DNA of 64,000 bases from Chiloscyllium plagiosum (GCF_004010195.1 NC_057717.1:106706566-106770565), one strand, 5' to 3'; positions 1-64,000 are shown, numbered from the stretch's first letter. Numbers and translations are program-made. Notes: generated by a model from the letters alone, not told the origin.

Positions 1-244
1 GTCTGACCTATCACCCTCACCTTGACCTCTTTCCACCTATCACATTTCCGATGCCCCTCCCCCAAGTCCCTCCTCCCTATCTTTTATCTTAGCCTGCTGG
101 ACCAACTTTCCTCATTCCTGAAGAAGGGCTAATGCCCGAAACGTCGATTCTCCTGTTCCCTAGATGCTGCCTGACCTGCTGCGGTTTTCCAGCAACACAT
201 TTCCATCTCTGATCTCCAGCATTTGCAGACCTCACTTTCTCCTC
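1..244 (+). mobile_element. Penelope-like element 3' terminus (pLTR/tail), family A
   Basis: Same sequence as the reverse-complemented 3' region (709-930) of the GIY-YIG/RT element below; carries the CTGAAGA..GAAACGTC motif and ends CTCACTTTCTCCTC. Confidence 0.8.
114..149 (+). ncRNA. Minimal type I hammerhead ribozyme motif
   Basis: CTGAAGA(118-124)-A-GGGC-TAAT-GCCC-GAAA(138-141)-C-GTC(143-145). Core and stem II are intact; stem I is short and imperfect. Confidence 0.7.
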
Positions 245-344
245 ACTAAATTTCTTTAGTCATCCAGCAATCCCTATACCTACCAGCCTTTTCTTTCACC
301 CTGACAGGAATATACTTTCTCTGGATTCTCACAACTGTACAAGT

Positions 345-708
345 CCTGCCCTGATTTACCTTACCAAAATGTAACACCTCACATATATCTAAATTAAACT
401 CCATCTGCCACTCCTTGGCCCTCTAGCCCATCTGATCAAGATCCCGTTGTACGCTTGAGAACATTTCTTGACAGTACACTACGCCTTCAATTTTGGTGTC
501 ATCTGCAAACTTACCATACTTCTATGTTCATAACCAAATAATGTATATAAATAATGAAAAGCAGTGGATCTCGCACTGATCACTGTGGTACACTGCTGGT
601 CAAAGGCCTCCAGTCTGAAAATCAACTCTCTACCATCAGTCTCTCTCTATCTTTAAGCCAAATTTGTACCGTTTGCTAGTTCTCTCTGGATTGCATATGA
701 TCTAATCT
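345..708 (-). mobile_element. CR1-type LINE RT fragment (left part, interrupted by Penelope)
   Basis: Reverse complement contains AAGTTTGCAGATGACACCAAAATTG (KFADDTKI) and TGGCAGATGGAGTTTAAT (WQMEFN); continues at 2382-2630. Confidence 0.85.
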
Positions 709-2381
709 GAAAAATGTGTTGCTGGAAAAGCGCAGCAGGTCAGGCAGCATCCAAGGAGCAGGAGAATCGAAGTTTAGGGCATAAGCCCTTCTTCAGGAAT
801 GAGGAAGGTGTGCAAAGCAGGCTAAGATAAAAGGTAGGGAGGAGGGACTTGGGGAAGGGGCATTGGGAATGCGATAGGTGGAAGGAGGTCAAGGTGAGGG
901 TGATAGGCCGGAGAAGGGGTGGGGGCGGAGAGGTCAGGAAGAAGATTGCAGGTCAAGAAGGCAGTGCTGAGTCTGAGGGTTGGGACTGAGATAAGGTGGA
1001 GGGGAAGGGAAATGAGGAAGCTAGAGAAATCTGCATTCATCCCTTGTGGTTGGAGGGTTCCTAGGCGGAAGATGAGGCGCTCTTCCTCCAGGCGTCGTGT
1101 TGCCATGGTCTGGCGATGGAGGAGGCCAAGGACCTGCATGTTCTTGGTAGAGTGGGAGGGGGAGTTAAAGTGTTCCGCTACGGGGCGGTTGGGTTGGTTG
1201 GTGCCGGTGTCCCAGAGGTGTTCTTTGAAACATTCTGCAAGTAGGCAGCCTGTCTCCCCAATGTAGAGGAGGCCACTTCGGGTGCAGCGGATGCAGTAAA
1301 TGATGTGGTGGAGGTGCAGGTGAATTTGTGACGGATATGGAAGGAACCCTTGGGGCCTTGGAGGGAAGTGAGGGGGGAGGTGTGAGCGCATGTTTTGCAT
1401 TTCTTGCGGTTGCAGGGGAAGGTGCCGGNNNNNNNNNNNNNNNNNNNNNNNNNNNNNNNNNNNNNNNNNNNNNNNNNNNNNNNNNNNNNNNNNNNNNNNN
1501 NNNNNNNNNNNNNNNNNNNNNNNNNNNNNNNNNNNNNNNNNNNNNNNNNNNNNNNNNNNNNNNNNNNNNNNNNNNNNNNNNNNNNNNNNNNNNNNNNNNN
1601 NNNNNNNNNNNNNNNNNNNNNNNNNNNNNNNNNNNNNNNNNNNNNNNNNNNNNNNNNNNNNNNNNNNNNNNNNNNNNNNNNNNNNNNNNNNNNNNNNNNN
1701 NNNNNNNNNNNNNNNNNNNNNNNNNNNNNNNNNNNNNNNNNNNNNNNNNNNNNNNNNNNNNNNNNNNNNNNNNNNNNNNNNNNNNNNNNNNNNNNNNNNN
1801 NNNNNNNNNNNNNNNNNNNNNNNNNNNNNNNNNNNNNNNNNNNNNNNNNNNNNNNNNNNNNNNNNNNNNNNNNNNNNNNNNNNNNNNNNNNNNNNNNNNN
1901 NNNNNNNNNNNNNNNNNNNNNNNNNNNNNNNNNNNNNNNNNNNNNNNNNNNNNNNNNNNNNNNNNNNNNNNNNNNNNNNNNNNNNNNNNNNNNNNNNNNN
2001 NNNNNNNNNNNNNNNNNNNNNNNNNNNNNNNNNNNNNNNNNNNNNNNNNNNNNNNNNNNNNNNNNNNNNNNNNNNNNNNNNNNNNNNNNNNNNNNNNNNN
2101 NNNNNNNNNNNNNNNNNNNNNNNNNNNNNNNNNNNNNNNNNNNNNNNNNNTGGAGGTGTATAGGGACTGGATGTCCATGGTGAAGATAAGGCGTTGGGGG
2201 CCGGGGAAGTGAAAATCATGGAGGAGGTGGAGGGCGTGGGTGGTATCCCGAACGTAGGTGGGGAGTTCTTGGACTAAGGGGGACAGGAGCATGTCGAGGT
2301 ATGCAGAGATGAGTTCAGTGGGGCAGGAGCAGGCTGAAACAATGGGTCAGCCGGGGCAGTCAGGTTTGTGGATTTTGGGCA
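709..2381 (-). mobile_element. Penelope-like retroelement (RT + GIY-YIG endonuclease), partly in N-gap
   Basis: ORF pieces LPTYVRDTTHAL..IFTMDIQSLYTS (PLE RT) and IIYCIRCTRSGLLYIGETG..VAEHFN..EERLIFRLGTLQPQGMN (GIY-YIG). 10-bp TSD GATCTAATCT at 699-708 and 2382-2391. Confidence 0.9.
1429..2150. other. Assembly gap (N run)
   Basis: 722 N. Confidence 1.
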
Positions 2382-2630
2382 GATCTAATCTTACTAACCA
2401 GTGTACCATGTAGAACCTTGTCAAATGCCTTAATGAAGTCCATATAGACAATATCTATTATCCTGCCTTCAACTATCTTCTTTGTCACTTTTTCAAAAAA
2501 CTCAATCAAGTTAGTGAGTCCCAATTTCCATGCACAAAGCCATGCTGGCTATCCCTAATCAGTCCTTGCCTTTCCAAAAGCATGTAAAACCAGTTCCTCA
2601 GAATCCCCTCCAATAACATATCTACCACTG
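2382..2630 (-). mobile_element. CR1 LINE fragment (right part)
   Basis: Reverse complement encodes QHGFV..LTNLIEFF..YMDFIKAFDKV-like motifs. Confidence 0.85.
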
Positions 2631-2773
2631 ACTTCTTATCCCTGCTTTCAGAACTTAAATCTATCCAACTTGAGTCACTAATTCAGACCTCACTCAGCAT
2701 TTGCATTGTTGTTCACTCCATATTGTCACATCCTGCAAGTTGTTACATCATTTCACTCTTTTCTAAGTATTTA

Positions 2774-3225
2774 GAATCATAGAGGCATAGAGATGTACAG
2801 CATGGAAACAGACTCTTTGGTCCAACTCGTCCATATTGACCAGATATCCTAAATAAATCTAGTCTCATTGGCCAGCATTTGACCCATATTCCTCTAAACC
2901 CTTCCTATTCATATACCCATCCAGATGCCTTTTAAATGCCTGTTGTAATTGTACCAGCCGCCAGCACTTCCTCTGGCATCTCATTCCGCATATGCACCAC
3001 CCTCTGCATGAAAAGGTTGCCCTTTAGGTCCCTTTTCAATCTTTCCCCTCTCACCTTAAACATGTGACCTCAAGTCACCTCAAGCTTTGGACTCCCCTAG
3101 CCTGGGGAAAAGACTTTGTCTATTTACCCTATCCATGCCCCTCATATAGAGACTTTATAAATCTTTATAAGGTCACCCCTCAGCCTCTGACACTTCAGGG
3201 AAAATAGCACCAGCTTATTCAGTTT
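2774..3225 (-). mobile_element. CR1/HER1-like LINE 3' end
   Basis: Matches the 3' end of the + strand CR1 copy at 27540-27928, including the CTCTATGA-type tail. Confidence 0.85.
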
Positions 3226-4527
3226 TCCTAGAAACAGTGTCTATATTATTATATTCATATAGTCAATACACTTTATCATTGTGAATAATTCAATAAGGTC
3301 ACCCCTGCGTTTTTTCTTCTCCTGCACAAAGATTTTCAGTTTTAACAGCTCCTTCTCATGTATCAAGCGCCGAATCCCAGCAGTCCAACTCTCTTTCCAC
3401 TTGTAAACACCCTTTGCTTCCTCTTGTTCAGCAGGTGTTGGTCCAAATCAGATGTATTCCACTTAAGTTATGACTTCAAATCTTGAAGTCCAATCTCCAG
3501 GGTTCATTTATCAAAAGCTTTGCTAAAATCTAACCAATCAAACTCACCAAGTTTCCCGTCCTTTTGGGGTTCTGCAACATGCGGTTGTGAATGGCAGTGT
3601 TCAGTTAAACATGCAGCACACTGAGCAGGGTCCATAAGTGCCCACGCTCAATAATGGAAGAGCACATGCTATTTGTGCATAAGACAAGGCTGAAACATTT
3701 GTAACCATCTTTGGCCAGAAGTGTCCAATGGATGATCCATCTCAGTGACTTCCCAGATTCCCAAGCATCACAGCTGTCAGTGTTGTACTGAAGATCTGTG
3801 CTCCAGAATTAGCCACTTCACTAGCCAAGCTATTCTTGGGCAGCTACAACACTGCCATGTACCTTATAATGTAGAATATTGTCAAGTTATGTCCTGTCAG
3901 CCAGAAAGCAGAAGTCATTAGTTTTTAAAGAAATTGCAAGAGGGTTGTCAGCCCACTTCCTATCTAATAAAGCATTTGACTGTGATAAAATCCAGTCTAC
4001 TTCACATCAACTCACACCATTTGAAGAAGGATAGATTTTCAATGATATAATCTGCTCAAGAGTACCAGACATTCCAAAGCACCTTACAGCCAATTAAATA
4101 CTTTTACAGTCCAGTCTTTGCAGTATGTGCAAACATCACTGAGGCAATATTCAAAACTACATGCAGGGCTGAGGGGCTGTCAATTAGTCACTCCTGGTTC
4201 TGACTGGGTGATAGGATGAAATTGCTCAGTAGTAGCTGAAGGTCCCAAAAACAGGTGTATCAGCCCTGTCAGTACATTGGTGTTCATTTATGATGATAAA
4301 GCAGCAGAGTGGGAAATCCCAGCATGGCTTTTAAGCATAAACATTCACCATCAGAGTGGAAATGTTGAAAAACTCCAGTGAGATCATCTGTCTGTCCTCC
4401 AACTTAAGATAAATGTTCACTGACATTACTTTGGTTGTTTTGTTTTCTTCCCCTACACCACCATACTCCTCCTCAAATGTCACTAGGAGGAAGAGGGTGA
4501 GACCCAGGCCTTGTTCACTGGCATACA

Positions 4528-4728
4528 ATAAAACAAAAAACTGGAAATCTGAAGCTAAAACAAAAATTGCTGGAGAAACTCAGCAGGTCTGGCAGTATCT
4601 GTAGAGAGAGAAACAGAGTTAATGTTTAGAGTCCACTGACCCTTCTGACTCGAAATGTTAACTCCGGTTTTATCTCCACTGATGCTGCCAGACCTGTTGA
4701 GTTTCTCCAGCAATTTCTGTTCTTGTTC
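4528..4728. repeat. Inverted-repeat (hairpin) element built from two Penelope-like termini, family D
   Basis: AATTGCTGGAGAAACTCAGCAGGTCTGGCAGTATC pairs with GATGCTGCCAGACCTGTTGAGTTTCTCCAGCAATT; centre contains GACTCGAAATGTTAAC. Confidence 0.75.
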
Positions 4729-5299
4729 TCTGGCACTCTGCTGCAGGTACTAACCAACTCTCAGATGACCTGTCAGCACATTGTGCAGACTGAGTCTATG
4801 GCACAAATGTGTGTTATACAGCACACAGGAGAGGTTTAACCTCACTGCCATCACATTGGTCAAATGGGTAACTTCAAACCAGCTGAAATTATTCATTGCG
4901 TGGAGGGGACAGCACCTTAGAGAAATCATATCTTAAAAGTTATTTGCATTGAATGAACAGCACAGAAACCAACCGTGCTGATGTTTATTTTCCACAGGGA
5001 TCTCCTCCAAATTCATAAATCACACGTACTGATCTTTCTCCCCCATGAGTTTATTTTGCAACTACTTAGATGTGTTTGTGCTCTTCATCCTGACCACTCT
5101 GTTGCATAGTGAGTTCCACATTCTCAACATTCTCTGGGTAAAGAATTGTTGCCTGAATTCCTTTTGGATTTCTGAGTAACCGGTTTATATTTATGACACA
5201 TGCTCTGGCCTTACCCAGAAGTAGAAGAATTTACGTCATGCCACAGCCTTCTCTTTAATAAGGCAATGTAAAGACTGCTTACAAAGACACACAGGGAAT

Positions 5300-5630
5300 C
5301 AAAGATACAATGTTGAGAGAGACTTAAAATTACAGTCACAGACACAGGGAGGGAGAGAGTCACTGATACAGAGGGGGAGAGAATCATGGATACAAGAGCA
5401 GAGTCTGGGATACAGGAAGGAAGAGAATCATGGACACTGTTGAGGGGGAAAGAAAGAAAAGGATGAAGGAAGGAGAGAATCACAGACACCGCGGAGGGAA
5501 AATGGAATGGATAAGAGATAGAGACATGGGGAGGAGAGAGTCACAGATACAGGGATAGTGAGTCATGGACAATGGGAGGGAGAAAATCAGGGACACAGAA
5601 TGGAGGGAGACTTGCAAGTTGGGAGAGACA
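5300..5630. repeat. Degenerate GA-rich tandem repeat
   Basis: Recurrent GGAGAGA(A/G)TCA(C/T)(A/G)GA(C/T)AC units. Confidence 0.6.
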
Positions 5631-6494
5631 GTTATTGCAATTACATTAAGATTTCAGGAACCCATAGTCACAAGAAATGAAGTTCACAATAGGTATTGAA
5701 TTGCTTGCTATGAAATTGTGCAGCCACCCTGGTAAATCCCTGTTTTTAGAAACACTTTTTTCTCCTTGCAGCCACAGCTTTTAAACATGCAAAAATAAAA
5801 AGGCACAGTTCTTAAATTATTAAATGGCTGGGTTGGTTCGAATATCTGAATAGTCTACCTCAGCTCCTAGTCATATGTGCTTATGATACAAAGGAACATA
5901 CAAGTATTTTAAGGATAAGAACTTTGTGGATTTATTACAAGTTTTAAAAAGTCATTGGAGAAAATGATATGTTTCAAGTAAAACAGTAATTATTACCTTC
6001 TGGTTTCTAACAAAAGGTACTAAAAGGAATAAATGGGCAATTTATGTTACAATCCATTTGGGAAAGTGTGCTGGTACTCAAACCCTATTACTCCCTGGAA
6101 ACAACAGAAAAGTTAAAGATTTAATCAAATTATTCATAGTCCCTGATTTTCCTATCTGATTCAGTCAGTTTTACGGAAAACACCGACCAGGTTTCTATAT
6201 TCATTATCGCAAAGTACTAATTATTACAAAGAAATCAACTCTAAACACAGGCAAACAGAACTTTGAATTATCAACGGATAACTCTGCTGGCTGAAACTCT
6301 AACCCCCACACACATATACAGACAGCAAACTGCTATATTATCAGCGGAGAAAAAAATACTGGGGAAAACATGATGCACTAGCACCAGGCCATTGGATTCA
6401 ATGAAGTTTCCCTTTTGCTTCTTAGAACACCTTCTGATCTCCAATTTCCTCATTTCCAGATCCTTTCAGTTCTTTGCTTATTAATGAACTGAAA

Positions 6495-6735
6495 ACCCAT
6501 TCTCAAACTTGAAAGACTTAACAGCAATCTAGGTTTGTTCAATATATCATCTCAGTTGCATGACACTGTAATCTTTTGCTATAAATTCTGTGTCTTGTGA
6601 TCTTGTCCCACAACTACCTGATGAAGGAGCAGTGCGAAAGTTAGTGCTTCCAAATAAACCTGGTGGACTATAACCTGGTGTTACGTGATTTTTAACTTTG
6701 TCCACACCAGTCCAACACTGGCTCCTCCACATCAT
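6495..6735 (+). mobile_element. Penelope-like terminal fragment, family B, with decayed hammerhead motif
   Basis: CTAC-CTGATGA-A-GGAGCAGTGC-GAAA-GTTA-GTG at 6614-6646; the tail GGACTATAACCTGGT.. recurs at 50690-50757. Confidence 0.6.
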
Positions 6736-6782
6736 TTAATCAAGAAGGCTAATGGGATTTAGTATAAGAGGGATTGAATAGA

Positions 6783-6915
6783 CAGAAAAGAGAAATTGCT
6801 GGAGAAACTGAGCAGGTCTGGCAGCATTTGTGGATATAGGTCCAGTGACCCTTTTCAGAGCTCTTGAGTTTCTCTGGCAATTTCTGTTTTTGTTTCTGAT
6901 TTCTAGCATGCACAG
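6783..6915. repeat. Collapsed inverted-repeat element, family D
   Basis: GAAATTGCTGGAGAAACTGAG...TTGAGTTTCTCTGGCAATTTC arms. Confidence 0.65.
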
Positions 6916-6929
6916 TTTTTTTTTGTATT

Positions 6930-7200
6930 GCTAATCTGATTTTCCCGTTGATATGTAGATTAAAGTTATCCATAATTATTGCTGTCCCTTTATCAGAGGT
7001 AGCCAATATTTCTTCTTGTATACTGTGTCCCATACTGCGGTTACTGTTAGGGGGCATATAAGCTACTCCCATGAGTAACTTCTTTCCTCAACTATTTCTT
7101 ATCTCCATTCTAACCGAATCTATATCTTGATCTCCTAACTAAAATAATCTTTATGGCATTAGTGCTATTATTAATTGACAGTGTTACCCCTTCATCTTTA
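6930..7200 (-). mobile_element. CR1 LINE AP-endonuclease fragment
   Basis: Translation MGVAYMPPNSN..AIIMDNFNLHIN resembles the GVxYRPP..IMGDFN endonuclease motifs. Confidence 0.7.
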
Positions 7201-7224
7201 CTGAGTGCTACATGCATCCAGATA

Positions 7225-8080
7225 CCGAGAGCTGTATTTTTGTCATATTTTGGAAAATTGTCATTTTTATGGAGTTTCATAGAGATTTCTCTCCATAAGG
7301 TCTAGTGAGTTTTCTTGTGCTGTCACTGCAGGCCTACCTTATTGACTGCCTAGTTCATCTCTACGGTACCCCTCTCATTTGATACTGGCAGAATTCTACC
7401 ACTCACTATACATGGAGATGCTCACCACTGCTGGGAATCAGCAGTACCGCTGGTGGCAGTGTCATTATTAAAAGGCTGTTGTGCCCAGAGCTGCCCTGTG
7501 CAGTTTGTGGCATTTGCTCCAAACCTAGCAGGTGGGAGGAAATAGGCACCTGCTTTGCAGGCAGGGACCTGGAGGTCCTGGTTGGATGGCATGGTGTGGA
7601 GGCTCAGCCTCTTCTCAGGATGGGCCATGGCATTGGGCCTTGCCGGTTTGATCTAGGATTACCAGTAGGGTCAGTACCATCTGGAGAAATGCCTGCCCTA
7701 TAGGAGGAAGGTCAATGTAACCTGGTCCTTTCCGTGAGATGGGTCCCTGCATATAAAGTGCCCTTGCACTAATTGCCATTGCACTACAAAGTGTAACATT
7801 AAAAGTGCAGAACCATAAGTGGTTTGGAGCTTGCCATGATGAATCAGAAGCTGGCATATGTTGGACGTCAGCAACTGTGGACAAAGGGTGCTTGCATCTG
7901 CTTACTATGAAGCATGCTTGAGATGTTGGTGCCTGGCATTCAAGGTGAAGGCCAGGAGGAGCAATGGGTAGGCTGGAGTTGCCACGTACCTTTTCTGACT
8001 TTCATATCAAGTGTTTTGTTTTTACGTAGTGGACGGATAGAGTTGGAGACTGAATATTAATGAAGTGAATTTAATTAATA
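7225..8080 (+). mobile_element. Possible Harbinger-derived relic (Myb/SANT-like fragment)
   Basis: TCFAGRDLEVLV near 7547-7585 resembles the FS..LE.L start of Harbinger Myb/SANT-like proteins; heavily decayed. Confidence 0.35.
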
Positions 8081-8114
8081 ATTAGATTAGATTAGATTAG
8101 ATTAGATTAGATTA
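8081..8114. repeat. (ATTAG)n microsatellite
   Basis: Six perfect ATTAG units plus a partial unit. Confidence 0.95.
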
Positions 8115-8164
8115 TGTGCGAATAAATGATAAACCCTGTTAATAACAAGGTCTAGTGAGGGGTC

Positions 8165-8462
8165 TCAGCAGGAGGAATGTGGGGATTATTAGTAGGAGGA
8201 GTGCGGGGAGTATCAGGGGAGGAGTGCGGGGAGTTTAGGTGGGAGAGGCACAGGGAGTATTGAGGGAGGGTTTGCAGAAGTATCGGGTAATGGGATTGTG
8301 GGGAGTATCGGGTGAGGGGGTAATGGGGAGTATCGGGGCAGGGATAGCAGGGAGGATTGGGAAGGGGGGTATGGGGAATATTGAAGGGAGTGCAGGGGGT
8401 ATTGGGAGGAGGAGGGCAGGGAGTGTCTGCAGGAGAAATCAGGAGTATTAGCAGGAATGGGT
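8165..8462. repeat. G-rich degenerate tandem repeat
   Basis: Recurrent GGGGAGTAT(C/T)..GGGAGG units with many G-runs. Confidence 0.75.
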
Positions 8463-9534
8463 TGTATCACACTACCATCCACGTTTTGAATTGAAGATAT
8501 AAAATTTGAATTACTCAACAGATGAATTGATAAACTTTTTGTGATTGGAAGAGGCTACATATTAATCTGTACTCCTCCACACATACCCCCACCCCACTTT
8601 ATCCTACCCCATCAAATGTTTAAAAGTAAAATCCTCTTTCTAATACTCTGACCCCCTAATCCCTTTCTGATATTAGGACAGCATGTTTGCCTTCAGTTAC
8701 TGGCACCAGGCCATGAATGAGAAGTTTTACCAGAGTGAGGATTATTGGACTGGACAAATCCCAGGGATGGGAATTAAGGCGGAATATAGATGGAGGCCTC
8801 CATTTGAAAGTTTTCAAATCTGCAGAGTTGGTTCTCTATGCAGTCTTGGTATATGATGTAGAGCATTGTATATTATTCAGCCTGGTGACTGTGATTCTCA
8901 GACTGAACCCTTGCAATGGTCATAACTCAGTATCTATGCTGCTGTTATCTTACTTCTGCCCCAGTGCAGTTTCAATCCAACCATGTCCCCACTGCACATC
9001 AATCCTGCTCATGCCTGGATGCAGCTAAAATCTCACTCCTGCTGCTTTGTGGTACCAATCTTCCTCATGTCCCAGTGCAACCCCATTCCTGTTTACATCC
9101 CACTGCAGCACCAAACTAGGTCATGCCAATATGCACCACTTCTCCTCCTGCCCTGTGCAGCCCCAGTGCACATGCCTGATGGAGTTGGTGCAACTTTATT
9201 ATCTCAGAAACTCTGCTTGTTGGGTTAGTTTGGGAGTCAGGTTGACCGAGATCTGAGATGAGGTCACCTTGTGACTAAGGAGATTTAGATTTGTCTCTAT
9301 CACTGTAACTCCCTGCTAGTTATTGAGTTAATAATATGTCCAGCAGGATGTGTTCTTTCGATGAGTTGAACCAATAATTCTGTGCTGCAAACAGATCATT
9401 TAGCAAGTCCTGTTGAGGATGATTTGGTTTCCAGGGGCAGTAAAGAAAACTGTCAACATTTTCTTGGCCTCCCCCCTTCCCCACATATGACCTTTTATTG
9501 TGATGTTTGTTTCTCATAACAGTGACTAACTACC

Positions 9535-9560
9535 TCATTTTCCTTTGTTGATTCCTATAG
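9535..9560 (+). promoter_or_regulatory. S1PR2: Splice acceptor of the S1PR2 coding exon
   Basis: Branch-like GACTAAC near 9524, pyrimidine tract CTCATTTTCCTTTGTTGATTCCTATAG, AG at 9559-9560. Confidence 0.75.
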
Positions 9561-9563
9561 GTG

Positions 9564-9620
9564 ATGACAGTAGCCCTTCTTGAATCTTGTCGAACCTGTG
9601 GGCCTCCAACGTGGTGTTAA
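9564..9620 (+). other. uORF1 in S1PR2 leader (18 aa, MTVALLESCRTCGPPTWC)
   Basis: ATG 9564 to TAA 9618-9620, inside the predicted exon. Confidence 0.55.
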
Positions 9621-9628
9621 GAGACATT

Positions 9629-9676
9629 ATGCCTTTGAAGGAATCGACTGCCGACTGCAACCAGCGAATTCTGTAG
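9629..9676 (+). other. uORF2 in S1PR2 leader (15 aa, MPLKESTADCNQRIL)
   Basis: ATG 9629 to TAG 9674-9676; the stop lies 2 nt before the main ATG. Confidence 0.55.
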
Positions 9677-9678
9677 AA

Positions 9679-10758
9679 ATGGGGGAACCACTATGCACCG
9701 CGTCTGAGGGCTCCTTTAATAATTACTACAACAGGGAGTTAATAAGTTTCCATTATAACCACACTGGGAAACTTGCAGACCCGAAATATAAGTCACAAGG
9801 CCTGAGTGTCACCTCTGTTGTCTTCATCATTTTGTGTTCTTTCATCATCCTTGAAAACCTTTTGGTGTTGGTGGCCATCTGCAGATATAAGAAGTTCCAC
9901 TCAGCCATGTTTTATTTCATTGGAAACTTGGCACTTTCGGACCTTTTTGCGGGCATTGCTTACATCTTCAACATTGTGTTTTCGGGAAGCCAGACCATGA
10001 AGCTGACACCGCTGCAGTGGTTTATCCGTGAGGGCACCATGTTTGTTGCATTGGCTGCATCAGTTCTCAGTCTGTTGGCCATCGCTATTGAAAGGCATGC
10101 AGCCATTGTGAAAGTCAAACTCTACAGCGGTGACAAGAATACTCGGATGTGCTTACTGATTGGAAGCTGTTGGATTGCCTCTGTGCTGCTGGGTGGGCTG
10201 CCGGTAATGGGGTGGAACTGCCTCTGCCATGTAAATGGTTGTTCCACTGTGCTGCCTCTGTTCTCCAAGAATTACATTTTGTTCTGTATCACCTTGCTCA
10301 GCATCATCCTTCTGTCTATTGTCATCCTTTATGTGCGGATTTATCTGATTGTACGATCCAGTCACTGTGAAACTGCGGCTCCACAGACCCTGGCGTTGCT
10401 AAAGACAGTCACGATTGTGCTCGGTGTGTTTATTATTTGCTGGGCACCCACCTTCATCATGTTACTGCTGGACTTTGCCTACACAGAAAGCAATTTGAAG
10501 ATCCTGCACAAAGCAGAAATCTTCCTGGCCCTATCTACACTCAACTCTGCTATGAATCCCATCATATACACTCTGAGGAGCAGGGACATGCGCAGAGCAT
10601 TTCTCCGCATCCTGTGTTGCTGTTCCATGATGGAGAATAAGACCAGGTTTGACAGCTGCTTCCCTAGTCTTCGCCACACCAGTACATTGGACCGGTCTTA
10701 CCATAAACACAAGATGGCAGACTCACCAACGATGCCAGAATGCACAACATTTGTGTGA
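9679..10758 (+). CDS. S1PR2: Sphingosine-1-phosphate receptor 2 (class A GPCR, 359 aa, single coding exon)
   Basis: 7TM protein with ENLLVL, QWFIREG, AIAIERH, GWNC..CSTVLPL, CWAP, NPIIY. S1PR2-type segments VKLY, VRSSH..AAPQTLALLKTVTIVLGVF and C-terminal ..TTFV. First in-frame ATG is 9679 (GAAATGG); the track's 9580 start is a TTG. Confidence 0.93.
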   Translation: MGEPLCTASEGSFNNYYNRELISFHYNHTGKLADPKYKSQGLSVTSVVFIILCSFIILENLLVLVAICRYKKFHSAMFYFIGNLALSDLFAGIAYIFNIVFSGSQTMKLTPLQWFIREGTMFVALAASVLSLLAIAIERHAAIVKVKLYSGDKNTRMCLLIGSCWIASVLLGGLPVMGWNCLCHVNGCSTVLPLFSKNYILFCITLLSIILLSIVILYVRIYLIVRSSHCETAAPQTLALLKTVTIVLGVFIICWAPTFIMLLLDFAYTESNLKILHKAEIFLALSTLNSAMNPIIYTLRSRDMRRAFLRILCCCSMMENKTRFDSCFPSLRHTSTLDRSYHKHKMADSPTMPECTTFV

Positions 10759-13454
10759 ATGTCTGTGCTGCAAAAGGGTCTGATGGTGTTGAGTAACTTA
10801 CCATGCACCATCGACACGTGCACTCCACACACTTACCTGCCACAGAGACAAACATGTGCATGATTAGTCCCTGAGCCTACAATATCCGCTGTCACAAGAG
10901 GACCTCAGGTCAACAAATGATGAGCAAGTTGGATGTGAGACTCAATCTAACCCCTTTCACTGTATGATACAATGGCAACCAGTCAGCTGACCCACAGGAT
11001 TTATTTTACTCTCCACAATAACAATTTAGCAGCAGCCAATCAGAAATGAATACACCTGACAAAGTGACCAATGGTTGAGCTGCACGACAGAATTTGCAGA
11101 GTCTCGTGGACAGAATCTGTGAGCCAAGCTGCTGGAAATCACAACTAAAGACAATGCTGAATAATAGAGCTTACAGGACACAGTCTGCTCTTAATCTATC
11201 CTCAGAAAGGATCACGTTTCCATGCTATTTGCAATTGCAAATGGTGGCTGGAGGGAGAGAAAAAAATATTTTTGAGGCGTGCAGGCACACACAACAATTT
11301 TAATGGAGCATCATCACAAACTTTTCTTTGTTTTTCTGATGCCACATTAGTGTTAGACCTGACCTCCAGGTAATGCCACTTCCATATATAATGTTGTTTC
11401 CAGTGGTGGCAGCAGGTTTCCCTGCCTGGGGCTTTGCCCTGTGACCAGCAGCACAGTCTCCTACCAATCAACATTGCCTTGTGCTCCCTGTATAGTAGCA
11501 CTGCTGCTGCCCAGCAGCACTGTCCCCCACCTAGGGCCTGCTCTGCCTAGTCCTGTGCCCCCTGCATGGTACCCACTGGTAATGGTAATGCAGCAAAATT
11601 ACAGTGGGAAAGTGAAATTGTTCCCCTCATGTTAACACAGCAGAGGAAGGAGAGCAGCAGGATTTCTATGAGCCAGGTTTTGGTTTCAATTATATTAGGA
11701 GCATAAGCTGGACCCTTTAGGGCTATCTATCACCTTGATAATAACTTGACACCTTGACACTGACATTTTGTAACTCAGTAAACTATTACTTACATGATGA
11801 GTGTAGCTAAAAGAAGCAAGTCTGCTGGCCAATTCCAGCTTAAATGTTTAAAATTCTAATTATTATATTTTAAACTGGCTCACACATCATTTAGAATTAG
11901 GTTTGTTTCTATAAATTCTGTAATTTGGGCATTGACTGCTGCCTTTACTTTGATCTCTGTCACTGATATGTGTCATGCTGTGAGAAACTGTTTAATATCA
12001 AAACATATTGTGATTAGTTTCCACGGGATATTTCCGCTGTTTGAAATTTCCATGTAGTCAGCACCTCCCAACCAACATACAGAGGGAGTTGTGGAACTTT
12101 GCATGTGAGTCACAGAGCCTCAGGCCCAGTCTCAGACTGATGCAGCAGCTCTGGCCTTGCGCAGATTCAAATTTGACACCTAGCTCTGGAGACCAGCTTC
12201 AGTGACTGTCTTCAACTCAAGTCACATTGGACAACTGGACAATGACTGTTGATTGTGTAAGTTTCCATAAATGTGCAGGAGTTCTCTTTCTTGTGAAAAT
12301 AACTCCAATATAAAAGTTTAATGGAGCTATGCTGCCTACATTTCACAAAGTGATGGAGGCAGCAACCAATCAGTGTTTGAAAAAGCCAAGTTATGATACT
12401 AACAGCAAAAAGGAGCTGGGCAGAATCCTGGACGGCAGTGCAAACGGCATCTGATTTATTCTCCATCGTGATACCATTGTGGAGAACGTACAGAAAGTGA
12501 CCCAGATGTAGAGACACTCAGTATCTTGAAGCTGCCAGTGGGTCAGGCTGCTCCTTTAAATGAAGGTCAAATTAATTTGGTTGTTTAGTTTAAATGTTTA
12601 AGTGGCAACACTACAGCAGAATCCAGCAATGGATTGGCATTGTTAAATGTCTAAATGTCAATGTAGAGAACTCAAAATATAGAATGTTAAGCGGTACGAG
12701 AAATGATTAATGGCTGCTCACTGAGAATTAACCAACAGAAAATAAACCTTTTCTTAAAAAAAATTCTGCCTTGGTTTTTGAGGTTCTGGTTCAGGAACTG
12801 TTCCAATAGATGGCTCACAAACAGAATTTGTGATTCTGCCAGAAGGATGGAATCAAAATAAGGTTTTGGAGTCAATTTGCTGTGTTCTGTGCAGACTGTG
12901 TAAGAGGTAAGACTGGAGTTGGATTTCATTTGACACTGTCAGTGATTATGCATTATGCCACATTTACTCTTTCTGTCTCTCTTTCCCTCCCAACTCCTCT
13001 TACCCCCCTTTCTTTGATTGACCTTAAAAGATTATTCCCAAGTTGTGTGTTCTTCCTACAGTCAGAGCTTTGACTTTATGCAAGATTCAAACCTCAGTGA
13101 GTGTGGCTAGAAATTGTCGAGCAAGTTAAACATCACTTAGCACCTGATAATATGTCAAACTGTGCAAGCTTCATGCAAATATGGGGACAGGGGAAGAGAT
13201 GGTGTGTGTGTTTGGCAGGGGGGACTGACATCTCAGCTGTGCTTAGGAAGAAATTACTCACTCAATCCAAAGCCATCAACTCTTATGTAAGATAAAACAA
13301 AAAAAACGGAGATCTAAAACTGTGATCGCTCAGGAAGCCTAATTGGAACATCATTTATTCTTGAACACCAAATAAAGCCACTACTCATGGCATAGAGAGG
13401 CCAGCTCCAGCCTGGGACAGACAGCTCAGACAAATGGATGATGTGCTTTTTTTT

Positions 13455-13560
13455 TAAACAACCTGTTCAAACATGTTATGACAAACATCTGGACTGGGTG
13501 AGACTTGAACCTGGGTCGCCTGGTTTAGGGGTAGGGAATTATCACTGCACCACAGGTCCA
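13455..13560 (-). mobile_element. Short tRNA-derived SINE (~110 bp family)
   Basis: Reverse complement has A box TGGTGCAGTGA and B box GGTTCAAGTC. Confidence 0.7.
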
Positions 13561-13974
13561 CTTTATCGTTTTATATACCCTGAAGTGCTATCACACACCA
13601 TGGAGGACTTCACCAGCTCCAAAGCCAGCATGACTTGTTTTATTTTCGTTTCCTTTCTAAACACTAACCACTGCCAGTAAAATACCCACGTAGCCAACTA
13701 GATATTTACAAGCAAAACCCATTATGACCAACATGAACCACCAAAAGTGAAGGAGGGGTAGGGAGAGTGGGAAGGGTCTAAGACAAAATTGAATTGGAGA
13801 GACAAGTAACCCCATGGTTCCCATCTCTCTGAAGGCATTGACAGCATTGATGAACACTACATGCTCTCTCTCCAGTGACATGAGAATAACTGAGGAGGTG
13901 GGGCAGGCAGTGGCAAACATGACAACCCTGAGTCTCTTTTTTTAAGTTTATAATTTTTAGTTTTTTCTTTAATT

Positions 13975-14210
13975 AACCTATTTTTCTAATCAACCTATTC
14001 AGAGATGTATTACACATCTCTGGAGCAGGTGGGACTTGAACCCTGGCCTCCTGGTGGAAGGGTAGGGACACTACCACCTTATAAAGTTTTGTTTAATTTA
14101 ACTTCATTTTCTATTCAACCTGTTTAGAGATTTTATTACACTCCTCTGTAGTGAGTGGGACTTGAACTGGGCCTCTCGGTCCAGGGGTAGGGATGCTACC
14201 ACTGCACCAG
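13975..14210 (-). mobile_element. Two tandem copies of the short tRNA-derived SINE
   Basis: GGGACTTGAAC..GGTAGGGA(C/T)(A/G)CTACCAC occurs twice (14030-14078, 14157-14208). Confidence 0.75.
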
Positions 14211-16015
14211 CAAAACATTGCATTCCTCGGAATTGGAGCATCGTTTTATAAATTTCACCTTCTGTTTGAGAGTGTATAGTCCATCTTTGTCGACTCTATA
14301 TCTGAGGTATGTTACCTCGTTTATCTGGAACAGACACTTTTCCCTTTGTAGCCAGATGCCAGCCTCAGAAAAATGCTGTAAGACCTCCTCCAAACTCTCC
14401 ACATGTTCCATTGCAGTAATTCCTGAGATTAAAATGTTATCCAGATAGACTCCCAGATTGGGCACCCCTTGAAGGATGCTCTCCATGACACTATGAAACA
14501 TGGCATAAGGCAAAGATACCTCAAAAGGCAAGTGAGCGTATTCAGACTGACCTTTCTGAGTTTTTAGATTAACATATTTCCTGAATGATACCTCAAACTG
14601 CAGTTGGAGATAGGCATGGCTTATATCCATTTTGGAAAATATGTGACTCCAGCCAGCTTTGCCTACAAGTCTTCTCTGTGTGGCAGAAAGTATTTGTCTA
14701 AGTAGGAAGCTCTGTTGACTATTAGCTTATACACCTCACAGAGGCAAACTGAGTTGTCACGTTTTAAAACTGGGACTATTGGCATGGCCCAGTCAGAAAG
14801 TTATACCAAGCATTTAATGCCAAGTTCCTCTAGACGTTCCAATTCGGCCTCTACTTTGGCATATAGGGCATAGGGGGCTGGATGTGCCTTCGAGTATTTA
14901 AGTTGGACCTCTGGGTCTACATAGACCTTGGCCCTGTCACTTTTTATCTTCAAGAGGCCCTCTTCGAACACCTTGGGATACTTCTTAATGATTTCATATA
15001 GCTAAGCAGTACCCATTTTTAAGATCTGTTGCCAAATGCAGGCAGACTTTCTGTAATCAGTCCCTTCCCAAAAGGTTGGAACCTGGTTCTTTCACTACCA
15101 ACGAGGCCAGTCGGATTGTCTGTTGTCTGTGCCTATCTGGGGTTATAGTGGTCCCAATAATAAGAGTGGCTCCCCAGAGTATGTGGCCAATCTAGCCCTG
15201 CTGCCTTACAAGCTTAAAGCGAAGATTCCCCTTTGGAATTTCCTAAAGGTTCACTCCCCAACAATAGATACAGTGGCATCTATGTCTACCTCCATGTCTG
15301 CGGGTGGCCAATTACCTGGAGTTTGAGCTTAATTGGGAACACTTTGGGAGCAGTGATGCAATTTAGTTGTAACAATTCCTCATCTTCAGGTTGATTTATT
15401 TGCAAAGCCCTGACTTGAGGTGGCTACGGCTTGGGCAGTATGTATTTCGCCTTGTCTGGGGTGAACTCTACAACCACACGCACAGATGGGTGTTCTTGCC
15501 TCTCATTGTATTGTAGAGATACTTCCCATCCAGTTCTAAAAGCTCACAGCCTTTGACTCCAATCGCCAATTGTCACTCAGCAACAAACAGGAGCTGTGAG
15601 TATTATCCACCTGGGATTTGGCTCTGTGGTATGGGGATTGTCCAAGGTTGAAGACAGTACCGTTTATGGACCCCTGATGTTCCTGACCCCCTTTTCCAAT
15701 ATTTTTGCAGGTAAAGGGCCAGTTCTATGGCTTTCTTGAGGTCCAGATCCTTTGAGTCACAATATTATTAATTCTACAAACCAAGTGATCCTTTGACATT
15801 TCCTAAAGTGCTGACCTTACTCACAGTGTTCCACCAAATTCTACAGACTTGTCAAGAATTCAGTCATTGGTTTCCCAGGAAGACTATTTGCCATGTTGTA
15901 AATCTGTAACACTGCAACGTAACAGATAATTTGGGGTTATGATGGGTCTGCTAAAAAATTGATCAGCTTGGGGAATGCCAGGTAGGTTAAACTATTTACA
16001 ATGCTGAAAGCAGGG
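14211..16015 (-). mobile_element. Ty3/Gypsy LTR retrotransposon internal relic (gag-protease-RT)
   Basis: DISHAYLQL..LPFEVS..YLDNILISG..EKCLF RT motifs; IDTVAS-like protease region near 15265 appears decayed; frameshifts and stops. Confidence 0.85.
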
Positions 16016-16049
16016 GTGGTCAGGAAAATAATGAAGAGTCGAATGAGAC

Positions 16050-16145
16050 CTGATGACAAGTCATCATACTCAAAACGTTAATTCTGCTTTCTTCCAAAAG
16101 ATGCTGCCAGATCTGCTGAGTTTTGTTAGCAATGTCTGTGTTTGC
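16050..16145 (+). mobile_element. Penelope-like terminus, family D, decayed hammerhead
   Basis: CTGATGA-CAAGT-CATCAT-ACTC-AAAA-CGTTA followed by GATGCTGCCAGATCTGCTGAGT. Confidence 0.55.
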
Positions 16146-16422
16146 TGTAAATTCTGAGTATACTTCTGTGACTACATTACTCCAAAGTAGTTTATATGGT
16201 TCTTTCTGATCTCAATGCTGCATATGAGAGACTGGACATTATAATAAACTAAAACTCATTCCTTTGCCTTATTCCAGCAATCGCTGGGAGCAAAAAGTGA
16301 AATACAAACTTGAGTTCCATGATCTAATTAGTATTAGCAGCTTCTATACGCTTGTAGGATGTTCCCAGAGACCTTCACTATCAATGAGTTTTAAAATGAA
16401 GACACCAGGAAATGCAGTGACT

Positions 16423-16625
16423 CATAAAAGCAGAAGCTACTGCAGAAACTAAGCAGCTCCAGCAGTATCTGTGGAGAGAGAAACAGTTAACATTTCGAGT
16501 CTAATGACTTCTTTGGCACAGTGGAGTTTCTTCTCTCTCCGTAGATACTGCCAGACCTGCTGAGTTTCTCCAGCACTTACTGGTTGTCATTATGATCTCT
16601 TGCATCTGCAGCACTTTCCTTTTAT
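16423..16625. repeat. Inverted-repeat element, family D
   Basis: CAGCAGTATCTGTGGAGAGAGAAAC pairs with TCTCTCTCCGTAGATACTGCCAG. Confidence 0.7.
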
Positions 16626-16629
16626 ATCA

Positions 16630-16985
16630 ATATGGCAGCCAGTTTTCTCACAGCAGCCTCACACAGTCACATGATCAAGCTCAGATCATCTCTTTCTGTG
16701 ATGTTACTTGAAGGATAATCATTGCCCAGAACATTAGTGAGAACTCCCCTGCTTTTCTTTGAAGCAACACCACAAGATGTTTTTACATTAATGGGAGGGG
16801 GCCTTTGTTAAAGGACAAAAGATGTCACTTCCAGTGATGCAACACTCCCTCCAGAAATGCACTGAGCCTATGCCTCTATAATTTTCCAAGCTGAAAAAAG
16901 TGGGCAAAGTCACAGTACAACACACAACAAACAACTATTGCATTGCACTCCATTGTCAGCCTGGATGATATGCTCAGGTCCATGG
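16630..16985 (-). mobile_element. Deu-domain SINE (SacSINE1/AmnSINE-like)
   Basis: GAGAACTCCCCTGCTTTTCTTTGAA..CACTTCCAGTGATGCAACACTCCCTC matches the reverse complement of the Deu domain as I recall it. Confidence 0.65.
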
Positions 16986-17124
16986 ATTAGGACAGTCATA
17001 GCCTCTGACCCAGGATAGATTGCTAGTTATGGCCTATGTAAAACAGACTGTTACATGTTACATCTTCCTAGACAACTGGCTGAGTAGATTGATGAGTCTC
17101 AATCTTTAACAATGTTATGTCCTA

Positions 17125-17350
17125 CTGGTAATGTGGCTGGACTAAACCAGAGACACAGGTAGATATGATTCCCAATACAACAGATGGTGGAATCTGAACC
17201 CAATAAAAATGTTTGGAATTGAAAGTCTAATGATCATCCTTAAACCATTGTTTATTATTGTAAAAATTCAACTGGTTTACTGAAATACGTCAGGAAAGGA
17301 AATCTGCTATCCTTGCCTGGTCTGACATATCTGTGAATCCAGACCCAGAG
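17125..17350 (+). mobile_element. SINE fragment (GGAAATCTGCC..CCAGACCCACAG family)
   Basis: Shares sequence with 37405-37575. Confidence 0.55.
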
Positions 17351-18040
17351 TCGACTCCTTAGACTGCAGCTCCAAACCCATTACCATCCAGCATAGGATC
17401 ACCACCAAGCAGTCAGCTGGTGTAGATACGCCCACAATGCTATTAAGGAGGGAGTTCCAGAATGTTGACCCTGCGATATACTTTCAAGTCAGGATGGTAT
17501 TTGGCTTGGAGGGGAACGTGCAAGTGGTGGTGTTCCCATACATCTGATGTTCCTGTTTTTTTATGTGTTAGAAGTCATGGGTTTAGAAGATGCTGTTAAA
17601 GAAGTTTTGGTAAATAGTTGCGGTCACTGTATATTGATAATGAAGGGAGTAAACATTTTAAAAGTGGTGTGTAGGGTACAAACTTTGTCCTGGATGGTGT
17701 CTAGTTTCTCAAGTGTTCTTGGAGCTGTGCTCATCTAGTCAACTGGAGAATAATCCTCACAGTCCTGACTTGTGACTTGTCAATGGTGGACAAGTGAGTT
17801 ATTTGCTGCAGGATTCCTAGCTTCTGACCTGTTCTTGTAGACACAGTATTTATATGGCTGATCCAATTTAGTTTCCAGTAAATGGTAACCCTTGGGATAT
17901 TAATAGTGGGGGATTTAGTGTTGTAATGCCATTGAATGTCATGGGGAAATGGTTAGATTCACTTTTGTCAGAGATGGTAATTGCCTGACATTTGTGTGGA
18001 GTGAATATTATTTGCCACTTGACACTGTCCAGATCTTGCT

Positions 18041-19365
18041 ATAGAACATAGAACAATACAGCACAGAACAGGCCCTTCAGCCCACGATGTTGTGCCGAAC
18101 ATTTGTCCTAGCTTAAGCACCCATCCATGTACCTATCCAATTGCCGCTTAAAGGTCACCAATGATTCTGACTCTGCCACTCCCACAGGCAGTGCATTCCA
18201 TGCCCCCACCACTCTCCGGGTAAAGAACCTACCCCTGACATCCCCCCTCCTATACCTTCCACCCTTCACCTTAAATTTATGTCCCCTTGTAACACTCTGT
18301 TGTACCCAGGGAAAAANNNNNNNNNNNNNNNNNNNNNNNNNNNNNNNNNNNNNNNNNNNNNNNNNNNNNNNNNNNNNNNNNNNNNNNNNNNNNNNNNNNN
18401 NNNNNNNNNNNNNNNNNNNNNNNNNNNNNNNNNNNNNNNNNNNNNNNNNNNNNNNNNNNNNNNNNNNNNNNNNNNNNNNNNNNNNNNNNNNNNNNNNNNN
18501 NNNNNNNNNNNNNNNNNNNNNNNNNNNNNNNNNNNNNNNNNNNNNNNNNNNNNNNNNNNNNNNNNNNNNNNNNNNNNNNNNNNNNNNNNNNNNNNNNNNN
18601 NNNNNNNNNNNNNNNNNNNNNNNNNNNNNNNNNNNNNNNNNNNNNNNNNNNNNNNNNNNNNNNNNNNNNNNNNNNNNNNNNNNNNNNNNNNNNNNNNNNN
18701 NNNNNNNNNNNNNNNNNNNNNNNNNNNNNNNNNNNNNNNNNNNNNNNNNNNNNNNNNNNNNNNNNNNNNNNNNNNNNNNNNNNNNNNNNNNNNNNNNNNN
18801 NNNNNNNNNNNNNNNNNNNNNNNNNNNNNNNNNNNNNNNNNNNNNNNNNNNNNNNNNNNNNNNNNNNNNNNNNNNNNNNNNNNNNNNNNNNNNNNNNNNN
18901 NNNNNNNNNNNNNNNNNNNNNNNNNNNNNNNNNNNNNNNNNNNNNNNNNNNNNNNNNNNNNNNNNNNNNNNNNNNNNNNNNNNNNNNNNNNNNNNNNNNN
19001 NNNNNNNNNNNNNNNNNNNNNNNNNNNNNNNNNNNNNNNNNNNNNNNNNNNNNNNNNNNNNNNNNNNNNNNNNNNNNNNNNNNNNNNNNNNNNNNNNNNN
19101 NNNNNNNNNNNNNACAACATTCGCCACTCTCCAGTCCCCTGGTACCACCCCCGCTAACAGTGAAGACGAAAAGATCATTGACAACGGTTCTGCAATTTCC
19201 TCTCTTGCTTCCCACATAATCCTAGGATATATCCCATCAGGCCCGGGGGACTTGTCTATCCTCAAGTTTTTCAAAATGCCCAACACATCTTTCTTCCTAA
19301 CAAGTATCTCCTCTAGCTTACCAGTCCGTTTCACACTCTCCTCTTCAACAATATGGTCGCTCTCA
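18041..19365 (-). mobile_element. Younger CR1 LINE copy spanning an N-gap
   Basis: KSPGPDGIYPRI..VPGDWRVANV and TRGHKFKV..FFTRRVVGAWNALP; (TTCTATG)n-type tail at 18041-18055. Confidence 0.92.
18317..19113. other. Assembly gap (N run)
   Basis: 797 N. Confidence 1.
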
Positions 19366-19526
19366 GCTATGTTTGTACATGGGCTGCTCCAGTACCTGAG
19401 GAGTCACGAATGGTGCTAATATATGCAATCATCTGTGAACATCCTCACTTCTGACCTTATGATGGAGGGAAGGTCATTGATAAAGCAGCTGAAGATGGTT
19501 GGGTCCAGGACCATACCCCAGGAAAT

Positions 19527-19647
19527 TGAGGCTCTTGTGGTGCATTGGTGGTGTCCATACCTCTGGACCAAGAGTCCTGGATTCAAGTCCCACCTGCTCT
19601 AGAGGTGTTGTAATAACGTCTCTGCACAGATTCATTAGAAAATATCC
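19527..19647 (+). mobile_element. Short tRNA-derived SINE inserted in a LINE
   Basis: A box TGGTGCATTGG (19538), B box GATTCAAGTCC (19580), 3' end ..TTAGAAAATATC. Confidence 0.8.
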
Positions 19648-20162
19648 ACCCTGAAGAACTCCTGCAGAGATGGCCTGGAACTTAAATGGCTGATCGGTGA
19701 TGATTGACCTCAGCGATGAAATTACAGACTTCTGAAGAAGGAAGGTTCCCTGTGTGAGATACAGGGAAGTGAAGCAGTAGAACGTGACTTGAAGCAGCAA
19801 AGCCGTGCAAGCATGAAAAGGCCCTGACATTGAAATAGGAAATGGTTGAGTGAAAGAAGTTAAATAGCAAGCGCTGACTCACTGTTACGCTCTATCAATC
19901 AGACATCTGTGAGCTTTTTGAATTCCCGTGGGCTGCTGCTGATTTGAATCTTAAGTTACTTCACTGAATTCAGAATTTCCAAGTCTGGGCAGGTTCAGCG
20001 GCGATTCTGATCACCTCAAAGATCTAATTATTTCTTCATTCTGTTGTAATTAACAAGAGTGCCCAAAGGCTGTTTAAAGTTGACAAGCCCAACCTTGATG
20101 TGTGAACTCTGACCCACAGATGAGAAAGTAACATACATCATGATATTCCAATCAGATGAGAA

Positions 20163-20482
20163 ATAGATTAGATTCCCTACAGTACAGAAACAGGCCCATT
20201 GGCCCAACAAGTCCACACCGATCCTCTGAACAGTAACCCACCCAGACCCATTCCCCTACATTTACCCCGACTAATGCACCTAACACTATGGGTAATTTAG
20301 CATGGTCAATTCACCTGACCTGCACATCTTTGGATTGTGGGAGGAAACTGGAGCACCCAGAGGAAACCCATACAGACATGGTGAGAATGTGCAAACTCCA
20401 CATAGTCACCTGAGACGGGAATCAAACCTGGGTCCCTGGTGCTGTGAGGCAGCAGTGCTAACCACTGAGCCACCGTGCCACC
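20163..20482 (-). mobile_element. HE1-like tRNA-derived SINE, full length
   Basis: Reverse complement starts GGGTGGCACGGTGGCTCAGTGGTTAGCACTGCTGCCTCACAG; B box GGTTTGATTCC; CR1-like 3' tail. Confidence 0.88.
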
Positions 20483-20527
20483 CATCTGGACTGCATCTGG
20501 TAGATGAATGAGAAAGTTCATAGTTTT

Positions 20528-21378
20528 GAGGTCATAGAGTCATTGAGATGTACAGCACAGAACAGACCCTTCAGTCCAACTCGTCCATGCCGATCAGATA
20601 TCCCAACTCAATCTGGTCTCACCTGCCAGCACTCGGCCCATATCCCTCCAAACCCTTCCTATTCATATACCCATCCAGATGCCTTTTAAATATTGCAATT
20701 GTATCAGCCTCCACCACTTCCTCTGGCAGCTCTTTCAACACAAGTACCACCCTCTGCATGAAAGACTTACCCCTTAGGTCTCTTTTATATCTTTCCCCTC
20801 TCGCCCTAAACCTATGCCTTCTGTAAGGTCACCCCTCAGCCTCCGATGCTCCAGGGAAACCAGCCCTAGCCTATTCAACCTCTCCCTGCAGCTCAAATCC
20901 TCCAATCCTGGCAACATCCTTTTAAATCTTTTCTCAACCCTTTCAAGTTTCACAACATCCTTCCGATAGGAAGGAGACCAGAATTGCACGCAATATTCCA
21001 AAAGTGGCCGAACCAATGTCCTGTACAGCCGCAACATGACCTTCCAACTCCTGTACTCAATACTCTGACCAATAAAGGAAAGCATACCAAACGTCTTCTT
21101 CACTATCCTATCTATCTGCGACTCCACTTTCAAGGAGCTATGAACCTGCACTCGAAGGTCTCCTTATTGAGCAACACTCCCTAGGACCTTACCATAAAGG
21201 CTATAAGTCCTGCTAAGATTTGCTTTCCCAAAATGTAGCACTTCGCATTTATCTAATTTAAACTCCATCTGCCACTTCTCAGCCCATGGGCCCATCTAAT
21301 TTATGTAATCTATGTTAACCTTCTTCGCTGTCCACTACACCTTCAATTTTGGTGTCATTTGCGAACTTACTAACTATA
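20528..21378 (-). mobile_element. CR1 LINE 3' fragment
   Basis: LYRTLVRPLLEYCVQFWSP..LERV..RRLRGDL. Confidence 0.92.
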
Positions 21379-21529
21379 GGTCTTTGGAAATAAGTTAGAG
21401 TTGAGACACCAGTTTGCATGATATTCTCAGGCGTACGTTTACAGAAACAACAGATAGCCAATGAGAGAAAAGAGGTGTTTGAATGCTGATGGAAAGGGAA
21501 AATTGGTGCACGAGACTGTTACTGGGGCT

Positions 21530-23422
21530 CTGACACTGGTCAAGTACTGCGCCCTCACACTGGGCACTGGTCTTGAACTGGAATTCTCACACTGGGCACT
21601 GGTCACAAACTGGACCCTCACACTGGGCACTGGTCATGAACTGGAACCCTCATTCCCAAGCACTGATCATGAACTGGAACCCTCACAATGGGCACTGATC
21701 ATGAACTGGAACCCTCACACTGGGGACTGACCATGAACTGGAACCCTCACACTGGGCACTGGTCATGAACTGGAACCCTCACACTGGGGACTGATCATGA
21801 ACTGGAACCCTCACACTGGGGACTGATCATGAACTGGAACCCTCATTCCCAAGCACTGATCATGAACTGGAACCCTCACACTGGGCACTGGTCATGAACT
21901 GGAACCCTCACAATGGGCACTGGTCATGAACTGGAACCCTCACACTGGGAACTGATCATGAACTGGAACCCTCACACTGGGAACTGATCATGAACCGGAA
22001 CCCTCACACTGGGCACTGACCATGAACTGGAACCCTCACACTGGGGACTGACCATGAACTGGAACCCTCACACTGGGCACTGGTCATGAACTGGAACCCT
22101 CACACTAGGGACTGACCATGAACTGGAACCCTCACACTGGGCACTGACCATGAACTGGAACCCTCACACTGGGCACTGATCATGAACTGGAACCCTCACA
22201 CTGGGCACTGATCATGAACTGGAACCCTCACACTGGGCACTGGTCATGAACTGGAACCCTCACACTGGGGACTGACCATGAACTGGAACCCTCACACAGG
22301 GCACTGACCATGAACTGGAACCCTCACACTAGTCACTGATCATGAACTGGAACCCTCACACTGGGCATTGGTCATGAACTGGCACCCTCACACTGGGCAC
22401 TGGTCATGAACTGGAACCCTCTCCCTGGGGACTGGTCATGAATGGACTCCTCAACTGGGCACTGGTCATGAACTGGAACCCTCACAATGGGCACTGATCA
22501 TGAACTGGAACCCTCACACTGGGCACTGACCATGAACTGGAACCCTCACGGTGGGCACTGGTCTTGAACTGGAACCCTCACGGTGGGCACTGGTCATGAA
22601 CTGGAACCCTCACACTGGGCACTGATCATGAACTGGAACCCTCACGGTGGGCATTGGTCATGAACTGGAACCCTCTCCCTGGGGACTGGTCATGAACTGG
22701 AACCCTCACACTGGGCACTGATCATGAACTGGAACCCTCACGGTGGGCACTGACCATGAACTGGAACCCTCACACTGGGCACTGACCATGAACTGGAACC
22801 CTCACACTGGGGACTGATCATGAACTGGAATCCTCCCACTGGGCACTGATCATGAGCTGGAATCCTCACACTGGGCACTGACCATGAGCTGGAATCCTCA
22901 CACTGGGCACTGACCATGAACTGGAACCCTCACACTGGGCACTGATCACGAGCTGGAATCCTCACACTGGGCACTGACCATGAGCTGGAATCCTCACACT
23001 GGGCACTGATCATGAACTGGAACCCTCACACTGGGCACTGACCATGAGCTGCAATCCTCACACTGGGCACTGACCATGAACTGGAACCCTCACACTGGGC
23101 ACTGATCACGAGCTGGAATCCTCACACTGGGCACTGACCATGAGCTGGAATCCTCACACTGGGCACTGATCATGAACTGGAACCCTCACACTGGGCACTG
23201 ATCATGAACTGGAACCCTCACACTGGGGACTGATCATGAACTGGAACCCTCACACTGGGCACTGATCATCAGCTGGAATCCTCACACTGGGCACTGACCA
23301 TGTACTGGAACCCTCACACTGGGCATTGGTCATGAACTGGAACCCTCACACTGGGGACTGATCATGAACTGGAACCCTCACACTGGGCACTGATCATGAC
23401 CTGGAATCCTCATACTAAGCAC
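21530..23422. repeat. 32-bp minisatellite, roughly 58-59 units
   Basis: Unit CTGGAACCCTCACACTGGGCACTGATCATGAA; spacing checked at 21674 to 21706. Confidence 0.97.
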
Positions 23423-23879
23423 TAATTAGACACAGTGTCTTCCATGTGTACTGTGGCTGTGCTCTGTGTTATTGCACACTGAGCTCTCAGATTTGTTGCC
23501 TTGTCATTAAATGTCGAGTCAGTTCATTTTTGTACGGAAAGACATGTTCACACTATTCTGAGTACTTAATATTCTTACTAAGAGCAAGGTTAATAGGCTG
23601 ACACTTATCTCAGCAGCTATTTGAAGACAGCCATGAGCATCATGATCAGCTTCCTTTCCACGTGAGAGAATCTGACATTTCCTGCAAAATCACACCCTGG
23701 TAAAAAGTTGTTGATCCAGGAAACAGAAGCAACCCAAATACCCTCTGGTTCGACCACAACCAAGCATTCTTGTTCAGTAAATGCTGATTAACTGTCACAT
23801 AATGACACCTCCCCCTAAGCAGATAGGAGCAACAGCAGCAGAGCATCATTAGTTGTTCAGCGACTGGATGTTCAGTCCT

Positions 23880-24075
23880 GTAACAGGAGTCCCAGAGTCC
23901 AGTGACCAGAAATCAGAGATGGGAAATCTGAGAGTTAAAGTCCAGAGGCTCAAAGTCCAGTTAGAGGAGGGTCTAGGTCTGGAGCTACTGAGGTCCAGTG
24001 ACGGGAGACTCAGGGTCCAATGATCAAAATCCAGTGAAGGGAGGCCTAGGGTCCAGAGACCAGAATCTAATGACA
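23880..24075. repeat. Degenerate short tandem repeat (GGGTCCAG(T/A)GA motifs)
   Basis: Recurrent GTCCAG(T/A)G units. Confidence 0.5.
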
Positions 24076-24254
24076 GGATGCAGGCACACATTCTAGTGAG
24101 TATGATCAGAAGTAAAAACTCAGGATAGTTTTATTTTTCAGTCTCAGGCTAGAGGCACTGACAGCAATTTCAAACTCCAGCATTGCTCAGCCTGAGATCT
24201 GCTAGAACTGATCACGCGCTAAAACAAACATCCTGGACTCTCTTAATCTGATCA

Positions 24255-25630
24255 GAACATTAAGAAAATATTGAGTAGGAGCATAAATAGACCACTTGGC
24301 TATTCAAGCTTGCTTCACTATTTATTAAAAACACTGTTGATCTGTTTGTGTTTCGAATTCCACATTCCATCTGCAATCAATAAACTTTCATTCCCCTACC
24401 CTGACAGGAATCTATCCAGTTCCACCTTGAGTATTGTGTGCAGTTTTGGTCTCTCAATCTGAAGAAAGACATTCTCACTATTGAGGGAGTCCAGCAAAGG
24501 TTCACCAGACTGATTCCCGGGATGGCAGGACTGACATATGAGGAAAGGCTGGATCGACTGGGCTTGTCCTCACTGGAATTTAGAAGAATGAGGGAGGAGT
24601 CTCATAGAAACATAAAATCCTGAGGGGGCTGGACAGGCTAGATGTGGGAAGAATGTTCCTGATATTGGGGAAATCTAGAAGTAGGGGCCACAGTCTAAGA
24701 ATAAAGGGTCAACCATTTAGGACTGAGATGAGGATGAATTTCTTCACCCAGAGAATTGTGAACCTGTGGAATTCTCTCCCACAGGAAGTTGTTGGGGCCA
24801 GTTCATTACTTATATTCAAGAAGGAGGTGGACATGGTCCTAGTGGTAAAAGGGATCCAGGGTATGGGGAGAGGGGAAGAGTGGGATACTGAGACTTTGTG
24901 TTTAGCCGTGATCATATTGAATGGTGGTGCAGGTTCGAAGGGCTGAATGGCCTACCCCTGTACCTATTTTTCTATATTAACAATATTCAATGACCCTGCC
25001 TCCACCACCAACTGAGGCAGACAATTCCAAAATCACACAACCCTCTGAGGAAACAAATTCTCCTCATCTCTGTCCTAAATGGGACGTGTCTTGTTCTGGG
25101 TTCACTCAAAACAGGCAAAATCACTTCCAAGTCCTTGTTAAGATGGCTTAGAATCTTATATACTTCAGTTAAATCATTCCTCACTCTTCTAATTTCCAGT
25201 AAAAACAAGCCCAGTCTGTCCAACCTTTCCTCATAGGAGAGTTCACTTATTCCAGATATTAATCTCATAAATCTCCTCGGAATTGTCAACAATTCATTTT
25301 CATTTCCTGCTTTAAATAAGGAAACCAATAATATACACACTATTCGTGATGTTCCCTGTAAAACTGAAGCATAACTTCTCTACTTTTACATTCAATTCCG
25401 CTTGCAATAAATGATAAAATTCTATTACTTGCAGTACCTGCATACCAACCATTTTGCAATTCATGCACTCGGAACCCAGATCTCTCTACAACTCAGAACT
25501 CTGCAACATCTCACCATGTAGGTAATGTACTTCTTTATTGTTCCTCCTGTCTAAGTGAAGAATTTCTCATTTTCTCACAAGATATTCCATTTGCCAGACT
25601 TTTGTCAATTCATTTATCCTATCTACGTCC
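24255..25630 (-). mobile_element. CR1 LINE (minus) containing a nested plus-strand CR1
   Basis: LSYEERLDRLGLF..VYKIL at 24987-25340; 3' tail at 24255-24428. Confidence 0.8.
24428..24977 (+). mobile_element. CR1 LINE 3' fragment (nested)
   Basis: EGVQQRFTRLIPG..SRGHSLRI..FFTQRIVNLWNSLP. Confidence 0.9.
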
Positions 25631-26196
25631 CAAAATGTCAGACTCCGCAGTGGTGATGGCACAAAGGTATAAGTCAGGAAGGAGTTGCCCTGGGAGCCAT
25701 AGGCATTGGCTCCATACCCCATGATGTCTCACGGCACCAGATTAAAGACGGGCAACAAAACCTCCTTTCTGATTACCACCTAATCGTCCCACTTAGAGTC
25801 ATAAAGATGTACAGCACGGAAACAGACCCTTCGGTTCAACTCGTCCATGCTGACCAGATATCCAATCTAGTCCCCACTGCCAGCACCCAGCCCATATCTC
25901 TCCAAACCCTTCCTGTTCATATACCTGCTTATGAATCACTACTCCTCTATGTTGGGACACCACTTGGAGGAAGCTATGTGGGTAACAAGGGTGCAGAATG
26001 CACTCTGGGTGGAGGGGTTCAAGGTCCAGTACCCAGAGTTGCTCTTCAGTACTACTAATGACCAAGCCAGTCAAGTTCAAATGGACTACGCTGCTGGTCT
26101 GAGTATGCAAAAGGTGATGAGGGAGTCAAAAAGTCTCATCTATTTGCTTTTGTCCATGACAACATTGATAGGTCTATTCTTGGTTTAGTGGTATTA

Positions 26197-27929
26197 GAAC
26201 TCTGTGAGAAGCTAGAGAAGTGATTGCTGGGCCTCTTGCTGAGATATTTGTATCATCGATAGTCACAGGTGAGATGCCATAGACTGGAGGTTGGCTAACG
26301 TGGTGCCACTGTTTAAGAAGGATGGTAAGGACAAGCCAGGGAACTATAAACCAGTGAGCCTGACGTCGGTGGTGGGCAAGCTGTTGGAGGAAATCCTGAG
26401 GGCCAGGATGTATATGTATTTGGAAAGGCAAGCACTGATTAGGGATAGTCAACATGGCTTTGTGCATGAGAAATCATGTCTCACAAACTTGATTGAGTTT
26501 TTTGTGGAAGTAACAAAGAGGTCTGATGAGGGCAGAGCAGTGATCTATATGGACTTCAGTAAGGCGTTCGACAAGGTTCCTCATGGGAGACTGATTAGCA
26601 AGGTTAGATCTCACGGAATACAGGGAGAACTAACCATTTGGATACAGAACTAGCTCAAAGGTAGAAGACAGAGGGTGGTGGTGGAGGGATGTTTTTCAGA
26701 CTGGAGGCCTGTGACCAGTGGTGTGCCACAAGGATCGGTGCTGGGCCCTCTACCTTTTGTCATTTACACAAATGATTTGGATGCGAGCATAAGAGGTATC
26801 GTTAGTAAGTTTGCAGATGACACCAAAATTGGAGGTGTAGTGGACAGCGAAGAGGGTTACTTCAGATTACAACACGATCTTGACCAAATTGGCCAATGGA
26901 CTCAGAAGTGGCAGATGGAGTTTAATTCAGATAAATATGAGGTGCTGCATTTTGGGAAAGCAAATCTTAGCAGGACTTAGACACTTAATGGTAAGGTCCT
27001 AGGAAGTGTTGCTGAACAAACAGACCTTGGAGTGCAGGTTCATAGTTTCTTGAAAGGGGAGTCGCAAGTAGACAGGATAGTGAAGGCGGCGTTTGGTATG
27101 CTTTCCTTTATTGGTCAGAGTATTGAGTACAGGAGTTGGAAGATCATGTTGCAGCTGTACAGGACATTGGTTCGGCCACTTTTGGAATATTGCATGCAAT
27201 TCTGGTCTCCTTCCTATCGGAAGGATGTTGTGAAACTTGAAAGGATTGAGAAAAGATTTAAAAGGAAGTAGCCAGGATTGGAGGATTTGAGCTACAGGGA
27301 GAGGTTGAATAGGCTAGGGCTGGTTTCCCTGGAGTTGGGAAGTCATGTTGCGGCTGTACAGGACATTGGTTAGGCCATTGTTGGAATATTGCATGCAATT
27401 TGGTCTCCTTCCTATGGGAAAGATGTTCTGAAACTTGAAAGGGTTCAGAAAAGATTTACAAGGATGTTGCCAGGGTTGGAGGAGTTGAGCTATAGGGAGA
27501 GGCTGAATAGGCTAGAGCCGATTTCCCTGGAGTGTCGGAGGCTGAGGGGTGGCCTCATAGAGGTTTCTCAAATCATGTGGGGCATGGATAGGGTAAATAG
27601 GCAAAGTCTTTTCCCTGGGGTCAGGGAGTCCAGAACTAGAGGGCATAGGTTTAGGGTAAGAGGGGAAGGATAATAAAAGAGACCTACGGGGCAACCTTTT
27701 CACACAGAGGGTGGTGCGTGCTTGGAATGAGCTGCCAGAGGAAGTGGTAGAGGCTGGCACAATTGCAACATTTAAGAGGCATTTAGATGGGTATATGAAA
27801 AGGAAAGGTTTGGAGGGATATGGGCCGGGTGCTGGCAGGTGGGACTAGATTGTGTTGGGATATCTGGTCTGCATGGATGGGTTGGACCAAAGGGTCTGTT
27901 TCCATGCTGTACATCTCTATGACTCTATG
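26197..27929 (+). mobile_element. CR1 LINE RT region to 3' tail, with internal ~200-bp duplication
   Basis: ANVVPLFKK..YMDFSKAFDKVPH..SGVPQGSVLGP..KFADDTK; tail CTCTATGACTCTATGA. Confidence 0.95.
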
Positions 27930-29955
27930 AGGAGAGGTTGAGTATGTTGGACCTGTACCTATTGGAGTTCTGAAGAATGAGAGGAGATCTTATTATGAGA
28001 GGAAAATACAAGGTTATTAGGGGGCTTGACAGGCTAAATGCAGAGAGGCTGTTTCACATTGTGAGAGAGTCTCGGATCAGAGGCCTTGATCTCAGAATAA
28101 GGGGTTGCCCAATTAAGACAGATGAAGATTGTTTTCAAAGGGTAGTGAATTTGTGGAATTCTTTACCATAAAGGGCTGTAGAGCAGGGTCATTAAGTATA
28201 GTCAAGGCTGAGATTCACAGAACTTTGTGGGAAGATAGGGAAGAGAATGCTGGGGCCCTTGCTGAGATATTTGTATCATCACAGTCATGGGTGATATGCC
28301 GGAACACTGGAGCTTGGCTAATGTGGTGCCACTATTTAAGAAAGGTGACCAGTCAGCTTGACATCAGTGGTGGGTAAGTTGTTGAGGAAATTCTGAAGAA
28401 CTGGATTTATATGCATTTGAAAAGGCAAGAACTGATAGCCAACATGGCTTTGTACATGGGAAACTGTGTCTCACTAACTTGATTGACTTTTTTGAAGAGA
28501 TGGCAAAGAAGATTGATGAAGAAAGAGTGGTTATATGGACTTTAGCAAAGTGCTCAACAAGGTTCCGTATATTAGACTGTTAGGAAGGTTAGCTCACATG
28601 GAATCCAAGGGGAGTTAGCCATTTGGATGCAAAATTCGTTTGAAGGTAGGAGACAGAGGTGGTGGTAGACAGTTGGTTTTTGGACTGGAGGGCTGTGACG
28701 AGCAGTGTGTCACAAGGATTGGTGCTGGGTCCACTGCTTTTAGTCATTTATATAAATGATTTGGATGTGAATAAAGGAGGTATGGTTAGTAAATTTGCAG
28801 ATTATACCAAAATTGGAGGTGCAGCGAACAACGAAGAGAGTTATCTCAGACATAATATGACCTTGATCAGATGGGCCAATGGGCTGAGGAGTGGCAGAGG
28901 GAGTTTAATTTAAATCAATGTGAGATGCTGCATTTTGGTAAGATAAATTTGGAAAGGACTTATACAGTTAATGGTAGGGCGCTGGGGAGTGTTGCTGAAC
29001 AAACAGACATAGGGATGTAGGTGCATTGTTCCTTGAAAGTGGAGTCGCAGATAGACAGGGTGCCGGAGAAAGCATTTGGCACGCTTGCCTTCATTGGTTA
29101 GTGCATTTTGTAAAGGAGTTGGAATGTCATGTTGTGGCTGTACAGGATGTTGTTGAGGCCACTTTTAGAGTATTGCATTCAATTCTGGCCTCCCTGCTAT
29201 GTGAAAGATGATATGAAACTTGAAAGGGTTCAGAAAAGATTTACAAGAATTGTTGCCGAGATTGGGGGTTTGAGCTATTGGGAGAGGCTGGATAGTCTGG
29301 GGCTTTTCTCCCTAGAGTTTTGGAGGCTGAGAGGTGACCTTATAGAGGTTTATAAAATCATGAGGGGCCTGGATAGGGTGAATAGACAAGGTATTTCCCT
29401 GGGTTGGAGGATTAGGGTGAGGGGGAAAGATTTAAAAGGGACCTAAGGGGTAACTTTGGGGGCTGAGAGGCTTGAATAGGTTGAATAGCTAAGGTCTTTT
29501 TCCACGGATAGGGTATCCAAAAATGAGAGGGCATAGTTTAAGGTGAGAGGGGAAAGACTTAAAAGAGACCCGAGGGACAACCTTTTCACTCAGAGGGTGG
29601 TGCATGTGTGGAATAAGCTGCCAGAGGAAGTGGTGGAGGCTGGTGCAATTACAACATTTAAAAGACATCTGGATGGGTACACGAATCGGAAGGGTTTAGA
29701 GAGATATGGGCCAAATGCTGGCAAAAGGGATTAGATCAGTTTAGGATACCTGGTTGGCAGGGATGAGCTGGACTTATGGATCTGTTCCCATGTTATATGA
29801 CAGACTTTTAATCAGCAAGGAAATCAAGGTTATGGGGAAAAGACAGGAAAATTGAGCTGAGGAGTATCAGATCAGCCACGATCTCATTGAATGGAGAGGA
29901 GTAGATTCGATGGACGAAATGGCTGACTTCTGCTCTTACATCTTATGTCTTAAGA
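27930..29955 (+). mobile_element. Nested CR1 LINEs (28219-29800 inserted into an older copy)
   Basis: Outer copy breaks at ..GAGATTCACAGA (28218) and resumes at CAGACTTTTAATC (29800); inner copy has KFADYTK and RPLLEYCIQFW. Confidence 0.85.
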
Positions 29956-30289
29956 CTATTTGTGGATGTATAGATGGCATAAGTAACACTTAATTGTAAA
30001 GACGTTTTTACATTTGGAAATATATATTCACTTTTCATCACTTTGTGTGAGCAAAGTGTCTGTTTAGCTGCTGCCACAAGATTGAAGACGCAGAGCGTCA
30101 CCATCCTTAATGCAACACAAGGTTTTGTGGTCCAAGATATAAAGTGAGCAGCTCCTGAAACAAGTGCAGACTACTGGAAGGTGCTTGCTACTTTGGCAAC
30201 TAGAGTGAACCATTCTAGGCCACAACTCACTGCTTGTACATCATAGTCATTAGTGGTGTTGGTTAATGATGTTACATCATGTGGTCATG

Positions 30290-31738
30290 AGAACTTCTAA
30301 CCCACCAACAATGTGACTTCATGTGGCCTATTTTATTGCAGTGAAAACACCTGAGCTTTTTACTTCTCTTCTCACTGCCGCCCCCCTCTCCCCCCCACCT
30401 GCTCATGAGTTTCCTTTCACTATCTAGTAACCTACATTTACTATCTTCAATGAGATTTCCTTTTCCCTTACCAACTGAGGATTTTTCTTTTCCCCAATTT
30501 ATATCCCCCACAGGACATTTAAATGGTCATTGGATAGGAATATGGATGAGAATGTAATAGTGTAGGTTAGATGGGCTTCAGATTGGTTTCCCAGGTCGGC
30601 ATAACATCGAGGGCCAAAGGGCCTGTTCTATGCTGTAATGTTCTATGTTCTATGAAATTGATGTCGGAAGGCAAACTCTGATTTATGAACTAACTCAAAA
30701 TCATCTGCAATTTCAGTTGCTAATTCTCTGCTCTTCCACAAGTTCTCCCTACTTTAGGAAATGAATTTTTGAACTCCTCCAAAATAATTATCTCTCTAAG
30801 AGTGTCATATGTTTGACCAATTTTGAATGCCTTTTCCACTTATCAAAATTATTTTGTTTAATCCTTTTAAACTCTATGTATATTTGACCAGGTTCTCTTC
30901 TTAGATTCTTAAAACATTCTCTGTAGGCTTCTGGTACTAGCTCATATGCACTTAAAATGACTTTTTTCACCTCCTCATACTCCTCAGATAACTCCTCTGA
31001 TAGTAATGCAGTACTATATCTCACTAGCTTTTTCCACCAACTTTGTTTGTTTAGCCAATTACTCAAATGAAATGAAAAAGTTTTCTACATCCTTGTCAAA
31101 CTTAGGTAATGCTTAGACATACTTAAACAAATCCCACCAGTCCCTTGGCTACGATGGAATTGCTTTCCATCACTGTTGCCATCACTTCTCTTAACTTTCA
31201 CGTCTACCTCCGCCATTTTAAGTCGAATTTGAGTTTTTAGTTCCAACTTCTGAAGTTCAAAAACTCTTTCTTTCTCCCACTGGGGCCTTCCTTTCCTTTT
31301 CCTTTTCCTCTGTTTTTAATAGTAATTCAAACTGTTTCATTTCCTTTAAATGTTCAAGCTGCTTCAATTACAATTGAATTTTTAGCAATTTCCAATAATT
31401 CTGATGACTATTCCACCAATCGTAAATATCGAATTATTGCTGCAATTGCCTTCCCTTTACACATGGACAAAGGCAACTCCAACTCCAGCAAGTCTGCCAA
31501 TTCCAAAGGTTTTGCCTTGCTCACTTTCTGTAAAACTTCTGAAGTGACTTCTTCCACCCCTAGGAAATTCATAGTGACTGAAAGAGCCATCACCACACAA
31601 GGCACACCCTGTTTAAAACAATCAAACGCAAATTCTGAAATAAAAAGTACCGACACTCACCACTCACTGCCTTTGAGTCAGACAATCTTAGACCCAGCCT
31701 GGAATTAGAGATTTTGATCCCGACAAAAGCCTGCAATT
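30290..31738 (-). mobile_element. Gypsy LTR element gag relic (SCAN-like capsid region + CCHC knuckle) with PBS
   Basis: YEEVKKVILSAYELVPEAYRECFKNLR; CFHCNKIGHMKSHC; decayed tRNA-Pro-type PBS (TGCAGGCTTTTGTCGGGAT) at 31717-31735. A CR1 tail is inserted at 30510-30655. Confidence 0.85.
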
Positions 31739-32026
31739 TGTTACAGACCTGACTAAATACCTTCAAAATATATTAAGAAGACAGCCAAGACCCTAACTTT
31801 TTCTTATTTTAAAGATGAGTGCCAAACGTTGCATTTTGGATGCAATTTGATTGGTCAAACTACCAGTCTTGAAGTAAAACACATATCCATACACATACTC
31901 TTTACTCATACACTATAGTTAAAATACAGTAAAAGAAGTTGTTTCCATGCTATTCATCTCTATGACTCTAAATTGGAATAACTCTACTGGAAAACTTAAC
32001 AGAATAAAAGATAATTTAAACCACAG

Positions 32027-33207
32027 GTTAGGTAGACTGGAGGTTGGCGAACATGATGCCACTATTTAAGAAAGGTGGTAAGGAAAAGCCAGGGAACCAC
32101 AGGCTGACATCAGAAGTGGGCAAGTTGTTGAAGGGAATCCCAAGGGACAGAATGTACATGCATTTGGAAACTGATTAGGGATAGTCAACGTGCATGGGAA
32201 ATCATGTCTCACTATCGTGATTGAGTTTTTTGAAGAAGTAATGAAGAGAATTGATGATGACAGAACTGTGGACGTGCTCTATACGGAATTCAGTAATGCT
32301 TTTGATAAGATTCCTCGTGGTAGACTGGTTAATAAGGTTAGATCACATGGAATACAGGGAGAAGTCGTCATTTGGATACAGAACTGGCTTGAAGGTATGA
32401 GACAGAGGGTGTTGGTGGAGGGTTGCTTTTCAGACTGGAGGCTTATGACCAGCAGTGTGCCACAAGGATGGTGCTGGGCCCACTGCTTTTTGTCATTTAT
32501 ATAAATGATTTGGATGAGAATATAGGAGGTATGGTTAGTAAATTTGCAGCCGATATCAAACTTGGAGATAAGACCATAAGACCATAAGACATAGGAGTGG
32601 AAGTAAGGCCATTCGGCCCATCGAGTCCACTCCGCCATTCAATCATGGCTGATGCGCATTTCAGCTCCACTTACCAGCGTTCTCCCCATAGCCCTTAATT
32701 CCTCTAGACAACAAGAATCTATCAATCTTGGCCTTGAAGACATTTAGCGTCCCGGCTTCCACTGCACTCCGTGGCAATGAATTCCACAGGCCCACCACTC
32801 TCTGGCTGAAGAAATGTCTCCGCATTTCTATTCTGAAATGACCCCCTCTAATTCTAAGGCTGTGTCCACGGGTCCTAGTCTCCTCGTTTAACTGAAACAA
32901 TTTCCTAGCATCCACCTTTTCCAAGCCATGTATTATTTTGTACGTCTCTATTAAGTCTCCCCTTAATCTTCTAAACTCCAACGAATACAATCCCAGTATC
33001 CTCAGCCGTTCCTCATATGTTAGACCTGTCATTCCAGGGATCATCCGTGTGAAAATGTAGTGGATGTAGTGGACAGCAAAAAAGGTTACGTCAGAGTACA
33101 ACGGGATCTTGATCAGTTGGGCCACTGGCTGAGGAGTGGCAGATGGAGTATGATTTAGATAAATGTGAGGTGTTGCTTCAATGCTGTATATCTCAATGAC
33201 TCTGTGA
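32027..33207 (+). mobile_element. CR1 LINE fragment inside the LTR
   Basis: HGKSCLT..AFDKIP..SVPQG..KFAAD. Confidence 0.88.
32567..33052 (-). mobile_element. Young CR1 3' fragment nested in a CR1
   Basis: Open frame RMIPGMTGLTYEERL..RRLRGDLIETYKI..WNSLP; tail (TCTTATGG)n. Confidence 0.92.
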
Positions 33208-34739
33208 CTATTACTAAGTAACTGTTCCAACAAAGTAATATCACATAAACACACCCTTGGCAAAGACAAATTCAGTAAAATAGATTGTCTCACAAGAAAT
33301 TCTAGCAGCAAGAACATAGCCCAAGCTCTTAGCTGTAACAGAGAGAAGAATAACAGCTTCCACATCCAGCTTTATGACCCCATCAGCAACTGCTACTGAA
33401 AGCTAAAACTAAAAATCCTTGTTCTGTGAGAGCTTGACAGCACCCATTCATGCCGCATCTATTGCTCCAACTTTAAAAGAAACCCCAAGACTTCACAAAT
33501 TGTTTATTTCATTGGCTCCAAGTAAATTGTTCGTCACCTCTCTCTGTCAACCTTTCTTCATCAAAAAAGCATTTAAAACATCTCTTAAAGACATGGTATC
33601 ATTACATGGGTAATGCTTGAAGGTGTCTTCCAGCTGAACTGTATGGTTGTCTGCGTAATGATGTTGATGTACCTTTGGAGGGCCTTACATCTTCAATAGT
33701 TGAAGTCCCATCCCACGAAATGAAACGCATTCCAGGTCTGATGGCAGCCATTTGCAGTTCTGTTGCACTTGTTATTTGCAGCATGATAGAAGGAAACAGC
33801 TGTCATGCTTTATGCAGTGAGTCTCAGCCTCAGCCTCTTACCCTTGATGAACTCCCAAATGTACACATTCTCCTCCCAGTACCCCCAACCCCACTGGCTA
33901 TGAGCTTCCCAAGCACCTACCCAAACTATCTATCAAAATTTACATCTGCTTACTTTACACCCAACTGCAGCTATATCGGGCCAACATGCCAGATAATAGT
34001 TGTGCTCTATCTCACCAAAGCAAGGGTGTTGCTGACTGTCGATGATACTCACCTCCCCCTGCATTGTTCTTTAATGGTCTATCATCGTCCCCCTTCAAAA
34101 TATATTGATTTGCCCTACTTTCCAAATTGGAATACCCCTGCATACATTTTCCAATTCTCACATTTGAGTTCCCCAGCTTTCCTCCTGTAGCAATAAGCCC
34201 TGATAATAAACCAATGACTTTTCAAGGATGGAGCCGCAGAATTGGCCTTGACCCATCTGTTGACTGATTTGAACGACCAGCCAATACTGATGACTGGCCA
34301 TGTTCCTGACCAATCTCTGTGCAGCTTCCTGACTGATTTCCTGCAACTTCCTGGACTGGTTGCACCAGATACACAGAGCTGACATACATCAACTTTCCAA
34401 ACTGTCGGAGTTTGGACCCCCAACCACCCAAATGACAGACTGACCATATCCAATCCTTGGAATGATGTTAGAAGCTGCCCTTGACTTATTGTTTGGGACC
34501 TCCTGACTGAAAGTAAGCTCCCTTGATTTGACTGAGGACTACTCCCTTTAGACTTTGAGACCTGGCCATGTTTAATACAGTTGCAGTGTACTTGCTACAT
34601 AGCTACTGGTATGTGGTGGAGGTGTGAGATTGACCGAGCACATCAGAGGATAGGCAGGAATGTGGATTTGATGATCAGGTATTGTCTTATTAAATGGTAA
34701 GTGGCCTCCTCCTGCTCCTACCCTATATGTTTGCATTAA

Positions 34740-35345
34740 AAGATGATGATTGTGGTTGCTGGAAATAAATCACCTCAATCCCAGGACATCACAGTTGGAG
34801 TTCCTCAGGGTAAATATTTGCTAATCAACCTGAGAAATATTGTGACACACATTTGGAGTAGGTGGAACTTGAACAGAAGTTTTCTGGCTCAGAGGCAGGG
34901 ACACTAACACCACATAACAAGAGCACCAATTTTTCAGTGTATTTTTTAACCACTTTTCCTAATCAACCTATTATTGTATGCCTCTGGAGCAGGTGGAACT
35001 TGAATCCTGGCCTTTTAGTCTAGGGGCATGGACATTGCCTCTGCACCACAGGAGGGCCCTCTGAGTTCCTGGGTGCAACCATCTTCAGCTGCTTTATTAA
35101 TGATCTTCCCTTGATCGTTTGGCCAGAAGTGGGAATGTTTGCTATTGACTGCACAATGTTCAGCATCTTTTGCTACTCCTCAGATACTAAAGCAGTCTTC
35201 AATGCAGAAAGCCTGGACAATATCCAGGTTTGATGCTATTGCTGGGTCAAAGCCCTAGAACATCCTCTGTAACAGTTCTGTAGGTATCCCTACAATCCTC
35301 CGATACACTGGGAAGTCAGTGATGCCCATATGCTGTGAACCAATC
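34740..35345 (+). mobile_element. Old CR1/L2-group LINE relic with a SINE dimer inserted
   Basis: GGAGTTCCTCAGGGT (GVPQG) | insertion | ..CAACCATCTTCAGCTGCTTTATTAATGATCTTCCC. Confidence 0.7.
34812..35061 (-). mobile_element. Tandem pair of short tRNA-derived SINEs
   Basis: Two GGTGGAACTTGAA..GGACA(C/T)T..CAC(C)ACA units. Confidence 0.75.
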
Positions 35346-35509
35346 AAACAAAAATTGCCATTTGTTCCATACCTGAAGGGAGAAATTCTGTTGGGTTATG
35401 TGCAAAGCACAGGGAGGGAGAATTGAATTGTATGTTTTCCAAAGACCCTGCACAGGCACAATAGGCTGAAGGTGTCACCCATTTTTCTACAATTCAATAT
35501 TTTCATAAA

Positions 35510-35635
35510 GGAGAAAGTGAGGTCTGCAGACGCTGGAGATCAAAGCTGAAACTTTATTGCTGGAACAGCACAGCAGGTCAGGCAGCATCTAGGGAACAGA
35601 AGATTCGACGTTTCGGGCACATGCCCTTCTTCAGG
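35510..35635 (-). mobile_element. 126-bp Penelope-derived retroposed unit with 14-bp TSD
   Basis: TSD AATATTTTCATAAA at 35496-35509 and 35636-35649; body homologous to 117-243. Confidence 0.88.
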
Positions 35636-35638
35636 AAT
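35603..35638 (-). ncRNA. Minimal hammerhead ribozyme motif (best-preserved copy)
   Basis: Minus strand: ATTC-CTGAAGA-A-GGGC-ATGT-GCCC-GAAA-C-GTC-GAAT; stem I ATTC/GAAT is perfectly paired. Confidence 0.78.
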
Positions 35639-36193
35639 ATTTTCATAAAACCTAGAGGTTGGAACAGGAATCTTAATCTAACAGATGACAAGAAAAGAGA
35701 GAAAAGGCAGGAAAATGGAGTTGAGGATTATCTGATCAGCCAAGCTCTCATTGAATAGAGGAGGAGCAGACTCGATGGGCCAAATGGCCAACTCCTGCTC
35801 CTATGTCTTATGGTCTTAATATCATCTTAGGACATACAGGTTATAACACATGGACACTAGTGTGTCATGGTTGATGCACTGGCAATATCTTGTACTTAAT
35901 TTCTGGCTCTTTGTGCTAATCCCTGTAAACAGGGCACTGAGTCCCAGGAACTACTACAGAGCCAGGGGCATGGCAATCAGCGAGGGAGTGATGATGCCAT
36001 TCTGACTGCTTCATAGAGATAGGGGGAGTGGGAAGGGAGGGAGTGAGATGACAGTCATGTAGACGAGGGCTGGATTGGAGGAAGAAAGGGAAGATGGAGG
36101 CTGTATTGTGGAGGGGTAAGGTTTAGATAATGGAAGAGTGGAGCAGGACATCTGGAATCAGTGTCAAATCCACTGGAAAAGACAGTGACAACC

Positions 36194-36322
36194 TAGGAGA
36201 AAATGAGGACTGCAGATGCTGGAGATCAGAGTCAAAAAGTGTGATGCTGGAAAAGTACTGCCAGTCAGGCGGCAGCTGAGGAGCAGGACAGTCGACGTTT
36301 CAAGCATAAGCCCTTCATCAGG
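36194..36322 (-). mobile_element. ~127-bp Penelope-derived retroposed unit with TSD
   Basis: Direct repeat AGTGACAAC at 36184-36192 and 36323-36331; minus strand begins CCTGATGAAGGGCTTATGCTTGAAACGTCGAC. Confidence 0.82.
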
Positions 36323-36419
36323 AGTGACAACTTGTCCAGCAGGTGAGAAAATATTGAAACTTCTTTCAAAAGGGAATAAAAGAAAGAATTTGCTCAACCA
36401 CAAGATAACCAAAGTGTGT

Positions 36420-36745
36420 TACAGTCAATGAAATCCTTGTGAAATGAAGTTGTCAAAAAATATCAGCAGCCATTTGCCCACAGCAAGCTCCCATAAGCAG
36501 TAATGTGATAATGACCAGATCATCTGTTTTTGTGGATAAGGGATAAAGTTTGGCTAGGAGCCTAGAGCGAACTCTAGTACCCCTTCTTTGAAATAATGTT
36601 GGAAAGGGCAGAAAGGGCTTCAGTTTAACATCTCATCCAGCACTCCTTGTGCACTGAGTATGTTAGGCCGCAGTAGATGCTCAATTCTCTGGAGTGGAAC
36701 CTGCCAAGCCAAAACCTCCTGAGTTCAGAGTCAATGCTGACACAC
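36420..36745 (-). mobile_element. Deu-domain SINE
   Basis: CACAGCAAGCTCCCA..AATGTGATAATGACCAGAT..GTTTAACATCTCATCC..CAGCACTCC. Confidence 0.7.
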
Positions 36746-37404
36746 GAGAAGGATAAATACTCAGAGAGGAGAGATTATCAAGGTGCCAGTGATAATATAA
36801 GTTTTTCAAAAAGCTAGCACAGACTCCATGACCTTATTCTGTGCTGTCAAATTCAATGTGAATTCCTCAGAGCTCGTAAATTTAGATATCAGTGTGAAAA
36901 AGTCTTTTAAAAAGTATTTGTGTTCAGGATGTGGGTAATTTTTGCAAGACCACACATGTCAGATTATTCGTCTGACGAAGTGGTTATTTGAGGTGCAGGG
37001 ACATGTTGTGGTGATGGGGAGATGTATCAGCTCAAGATGAATAGGGACAGCTTCTGCAGCCTGAAATACATTTGAGCATTAAATGAGTTATAACAACAAT
37101 CTTGCAGTGATTTTACTTGAGTGATATAAGGATACCGAGTGATGGTTAGACAGCACACACAGACAGACTGGCACTCACATGAAGGGACACATATACATAA
37201 ACATATACAGAGACACACATCAATACACAGACAGACAGATACCCACACAATCAAGAGAAGTAGAATGGTCCTCTTGAGATCTACATGAATGAAGCAGCAA
37301 CATGAGGTCAACTCCCAGTTGGAGAATTTAATGAAAAAACTAGAATAAAAAGCTATTGTCAGAGACCATAGGCCAACTGGATCATTCCAAAACTGTGCTG
37401 GACA

Positions 37405-37575
37405 GGTTCAGTAATGTCCTTTAGGAATGAAATCTGCCTTCCTTACCTGGTCTGGACTACATGCGACTCCAGACCCACAGCAATGTGGCTGCCTCTTAAC
37501 TCCCCCCTGAGCCATAGGAATGGGTACTAAATGCAAGTCAGCAATGACCATCTCCCATGAATGCATGAAAAGAAA
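37405..37575 (+). mobile_element. SINE/LINE 3' fragment
   Basis: GAAATCTGCC..CCTGGTCTGG..CCAGACCCACAGCAATGTGG..CCCATGAATG tail. Confidence 0.6.
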
Positions 37576-38239
37576 AAATATTGTCACAGCCAGACGTATA
37601 CATACAGAGGTGGACAGATAGAAAGAGGGAGTCGGATACAATGTAATCAGAATGTCCCATCTTCTCCAGTTAACCTGTAGAGTTCCTGAGTAATGAAATT
37701 AATGCAATTTGACAACATCACTGTGCTTTAGGTCTGTCCTCACTGGACACTGGTCTAAATCCAAGAAAATTCCACTCATGTTGTAGCCAACAGTTGAATA
37801 CTAGAGAAATTACATCCTCCAGATGACTGACACCTTACCGATACATCCAAAACAACAGATGCTATATTGATGACATTTCAGAACCTTACGTGCCCTTTGC
37901 CAGGTGTGAAGGCTATGTGGAATAAAAGATCAAAATGTCCTTTTCTATTCAATCTTCAAAACATTTTGTGATTTGAATCCGGAAATTGAACTTTTGATTA
38001 TAAGCTTGTTATCTCTGTTCATCGTGAGTGGAGACTCATTCTGAGATCTAACTGAGCAGTACATACAGACAGGAAACAAGATGCAGGTGTAAAGAGGATC
38101 AATGAGATCTGATTTTTAAAAAGGCAACAACCTGCACGTACAGAAAACTGAACAGATGATTAGTCTCGACCACAACTCCTATGCACTAGGTATCACTCCA
38201 ACCAAGTACACATTGCCATTATATTATTTATTTCACCAA

Positions 38240-38340
38240 CCTGTTTGAGTATGTTATGACATAACTCTGGGGTGAATGGGTCTTGAGAGCATATCTTCTG
38301 CCCAGAGGCTCAGACATTAGTACTGTACAACAAAACCCCC
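38240..38340 (-). mobile_element. Decayed short tRNA-derived SINE
   Basis: AACCTGTTTGAG..TGTTATGACA..CTCTGG..CTTGA pattern as in 13455-13560. Confidence 0.5.
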
Positions 38341-38434
38341 ACATTGCCCGTTATATCAGGGTTCAGGGTCACTGATTAACCAGTAAGTGAGTGACTTACT
38401 CGGGATACTTTGCTGAATGCTAAGAGCCTGGTGT

Positions 38435-40298
38435 GGGGGCCCAAACATTTTAGACCACTGCTACACCACTGTGAAAGATGCCTACCACTCCATCCCCCAC
38501 CCTCATTTTGGGAACTCCGACCACAATGCCGTGTTTCTTCTCCCAGCTTACAGGTAAAAGCTCAAGCAGGAGACCCCCTCGCGGATACAGGTCCAGTGCT
38601 GGTCGGAGGAGGCAGAGTATCAACTCCGGTGCTATCTGGAATCGGCTGATTGGGGCATGTTCAAACAGGCCGCAGGTACCTTGGACGAGTACGCTACCAC
38701 TGTCACAGACTTTATCAGCAAGTGTGTGGAGGATTGCATACCGAGGAAATCAATCTGGGTGCTCCCCAACAGGAAGTCCTGGATGAATCAGGACAGACAG
38801 AACCTGCTAAAAACCAGGCGTGAGGCCTTCAGATCAGGAGCCCCACTCAAATATAAGGAATCCAAGTGTGACCTTCGCAGAGCCATTAAGACAGCTAAGG
38901 ACCAATACCAATCCAAACTAGAGACCCAGACAGGCACCTGGCGACTATGGCAAGGACTGAATGACATCACAGGCTCTAAAAAGAGACAGTTCAAGATAGC
39001 AGATGATGACACATCCCTCCCAGATTGTCTCATGGCCTTCTATGCTCACTATGAGCAGAATTTCGGCGGAGAGGTAACACCTATTTTGACAAGTCCTGAT
39101 GAACCAATCCCAACAGTCACTGCATCAGAGGTCAGATCAGTTTTCCTTCATGTGAATCCAAGAAAAGCGATGGGACTAGACAGAGTACCAGGCCATGCAC
39201 TCAGAGCATGCACAGATCAACTGGCAGAGGTCTTCTCGGACATCTTCAACCTCTCCCTGCAGCAAGCCACTGTCTCTGCCTGTTTCAAGAGGCCAACATC
39301 ATCCCTGTGCCTAAGAAGGCTCATGCAACATGTCGCAATGACTACCGCCCAGTGGCCCTAACTTCGGTGGTTATGAAGTGCTTTGAAAGGCTAGTCATGG
39401 CAGTAATCAACTCCAGCCTCCCCACTACTCTTGACCCACTCCAATTTGCCTATCGGATCAACAGATCCATGTCAGATGCCATATCACTTGCCCTTCATTC
39501 CTCCCAAGAACATCTTGACATCAAGAACAGCTACGTAAGAATTCTACTCATTGACTACAGTGCAACCTTCAACACTATTATCCCCTTGAGACTGATTATT
39601 AGACTTAATGATCTCAGACTGAGCCCCACTCTCTGCAACTGGATCGTCAGTTTCTTGACCCACAGGCCACAATCAGTGAGGCTTGGGACAATATTTCATC
39701 CTCACTAACACTCAACACTGGAGCCCCCCAAGGGTGTGTACTCATCCCCTACTGTACTCACTGTATACCCATGACTGTGTCGCCAAATACCAGACTAATG
39801 CCATTTACAAGTTGACTAATGACACCACCATAGTCGGTCGAATCTCAGATGGCGACGAAACAGATTACAGAAGGTAGGTGGAAGATCTGGAAAAATGCTG
39901 CATTGAGAACAACCTCGCTCTCAATGCCGGCAAAACCAAGGAACTCATTATTGACTTTCAGCAGGATGTTACTCACACACCCCTACACATTAACAGCACA
40001 GAGGTGGAATGAGTGGAGAGTGTCAAGCTTCTGGGAGTGGGCATCCAAAACAAGCTTTCTTGGACTCTTCATGTGGACACACTGCTTACAAAGGCCCAAC
40101 AACATCTCTTCTTCCTCAGGCAGCTGAGGAAATTTGGCATGATGGTGAAAATCCTTGCCAACTTTTATAAGTGCACCATCGAGAGCATTCTGTCTGGATG
40201 TATCACTACCTGGTATGGTAACTGTACCATTAAGATCAGAGACAATTACAGAGAGTGGTGAACTCGGCCCGGACAATCACAAAGGCCAACCTCCTATC
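38435..40298 (+). mobile_element. Rex1/Babar non-LTR retrotransposon (EN end + RT), 3'-truncated
   Basis: [59 protein letters not shown]; frameshifted. Confidence 0.92.
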
Positions 40299-40357
40299 TG
40301 TCCTGATAAAGCCAAACATCAGAAACCTCACTGCACGGGATCACACTTGTTTAAAGG

Positions 40358-40371
40358 GTGCCACCTGGTGG
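40358..40371 (-). promoter_or_regulatory. Candidate CTCF site
   Basis: Minus strand CCACCAGGTGGCAC fits the CTCF core CCASYAGRKGGCR. Confidence 0.45.
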
Positions 40372-40949
40372 ATTTAAATTCACAATGTCACAGCTCTTCT
40401 CATTTTAAACTATTAGTATCTGTAACTCTTGTCGAATAGAGATGAAGGTGTTACATAAACTTAATTCTGTTATTTGCAGATGGAATTAACCACCATCTTG
40501 TGGTAATGCTTTGGGCTTTGAGTGATCTCTGCTGAGGGAGATCATGACCGTCCAGGTGACCAGCATGCAATATTTAATACCCTGGTCAGGGAGATTGTTT
40601 GGACCGATTGGTCAGAATATTGCCCTTTCGTGTCTGATAATTCAGCTCTAATCAAGCTCCAAGTGATGGCTGTAAGGTTCATGCTGACAATGAGAGGTGA
40701 GCGATCTCAATCTTATTCCTACTGGGGCAGAAGCTAATAGCTCCTAACAGAAATACTGCTCATGAAGAGTGTGTTCCCTTGTATATTTTGTAGGTTTTGT
40801 AATTATTTACAAAAGCAAGACTAATAATGAAATAGGAATTAGTTGCTACTCTGAATCATGTTCAAACACTACTCCAAAGATGTTGGCTAAGATTTAAGCT
40901 CAAGATAAGGGAAACTGGTTTTGATTGAGACTACCTGGGTCTCTGACCA

Positions 40950-41057
40950 TTGTGAAAGATAGCATGGCCCTAATTTTGAAGTGGGGGAAGTTCTCAAAGT
41001 TCCCTGACAATATTCATATTTCAATTAGCAAATGTCACTAAAGACAGATAGTCAGCA
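40950..41057 (+). mobile_element. Deu-domain SINE fragment
   Basis: AAAGATAGCATGGC..GAAG..GGGGAAGTTCTC..CCTGACAATATT..CACTAAAGACAGAT. Confidence 0.5.
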
Positions 41058-41479
41058 AAATTGGCCTCCTTTTGTGACAGGAGCATGGACTCTTGAAAAT
41101 GGCAGTGGATCCAACTTGACTAAGACCCATGTACTTCAGCATGCTTGCACCTGGATGCTCTTCATACACTTAAAGTATGCAGAAGGGCCAGATTGTGATA
41201 TCATAAATATACGTTATCTAATACTGAGTCAGGACCCAAAACCGCTCTTTTGGAATCATGAGTTATGTTAATTAACAAAACCATTGAAAACATTATTGAG
41301 ATGTTGCCTGTCACAAATACATGGCTGCTGAAAGAGACCCATTCAAATGCTATTTCTTGCAAAAGTAGGCATTTTCAACTTCTTTTTTAACTTATTTTAC
41401 CTCTAGCAAATACAATGAGTGACCATGGGACTCATATTATGCCTGGGAGTTTGAGAAACATTTCTTGTTCCATTCCTGC

Positions 41480-41985
41480 TTCTCCCATAACCTTTTCTTC
41501 AGTACGTCAATGACTGTATCACTGCTGCTTCCTGCTCTTGTCTGAAAAGAAAAAAATGATCAATTTTGCTTCCAACTTCTCTCACTTTCAGCTGATCCAT
41601 GTCTGACTCATCCGACCCTTCCTTGACTTCTGTCTCCATTTCCAGGGAAAGGCTATCCACTAATAACCTGTTACAAACCTACTGACTCCCAAAACCAGCT
41701 CAGCTCCACTTCCTCGCATCCTGTCTCCTGTTGGCATTCCATTCTTTCTTTCAGTTTCTCTGTCTCTGTTCTCCTGTTCTAATGATACCACCTTCAGTTG
41801 CAGTGCTTCTGACATGTTCTTCTTTAACTGCAGATTCACCCCCATTATGGTGGATTGGGCCTTCAGCTGTGACTGGTCTATTTCCCACACTTCTGGCCGC
41901 ACTATTTTTCTTCCTTCATAGAACCAGGACCAGGTTCCCTCACGCCCCACTTCATCATACTCCACATTGATCTTCAGCCATTTCC
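41480..41985 (+). mobile_element. Decayed Penelope-like RT fragment (family A relative)
   Basis: CGTCAATGACTGTATC..TTCCTTGAC..ACAAACCTACTGACTCCCA (YxDD..FLD..YKPTDS-like). Confidence 0.55.
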
Positions 41986-41989
41986 ATTT

Positions 41990-42540
41990 AAGGAGTTTAT
42001 GTCCAGTTACACAGGGTATTGGTGACACCACATCTGAATTATAGCATTGGTCACCTTATTTATAGAAAGATTTAAATGCATTGGAAGCAGTTCAGAAAAT
42101 TAGATTAATATTTGGAATGGGTTAGTTGACTTATGAGGCCAAATCAGACAGGCTGAGTTTATATCAACTATAATTTAGAGTAAGATGCAACTTGATTGAG
42201 ATGCAAAAATCCTGAGTGATCCTGTCAGGATGGATGTAGAGTGGATATTTCCTCCTGTGGCTTGCCCATTTAAGGCAGAAATGAGCAGAATCTTCTTACT
42301 CAGAGAGCTGTGAGTCCTTGGATCTGTTTTCCTGAAAAGAGGATGGAATCAGATTTCTTGAATATTTTTAATTCAAAAGTGAAAAGATTCTTGTTAAGCA
42401 AAGGGCAGCGGGAGGTTATTGGTAATAGTCAGGAATGTCGAGATGAGGTTACAATCGGACAGCCATGATCATATTCAGTGGCAGAGCAGGCTGAAGTCAC
42501 ATAAAACAGCTAACGCATTCTGCTACTAACCCATATGTTT
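41990..42540 (+). mobile_element. Decayed CR1 3' fragment
   Basis: GCATTGGAAGCAGTTCAGA..CTTATGAGG..CAGCCATGATCATATTCAGTGGCAGAGCAGGCT. Confidence 0.65.
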
Positions 42541-42619
42541 GTATATAGAAATTGGAGGAAAGGGAGATAAGAGGCCCTTCTGGTTGATGCTGCAGTTACA
42601 GAGATGGGGCTGGATACTG

Positions 42620-43042
42620 TGGCAGAAGGACATTACAGAGCTAGGGAGGGCTCTTAAGCCAGAAGTTATAAAGACAGAGAGGGCTGTAAGAGGTTTCGAG
42701 GTAGGAAGGGTGGTTGGAGAAGGAGGAGGTTCAGAGATGGAGAGGGTTGTAACACTTGGAGGAGATTACACTGATAGGGAGGGATGTAGAAACTTTAGGA
42801 AGTTTCAGAGATAGGGATGAGTGCAGTGGAGGGTTGTTGGGGCTAGAGGTGTTTAGAAATATAGGGAGGTTACAGAGATGGGGTGGGTTTTAGGGACTTA
42901 GAGGAGTTTATGGACAGGGAAGGATATAGAGACTGGAGGTGTTTATAGAGCTAGGGAGATATGTAGGGGCCAGAGGAGGTTACAGACCTAGGGAGCCGTG
43001 TGGTGGCTGGAGGTGTTTACAGACCTCCAGAGGAGGTTATAC
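42620..43042. repeat. Degenerate purine-rich tandem repeat (GGAGGTTACAGAGATAGGGA-like)
   Basis: More than 10 imperfect units. Confidence 0.75.
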
Positions 43043-43291
43043 ATATGTGAGCAGCAGTGGGTCATGTATTTTGTGGACTTTGCTCCTGCTGTTCAATGAC
43101 AACTCCACTTTCTCAGAAAATCCCCTCAGTGGTTATCTGAGAGACCAATAGAGTGTCTGCCGAAAGACAATTTTCACTGTTGAGGGGATCTGCTCGGTAT
43201 GGGAGAAGGGGAGGATCCTGAGGAATGCTAATTCATTGCTAAATAGCAATGCTTGGAATGGTTCAGACACATTCATGACTGCAATTTTTGT

Positions 43292-44614
43292 GAAGATTTG
43301 TAGCTCAAGTTGTGGTTCAGGTTGTAAGTTTCCTCACAGAGCTGGAAGATTTGTTCTCAGACGTTTTCCTCACCATGCTAGGTAACATCAGTGAGCCTCC
43401 AGTGAAGCACTGGTGTTCTGTCCCGTTTTCATCACCATGCTAGGTAACATCAGTCAGCCTCCAGTGAAGCACTGGTGTTCTGTCCCATTTTCTATTTATG
43501 TGTCTGGGTCTGTTGTGGTGGTTGATATCACTTCTGGTTCTTTTTCTCAGAGGTTGGTAAATGGATTGCGGTTTGAATGCCAGGCCTCTAGGAATTCCCA
43601 AGCGTGTCTCTCTTTGGCCTGTCCCAGGATGAATGTATTTTCCTAGTCAAACTGGTGTCCCTCATTGTCTGTGTGTAAGGATACTAGTGATAGTTGGTCG
43701 TGTCTTTTGGTAGCTAGTTGGTGCTCATGTTTCCTGGTGGCTAGTTTCCTGCCAGTCTGTCCAATGTAATGTTTGTTGCAGTCCTTGTAGGGTATTTTGT
43801 ATATGACATTCGTTCTGCTGGTTGTTGGTAAGGGTCCTTTTAATTCATCAAGAGCTTTTTCAATGTATTGGAAGGTTTGTGGGCTACTGCGATGCTAAGG
43901 GGTCGGAGTAGTCTGTTGTTATTTCCAAGATGTCTTTAATGTATAGTAGTGTGGCTAGAGTCTCTGGACACGTTGTGTCTTCTTCTTTAGGTTTGTTGTG
44001 GAGGAATCAACAGACTGTGCTTACTGGCTACCCGTTGTTCTTGAATACATTGTATAGGTGGTTTTCTTTGGCGTTTCGTAGCTCTTGGGTGCTGCAGTAT
44101 GTTGTGGCTCATTTAAATAATGTCCTGATGCAGCTCTGTTTGTGGGTGTTGGGGTGATTGCTCCTGTGGTGGAGTATTTGGTCTGGTTTCAGCTCTCCAT
44201 TGGCTTTTTGTTCTAACGTGCCATCTCGGAAGGGGAGTCTGTTGTTGTTCGCTTCCTCTTTGGTGAACTTTATTCCATTAAGGAGGTTGTTTATGTGTTT
44301 GTGGGTTTCTTCTAATTAGTTCTGTGGACCCAAAGTTTGGGCTGGATCGTGGGGATGACTGTTTGTTCCAACCTCTGCATAAATGCTTCTGCCAAGAATC
44401 CTGATATTGGTGATCCCATGGATGTCCCATTGTCGGTCTTGTTGTTGAAGGCGAAGTGGGTTTTAAGGCACAGGTCTACTAGTTTGAGGATGCTGTCCTT
44501 GCTGATGTAGTTGGTGTTGTCAGGTGTTTGTGTCCTTGGCTCATCTAGTAGTGCAGCCAGTGTTTTTTTGGCCAGGGTGATGTTTATTGATGTGAATAGG
44601 GCTGTCACATCGAA
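43292..44614 (-). mobile_element. Penelope-like element family C, 3' part (RT C-term, GIY-YIG, terminus)
   Basis: FDVTALFTSI..GTSMGSPISGFLAE; reverse complement of 43740-43810 gives NVIYKIP..YIGQTGRKL. Confidence 0.88.
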
Positions 44615-45853
44615 CAAAAATTCCAGGAATGGACAATTATGCTAGAACAAACCATCAACACTAAACAATAACTGACCAAGACAAAGAAAAGACTAACCCT
44701 ACAAGAAAAACTGGACAAGCTCACACACAGCAATAATACAGACAATTCAGAAGCTTGGATAAAGAACCTGTTAGACCAACCACTCACAGACACGGAGAAA
44801 GCTGTCCTAGTACGAGGGATGAACTTCAACCACAGGAATGTGAACAAAAAGGACTTCCTAGCAACACTGGAATTAACCCTGAAAGACAACGGACGTACTG
44901 AAGAAACCCAGCAGGCCATCAGACAGACAGTAGAATCAGTAGTGTGGAAACAGGTCCTTCGACCCAACAAGTCCACACTGACGCTCTGAAGAGTAATCCA
45001 TCCAGACGCATTCTCCCATCCTATATTTACTCCTGACTAATGTACCTAACCTTCACATCCTGAACACAAAGGGGAATTTAGCATAGCCAATTCACCCGAC
45101 CTGCACATCTTAGGACCATGGGAGGAAACCGGAGCACCCGGAAGAAACCCACACAAGACACGGGGGAATGTGCAAACTCCACACAGACAGTTGCCTGAGG
45201 CTGGAATTGAACCCGGGTACATGACGCTTTAAGGCAGCAGTGCTAACCACTGAGCCACTGTGCTACCCCTTTCTGCTTAGTAGCACCAACAACAAGCAGA
45301 AAGAAAGAAGGGAACACCCTCAACACACTGCAAAGGATATCACTGGAAGGGCTCAGAAAAGACAGAAATATTGTAATCCTACTGGAAGACAAAGGACGCA
45401 TGACCGTCATCCTGAACAGAACACAATACATTGAAAAAGCAAACACACTACTCGCAGATACTGACACCTACTAAAAGGTGGCGATGGACCCGACTCCACA
45501 AACCAAGAAAACCATATTACAGTGACATTGAAGACATCCACAAGACAGGTGAAAGTAACAAGACAGACCTCCAAAGAATGAAACCTAAAGGATCTAACAA
45601 ACCCCGTTTCTATGGGTTACCAAAGATACACAAACCAAGGGCCTCCCTCAGACCTATAGTCTCACTCCCCAGCACACCGTCAGACAGATTAGCCAAGGAA
45701 CTTCACCGTAAACTGAAACACCGAGTAGAAGACTCACGTCACTCAATCTACTCCACCCAGAATTCTTTCACATCATCAAAAACAACAAAACAGAGGACAA
45801 CAAGGTCATGGTTTCCTTCAACATGACAGCCCTATTCACATCAATAAACCTCA
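44615..45853 (+). mobile_element. Penelope-like element family C, inverted 5' part
   Basis: PRFYGLPKIHKPRASLRPIVS; ends MVSFNMTALFTSIN. Confidence 0.88.
44933..45268 (-). mobile_element. HE1-like SINE inserted in Penelope
   Basis: GGCAGCAGTGCTAACCACTGAGCCACTGTG head on minus. Confidence 0.85.
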
Positions 45854-46576
45854 ATAGTCTGCACCTACCTCATTGAACTGAATTGTTCCTATCTTGGGTC
45901 CATTTCCCCCCCCGGTCCAGTCCTTTTATGGAAATAAATTGTGACAGACTGGAGTGAGGATATTCTGAATGCACTAAGAGCCATTTGAAATAAAGTTAAA
46001 CAGATTACAATGTGATGTACCAATAATTACTGGTTACATGCCGAAATGTCCAGATGTTCTTGAATGCAGGAATGTCAGGGCACATTTGAAGTGATCAAAA
46101 AGGCAACAGGTCCTTCAGTAAAGAGAACAGTTCCATTGAAAACAAAGACAGGGAGATCATCACTGATTGCAACAAACAGTTGAAGAGACATATGCAACAC
46201 TACCTTGATTTGTAGTTTAGGGAGAATCGCCAGGGAAGCTCTAGGCACTATAGAAAGCCTACCTGTCATGGCTATATATTAAGTCCACGGTGGAGGAGCT
46301 CTTGGCAAGTGCAGGTCACCAACTCAGAGGTCCTGGGGATTGCTAATTCTATCAACAGAGATTCATTGCTAAGTAGCAATGCTTGTAGAGGCTCAGACAC
46401 ATTTATGACTACTGTTTACCCAAAGAGCTGCTGTACAATGAATTGGTCAATAAAGTCATGATGTCCTGGATGTCCATACCTCAGGACAAGAACACCTGCA
46501 AGCTATAAGCCATAGACTAAGAGAAAGTCCTGACAGCTGTGACCTCTGGAGGCTCTCTGTTTGGAAGGGCATTGAA

Positions 46577-46713
46577 AGAGTTGAAAAGTGTGGCACTGGA
46601 AAAGCACAGCAGGTCAGGCAGCATCCGAGAAGCAAGAGAGTTGACATTTTGGGCATAAGCCCTTCATCAGGATTACTCTGACTCTCCAGCATCTGCAGTC
46701 CTCACTTTCTCTC
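46577..46713. mobile_element. Internally inverted short Penelope-derived unit (family A)
   Basis: Minus segment ends at the hammerhead core (..CCCTTCATCAGG, 46672), then a plus-strand tail CTCCAGCATCTGCAGTCCTCACTTTCTC. Confidence 0.75.
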
Positions 46714-46950
46714 AGGACATTGAGAGAGGCAAGTCAAGACAAAAATCTCAGCTGGAGAAGAGAGTCTAGCAAAAAGCAGAGAACAGAGAATTGTGTATCT
46801 TCTCAGATCATATTTGTGCAGCCAATGAGACAGAAACTACCTGTCCAGAATAGGGCTCCAAAGCCACACCAAGTGATGCTTCATTCAGAACCACCAGTCT
46901 CTCCTTACTGATTTGACTTCTCTAAAGCTCTCTGTCCTCAACATCTCCCT

Positions 46951-47310
46951 TTAAGACATAGGAGCAGAAATTAGGTCATTCAGCCCATCGAGTCTACTCT
47001 GTGATTCAATCACGGCTGATAGGTTTTTCAATCCCATTTTCCTGCTTTTGCCCTGTAACCTTTGATCCCCTTTGGCAATCAAGGACTTAGCTATCTCTGT
47101 TCTAAATATACTCAATGACCTGGCCTCCACAGCCTTCTGTGACAATGAATTCCACAGATTCACCAGTCTCTGGCTAAAGAGTTTCTCCTTATTTCCATTC
47201 TAAAGGGTTTTCCCTTTACTTTAAGGTTGTGCCCTCGGGTCTTCATCTCTCCTGCCAATGGAAACATCTTCCCAATGTCCACTCTGTCCAGACCATTCAG
47301 AATTCTGTAA
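46951..47310 (-). mobile_element. CR1 LINE 3' fragment
   Basis: VNLWNSLSQKAVEARSLSIF. Confidence 0.85.
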
Positions 47311-47771
47311 TGGATCTCTCTCTACACCTTCATCTCTGATCAGGATGGCCTGACAGGTTCCAGTTCTTCCTTCAATGGAGATCCAAGCAATTTTGATCCA
47401 GTGCCCCCCTCATCTGTATCCAGCTGAACTTCTTTGCTTTTAACTCATCTCACTGACTAAAATAAAAGTTGTAGTCAAGGTTAACCACACTGGATCCAAG
47501 GTATACCTGGTTTGTGGGCTACGTGGAATATTTCTTATTCCAGTCCTACACTGTATCACTTCCTATCAACTCTTTTTCCAGTATAGTATGACACAAGCAA
47601 TGCCTTTTTCTACTCTGCCCTAAACTGGAAAACTTCATTACATTTCTTTTCAATTTCATCATTCTCTCACCTTCATTTTGTTCATTTCTGATTCTTCCCT
47701 ATCCAGCCTTGACATCACTATCTTCCCTTCTGGAGGTAGGATGAGACTGTATTAAGTGGTATTAACTGGAT

Positions 47772-48605
47772 TGTAAGTTTGCAGATGACAACAAAATTGA
47801 TGGTATAGTGGACAGGTTATCCAAGAGTACAAGAGACATTGATCAGCTAGGCCAATGGGCCGAGGATGGCAGATGAAGTTTAACTCAGATAAATGCGGGG
47901 TCTTGCTAAGACAAATTGGGGCAGGACTTACACAGTTAATGGTAGGGGACTGGGGAGTGTTGTTGAACAGAGAGATCCAGGAGTGCACATACAGTTTCTT
48001 GGAAGTGGCATTACAGGTAGACAGGGTGGTGAAGATGGCATTTGGCACACTTGCCTTCATTGGTCAGAACACTGAGTACAGGAATTTGGACATCATGTAA
48101 CGACTGTGCAAGACATTGGTAAGGCCAAATTTGGAGTCTAGTGCATTTCTGGTTTCCTTGATATAGGTCAAGTTATTAAACTGGAAAGCATGCAAAAAAA
48201 GATTTGTTACAGAGACTAGAAGGTTTGAGCTGTAGGGCGAATTGGAGGCTAAAGAACGACCTTATAGAGGTTTATAAAATCAGGATCGGACTACAGAGGT
48301 TGAATAGACAAGGTCTGTTCCCCAGGTTAGGGGAATTCAAAACTAGAGGGTATAGGTTTAAGATGAGAGGGGAAAGATTTAAAAGGGATCTGAGGGTCAA
48401 CTTTTTCACACAAAGTATGGTGCACATATGAAACAAGCTGCCAGAGGAAAAATTACAACATTTAAAAGACATGTACACAGAGAGGAAAGGTTTACAGTGA
48501 TCTGGGCCAAATGCAGGGAAATGGGAATAATTTATTTTAGGCAATCTAGTCGGCATGGATGAATTATGCAGAAGGGCCTGCTTCTGTGCTGTATGACTTT
48601 TATAA
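47772..48605 (+). mobile_element. CR1 LINE 3' fragment
   Basis: KFADDNKI..WQMKFN..DLIEVYKI..FFTQ. Confidence 0.88.
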
Positions 48606-48966
48606 CTGACATCCATCAGGAGTCCTTCTATTTTATCATTCTGCCATTCACACCTCCTCAGGCCACACCTTTAACCTTATTACCACTCCTTTTGTCTCTG
48701 CACCATCAACCCTTTGTTATTTGTATCTGTAATTTAATATATCATTTAAATCATAGAATAGATTAATGAGAATGGTCCCAGAAATGAGGGACTTTAATTA
48801 AGCAGATAGAGTCTTTGAGACTGCTTTTGTTGAATTGGTTGTGAAGTGATTTGAAACATCATGAGAGTCTGGGCAAAGTAGATAGGGAGAAACTCTTCCC
48901 AATGGAGAAGGATCAAGAGCGAGAGGGCACCAGTTTAAGGGCAGTGACATGAGGAGAAACATTTGC

Positions 48967-49665
48967 CCAAGGAACTCATTATTGACTTTTGGCAGGATGT
49001 TACTCACGCACCCCTACACATTAACAGCACAGAGGTGGCACGAGTGGAGAGTGTCAAGCTCCTGGGAGTGGGCATCCACAACAAGCTTTCTTGGACTCTT
49101 CATGTGGACACACTGGTTACAAAGGCCCAACAACATCTCTTCTTCCTCAGGCAGCTGAGGAAATTTGGTATGATGGCAAATACCCTTACCAATTTTTATC
49201 GGTCCGCTATCGAGAGTACTCTGTCTGGATGTATCACTACCTGGTATGTTCAACCGTACCACTCAAGATCGGAGATGGTTACAGAGAGTGGTGAACCCGG
49301 CCCGGACAATCACAAAGGCCAAACTCCCATCTATAGAATCCATCTGCCAGGCCTGCTGTCAAGGAAAGGCCGCCAGCATTCTCAAAGATCCATCCCACCC
49401 TGGCAACGTTTATCTACAACCTCTACCATCGGGAAGAAGGTACAGAAGCCTGAACACATGCACTAGCCAGGTTTTGTAACAGTTTCTACCCTACTGTTGT
49501 TAGAATACTGAATGGACGCACAAACTCTTAACATTCGCCTGTACCTGTGTTTATGTTTTTGCCGCTGTTTACCTATTATTTACTCATCTGTGCTACTTAA
49601 CTCTGTGATCTGCCTGTATTGCTCGCAAGACAAAGCTGTTCACTGCGCCTTGGTACACGTGACAG
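48967..49665 (+). mobile_element. Rex1/Babar 3' fragment
   Basis: KELIIDF..KAQQHLFFLRQLRKF..PLPSGRRYRS; highly similar to 39936-40298. Confidence 0.92.
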
Positions 49666-49944
49666 TAGGACCTAGAAGACACTTGCTGAAAATGCGGTGG
49701 AGGTAGATTCAGTTTAAGACTGAAGATGGAATTGGATTATTTTCTAAAAATGGAGAATGTGCGGGGCTGCCATGAGGTAAATCGCTCATTTAGACACAAT
49801 GCAGCAATGGCCTCACATGCTTAAATTCTACCAATCCCCTACTTCAGTTTGAAACATTTTATAATTCTAACTTTACTAACCTGAAATACACAGTTTATTT
49901 CCTGACTAGCTGAGTTTCTTTGACTCCTGTAGTCTGTGGGAATT

Positions 49945-50280
49945 TATGGGCTCGGACTGCCCCGTTGCTCGGAGACGGTTGCTCCGGGGATTGGGAGGAG
50001 GAACGTGTTGACGTCATCACGGCGGGGGCGCGCCTGCGCGGTGAGTCTGGGTCTCGGAGCAGGTAATATGGCGGTGCCTGCGCTGGCGGGATCGGGGGTT
50101 GCTGTGGAAACCGGGCTTTGGGTTTCCGAGGTTTCTCGGCGGCCTGGCCCGGCGCGGCGCAGGGGGAATCCGTCTCTCCCGCCTAACATCCGTCTTTTCT
50201 GCCGATTGTCCTCGTTGTCACTCCCGGGATGACGGGGGTTCGGAAACTCTACCGTTTTCAGCCTCTGTTCCCACGAACAG
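49945..50280 (+). promoter_or_regulatory. YJU2B: CpG-island promoter / non-coding first exon of YJU2B
   Basis: Only CpG-dense block in the window. CRE TGACGTCA 50009-50016, GC box 50021-50030, NRF1-like GCGCCTGCGC 50030-50039, YY1-like AATATGGCGG 50065-50074; donor-like GT at 50041 and 50063. Confidence 0.8.
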
Positions 50281-50524
50281 TCTCCATTAGTTTTCCTCCT
50301 CAAGCCCCTCTTCCCCCTTCAGTGTTCCCCTACCCACCCTCTCCTTCCCTTTTCCTCCTACCCACCCTTTCCATCCCTTTTTCTCCTCCTCCATCTCCTG
50401 ACCCTTTATTCCTTTTTCCTCTCTGTCCTCCTGTGACCATCCACTTAATCTCAGCACAGACATACATCAGTAAGAAGTGTCAGGAAATCCTGGCAACCTC
50501 ACTCAATGTTTCTTTTGTCCACAG

Positions 50525-50585
50525 GCTGTTGGATTGCATTGGAAACCATTTGACAGTGGACTGGAAGTTCAAGAGATAAGCCATG
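50525..50585 (+). CDS. YJU2B: YJU2B exon ending in the ATG (coding part 50583-50585)
   Basis: Acceptor TTTCTTTTGTCCACAG; AAGCCATG|GTAAAT donor; the next exon starts GERK and lacks a Met. Confidence 0.8.
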
Positions 50586-53500
50586 GTAAATATGCTGGTC
50601 ATGCTTTGTATTGAGAATGAGTATTTATGTACTATACAAGCAATTGATCAATGGTGTCTATCTAAAGGGAAGGTCAAAAATCACATAACTTGGACTATAA
50701 CCTGGTATTGTGTGACTTTTAACTTTGTCCACCCCATCCAATACTGGCACCTCCATATAAAGTGGTGTAACATTTTGTTTGAGTCTTGTGTCCTGATTTA
50801 ATTCTGGCTAATTATCTTAGAATCCTTACAGTGTGGAAACAGGCCTTTCATAAGTCCACACAGACCCTCTGAAGAGTATCCCACCCAAACCCATTCCCTG
50901 TTACTCTACGTTTACCCCTGACTAATGTACCTAAACTACACATCCCTGAACACTATGGGCAATTTAGCATAGCCAATTCACCTAACCTGCTCATCTTTGG
51001 AAAGTGGGAGGAAGCCAGAGCTCCTGGAGGAAACCCACACAGACATGGGGAGAAGGTGCAAATTCCACACACAGTTGCCTGAAATTAGAATCGAACCTGG
51101 GCTCCCTAGCCCTGTGAGGCAGCAGTGCTAACCACTGAGCCACTGTCCTGCCAAATTAGGTAATAATACAGTTGCTGTTTGGATTTGCATCGTTAAGTGT
51201 AAACTGTGATTCATTGCAGTCTATTTTTTGAATATGGGTCTGAAATGTTTCTTTTGTAATGTATTTGGATGGGAATATAGAAGGTATAGCTAGTAAGTTT
51301 GCAGATGATATCAAAATTGGACATAATCTCAGAACAACAGGATCTTGATCAGATGGGCTGAGGTGTGGGATATGGAATTCATTTAGATAAATGTGAGGTG
51401 CATTTTGGTAAGGCAAATTGAGGATGTATATAATTAAAGATAAGGTCCTGAGGAGTGTTGCTGAACAATGAGACCTTGGAGTGCAGGTTCATAGTTCCTT
51501 GAAAGTGGAGTCTTAAATAGGACAGTGAAGAAGGTATTTGATATGCTTGCTTTTATTGGACAATGCATTGAGTGTAGGAATTCGGACATCATGTTGCAGC
51601 TCTACAGGATATTGGTTAGGCCACTTTTGGAATCCTGCATTCAGTTCTGGTCTCCCAGCTATCGAAAGTATGTTGTGAAACTTGAAAGGGTTCAGAAAAG
51701 ATTTACAAGGGTTTTACTAGGGTTGGAGGGTTTGATCTATCGGGAGAGGCTGAATAGACTGTTTTTCCTGGAGTGTCGGAGGGTGAGGGGTGACCTTTTA
51801 GAGATTTATAAAATCATGAGGGGCATGGATAGGGTAAAAATACAAGGTATTTTCCCTGGGATGGGGTGTCCAAAACAAGAGAGCATAGGTTTAAGGTGAA
51901 GGGGAAAGATTTAAAAGGGACCTGAGAGGCAACTTTTCCCACACAAAGAATGATATCTGTATGGAATGAATTGCCAGAGGAACATCCCTATGACTCTATC
52001 AGTGGTGGAGGTGGTTACAATTACAACATTTGAAAGGCATCTGGATGGGTATATAAATGGGAAGGGTTTAGAGGGGTATGGGCCAGGTGCTGGCAAATAG
52101 GGCTATTAACTTGGGATATCTGGTTGACGTTTGAGGTGATTGAAGGGTCTATTTCCACGCTGTACATCTCCATGACTCTATAGCACTAATTAAAATTTAA
52201 ATTATTCAGGAAGACATTCAAAACATTGTCAGGTATGCTACTGACATTCTTCACTGCAGAATCAATCTGAGCGCTCACTCTGAATCTGTGTGAGCCTCAA
52301 AGGTGAGACTATGCTATTGCAGCTGGTTGAAGCCCCAGTTTTAAAAATCCTTGACAGATGGGTTGTTGCAGAAGTTGCGGCCTGCTGACTAGAAGGATGT
52401 TTGCCTTGTTATGTGATGAGGCTCCGCTTTATAACGTTTTGCAAACAGTCTTCCCAGTAGTCGGTCCAAAGGCTCTGGTTTGATCCCGAGTTTGACACCT
52501 TGTCTCTGTCCAGTCAATGGTTTACCTAAGGGATACTAGTTGGGTAAACCTGTTGGGACTTCTGGCTGTCGAGAATTGGCTAGGGTTTGACCATTGAAAC
52601 CTTCATATTTAAAATTTCATATCAGTGCTATTGCCTGGACTCTGGTGAGGAATAGCCACATCAATGTTGGACTGGGATGTCCTGCCCTTGAGGAATTCTC
52701 AATCCTGTGAGAGGTGGCCTCTCTAGGCTGGAGAGGCATGCATTCAAGACAAAAGAAAAACTTAGCTAATCATTGTGCAAATTATTTTTTCTTCCCTATA
52801 GGGGGAACGGAAAGGTGTGAACAAGTATTACCCACCTGACTTTGATCCTGCCAAGGTAAGAGTTCAGTGTGTTTGAGATAAAGTGCTTGGTGGAATGGTG
52901 CTTAAGAACTGCAAGCTGTATCCACAAGATATTTTCATACAGCAACTGTGTGCTATTGTCTTTCTATCCTGACTTGGAACTAATATTACCATTCCTTCAC
53001 TGTTGCTGGCTCAAAAAACCTTGAACTGCCTTCTCTAACAGCACTGTGGGTGTATCTATGCCCCAAAGACTGCAACTGTTTAAGAAAGTAGCTCACACCA
53101 TGTTCTCAAGGGCTGTTTCGGTTGGGCAATACATTTTGCCTTGTTAAAATCACTCGTATCCCATGAATAATAGTTTTTATCAAAAAAAACTTACATTTAT
53201 TTTATGCCTTTAACATTGTAAAACCTGAAGAGTGTTTCACATCAAAAACTAGATAGGCTGGGGTTGTTTCCCTTAGAGGGCAGAAGCCTGAGGGAGGATC
53301 TGTTTGAGGTGTAAGAAGCCCTGAGTGTGGATAGCAAGAAACTTTTTCCCCTTAGTGGAAAGGGCAGTAATCAGTTGGCACAGCTTTCAGATGAGGAGTC
53401 AGAGGTTTTGAGGGGGTTTGAGCAAAAACATTTTCCTAGAGGGTTGTGGGCATCTGGAACTCTGACTAAAATAGGCAGGAACCCTCAAAACATTTAAAAA

Positions 53501-56500
53501 TCAACTAGATAAACTCTTGAAATGCCATTGTGCACAAAGCCTAGTGCTGGAGAATGGGGTTATAATAGGTAGGTGTTTGATGACCAACGTTCACATGATG
53601 GGCTGAAAGGCCTCTTTCTGAGACGTAAAAACTGAGTGGTGATATCAGCAAGCTGGGCTTGGTTCTGTGAGAGAACTAAAGATGGGAGGAGTTGGGTGGA
53701 GGGATTTCAATGCTAAGCAATGTACTCTGGCTTTAAACCGTAATGTTTCTCTTCCTTGTTTTTTCTCAACTGGGATGATGTCTTTCTAACCTGACAGCAT
53801 GGATCCCTCAACAAATACAGGAACAGTCATCCTCTGCGGGAAAGGGCACGAAAACTCTCCCAAGGAATCCTCATTATTCGGTGAGTCTCCTGCTGAATCT
53901 GAATTTTCAGCTACTCTGTTTTCTTGTGCATTTGTATCTGTAGGAGCCAAGACAATCTGTTGGGATTTCTGTGTACGCAACTGGGGTTGACGTTCTGTGT
54001 GTTGCAGTTGGGGTTAGAGGGGACAGGGACGACGATGACGACAACTCATTCCCAGCTCTGCTCTAGCACTCTCTCTCTCTCTCTCTCTGTATGTACAGTT
54101 GTCTGCCATGTGGTCCAATTAAAGGGATGTCAAATAAGTTTTCTTCCTCAATTGCTATCCAAGCAGAGTTGGTCTGAGTAGTGGATGAGCAAGAGTTGGT
54201 CAGCTTGGCTGTGGTAACCACACTTTCCTGATTAATGTCTTGTTCATACTCACTGGACAGGCCCTTGCCATGGCCTGTTGATGTGCCTGATAGTCAATGG
54301 AATTGGATCTTCAGGGTGACAGATATCATTGTGGCTTATTAGGAATAGTTTACCAGTAACTGAATCTTCTGCTTTCTCAAAGGTTCGAGATGCCATATAA
54401 CATCTGGTGTGATGGTTGTGGGAAGCACATTGGAATGGGTAAGTCTATGACAGTGTGCAGGATATAATGGGATTGGGCTGGGGGAGTTAGTGCATTCAGC
54501 CTTTTCATCTCTTCAGCCCAAATGTGGAGTCAGTGTAAACCAGCTGGAGAAAACTTGTATCTCTGCTGCTTCATGGCAGTTAATTGAAGAGCAATGAGAT
54601 GTAGTTAGCTTCACTTGAGTTTGGCTCCGCAGAACAACATTTGCTGTTTAGGAGATGCCATAAGGAGGGAAATTGCAAACATGCAGTAGAACCTTTATCC
54701 AAGCAGGATTGTTTGCAAGAATAAGGAGCATTACTCTGTATCTAACCCTGTACTGTTCCTGTTCTGGGAATGTTTGGGGACAGAGTAGAGGGAGTTTTTA
54801 CTTTATATTTAAATCTGTGCAGTACCTGTTTCTAGAACAGCGTAGAGGAAACTTTAGTCTGTATCGAATCCTATGCTGTCCCTGTCCTAGGAGTGTTTGA
54901 TGGGGACAGTGTCACAGGATCTTTTACTTGGTTTAAAATAGCAGAGGGAGCTTTACTTGGCTCAAAAGAATAAAGGGAACTTTACAGTCTTTCTAACTCT
55001 ATGCTGTGTAACTACCCTGGAAGTGTTTCTTGGGGACAGTATAAAGATAGCTTTCCTATGGGTTTAAAAGAGTAGATGCTAAAGGGTTAAAAGTCCTTTC
55101 CTCATTCCAGGTGTCCGGTATAATGCAGAAAAGAAGAAAGTTGGGAATTACTACACAACCCCCATCTACAGGTACCACTCCTGTTCACCTCATCCTCTGA
55201 AGCTCAGTCAGGGCTTGGCTGCTCCTCTCCTTTTCATTGTTTCATCGGGACAGATTGATCCTCCCTTTCCTTTGGCAGAGGCAGGCTCACCATTCCTTTA
55301 CTGTCAATGAATCAAAAATCTGCATCTCCTTCCCTAATGGCATTGTGAGTGCACCCCCCATTGACTGCAGCATTTCAAGAAGTGGTTCACATTATGAAGG
55401 CCTAGCCAATAGTGCTGGTATTGTAAACTTTTTTAAAATTACCTTATTTCTCGACCATAGTCGAGAATTAGTCTTGCTGTGTCGGGCAGTCCAGTGATAA
55501 TAGAATGGGTCTGCGTGCTCTTCATTTGTTCACTAGCTGCCAGTATGTGTGTTTGAGATGGTGTGACTGCTGGAGTGGGATCTCCTGTTTGAATGATCCA
55601 GTTCACCACATGTTCTCCCTCTGGAAAACCCTTGTCCCCATTGTCATGCACCTCAAGGTCCAGCTGTAATCAGGCTGTCCCTGTATGGCTGCTCATGAGG
55701 ACTCTAAGGGAAGACAATGACAGGTGGGAGGATTCCCTGATTTTTGGCCAGGCCCCTTTTCTAGCACAGAAATGTGACTCCCTTTTGCTTGCTTGATCGC
55801 TCACTCTCACACGGGTGGGTTCTTGATTTTGGAGCTGGATTGTTTCCTTGCTCACGCACTGTCAGTGTTCCGTTAAGTCTGGTGTTGGATGTTGCAGATT
55901 TCGGATGAAGTGTCATTTGTGTGTGAATCACATCGAGATGCAGACTGACCCAGCCAACTGTGACTATGTGATAGTGAGTGGAGCACGGCGCAAAGAGGAG
56001 CGGTGGGACATGAAGGACAATGAGCAAATCTTAACAACAGGTTAGTGACCCAGCAGGAGGGAGCAGAGAGTGGGGATTAAGGGAAGGAGTGGGACAAAGG
56101 GGAGGGGTCTCTGAGGGAGGTGAGAATGCAGGCAGGGATGATAGTGTATGTGGGGGAGGGTGGAATGATGGTCAGGATGCTTGACAAGCCAGGTTAGTGA
56201 GGGTCGGCTCGATTGGGGAGGTGAGGGTCTCTGGCTCAGGAGTTGATGTGATGTGATGTGAGGGTGAGTGTGGCATTGAATGGGTCTTTGTGAATTCGGG
56301 CTGATAGTTGGTCTGAGTGTGCTGCTTTCACTTTAATCACATGAAGATTATTGATCCTCCAGAGCATGAAGAGAAGAAGTTGTTGGAGACAGATGCCATG
56401 TACAAGTTGGAACATGGAGTCAGTGACCAGGAGAAGCTGAAGATTGCCATTCCCACCTTGTCCGATATCCAGGAGATGCAGAATGCTTGGAAAGATGACT

Positions 56501-58493
56501 TTGCCATGAACAGCATGCTGCGCAAGAAATTCCGGGTGCGTTTGCTGATGCAGATTCTGTGAAGCTATTAGTCCAGCACCCCTCACACTCCAGCCCACCT
56601 CTCCCAGAGAAAGGCAGCACCACCAGTTACAGCCCCTCCTTGAGAGAGTGAACAGCACCAGTTAGCATTGTGGTGTCTCCCACATGTGAGCACATTGGCT
56701 GGTAGGGGTGGGGGTATATCTTTCTGAGAACCATCAAACAATTAAAAAGATAAAGGGTGTGTAGATAATCACTAAACACAAAGCAGAAAGTCATTGCTAA
56801 AGATATCTTTATATTCCTGGTGCCCACGTGTTTTCCATTTAGCTCTCCTATTTCATTGCGGTCATGAATGTTAATTCTTAATAAACAATTACATTTCTCC
56901 TGTCTTTAGGATGAGAAAAAGGTGTTGAAAGAGGTGGAAGAGAAAGATGAAGCTCTTCGGAACAAAGCATCTCTCAGTATCCCTCTGGTTCAGGAGTCTG
57001 AGGATGATAAACACCTGGCTTCGCTTCTCAAATTCCATACTATGGATTGTAAGTTGGGTGACGATCAATATTAATGCGTAGAAGGGTGCAGAGTAGGAGC
57101 TGATTTCAGCATTAACACTGCTGCATTACAGCTGTGTTTATAGGAAGGAAAATTCTCAACTAATATCTTGGGAGCAATATGGTTCATCCTCTGGTGTTCT
57201 GGGAAAGTCCTAGGCAATGTCTGTGGTTTCTCAGCACCCAGTCTGGAACAGGGGAGGGTATCATTGTGAGTGATGGTAAAGTACATGGTCAGGGAGACCT
57301 GGCAAAGCTCTCTGAAGTCCATGTAACCAGATTCTCTGTGTAGTCAGAGAGTGACGACACACACACTGGGTCTGTGCAATGGGGTGTCCCAGAACTCCCC
57401 ACCCACTGTGATTTTGTAAACTTCCATGGGGGCGCATGGGGTTCAAGGTCACTGTATCAGTGTTAGGGACAGAGGAGCTAAAGAAACCCTTTAGGCTAAG
57501 AACCTCAGGGTTAAATGCATTTGGTCAAAACTGAATACAAAGAGAATAGCGTTCACCTCTGAGAATCCATGATGATGGCACTGACTCTCTGTAGCAGTCC
57601 CTACCTGTGCTGAATTTGGTTTCAGCTGAAGATCACTGGGACATGACGAATAATCACCTGATTCAGTAAGACTGACCCAGTTTGAACCACTCATTATCTA
57701 ATGACTCCAAACTGGATTATGCATGTGTCTCAGCAGTAACATTCTCGAGTAAAATGACCCTTTGGGTAAGTTAGAATATTTCCTCTTGTACTAAAGAGCA
57801 GAGCTTAAAGATCATTGATGTGTCACCAAGAAATACGGTTGGAAATTCAGGAGAAACATGTACACCACAGGGAGGGACTGAATAAGAAATTTAACATTTT
57901 GAGGGAGAATGTTGAAGAGGGTTAAGCTGAGATTAAATGGAAAGAAGTTTGAGTGTCTCTAAAACGCCAGGCCAGGCGGACTGACCTGTTTGTTTCTGTT
58001 GTATCTGCGGGAATTGCAGTGATTCTGATGTTCCACTATTTCTTATACAGCCTACGAGGACAAGCAAAGGTTGAAAAGGAAGGAAATCACCTCCAGGTCC
58101 TGGTTTGCATCATCACAAGTTGCCATGGGAGAGAAGGCTGGTGAGACCTTGAAAAAACTTGGCCTGAATAAAATATTAACAACCAAATCCACAAACAGCC
58201 CAAATGGATTTGCTGCAAGTAATCTTGGAATAATTCGACGGAAATCAGAAAGCCAGAAACAGCAGTCGCTCTTGATCAGCAGAAAGAAGGATTCTGGATC
58301 GAAGATGAGAAATAGAACAGATCAAAAGGACCATGTTCCAGACAGTACAACTGGAGACTGTGTTAGTGACTTGAAGGAAGAAGCTGACATTTCCCTACAG
58401 ACTGAAGCGGTGATAGACTCGGATCGAGATCTCAATACCAGCTCCCTTGTTGCAGACTATTCTGACTCTAGTTCAGACACCGATGTTGTCTGA
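50583..58493 (+). CDS. YJU2B: YJU2B/CCDC130 splicing factor (CWC16 family), 9 coding exons, 1155 nt, 384 aa
   Basis: join(50583-50585,52802-52855,53798-53880,54383-54438,55111-55171,55898-56040,56363-56535,56910-57048,58051-58493). All introns GT-AG with consistent phases. Protein MGERKGVNKYYPPDFDPAKHGSLN..RFEMPYNIWCDGC..FRMKCHLC..SLVADYSDSSSDTDVV. Confidence 0.95.
50815..51152 (-). mobile_element. HE1-like SINE (YJU2B intron)
   Basis: Same head and body as 20163-20482. Confidence 0.87.
51258..52182 (+). mobile_element. CR1 LINE 3' fragment (YJU2B intron)
   Basis: KFADDIKI; LYRILVRPLLESCIQFWSP; tail CTCCATGACTCTA. Confidence 0.9.
52802..52855 (+). CDS. YJU2B: YJU2B coding exon 2 (GERKGVNKYYPPDFDPAK)
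   Basis: TTTTTTCTTCCCTATAG acceptor, GTAAGA donor. Confidence 0.95.
53250..53625 (+). mobile_element. Decayed CR1 3' fragment
   Basis: GATAGGCTGGGGTTGTTTCCCTTAGAG..GATGGGCTGAAAGGCCTCTTTCTG. Confidence 0.7.
53798..53880 (+). CDS. YJU2B: YJU2B coding exon 3 (HGSLNKYRNSHPLRERARKLSQGILIIR)
   Basis: CTAACCTGACAG acceptor, GTGAGT donor. Confidence 0.95.
54383..54438 (+). CDS. YJU2B: YJU2B coding exon 4 (FEMPYNIWCDGCGKHIGM)
   Basis: CTTTCTCAAAG acceptor, GTAAGT donor. Confidence 0.95.
54722..55075. repeat. Degenerate ~60-70-bp tandem repeat in YJU2B intron
   Basis: Recurrent GAGGGAGCTTTACTCTGTATCTAAC..CCTGGGAGTGTTT..GGGGACAGTGTA units. Confidence 0.75.
55111..55171 (+). CDS. YJU2B: YJU2B coding exon 5 (GVRYNAEKKKVGNYYTTPIYR)
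   Basis: CCTTTCCTCATTCCAG acceptor, GTACCA donor. Confidence 0.95.
55898..56040 (+). CDS. YJU2B: YJU2B coding exon 6 (FRMKCHLCVNHIEMQTDP..NEQILTT)
   Basis: GTTGCAG acceptor, GTTAGT donor. Confidence 0.95.
56363..56535 (+). CDS. YJU2B: YJU2B coding exon 7 (EHEEKKLLETDAMYKLEHG..RKKFR)
   Basis: TCCTCCAG acceptor, GTGCGT donor. Confidence 0.93.
56910..57048 (+). CDS. YJU2B: YJU2B coding exon 8 (DEKKVLKEVEEKD..LLKFHTMD)
   Basis: TTTCTCCTGTCTTTAG acceptor, GTAAGT donor. Confidence 0.95.
58051..58493 (+). CDS. YJU2B: YJU2B last coding exon (SYEDKQRLKRKEITSRSWF..DTDVV*)
   Basis: TTTCTTATACAG acceptor; TGA at 58491-58493. Confidence 0.93.
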
Positions 58494-58509
58494 GCTGTGC
58501 CTGTGTGTA

Positions 58510-58554
58510 AATAAATGCAAATAGGTTCATGATTTACAATTCCTGTACAATAAA
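58510..58554 (+). terminator. YJU2B: Candidate polyadenylation signals of YJU2B
   Basis: AATAAA at 58510-58515 and 58549-58554; TGTA just upstream of each. Confidence 0.65.
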
Positions 58555-59299
58555 TACTCACATCAACCTGTGTTTCTGAGGGAATCTAGTTATTGAAGTT
58601 AACCTGTGACATTGACCTTCAGGAGCAGCATGCTCCATGATCAACCTTGGGCTTGATCCCAAACTTGGTGTCTGTCCCCAATCAGCTTGGAAAACCATGT
58701 GAGAAAACCACTTTCTATAATTACATGAAATGTTCAACACTGAAACAGGTGTGGTTAATGTTGCACACAATCCTGTGTCCACCCCATCAACAGAATCTTG
58801 TGTCTATCTGTCACTTGAAAGCTAATACCGTTCTCCTCAGCCACTCCTTGTGGTACCTAGTTCCATCTTATCACCTGTCTCCAGGTAACGGTTTTTTCTG
58901 AATGCTTTATAAGTAATTATATTCTTCTTTTGTGCACAAGGCCAGCACTTATTGCCCATTTTTAGTTGCCCTGGAACTGAGAGGCTTACTAGACCAATGC
59001 AGAGGATGGTTGCTATGAGTCTATGATGACATACATCACACACGAGGTAAGAACGACCAAATTCCTTCTCCAAAAGACACCGTGAACTGGATGGATTGTT
59101 ACAATAATGATAATAGTTATAGTCTTCATTACGGAGGCTAGCTTTCAATTCCAAATTTATTGAATTTAAATTTAATCAGCTGCCAGGGAGGAATTCAATC
59201 CCATTTTCCTCAGGTTATTAGAAAAGAAATTAATCTCCAGTCGGAGGCAAGGTTGTTGGAGTAGTCTGCATAGCTTTGTCAGCAGGAGCTGATGCCTAA

Positions 59300-60232
59300 C
59301 CAGTTTTTTTTTAATGTTTCGAGGATGTGACCAGGTGTGAGAGTGCAGTTGATGTAGTTTAAATGGATTTAAGGAAAACCTTTGACAAGTTCCCACATGG
59401 GACCCTGATTAAAGAAGGAAAAAACACAAAGGATCCAGGGTTACTTGGCAAGTTGGATGTAAGTCGGTTAACAGGGAGGAAGAAAGTCTTGAGTTCTTGG
59501 AGGATATAGATGGATTTGTCAGATGAGCAAATCAGTGGCAGATGGAATTTAACACTGGTAAGTGAGGTGATACACATTGGAAGAAGGAATAAGGTAAGTG
59601 AGTGCTCAATGAATGACCAGAGCCTCTGGTCCACAAATCCCTGAAGTTGGTAGGACAGGTCAATAGGGCGATTAAGAGGCATTCAGGACCCTTACCTTTA
59701 AAACCCTAACCTCCCTGCTCTTCTAATTTATGTTAGAGTTGTACAGAACTTTGGTCAGGCCGCAGCTGGAGTACTGTGTGCAGTTACAGGAAGGATGTTG
59801 TTTGGGGTGGAGCAGTTCAGTTATGAAGAGAAATTGGATAAGCTCTGGTGGTTCTGCTTGGAGCAGAGCAGGTTGGTGGGAACCTGATTGATGTATATGA
59901 GATTTGAGGGGCGTGGACAGGGTGGATAGGAACAGCTGTTCCCCTCAGTTGAGGATTTAGTAATAAGGAGACGTAATTTTAAGGTGAAGGCAAGAGGTTT
60001 AGAGGGATTTGAGGCAATTTATTGAGGCTGGAGGGGATCTGGAATACACTGGAGGGTAGTTGGATGCTTAAATCTCATTATCTTTTAAAAAGTGCTTGGA
60101 TGCACTCTGTGGAATATTATGATATTCAAGGCCATGTGCCAAGTGCTGGAGTGGGACTTGTGTAGACTTGAATTGTTTTTGTCGGTACAGACTTGGGCCA
60201 AAAGGCCTCTTTTGTGCTGTCTGTTTCTATGA
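59300..60232 (+). mobile_element. Decayed CR1 LINE
   Basis: ATGGATTT..TTTGACAAGTTCCCACATGG; TTGGTCAGGCCGCAGCTGGAGTACTGTGTGCAGTT. Confidence 0.8.
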
Positions 60233-61191
60233 TTAGTCTGGGCTCTGGATTACTGGGTCAGTGAAAATATCATGGCATCTCCCCATCACCCACCCATATG
60301 AATTAAATAATTATCTGCTGGGCTTGTCACTTTGCTTCCCCCTTGTGCCCAAGTGGAAATATCTGTAAGCATTCCCATCAAACACTTAACCTTTAAAAGG
60401 TTAGGAAGGATGGTTGACTGTCACTGAGTGAAAGGTGCTGAGGGATAAAAGAAGGCTCAGTGTTTTTAGTAAGTGGTGGCAAATCTCCCCTCTGCTGGGT
60501 CACAATGGAGGGAAAGTAAAGTGACGATAAATGAGACAGAAGAAAATGTAAACTCAGCAGCTCAGTAATTGTAGAATTTATTAATTCTTTTACAATTCCA
60601 TCCCAGGTTGAAACATAATCAAAATATTGTCGATAATAAAAATCTGAAAAAAGTTGCGGGAAATGCATATGTTTTCTCTCTCCACAAGTGCTGTCTGACC
60701 TGCTGAATATTTCATTTTCGTTTCAGCATATCTCTGGGTTTAATAGGCAGTGCCCTCAGCTCACATTAACTGGTTAACACCATAAGTAAAAGCAAAGGAC
60801 TGTGCATACTTGAGATTTGAAATATAGAAAATATTGGAAAAATTCAGTTTGTTTGGCAGCACCTGTGGAGAGACAGGTTAACACACTCTGGCTGGTGTTA
60901 TGTTATTCGAGTATGTCCGATTTGGACTTTAGAGGAAGTACATGCACAAGCTCATTTAAAGCCCCTGGTGGGGATTCACAATCCAGACAAAGGGTTGCCT
61001 GTTAAATTAACAAAATCATAAACTTCAGCTCAATTCCACCCCCACTCCTAAAAGATTTGAGTTTGAGATTTTAGTGTGGTCAGAGAGAAATTTTGGAAAG
61101 TAGTATTTGCAAAGCTTGATTTTGGAGGTTGTGCTTTCATTAAAAATTGTTAAACGTTATTTAATGGTGTGAAGTGAACTTGAAAAGTGCA

Positions 61192-61430
61192 AATCATAGA
61201 ATCCCGATTAATAGTGAAGTAGGACATTCAGCACACGCCGACTCTCCAAAGTGCATTCCACCCAACCCTGCATTCCCCTGGCTAATCCATCTAACCTACA
61301 CATCTTTAGACTGTGGGAGGAAATTGGAGTACCTGGAGGAAACCCACACAGACGTGTGGAGAACATGCAAAATCCACACAGTCACCAAAGGGTGCAATCA
61401 AACCCAGTCTCTGTGCTAACCACTGAGTCA
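61192..61430 (-). mobile_element. HE1-like SINE
   Basis: GGACTGTGGGAGGAAA-like..GGAGGAAACCCAC..GTGCTAACCACTGAG. Confidence 0.8.
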
Positions 61431-61799
61431 AATGTCAGACATTTTGTAACATAATTAGAAAATAATCTTATCTTTGACCTTAAAAGGCCTTCAACTCTTA
61501 TAGATGCTGTGTCGATGTGAATTTGTAATGCATTTCTTTTAACAATCTGTTTTAAATATATGTAGGTAAAGGATTTAAATGAAAATTTCAGAAGTGAAAA
61601 ACTTTTAACGCTTGTAGTAAAAATGTTGCTGAATTACTGAGATGGACATTGAATGTAATATTACATCTCACTTTGAACTGGTCATTATAGAATCCTCATA
61701 TGCTTAGACACCGTTATTTACATGCCTGCATGTGTGAGATGTCATCTTCCACAATACTGATGCTTCAATGGTTGACATGATGCAGATTCATTTGATCAT

Positions 61800-62285
61800 A
61801 TGATGCAGGATTATCATTTCTTGCTTGTGGTTCATTTTGTCGTGGGACTAGTGATGTGTAACATTTCATTACAAGGTCCTTTGTTTATCAGATGATTGAG
61901 ATAATCTTATGGTTTAAAATTAACAGATTTGCCAAGATTCTAAAATGTGAATGCAGATAACCAGCAAAGTGCACATGATTCATTTTGTCCTGGTGAACTC
62001 AGTTGCAACAGGCCATGATTTCTACACTCGGATTCGGACGATAGTCTTTGGGTGACAAAGGGCACCCTCTGAAAACGTGGTTTGATGACCGAATTTCACA
62101 GGAACAGCACTGAGGCAGGAAGGACACACCTTGGACACAACACAGCAAGTACAGGAGAAAACCATTTGAGTACTCCGAACATGCTTCCTTTTACTTAGAC
62201 AGGTAAGGCAGTACCTTACTGTACTTGCATGAGACAGTGTCCAAGATTGGGGCTGCAGGTTGTGCACTGCAAAGTTTTACTGTTG
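61800..62285 (+). pseudogene. PIF/Harbinger (HARBI1-like) DDE transposase fossil
   Basis: Ordered motifs NVNADNQQSAHDSF (61944-61985), LGDKGHPLKTW (62048-62080), then STEA..EKTI..LDR and TLLY..VSKI..GCAL, across frameshifts. Confidence 0.7.
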
Positions 62286-63034
62286 AATAAGGATTGAGCC
62301 TAGACCCTGGAGAGAAACGAGTGGAGCAGCAGATTCGATGGATAAATGTTCCACGGATCCTGATGCAGGTGAAAGAAGGTGAAGCAGCCCTGGTATACCA
62401 ACAGCAGTGAGAATGTCTGCTTCCTACAGTTTTTGCTCCTTAAATCTGAATGACTGTATCTCCCTCCTGAAAAGCTGTTTGTTTGTCACTCTCTTTGACA
62501 GTGTTGATATTAAATTAAAACATTGTTTTGACTATACAAAATAGGGCAAAAGTGCATTCTTAACGTCTGAACTGTCATGATTTATAAGTGGCAATGCAAA
62601 ATTATGACAGGAATAGCAGATAATTTTTTTTTAAGTGACACCAGGACTGTTTTGAAACCTTCTATTTGCTTTAAGAAATGCTGCCTTCAGGAAAATGAAC
62701 CATAGGACAAAAAATACAATACTAAATGTACAGTTAAGTGAGTTTCAAGATAAAGGCAAGATGTGAAAATAGACAAAGTCTGTCCCCCATAACCCCCCAA
62801 CCCCCAATTGTTATGGTCCCTCGATGCTCCCATGTTTTCCTCTTCTATTGAAGGGATCTGCTCTGTTCTCCATGCAAGCTCAGGAGCAGCTGTCTCTGCT
62901 GTGGGCTTCATCTGGTCACAGACTGCAAGAGGTTGCCCTTGGTCTGATGTGCCATTGTCACAGTCCCAGCCGGTAGCTGCCTCTGAGAAACTGTTCTGCT
63001 GTACAAAATGTATAAACCTATGTTCAATCCTGTG

Positions 63035-63682
63035 CGGGATTGATGAACAGCTGGCGTTTTGGGCAGAAACTCTTTTTATCAAGAATGTGGCGGGGGGAGG
63101 GAGCTGAGACATAAATAGGGGAGTGGGGTGGAACTGTGGGGCATGGGGTGGGGGGGGAGAAGGTAGGTGGGAAAGCAATAAGTGAATACAGGTGGGAGGT
63201 AATTGTGATAGGGTGGTGGGGAGAGTGGAGCAGAGACTCCTCCACTGCCAAATCAAAGCCATCCACCAACTGAAGGAAGATTGCCTCATCTTCTGCCTCA
63301 GGACCCTACAACCACATAGCATCAACATCGACTTCATCAGTTTCCACACCTCGACTCCCCTCACGTCATCTCAGATCCAACCTGACAAACTGTCCATATT
63401 TTTTCCCACCTATCCACTCCATCCTCCCCACTGACCTATCACAATTATCTCCTGACTGCATCTACCTATCACCTTCCCAGCTACCTTCACCCCAGCCTCA
63501 TCCTTAATCTACCCCCCCCCCCCCTTATCTCTCAGGCCCCCTCTCTCTCCACATTCCTGATGAAGAGCTTATGTCTGAAACATTGACTCTTCTGCTCCTT
63601 ACATGCTGCCTGACCTGCTGTGATTTTCCAGCAGTACACTTTTTGACTGATTCTTCAGCATCTGCGGTCCTCACATTCTCTT
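63035..63682 (+). mobile_element. Penelope-like 3' fragment (family A) with inverted 5' segment
   Basis: EDCLIFCLRTLQPHSINIDF (GIY-YIG C-term); terminus CCTGATGAAGAGCTTATGTCTGAAACATTGAC at ~63556-63587; 63035-63230 is an inverted copy of the terminus region. Confidence 0.82.
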
Positions 63683-64000
63683 AATTGAACTATCAGTCCA
63701 GATTGAAGGAATGGGGCTGAATGCTTTCTAACTTATTCCACACTCCCTAAACATGACACCAGACATGCTGAAAGAGCTCTGTATCTTCCTGAAGACCATG
63801 TCATGAATCTTGTGGAGGTACTGATGTCCTGGGGATGACTGATCCTGTGCTGCTAATGCTGCTGCATCCCATACTCATGGAGTATGGTACTTTCCTTGCA
63901 GCAATATCATCACATACAGATCTAAAGTTTAAAAATTCTTTGACGAAGCAGCATCGTGGTGTGCATATATGTTCTCCCTGATGCCCTTACCAGCATCGAC

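Follow-up and report, generated by a model that had tools for sequence, protein, structure and literature searches.

Short hammerhead-bearing units of a shark-type genome are 5′-truncated tail-end copies of a Penelope-like element with a preferred 5′ boundary at the hammerhead edge

Self-cleavage by the hammerhead ribozymes of Penelope-like elements (PLEs) is weak in vitro. The minimal hammerheads of metazoan PLEs occur in thousands of copies, mostly single or as opposite-strand pairs 100–700 bp apart, and the dispersed copies have been ascribed to truncated PLEs (Cervera & de la Peña 2014, PMC4209133). PLE reverse transcriptase (RT) initiates at two adjacent internal sites, and PLE copies carry an optional tail of 30–40 bp at either end, often lack their 5′ part, may adjoin inverted, 5′-truncated copies and have pseudo-LTRs that stem from partial tandems (Frangieh et al. 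2024, PMC11167929; available portion of Craig et al. 2021, PMC8557442). That portion of PMC8557442 also reports that the pseudo-LTRs (pLTRs) of PLEs hold the transcription start site. In a reconstituted lizard PLE system, hammerhead cleavage was dispensable for insertion; the length of the product in vitro followed the 5′ end of the RNA, and hammerhead mutants changed nothing (PMC11167929). Non-LTR retrozymes are described, in the accessible part of PMC7229834, as head-to-tail tandem repeats of about 170–400 bp with canonical type I hammerheads and circular RNAs; the accessible part of a recent preprint gives repeats of 51–972 bp (Li, Clavereau & Pollet 2026).

We analysed a stretch of 64,000 nucleotides (the window) in which a first-pass annotation had singled out three short hammerhead-bearing copies. 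The units of about 126–129 bp are the 3′-terminal module, from the hammerhead to the RT start sites, of a PLE that combines an RT with a C-terminal GIY-YIG domain. Rather than forming a new class of element, they are 5′-truncated copies of the tail end of a shark-type PLE that is very abundant. A blastn search of the window with the three named copies returned further copies at 114–242 (−), 699–800 (+), 63553–63680 (−) and 16529–16618 (−), together with weaker pieces. The first three of these, which the first-pass annotation had overlooked, pass ..CTTCAGGA and cross the boundary into shared upstream sequence of a longer element. One of them, c4 (1–242, plus strand), is a long form in which 116 nt of 3′ UTR lead into the hammerhead (CCTGA at 117), followed by the tail, and it serves as the coordinate reference q1–242. 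Another, c6 (63553–63680, minus strand), is a divergent long form that runs upstream past CATT/CCTGA, where the slash marks the boundary. The remaining one, c5 (699–2346, minus strand), is a 5′-truncated PLE that comprises an RT fragment (2151–2346), a masked stretch (1429–2150), a Cx4Cx2C linker with the GIY-YIG end (about 830–1428) and a hammerhead with a tail-less unit (699–801), the 3′ UTR lying between the unit and the GIY-YIG end.

Reached via this 3′ UTR, the minus-strand frame of c5 reads ..IIYCIRCTRSGLLYIGET.. (..LLYIGET..) with a C-x4-C-x2-C stretch, and beyond the masked 1429–2150 it reads ..RPIVSACSCPTELISAYLD.., the RT fragment. It thus has the single-ORF order of RT then GIY-YIG that marks endonuclease-positive PLEs, with the RT core masked as N. 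Between RT and endonuclease, GTFPCNRKKCKTC matches the CX2-5CxxC linker of the Neptune/Nematis type as that motif is defined in the available portion of PMC8557442, a likeness of motif and not of phylogeny. The Pfam GIY-YIG match in c5 was weak and below the cut-off (E = 0.014, 16.1 bits against 22.6). A first look at the genome (3.56 Gb) gave 19,352 candidates for the RT fragment. For the N-terminal piece there were 697 relatives at E ≤ 1e-10; among the 120 listed, RVT_1 was present in most and GIY-YIG in 19, and the best named relatives, at 85% identity, came from bamboo shark, whereas Pfam gave no match on N-terminal pieces alone. Because the c5 frame and its relatives show an RT with a C-terminal GIY-YIG domain, the sense strand of copies 1–3 is the minus strand of the window; from the PLE architecture it follows that ..TTTCTCC is the 3′ end of the element and CCTGA a 5′ end. 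The proposal that the units carry a Penelope-type minimal hammerhead is supported, but the suggestion of a discrete non-autonomous unit is not: they are the 3′ module of an autonomous PLE in the same window (c5, 699–2346), with the tails, inverted copies and variable target-site duplications familiar from PLEs.

Further features agree with PLE insertion: an optional tail, inverted partners, scattered truncation and, at locus L026 of a related family, an upstream partial copy. The order at L026 is GIY-YIG end, 3′ UTR, hammerhead, GGATGCT.. and N-terminal ORF region, which places the hammerhead directly ahead of the ORF, as in the lizard element. In the family of the units itself, we found no copy in which a unit is followed by an ORF start, and no ORF continued behind the tail, all 35 tails examined leading into unrelated DNA. 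A defined 5′ end of a full-length element was reached in none of the 14 N-terminal loci. Coding from the ATG in GGATGCTGCC is at most putative: the frame is open to the tail end, but there is a one-base shift between subfamilies. Runs of N coincide with the PLE RT core at 1429–2150 and 18317–19113 of the window and in most of loci L021–L047, and they appear to be masked rather than assembly gaps.

Copy 1 (35510–35635/35638, minus strand) spans 126–129 nt from the minimal hammerhead, with its 5′ end at (ATT)CCTGA, to the tail end ..CACTTTCTCC, and its minus-strand sequence over 35510–35638 is ATTCCTGAAGAAGGGCATGTGCCCGAAACGTCGAAT...CACTTTCTCC. It is a clean insertion. As had been claimed, it is flanked by a 14-bp target-site duplication (TSD), with perfect repeats AATATTTTCATAAA at 35496–35509 and 35636–35649. 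Whether the first 3 nt of the right-hand repeat (AAT, which reads ATT in sense orientation) belong to the target or to the element is ambiguous; because longer copies show ..CATT/CCTGA, we assign these bases beside CCTGA to both, in keeping with the earlier observation that AAT is common to stem I of the hammerhead and the TSD.

The minimal hammerhead of copy 1 (35603–35638, minus strand) reads, by eye, AUUC / CUGAAGA / A / GGGC-loop-GCCC / GAAA / C-GUC / GAAU. It has a helix I of 4 bp (AUUC/GAAU), a bulged A before helix II (GGGC..GCCC), the boxes CUGAAGA and GAAA, an ACGU palindrome without loop 3, and a GUC site with a predicted cut between 35607 and 35606. The features of a minimal hammerhead (boxes, NUH site, G10.1–C11.1, 9/10.1 nucleotide and palindromic 15.2–16.2) could be read directly in copies 1–3 and in 30 further arms. 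Similar to the pseudo-LTR hammerheads of PLEs (PMC4209133), the motif combines CUGANGA and GAAA boxes, a G10.1–C11.1 pair and a short helix I with a bulged base before helix II, a palindromic ACGU and no loop 3. By contrast, Rfam models did not recognize it: no family, hammerheads included, reached the gathering score in the whole 64-kb window, and no ribozyme family, hammerhead models included, matched at E ≤ 10 in 35400–36450. The earlier description of a complete minimal hammerhead at 35603–35638 is confirmed by eye. When folded as a monomer, helix II alone was predicted to be stable, with unremarkable z-scores of −1.1 to +0.4. This folding result fits a dimer-type motif, for which self-cleavage activity is at most predicted. 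Folding also predicted an 8-bp helix between AGAUGCUG, in a conserved box, and CAGCAUCU, in the tail, at 114–242 of the window (q160–167 with q217–224) and likewise at 35510–35638. This helix was present in the minimum-free-energy structure of both folded units and encloses the RT start site of the tail-less class, in an AC-rich stretch (..CAACACAUUUUCAG).

Copy 2 (36196–36357, minus strand, 5′ end approximate) consists of the module and about 34 nt of upstream 3′ UTR, and it is older, with 77–80% identity to other copies. Its alignment to a longer copy runs 34 nt past CCTGA, to about 36357; measured against shuffles, this upstream stretch reached z = 4.3, and none of the 29 truly truncated arms exceeded z = 2.5. 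The 9-mer AGTGACAAC does occur twice, at 36184–36192 and 36322–36330, as had been noted. However, because the homology of copy 2 goes on past CCTGA, the right-hand 9-mer lies within element-derived sequence, and a 9-bp TSD is doubtful. The proposal of two separate mini-retroposons with common ends fails, since copy 2 runs on past the boundary. An older element copy beneath copy 2 was also considered and rejected, the likeness of its left flank to the unit scoring 14 against a shuffle mean of 13.7.

Copy 3 was said to break at the same core position; it does, with the refinement that an inverted tail adjoins there. Its main part (46581–46674, minus strand) is a tail-less unit with the 3′ end ..CACACTTTTCAA that ends at TCCTGA. 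Joined to the 5′ end of the unit is an inverted tail piece (..CTCCAGCATCTGCAGTCCTCACTTTCTC) of 37–45 nt followed by TCAGGA (46675–46717, plus strand), and the whole is flanked by repeats CATTGA[A/G]AGAG, identical at 10 of 11 positions, at 46570–46580 and 46718–46728. The hexamer TCAGGA, which is antisense to the unit start TCCTGA, is present twice (46669–46674 and 46712–46717), the second time after the inverted tail and directly before the TSD. A similar unit with an inverted tail and a TSD of 15 bp was found at 102535 of the neighbouring DNA, and at locus L035 an inverted tail adjoins a truncation within the ORF.

The first-pass annotation had proposed that the 5′ boundary is fixed. We mapped c4 (q1–242, CCTGA at q117) onto a 264-kb sample, consisting of the window and 200 kb to its left, and obtained 55 matches, 39 of which had at least 75% identity and reached at least q190. 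Start points fell at q110–129 in 23 of these 39 (17 at q110–119), at q1–9 in four and at q146–169, downstream of the GUC cut, in another four. Twenty-nine of the 35 arms covering the hammerhead had no upstream homology to the 3′ UTR; the six that had it include the reference c4 itself and, as the weakest, copy 2. Genome-wide, we counted exact patterns and expressed them as a share of the core 30-mer CCTGAWGAAGGGCTTATGCCCGAAACGTCG, which occurs 29,998 times (100%). The core extended by 5 nt inside the element occurs 28,117 times (94%). On the other side, ATT plus core occurs 19,029 times (63%), CTCATT plus core, with the 3′ side 1 nt shorter, 10,569 times (35%), and the nine upstream nucleotides TTCCTCATT plus core, with the 3′ side 4 nt shorter, 9,076 times (30%); a base other than A followed by TT and core occurs 5,511 times. 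Since 94% is kept inside the element, compared with 35% and 30% upstream, the loss is confined to the six bases before CCTGA. Within this zone of about 5–6 nt the ends are ragged, with roughly equal shares, by subtraction, at −4/−5, −3, −2 and −1/0. By contrast, 5′ truncations in the N-terminal region of the ORF are scattered from −9 to 164 nt over 14 loci.

The common boundary is far beyond chance. Plotted 5′ ends are not random but cluster at the 5′ edge of the hammerhead, both in the 264-kb sample and in the exact counts, where about two thirds of some 30,000 exact-core copies begin there, and the proposal of a fixed boundary is upheld. These data show that the first-strand cDNA of about two thirds of the copies ends at the 5′ edge of helix I, (C)ATT/CCTGA. 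Two units 3.7 kb apart, L054 and L055 (G000:C1:3888185-3888235 and 3891869-3891919), have near-identical upstream flanks of 40 nt, the result of a local duplication or, alternatively, of insertions that recurred at one site of another repeat.

How the two ends of a copy came about can be read from the junctions. There are two 3′-end classes, ..CACATTTTCAG(CT) and ..CTCACTTTCTCC, that lie 32–36 nt apart, the extra stretch being the optional tail. Reverse transcription thus begins at either of two fixed sites, directly after one or the other of these ends, and proceeds 5′-ward through the minimal hammerhead. The cDNA end is then joined to the target, to an inverted tail piece or to a second inverted cDNA, and this last joining gives head-to-head pairs. 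Joints to the target show 0–3 nt of microhomology, and TSDs of plain insertions measure 4–15 bp, often reaching 2–3 nt into the AT/ATT of the element. The 264-kb sample holds six full head-to-head pairs; in addition, there is a short inverted repeat at 28830 and an inverted junction, offset, at 74758. Among the first 100 33-mer matches listed genome-wide, 14 belonged to head-to-head pairs. The pairs are centred on the boundary, with one arm usually starting from (ATT)CCTGA and the other from a variable point in the first ~20 nt. At one locus, ..GCTGTGCT/CATT/CCTG forms a template-jump junction. The clustering at the boundary and these types of junction together indicate that the 3′ end of first-strand cDNA is very often free at the hammerhead's 5′ edge. 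True head-to-tail arrays were absent from the 55 matches in 264 kb, in which a single adjacency joined two unrelated copies (identities 89% and 66%). Directly after ..CTTTCTCC, 22 of 35 tail ends have a T, in many cases within TC or TA, and this bias hints at a preferred nick site on the bottom strand. At L030:480-765, a 5′-truncated tail copy of 70 nt (587–656) stands between two copies of a stretch of about 107 bp, which would be an unusually long TSD.

The explanation that we favour for the boundary, at a little under an even chance, is run-off: synthesis of the first strand would reach a discrete 5′ end of the RNA at the 5′ edge of the hammerhead, and the cDNA would end there because its template does. 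PLE transcripts would start at this edge, (C)AUUCCUGA, driven from the upstream 3′ UTR/pLTR, and would carry one RT-entry module 95–129 nt from the 5′ end and another at the 3′ end. Initiation at the 5′-proximal module would give run-off mini-insertions, and initiation at the distal module randomly 5′-truncated copies that bear the ORF; the hammerhead would act as the 5′ leader of the transcript, and its cleavage would be needed for neither kind of insertion. We favour an RNA 5′ end because the lizard product followed the 5′ end of its RNA while hammerhead mutants were without effect, a result that argues against an intrinsic stop (PMC11167929), because PLE pLTRs are reported to contain a start site, and because L026 places the hammerhead directly ahead of the ORF. 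The head-to-head pairs centred on the boundary and the template-jump junction support a free cDNA end at this point, and the two 3′-end classes and the inverted tails agree with the internal-initiation model of PMC11167929. Against run-off, ends that are ragged over ~5 nt make a pattern that would suit a stall as well.

RNA reads from a single-cell polyA run (X20) were about 12.6-fold deeper in the unit than directly upstream, and a run of unknown type that we took as DNA (X15) fell 11.6-fold over the same bins; RNA depth thus tracks copy number. No pile-up of read starts at the boundary was reported in X20, in which both strands were read. A G is enriched before ATTCCTGA (3,098 genome-wide, compared with 2,122 for A/T); TTCCTGA is preceded by G at only 14 among the first 100 sites listed. 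The first 20 G sites comprise ten with plain flanks, ten that abut an inverted arm and no long-form variants. Nine of the ten plain sites were read whole, the tenth being left out because its flank duplicated that of another. A cap-derived G was considered and rejected: the G lies inside the TSD in eight of the nine, which means that it comes from the target (sites G^AT(T)) and is no cap signature. The long-form variant ..AAAGATT, present in 1 of 12 long copies, was likewise rejected as a source of the G, accounting for none of the 20 sampled sites. An Inr-like TCATTCC and a TTTTAT at −32 to −27 were read by eye alone.

A broader reading, which we put forward tentatively and regard as somewhat doubtful, is that the minimal hammerhead, as the 5′ end of the transcript, makes up with the RT-entry site ~95–129 nt downstream a self-contained retrotransposition cassette, and that most PLE insertions here are run-off copies. 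If this were true, there would be on the order of 20,000 run-off insertions for the youngest subfamily alone, and the hammerhead would have a 5′-terminal role in structure or RNP assembly rather than in cutting.

The chief alternative to an RNA 5′ end, a serious one though rather less likely, is that the RNA continues upstream and the PLE RT in most cases stops or comes off on reaching the hammerhead's 5′ edge. Such a stop could be caused by a bound protein of the element or by two RNAs dimerised via the hammerhead, through the ACGU palindrome and a self-complementary helix II. Ends that are ragged over 5–6 nt would suit a stop, about 30–35% of copies read through, and the second arms of head-to-head pairs start variably in the first ~20 nt, inside helix II, which agrees with two cDNAs that come together where the hammerhead is paired. 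In addition, the lizard PLE protein is a predicted dimer that extends both target strands and binds RNA from the hammerhead to the RT start (PMC11167929). However, the stop would come after the whole structure has been copied and not before it, and helix II alone is predicted to be stable in the monomer. In the lizard experiments, product size followed the RNA 5′ end with templates extending 126–145 nt upstream of the ORF start, and no stop at the hammerhead was reported (PMC11167929).

Another alternative, improbable compared with an RNA 5′ end but still serious, is that the units form a separate non-autonomous lineage, that is, a self-propagating, SINE-like unit of 95–129 nt with its own internal promoter that the PLE enzyme mobilises in trans and that is no by-product of PLE transcripts. 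Some subfamilies occurred in the sample as short units alone: the AATAAAGTTTCA type was a short unit in all three cases (c1, 7481 and L030 587–656), and the TTTT-loop type was without upstream homology at all five of its loci. The ratio of units to long forms is about 2:1 genome-wide and 29:6 in 264 kb, and an internal promoter is reported for D. virilis Penelope in the available portion of PMC8557442. Nevertheless, in the youngest subfamily long copies linked to the ORF stand beside short ones that have the same diagnostic bases, and in so small a sample the autonomous partners of old subfamilies may be unsampled. RNA depth follows copy number on both strands, and a TTTT run within the unit speaks against Pol III.

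Although every sequence feature of a PLE minimal hammerhead is present, it is very improbable that the ribozyme itself makes the boundary by cutting, with units spreading retrozyme-style via cleaved or circular RNAs, because a cut at GUC would put the ends 29–32 nt further in, where ends are rare (4 of 39 matches start at q146–169, directly downstream of the cut). Moreover, true head-to-tail arrays are lacking, each of the 35 tails leads into unrelated DNA, a search of 35400–36450 at E ≤ 10 gave no other ribozyme family, and reads that end at the cleavage site were not seen in the lizard study (PMC11167929). The earlier argument that the boundary lies upstream of GUC, by the 29–32 nt that we measured, and is not explained by simple self-cleavage was therefore correct.

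As in animal non-LTR retrozymes, going by the accessible parts of PMC7229834 and the 2026 preprint, the units are short non-coding sequences with a hammerhead, related to PLE pLTRs, and occur as dispersed monomers. Unlike the retrozymes described there, they measure 95–129 bp, carry a minimal motif and were never in tandem in the 264-kb sample. The idea of a retrozyme-like unit is thus not sustained: the 55 matches include neither true arrays nor tails, among the 35, that lead anywhere but into unrelated DNA, and the hammerhead is a dimer-type motif and not a canonical type I with helix III/loop 3. In the RNA reads of run X20, a weak test, no joints going back on the unit were reported.

Published work already describes the hammerheads of PLEs, their dispersed copies that are truncated, the tails and the inverted partners, and the units are minimal-hammerhead PLE remnants. 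They resemble the dispersed copies of PMC4209133 in copy number and in their single or opposite-strand arrangement. They also share the insertion signatures of PLEs, with two 3′-end classes 32–36 nt apart, head-to-head pairs, cleavage apparently unneeded, inverted tail pieces on the 5′ side (here at c3, 102535 and L035) and a hammerhead ~95–129 nt upstream of the RT start sites, directly ahead of the ORF start (L026). The difference lies in the 5′ ends. Truncation at the 5′ side is general in PMC11167929 and the available portion of PMC8557442, whereas the 5′ ends of the units favour the hammerhead edge, a preference that the main text of the former and that portion of the latter do not mention. 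Nor does the main text of PMC4209133 state or quantify truncated copies that begin at this edge, a start found for ~two thirds of the ~30,000 copies with an exact core in the present shark-type genome. Our literature searches on Penelope elements with hammerheads returned nothing on a preference of 5′ boundary. The quantified preference is thus without counterpart in these sources.

Tens of thousands of insertions that end at the 5′ edge of a ribozyme, and not at its cleavage site, offer a handle on the role of PLE hammerheads. The boundary marks where the template or the enzyme stops, and it recasts the question of that role as one of transcript 5′ end versus roadblock. For annotation, the units and their head-to-head pairs belong under PLE remnants and not under SINEs, MITEs or retrozymes.

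Other repeats accompany these copies. Fragments of a LINE-type RT (..DIVYMDFIKAFDKV..), another abundant repeat of the genome, have received PLE insertions at 2360–2548 (minus strand) of the window, at L030:681-1016 and in the flank at 177399 of the neighbouring DNA. Further repeat families, more divergent, have the GCAGGTCAGGCAGCATC box in common and are present at 4536–4714, 6795–6827, 16049–16124 and 16529–16618 of the window and at 97138, 126513, 193346 and 204536 of the neighbouring DNA. In these families a GTTAAC palindrome comes after CUGA.GA..GAAA motifs, and they are probably further families of PLE minimal hammerheads.
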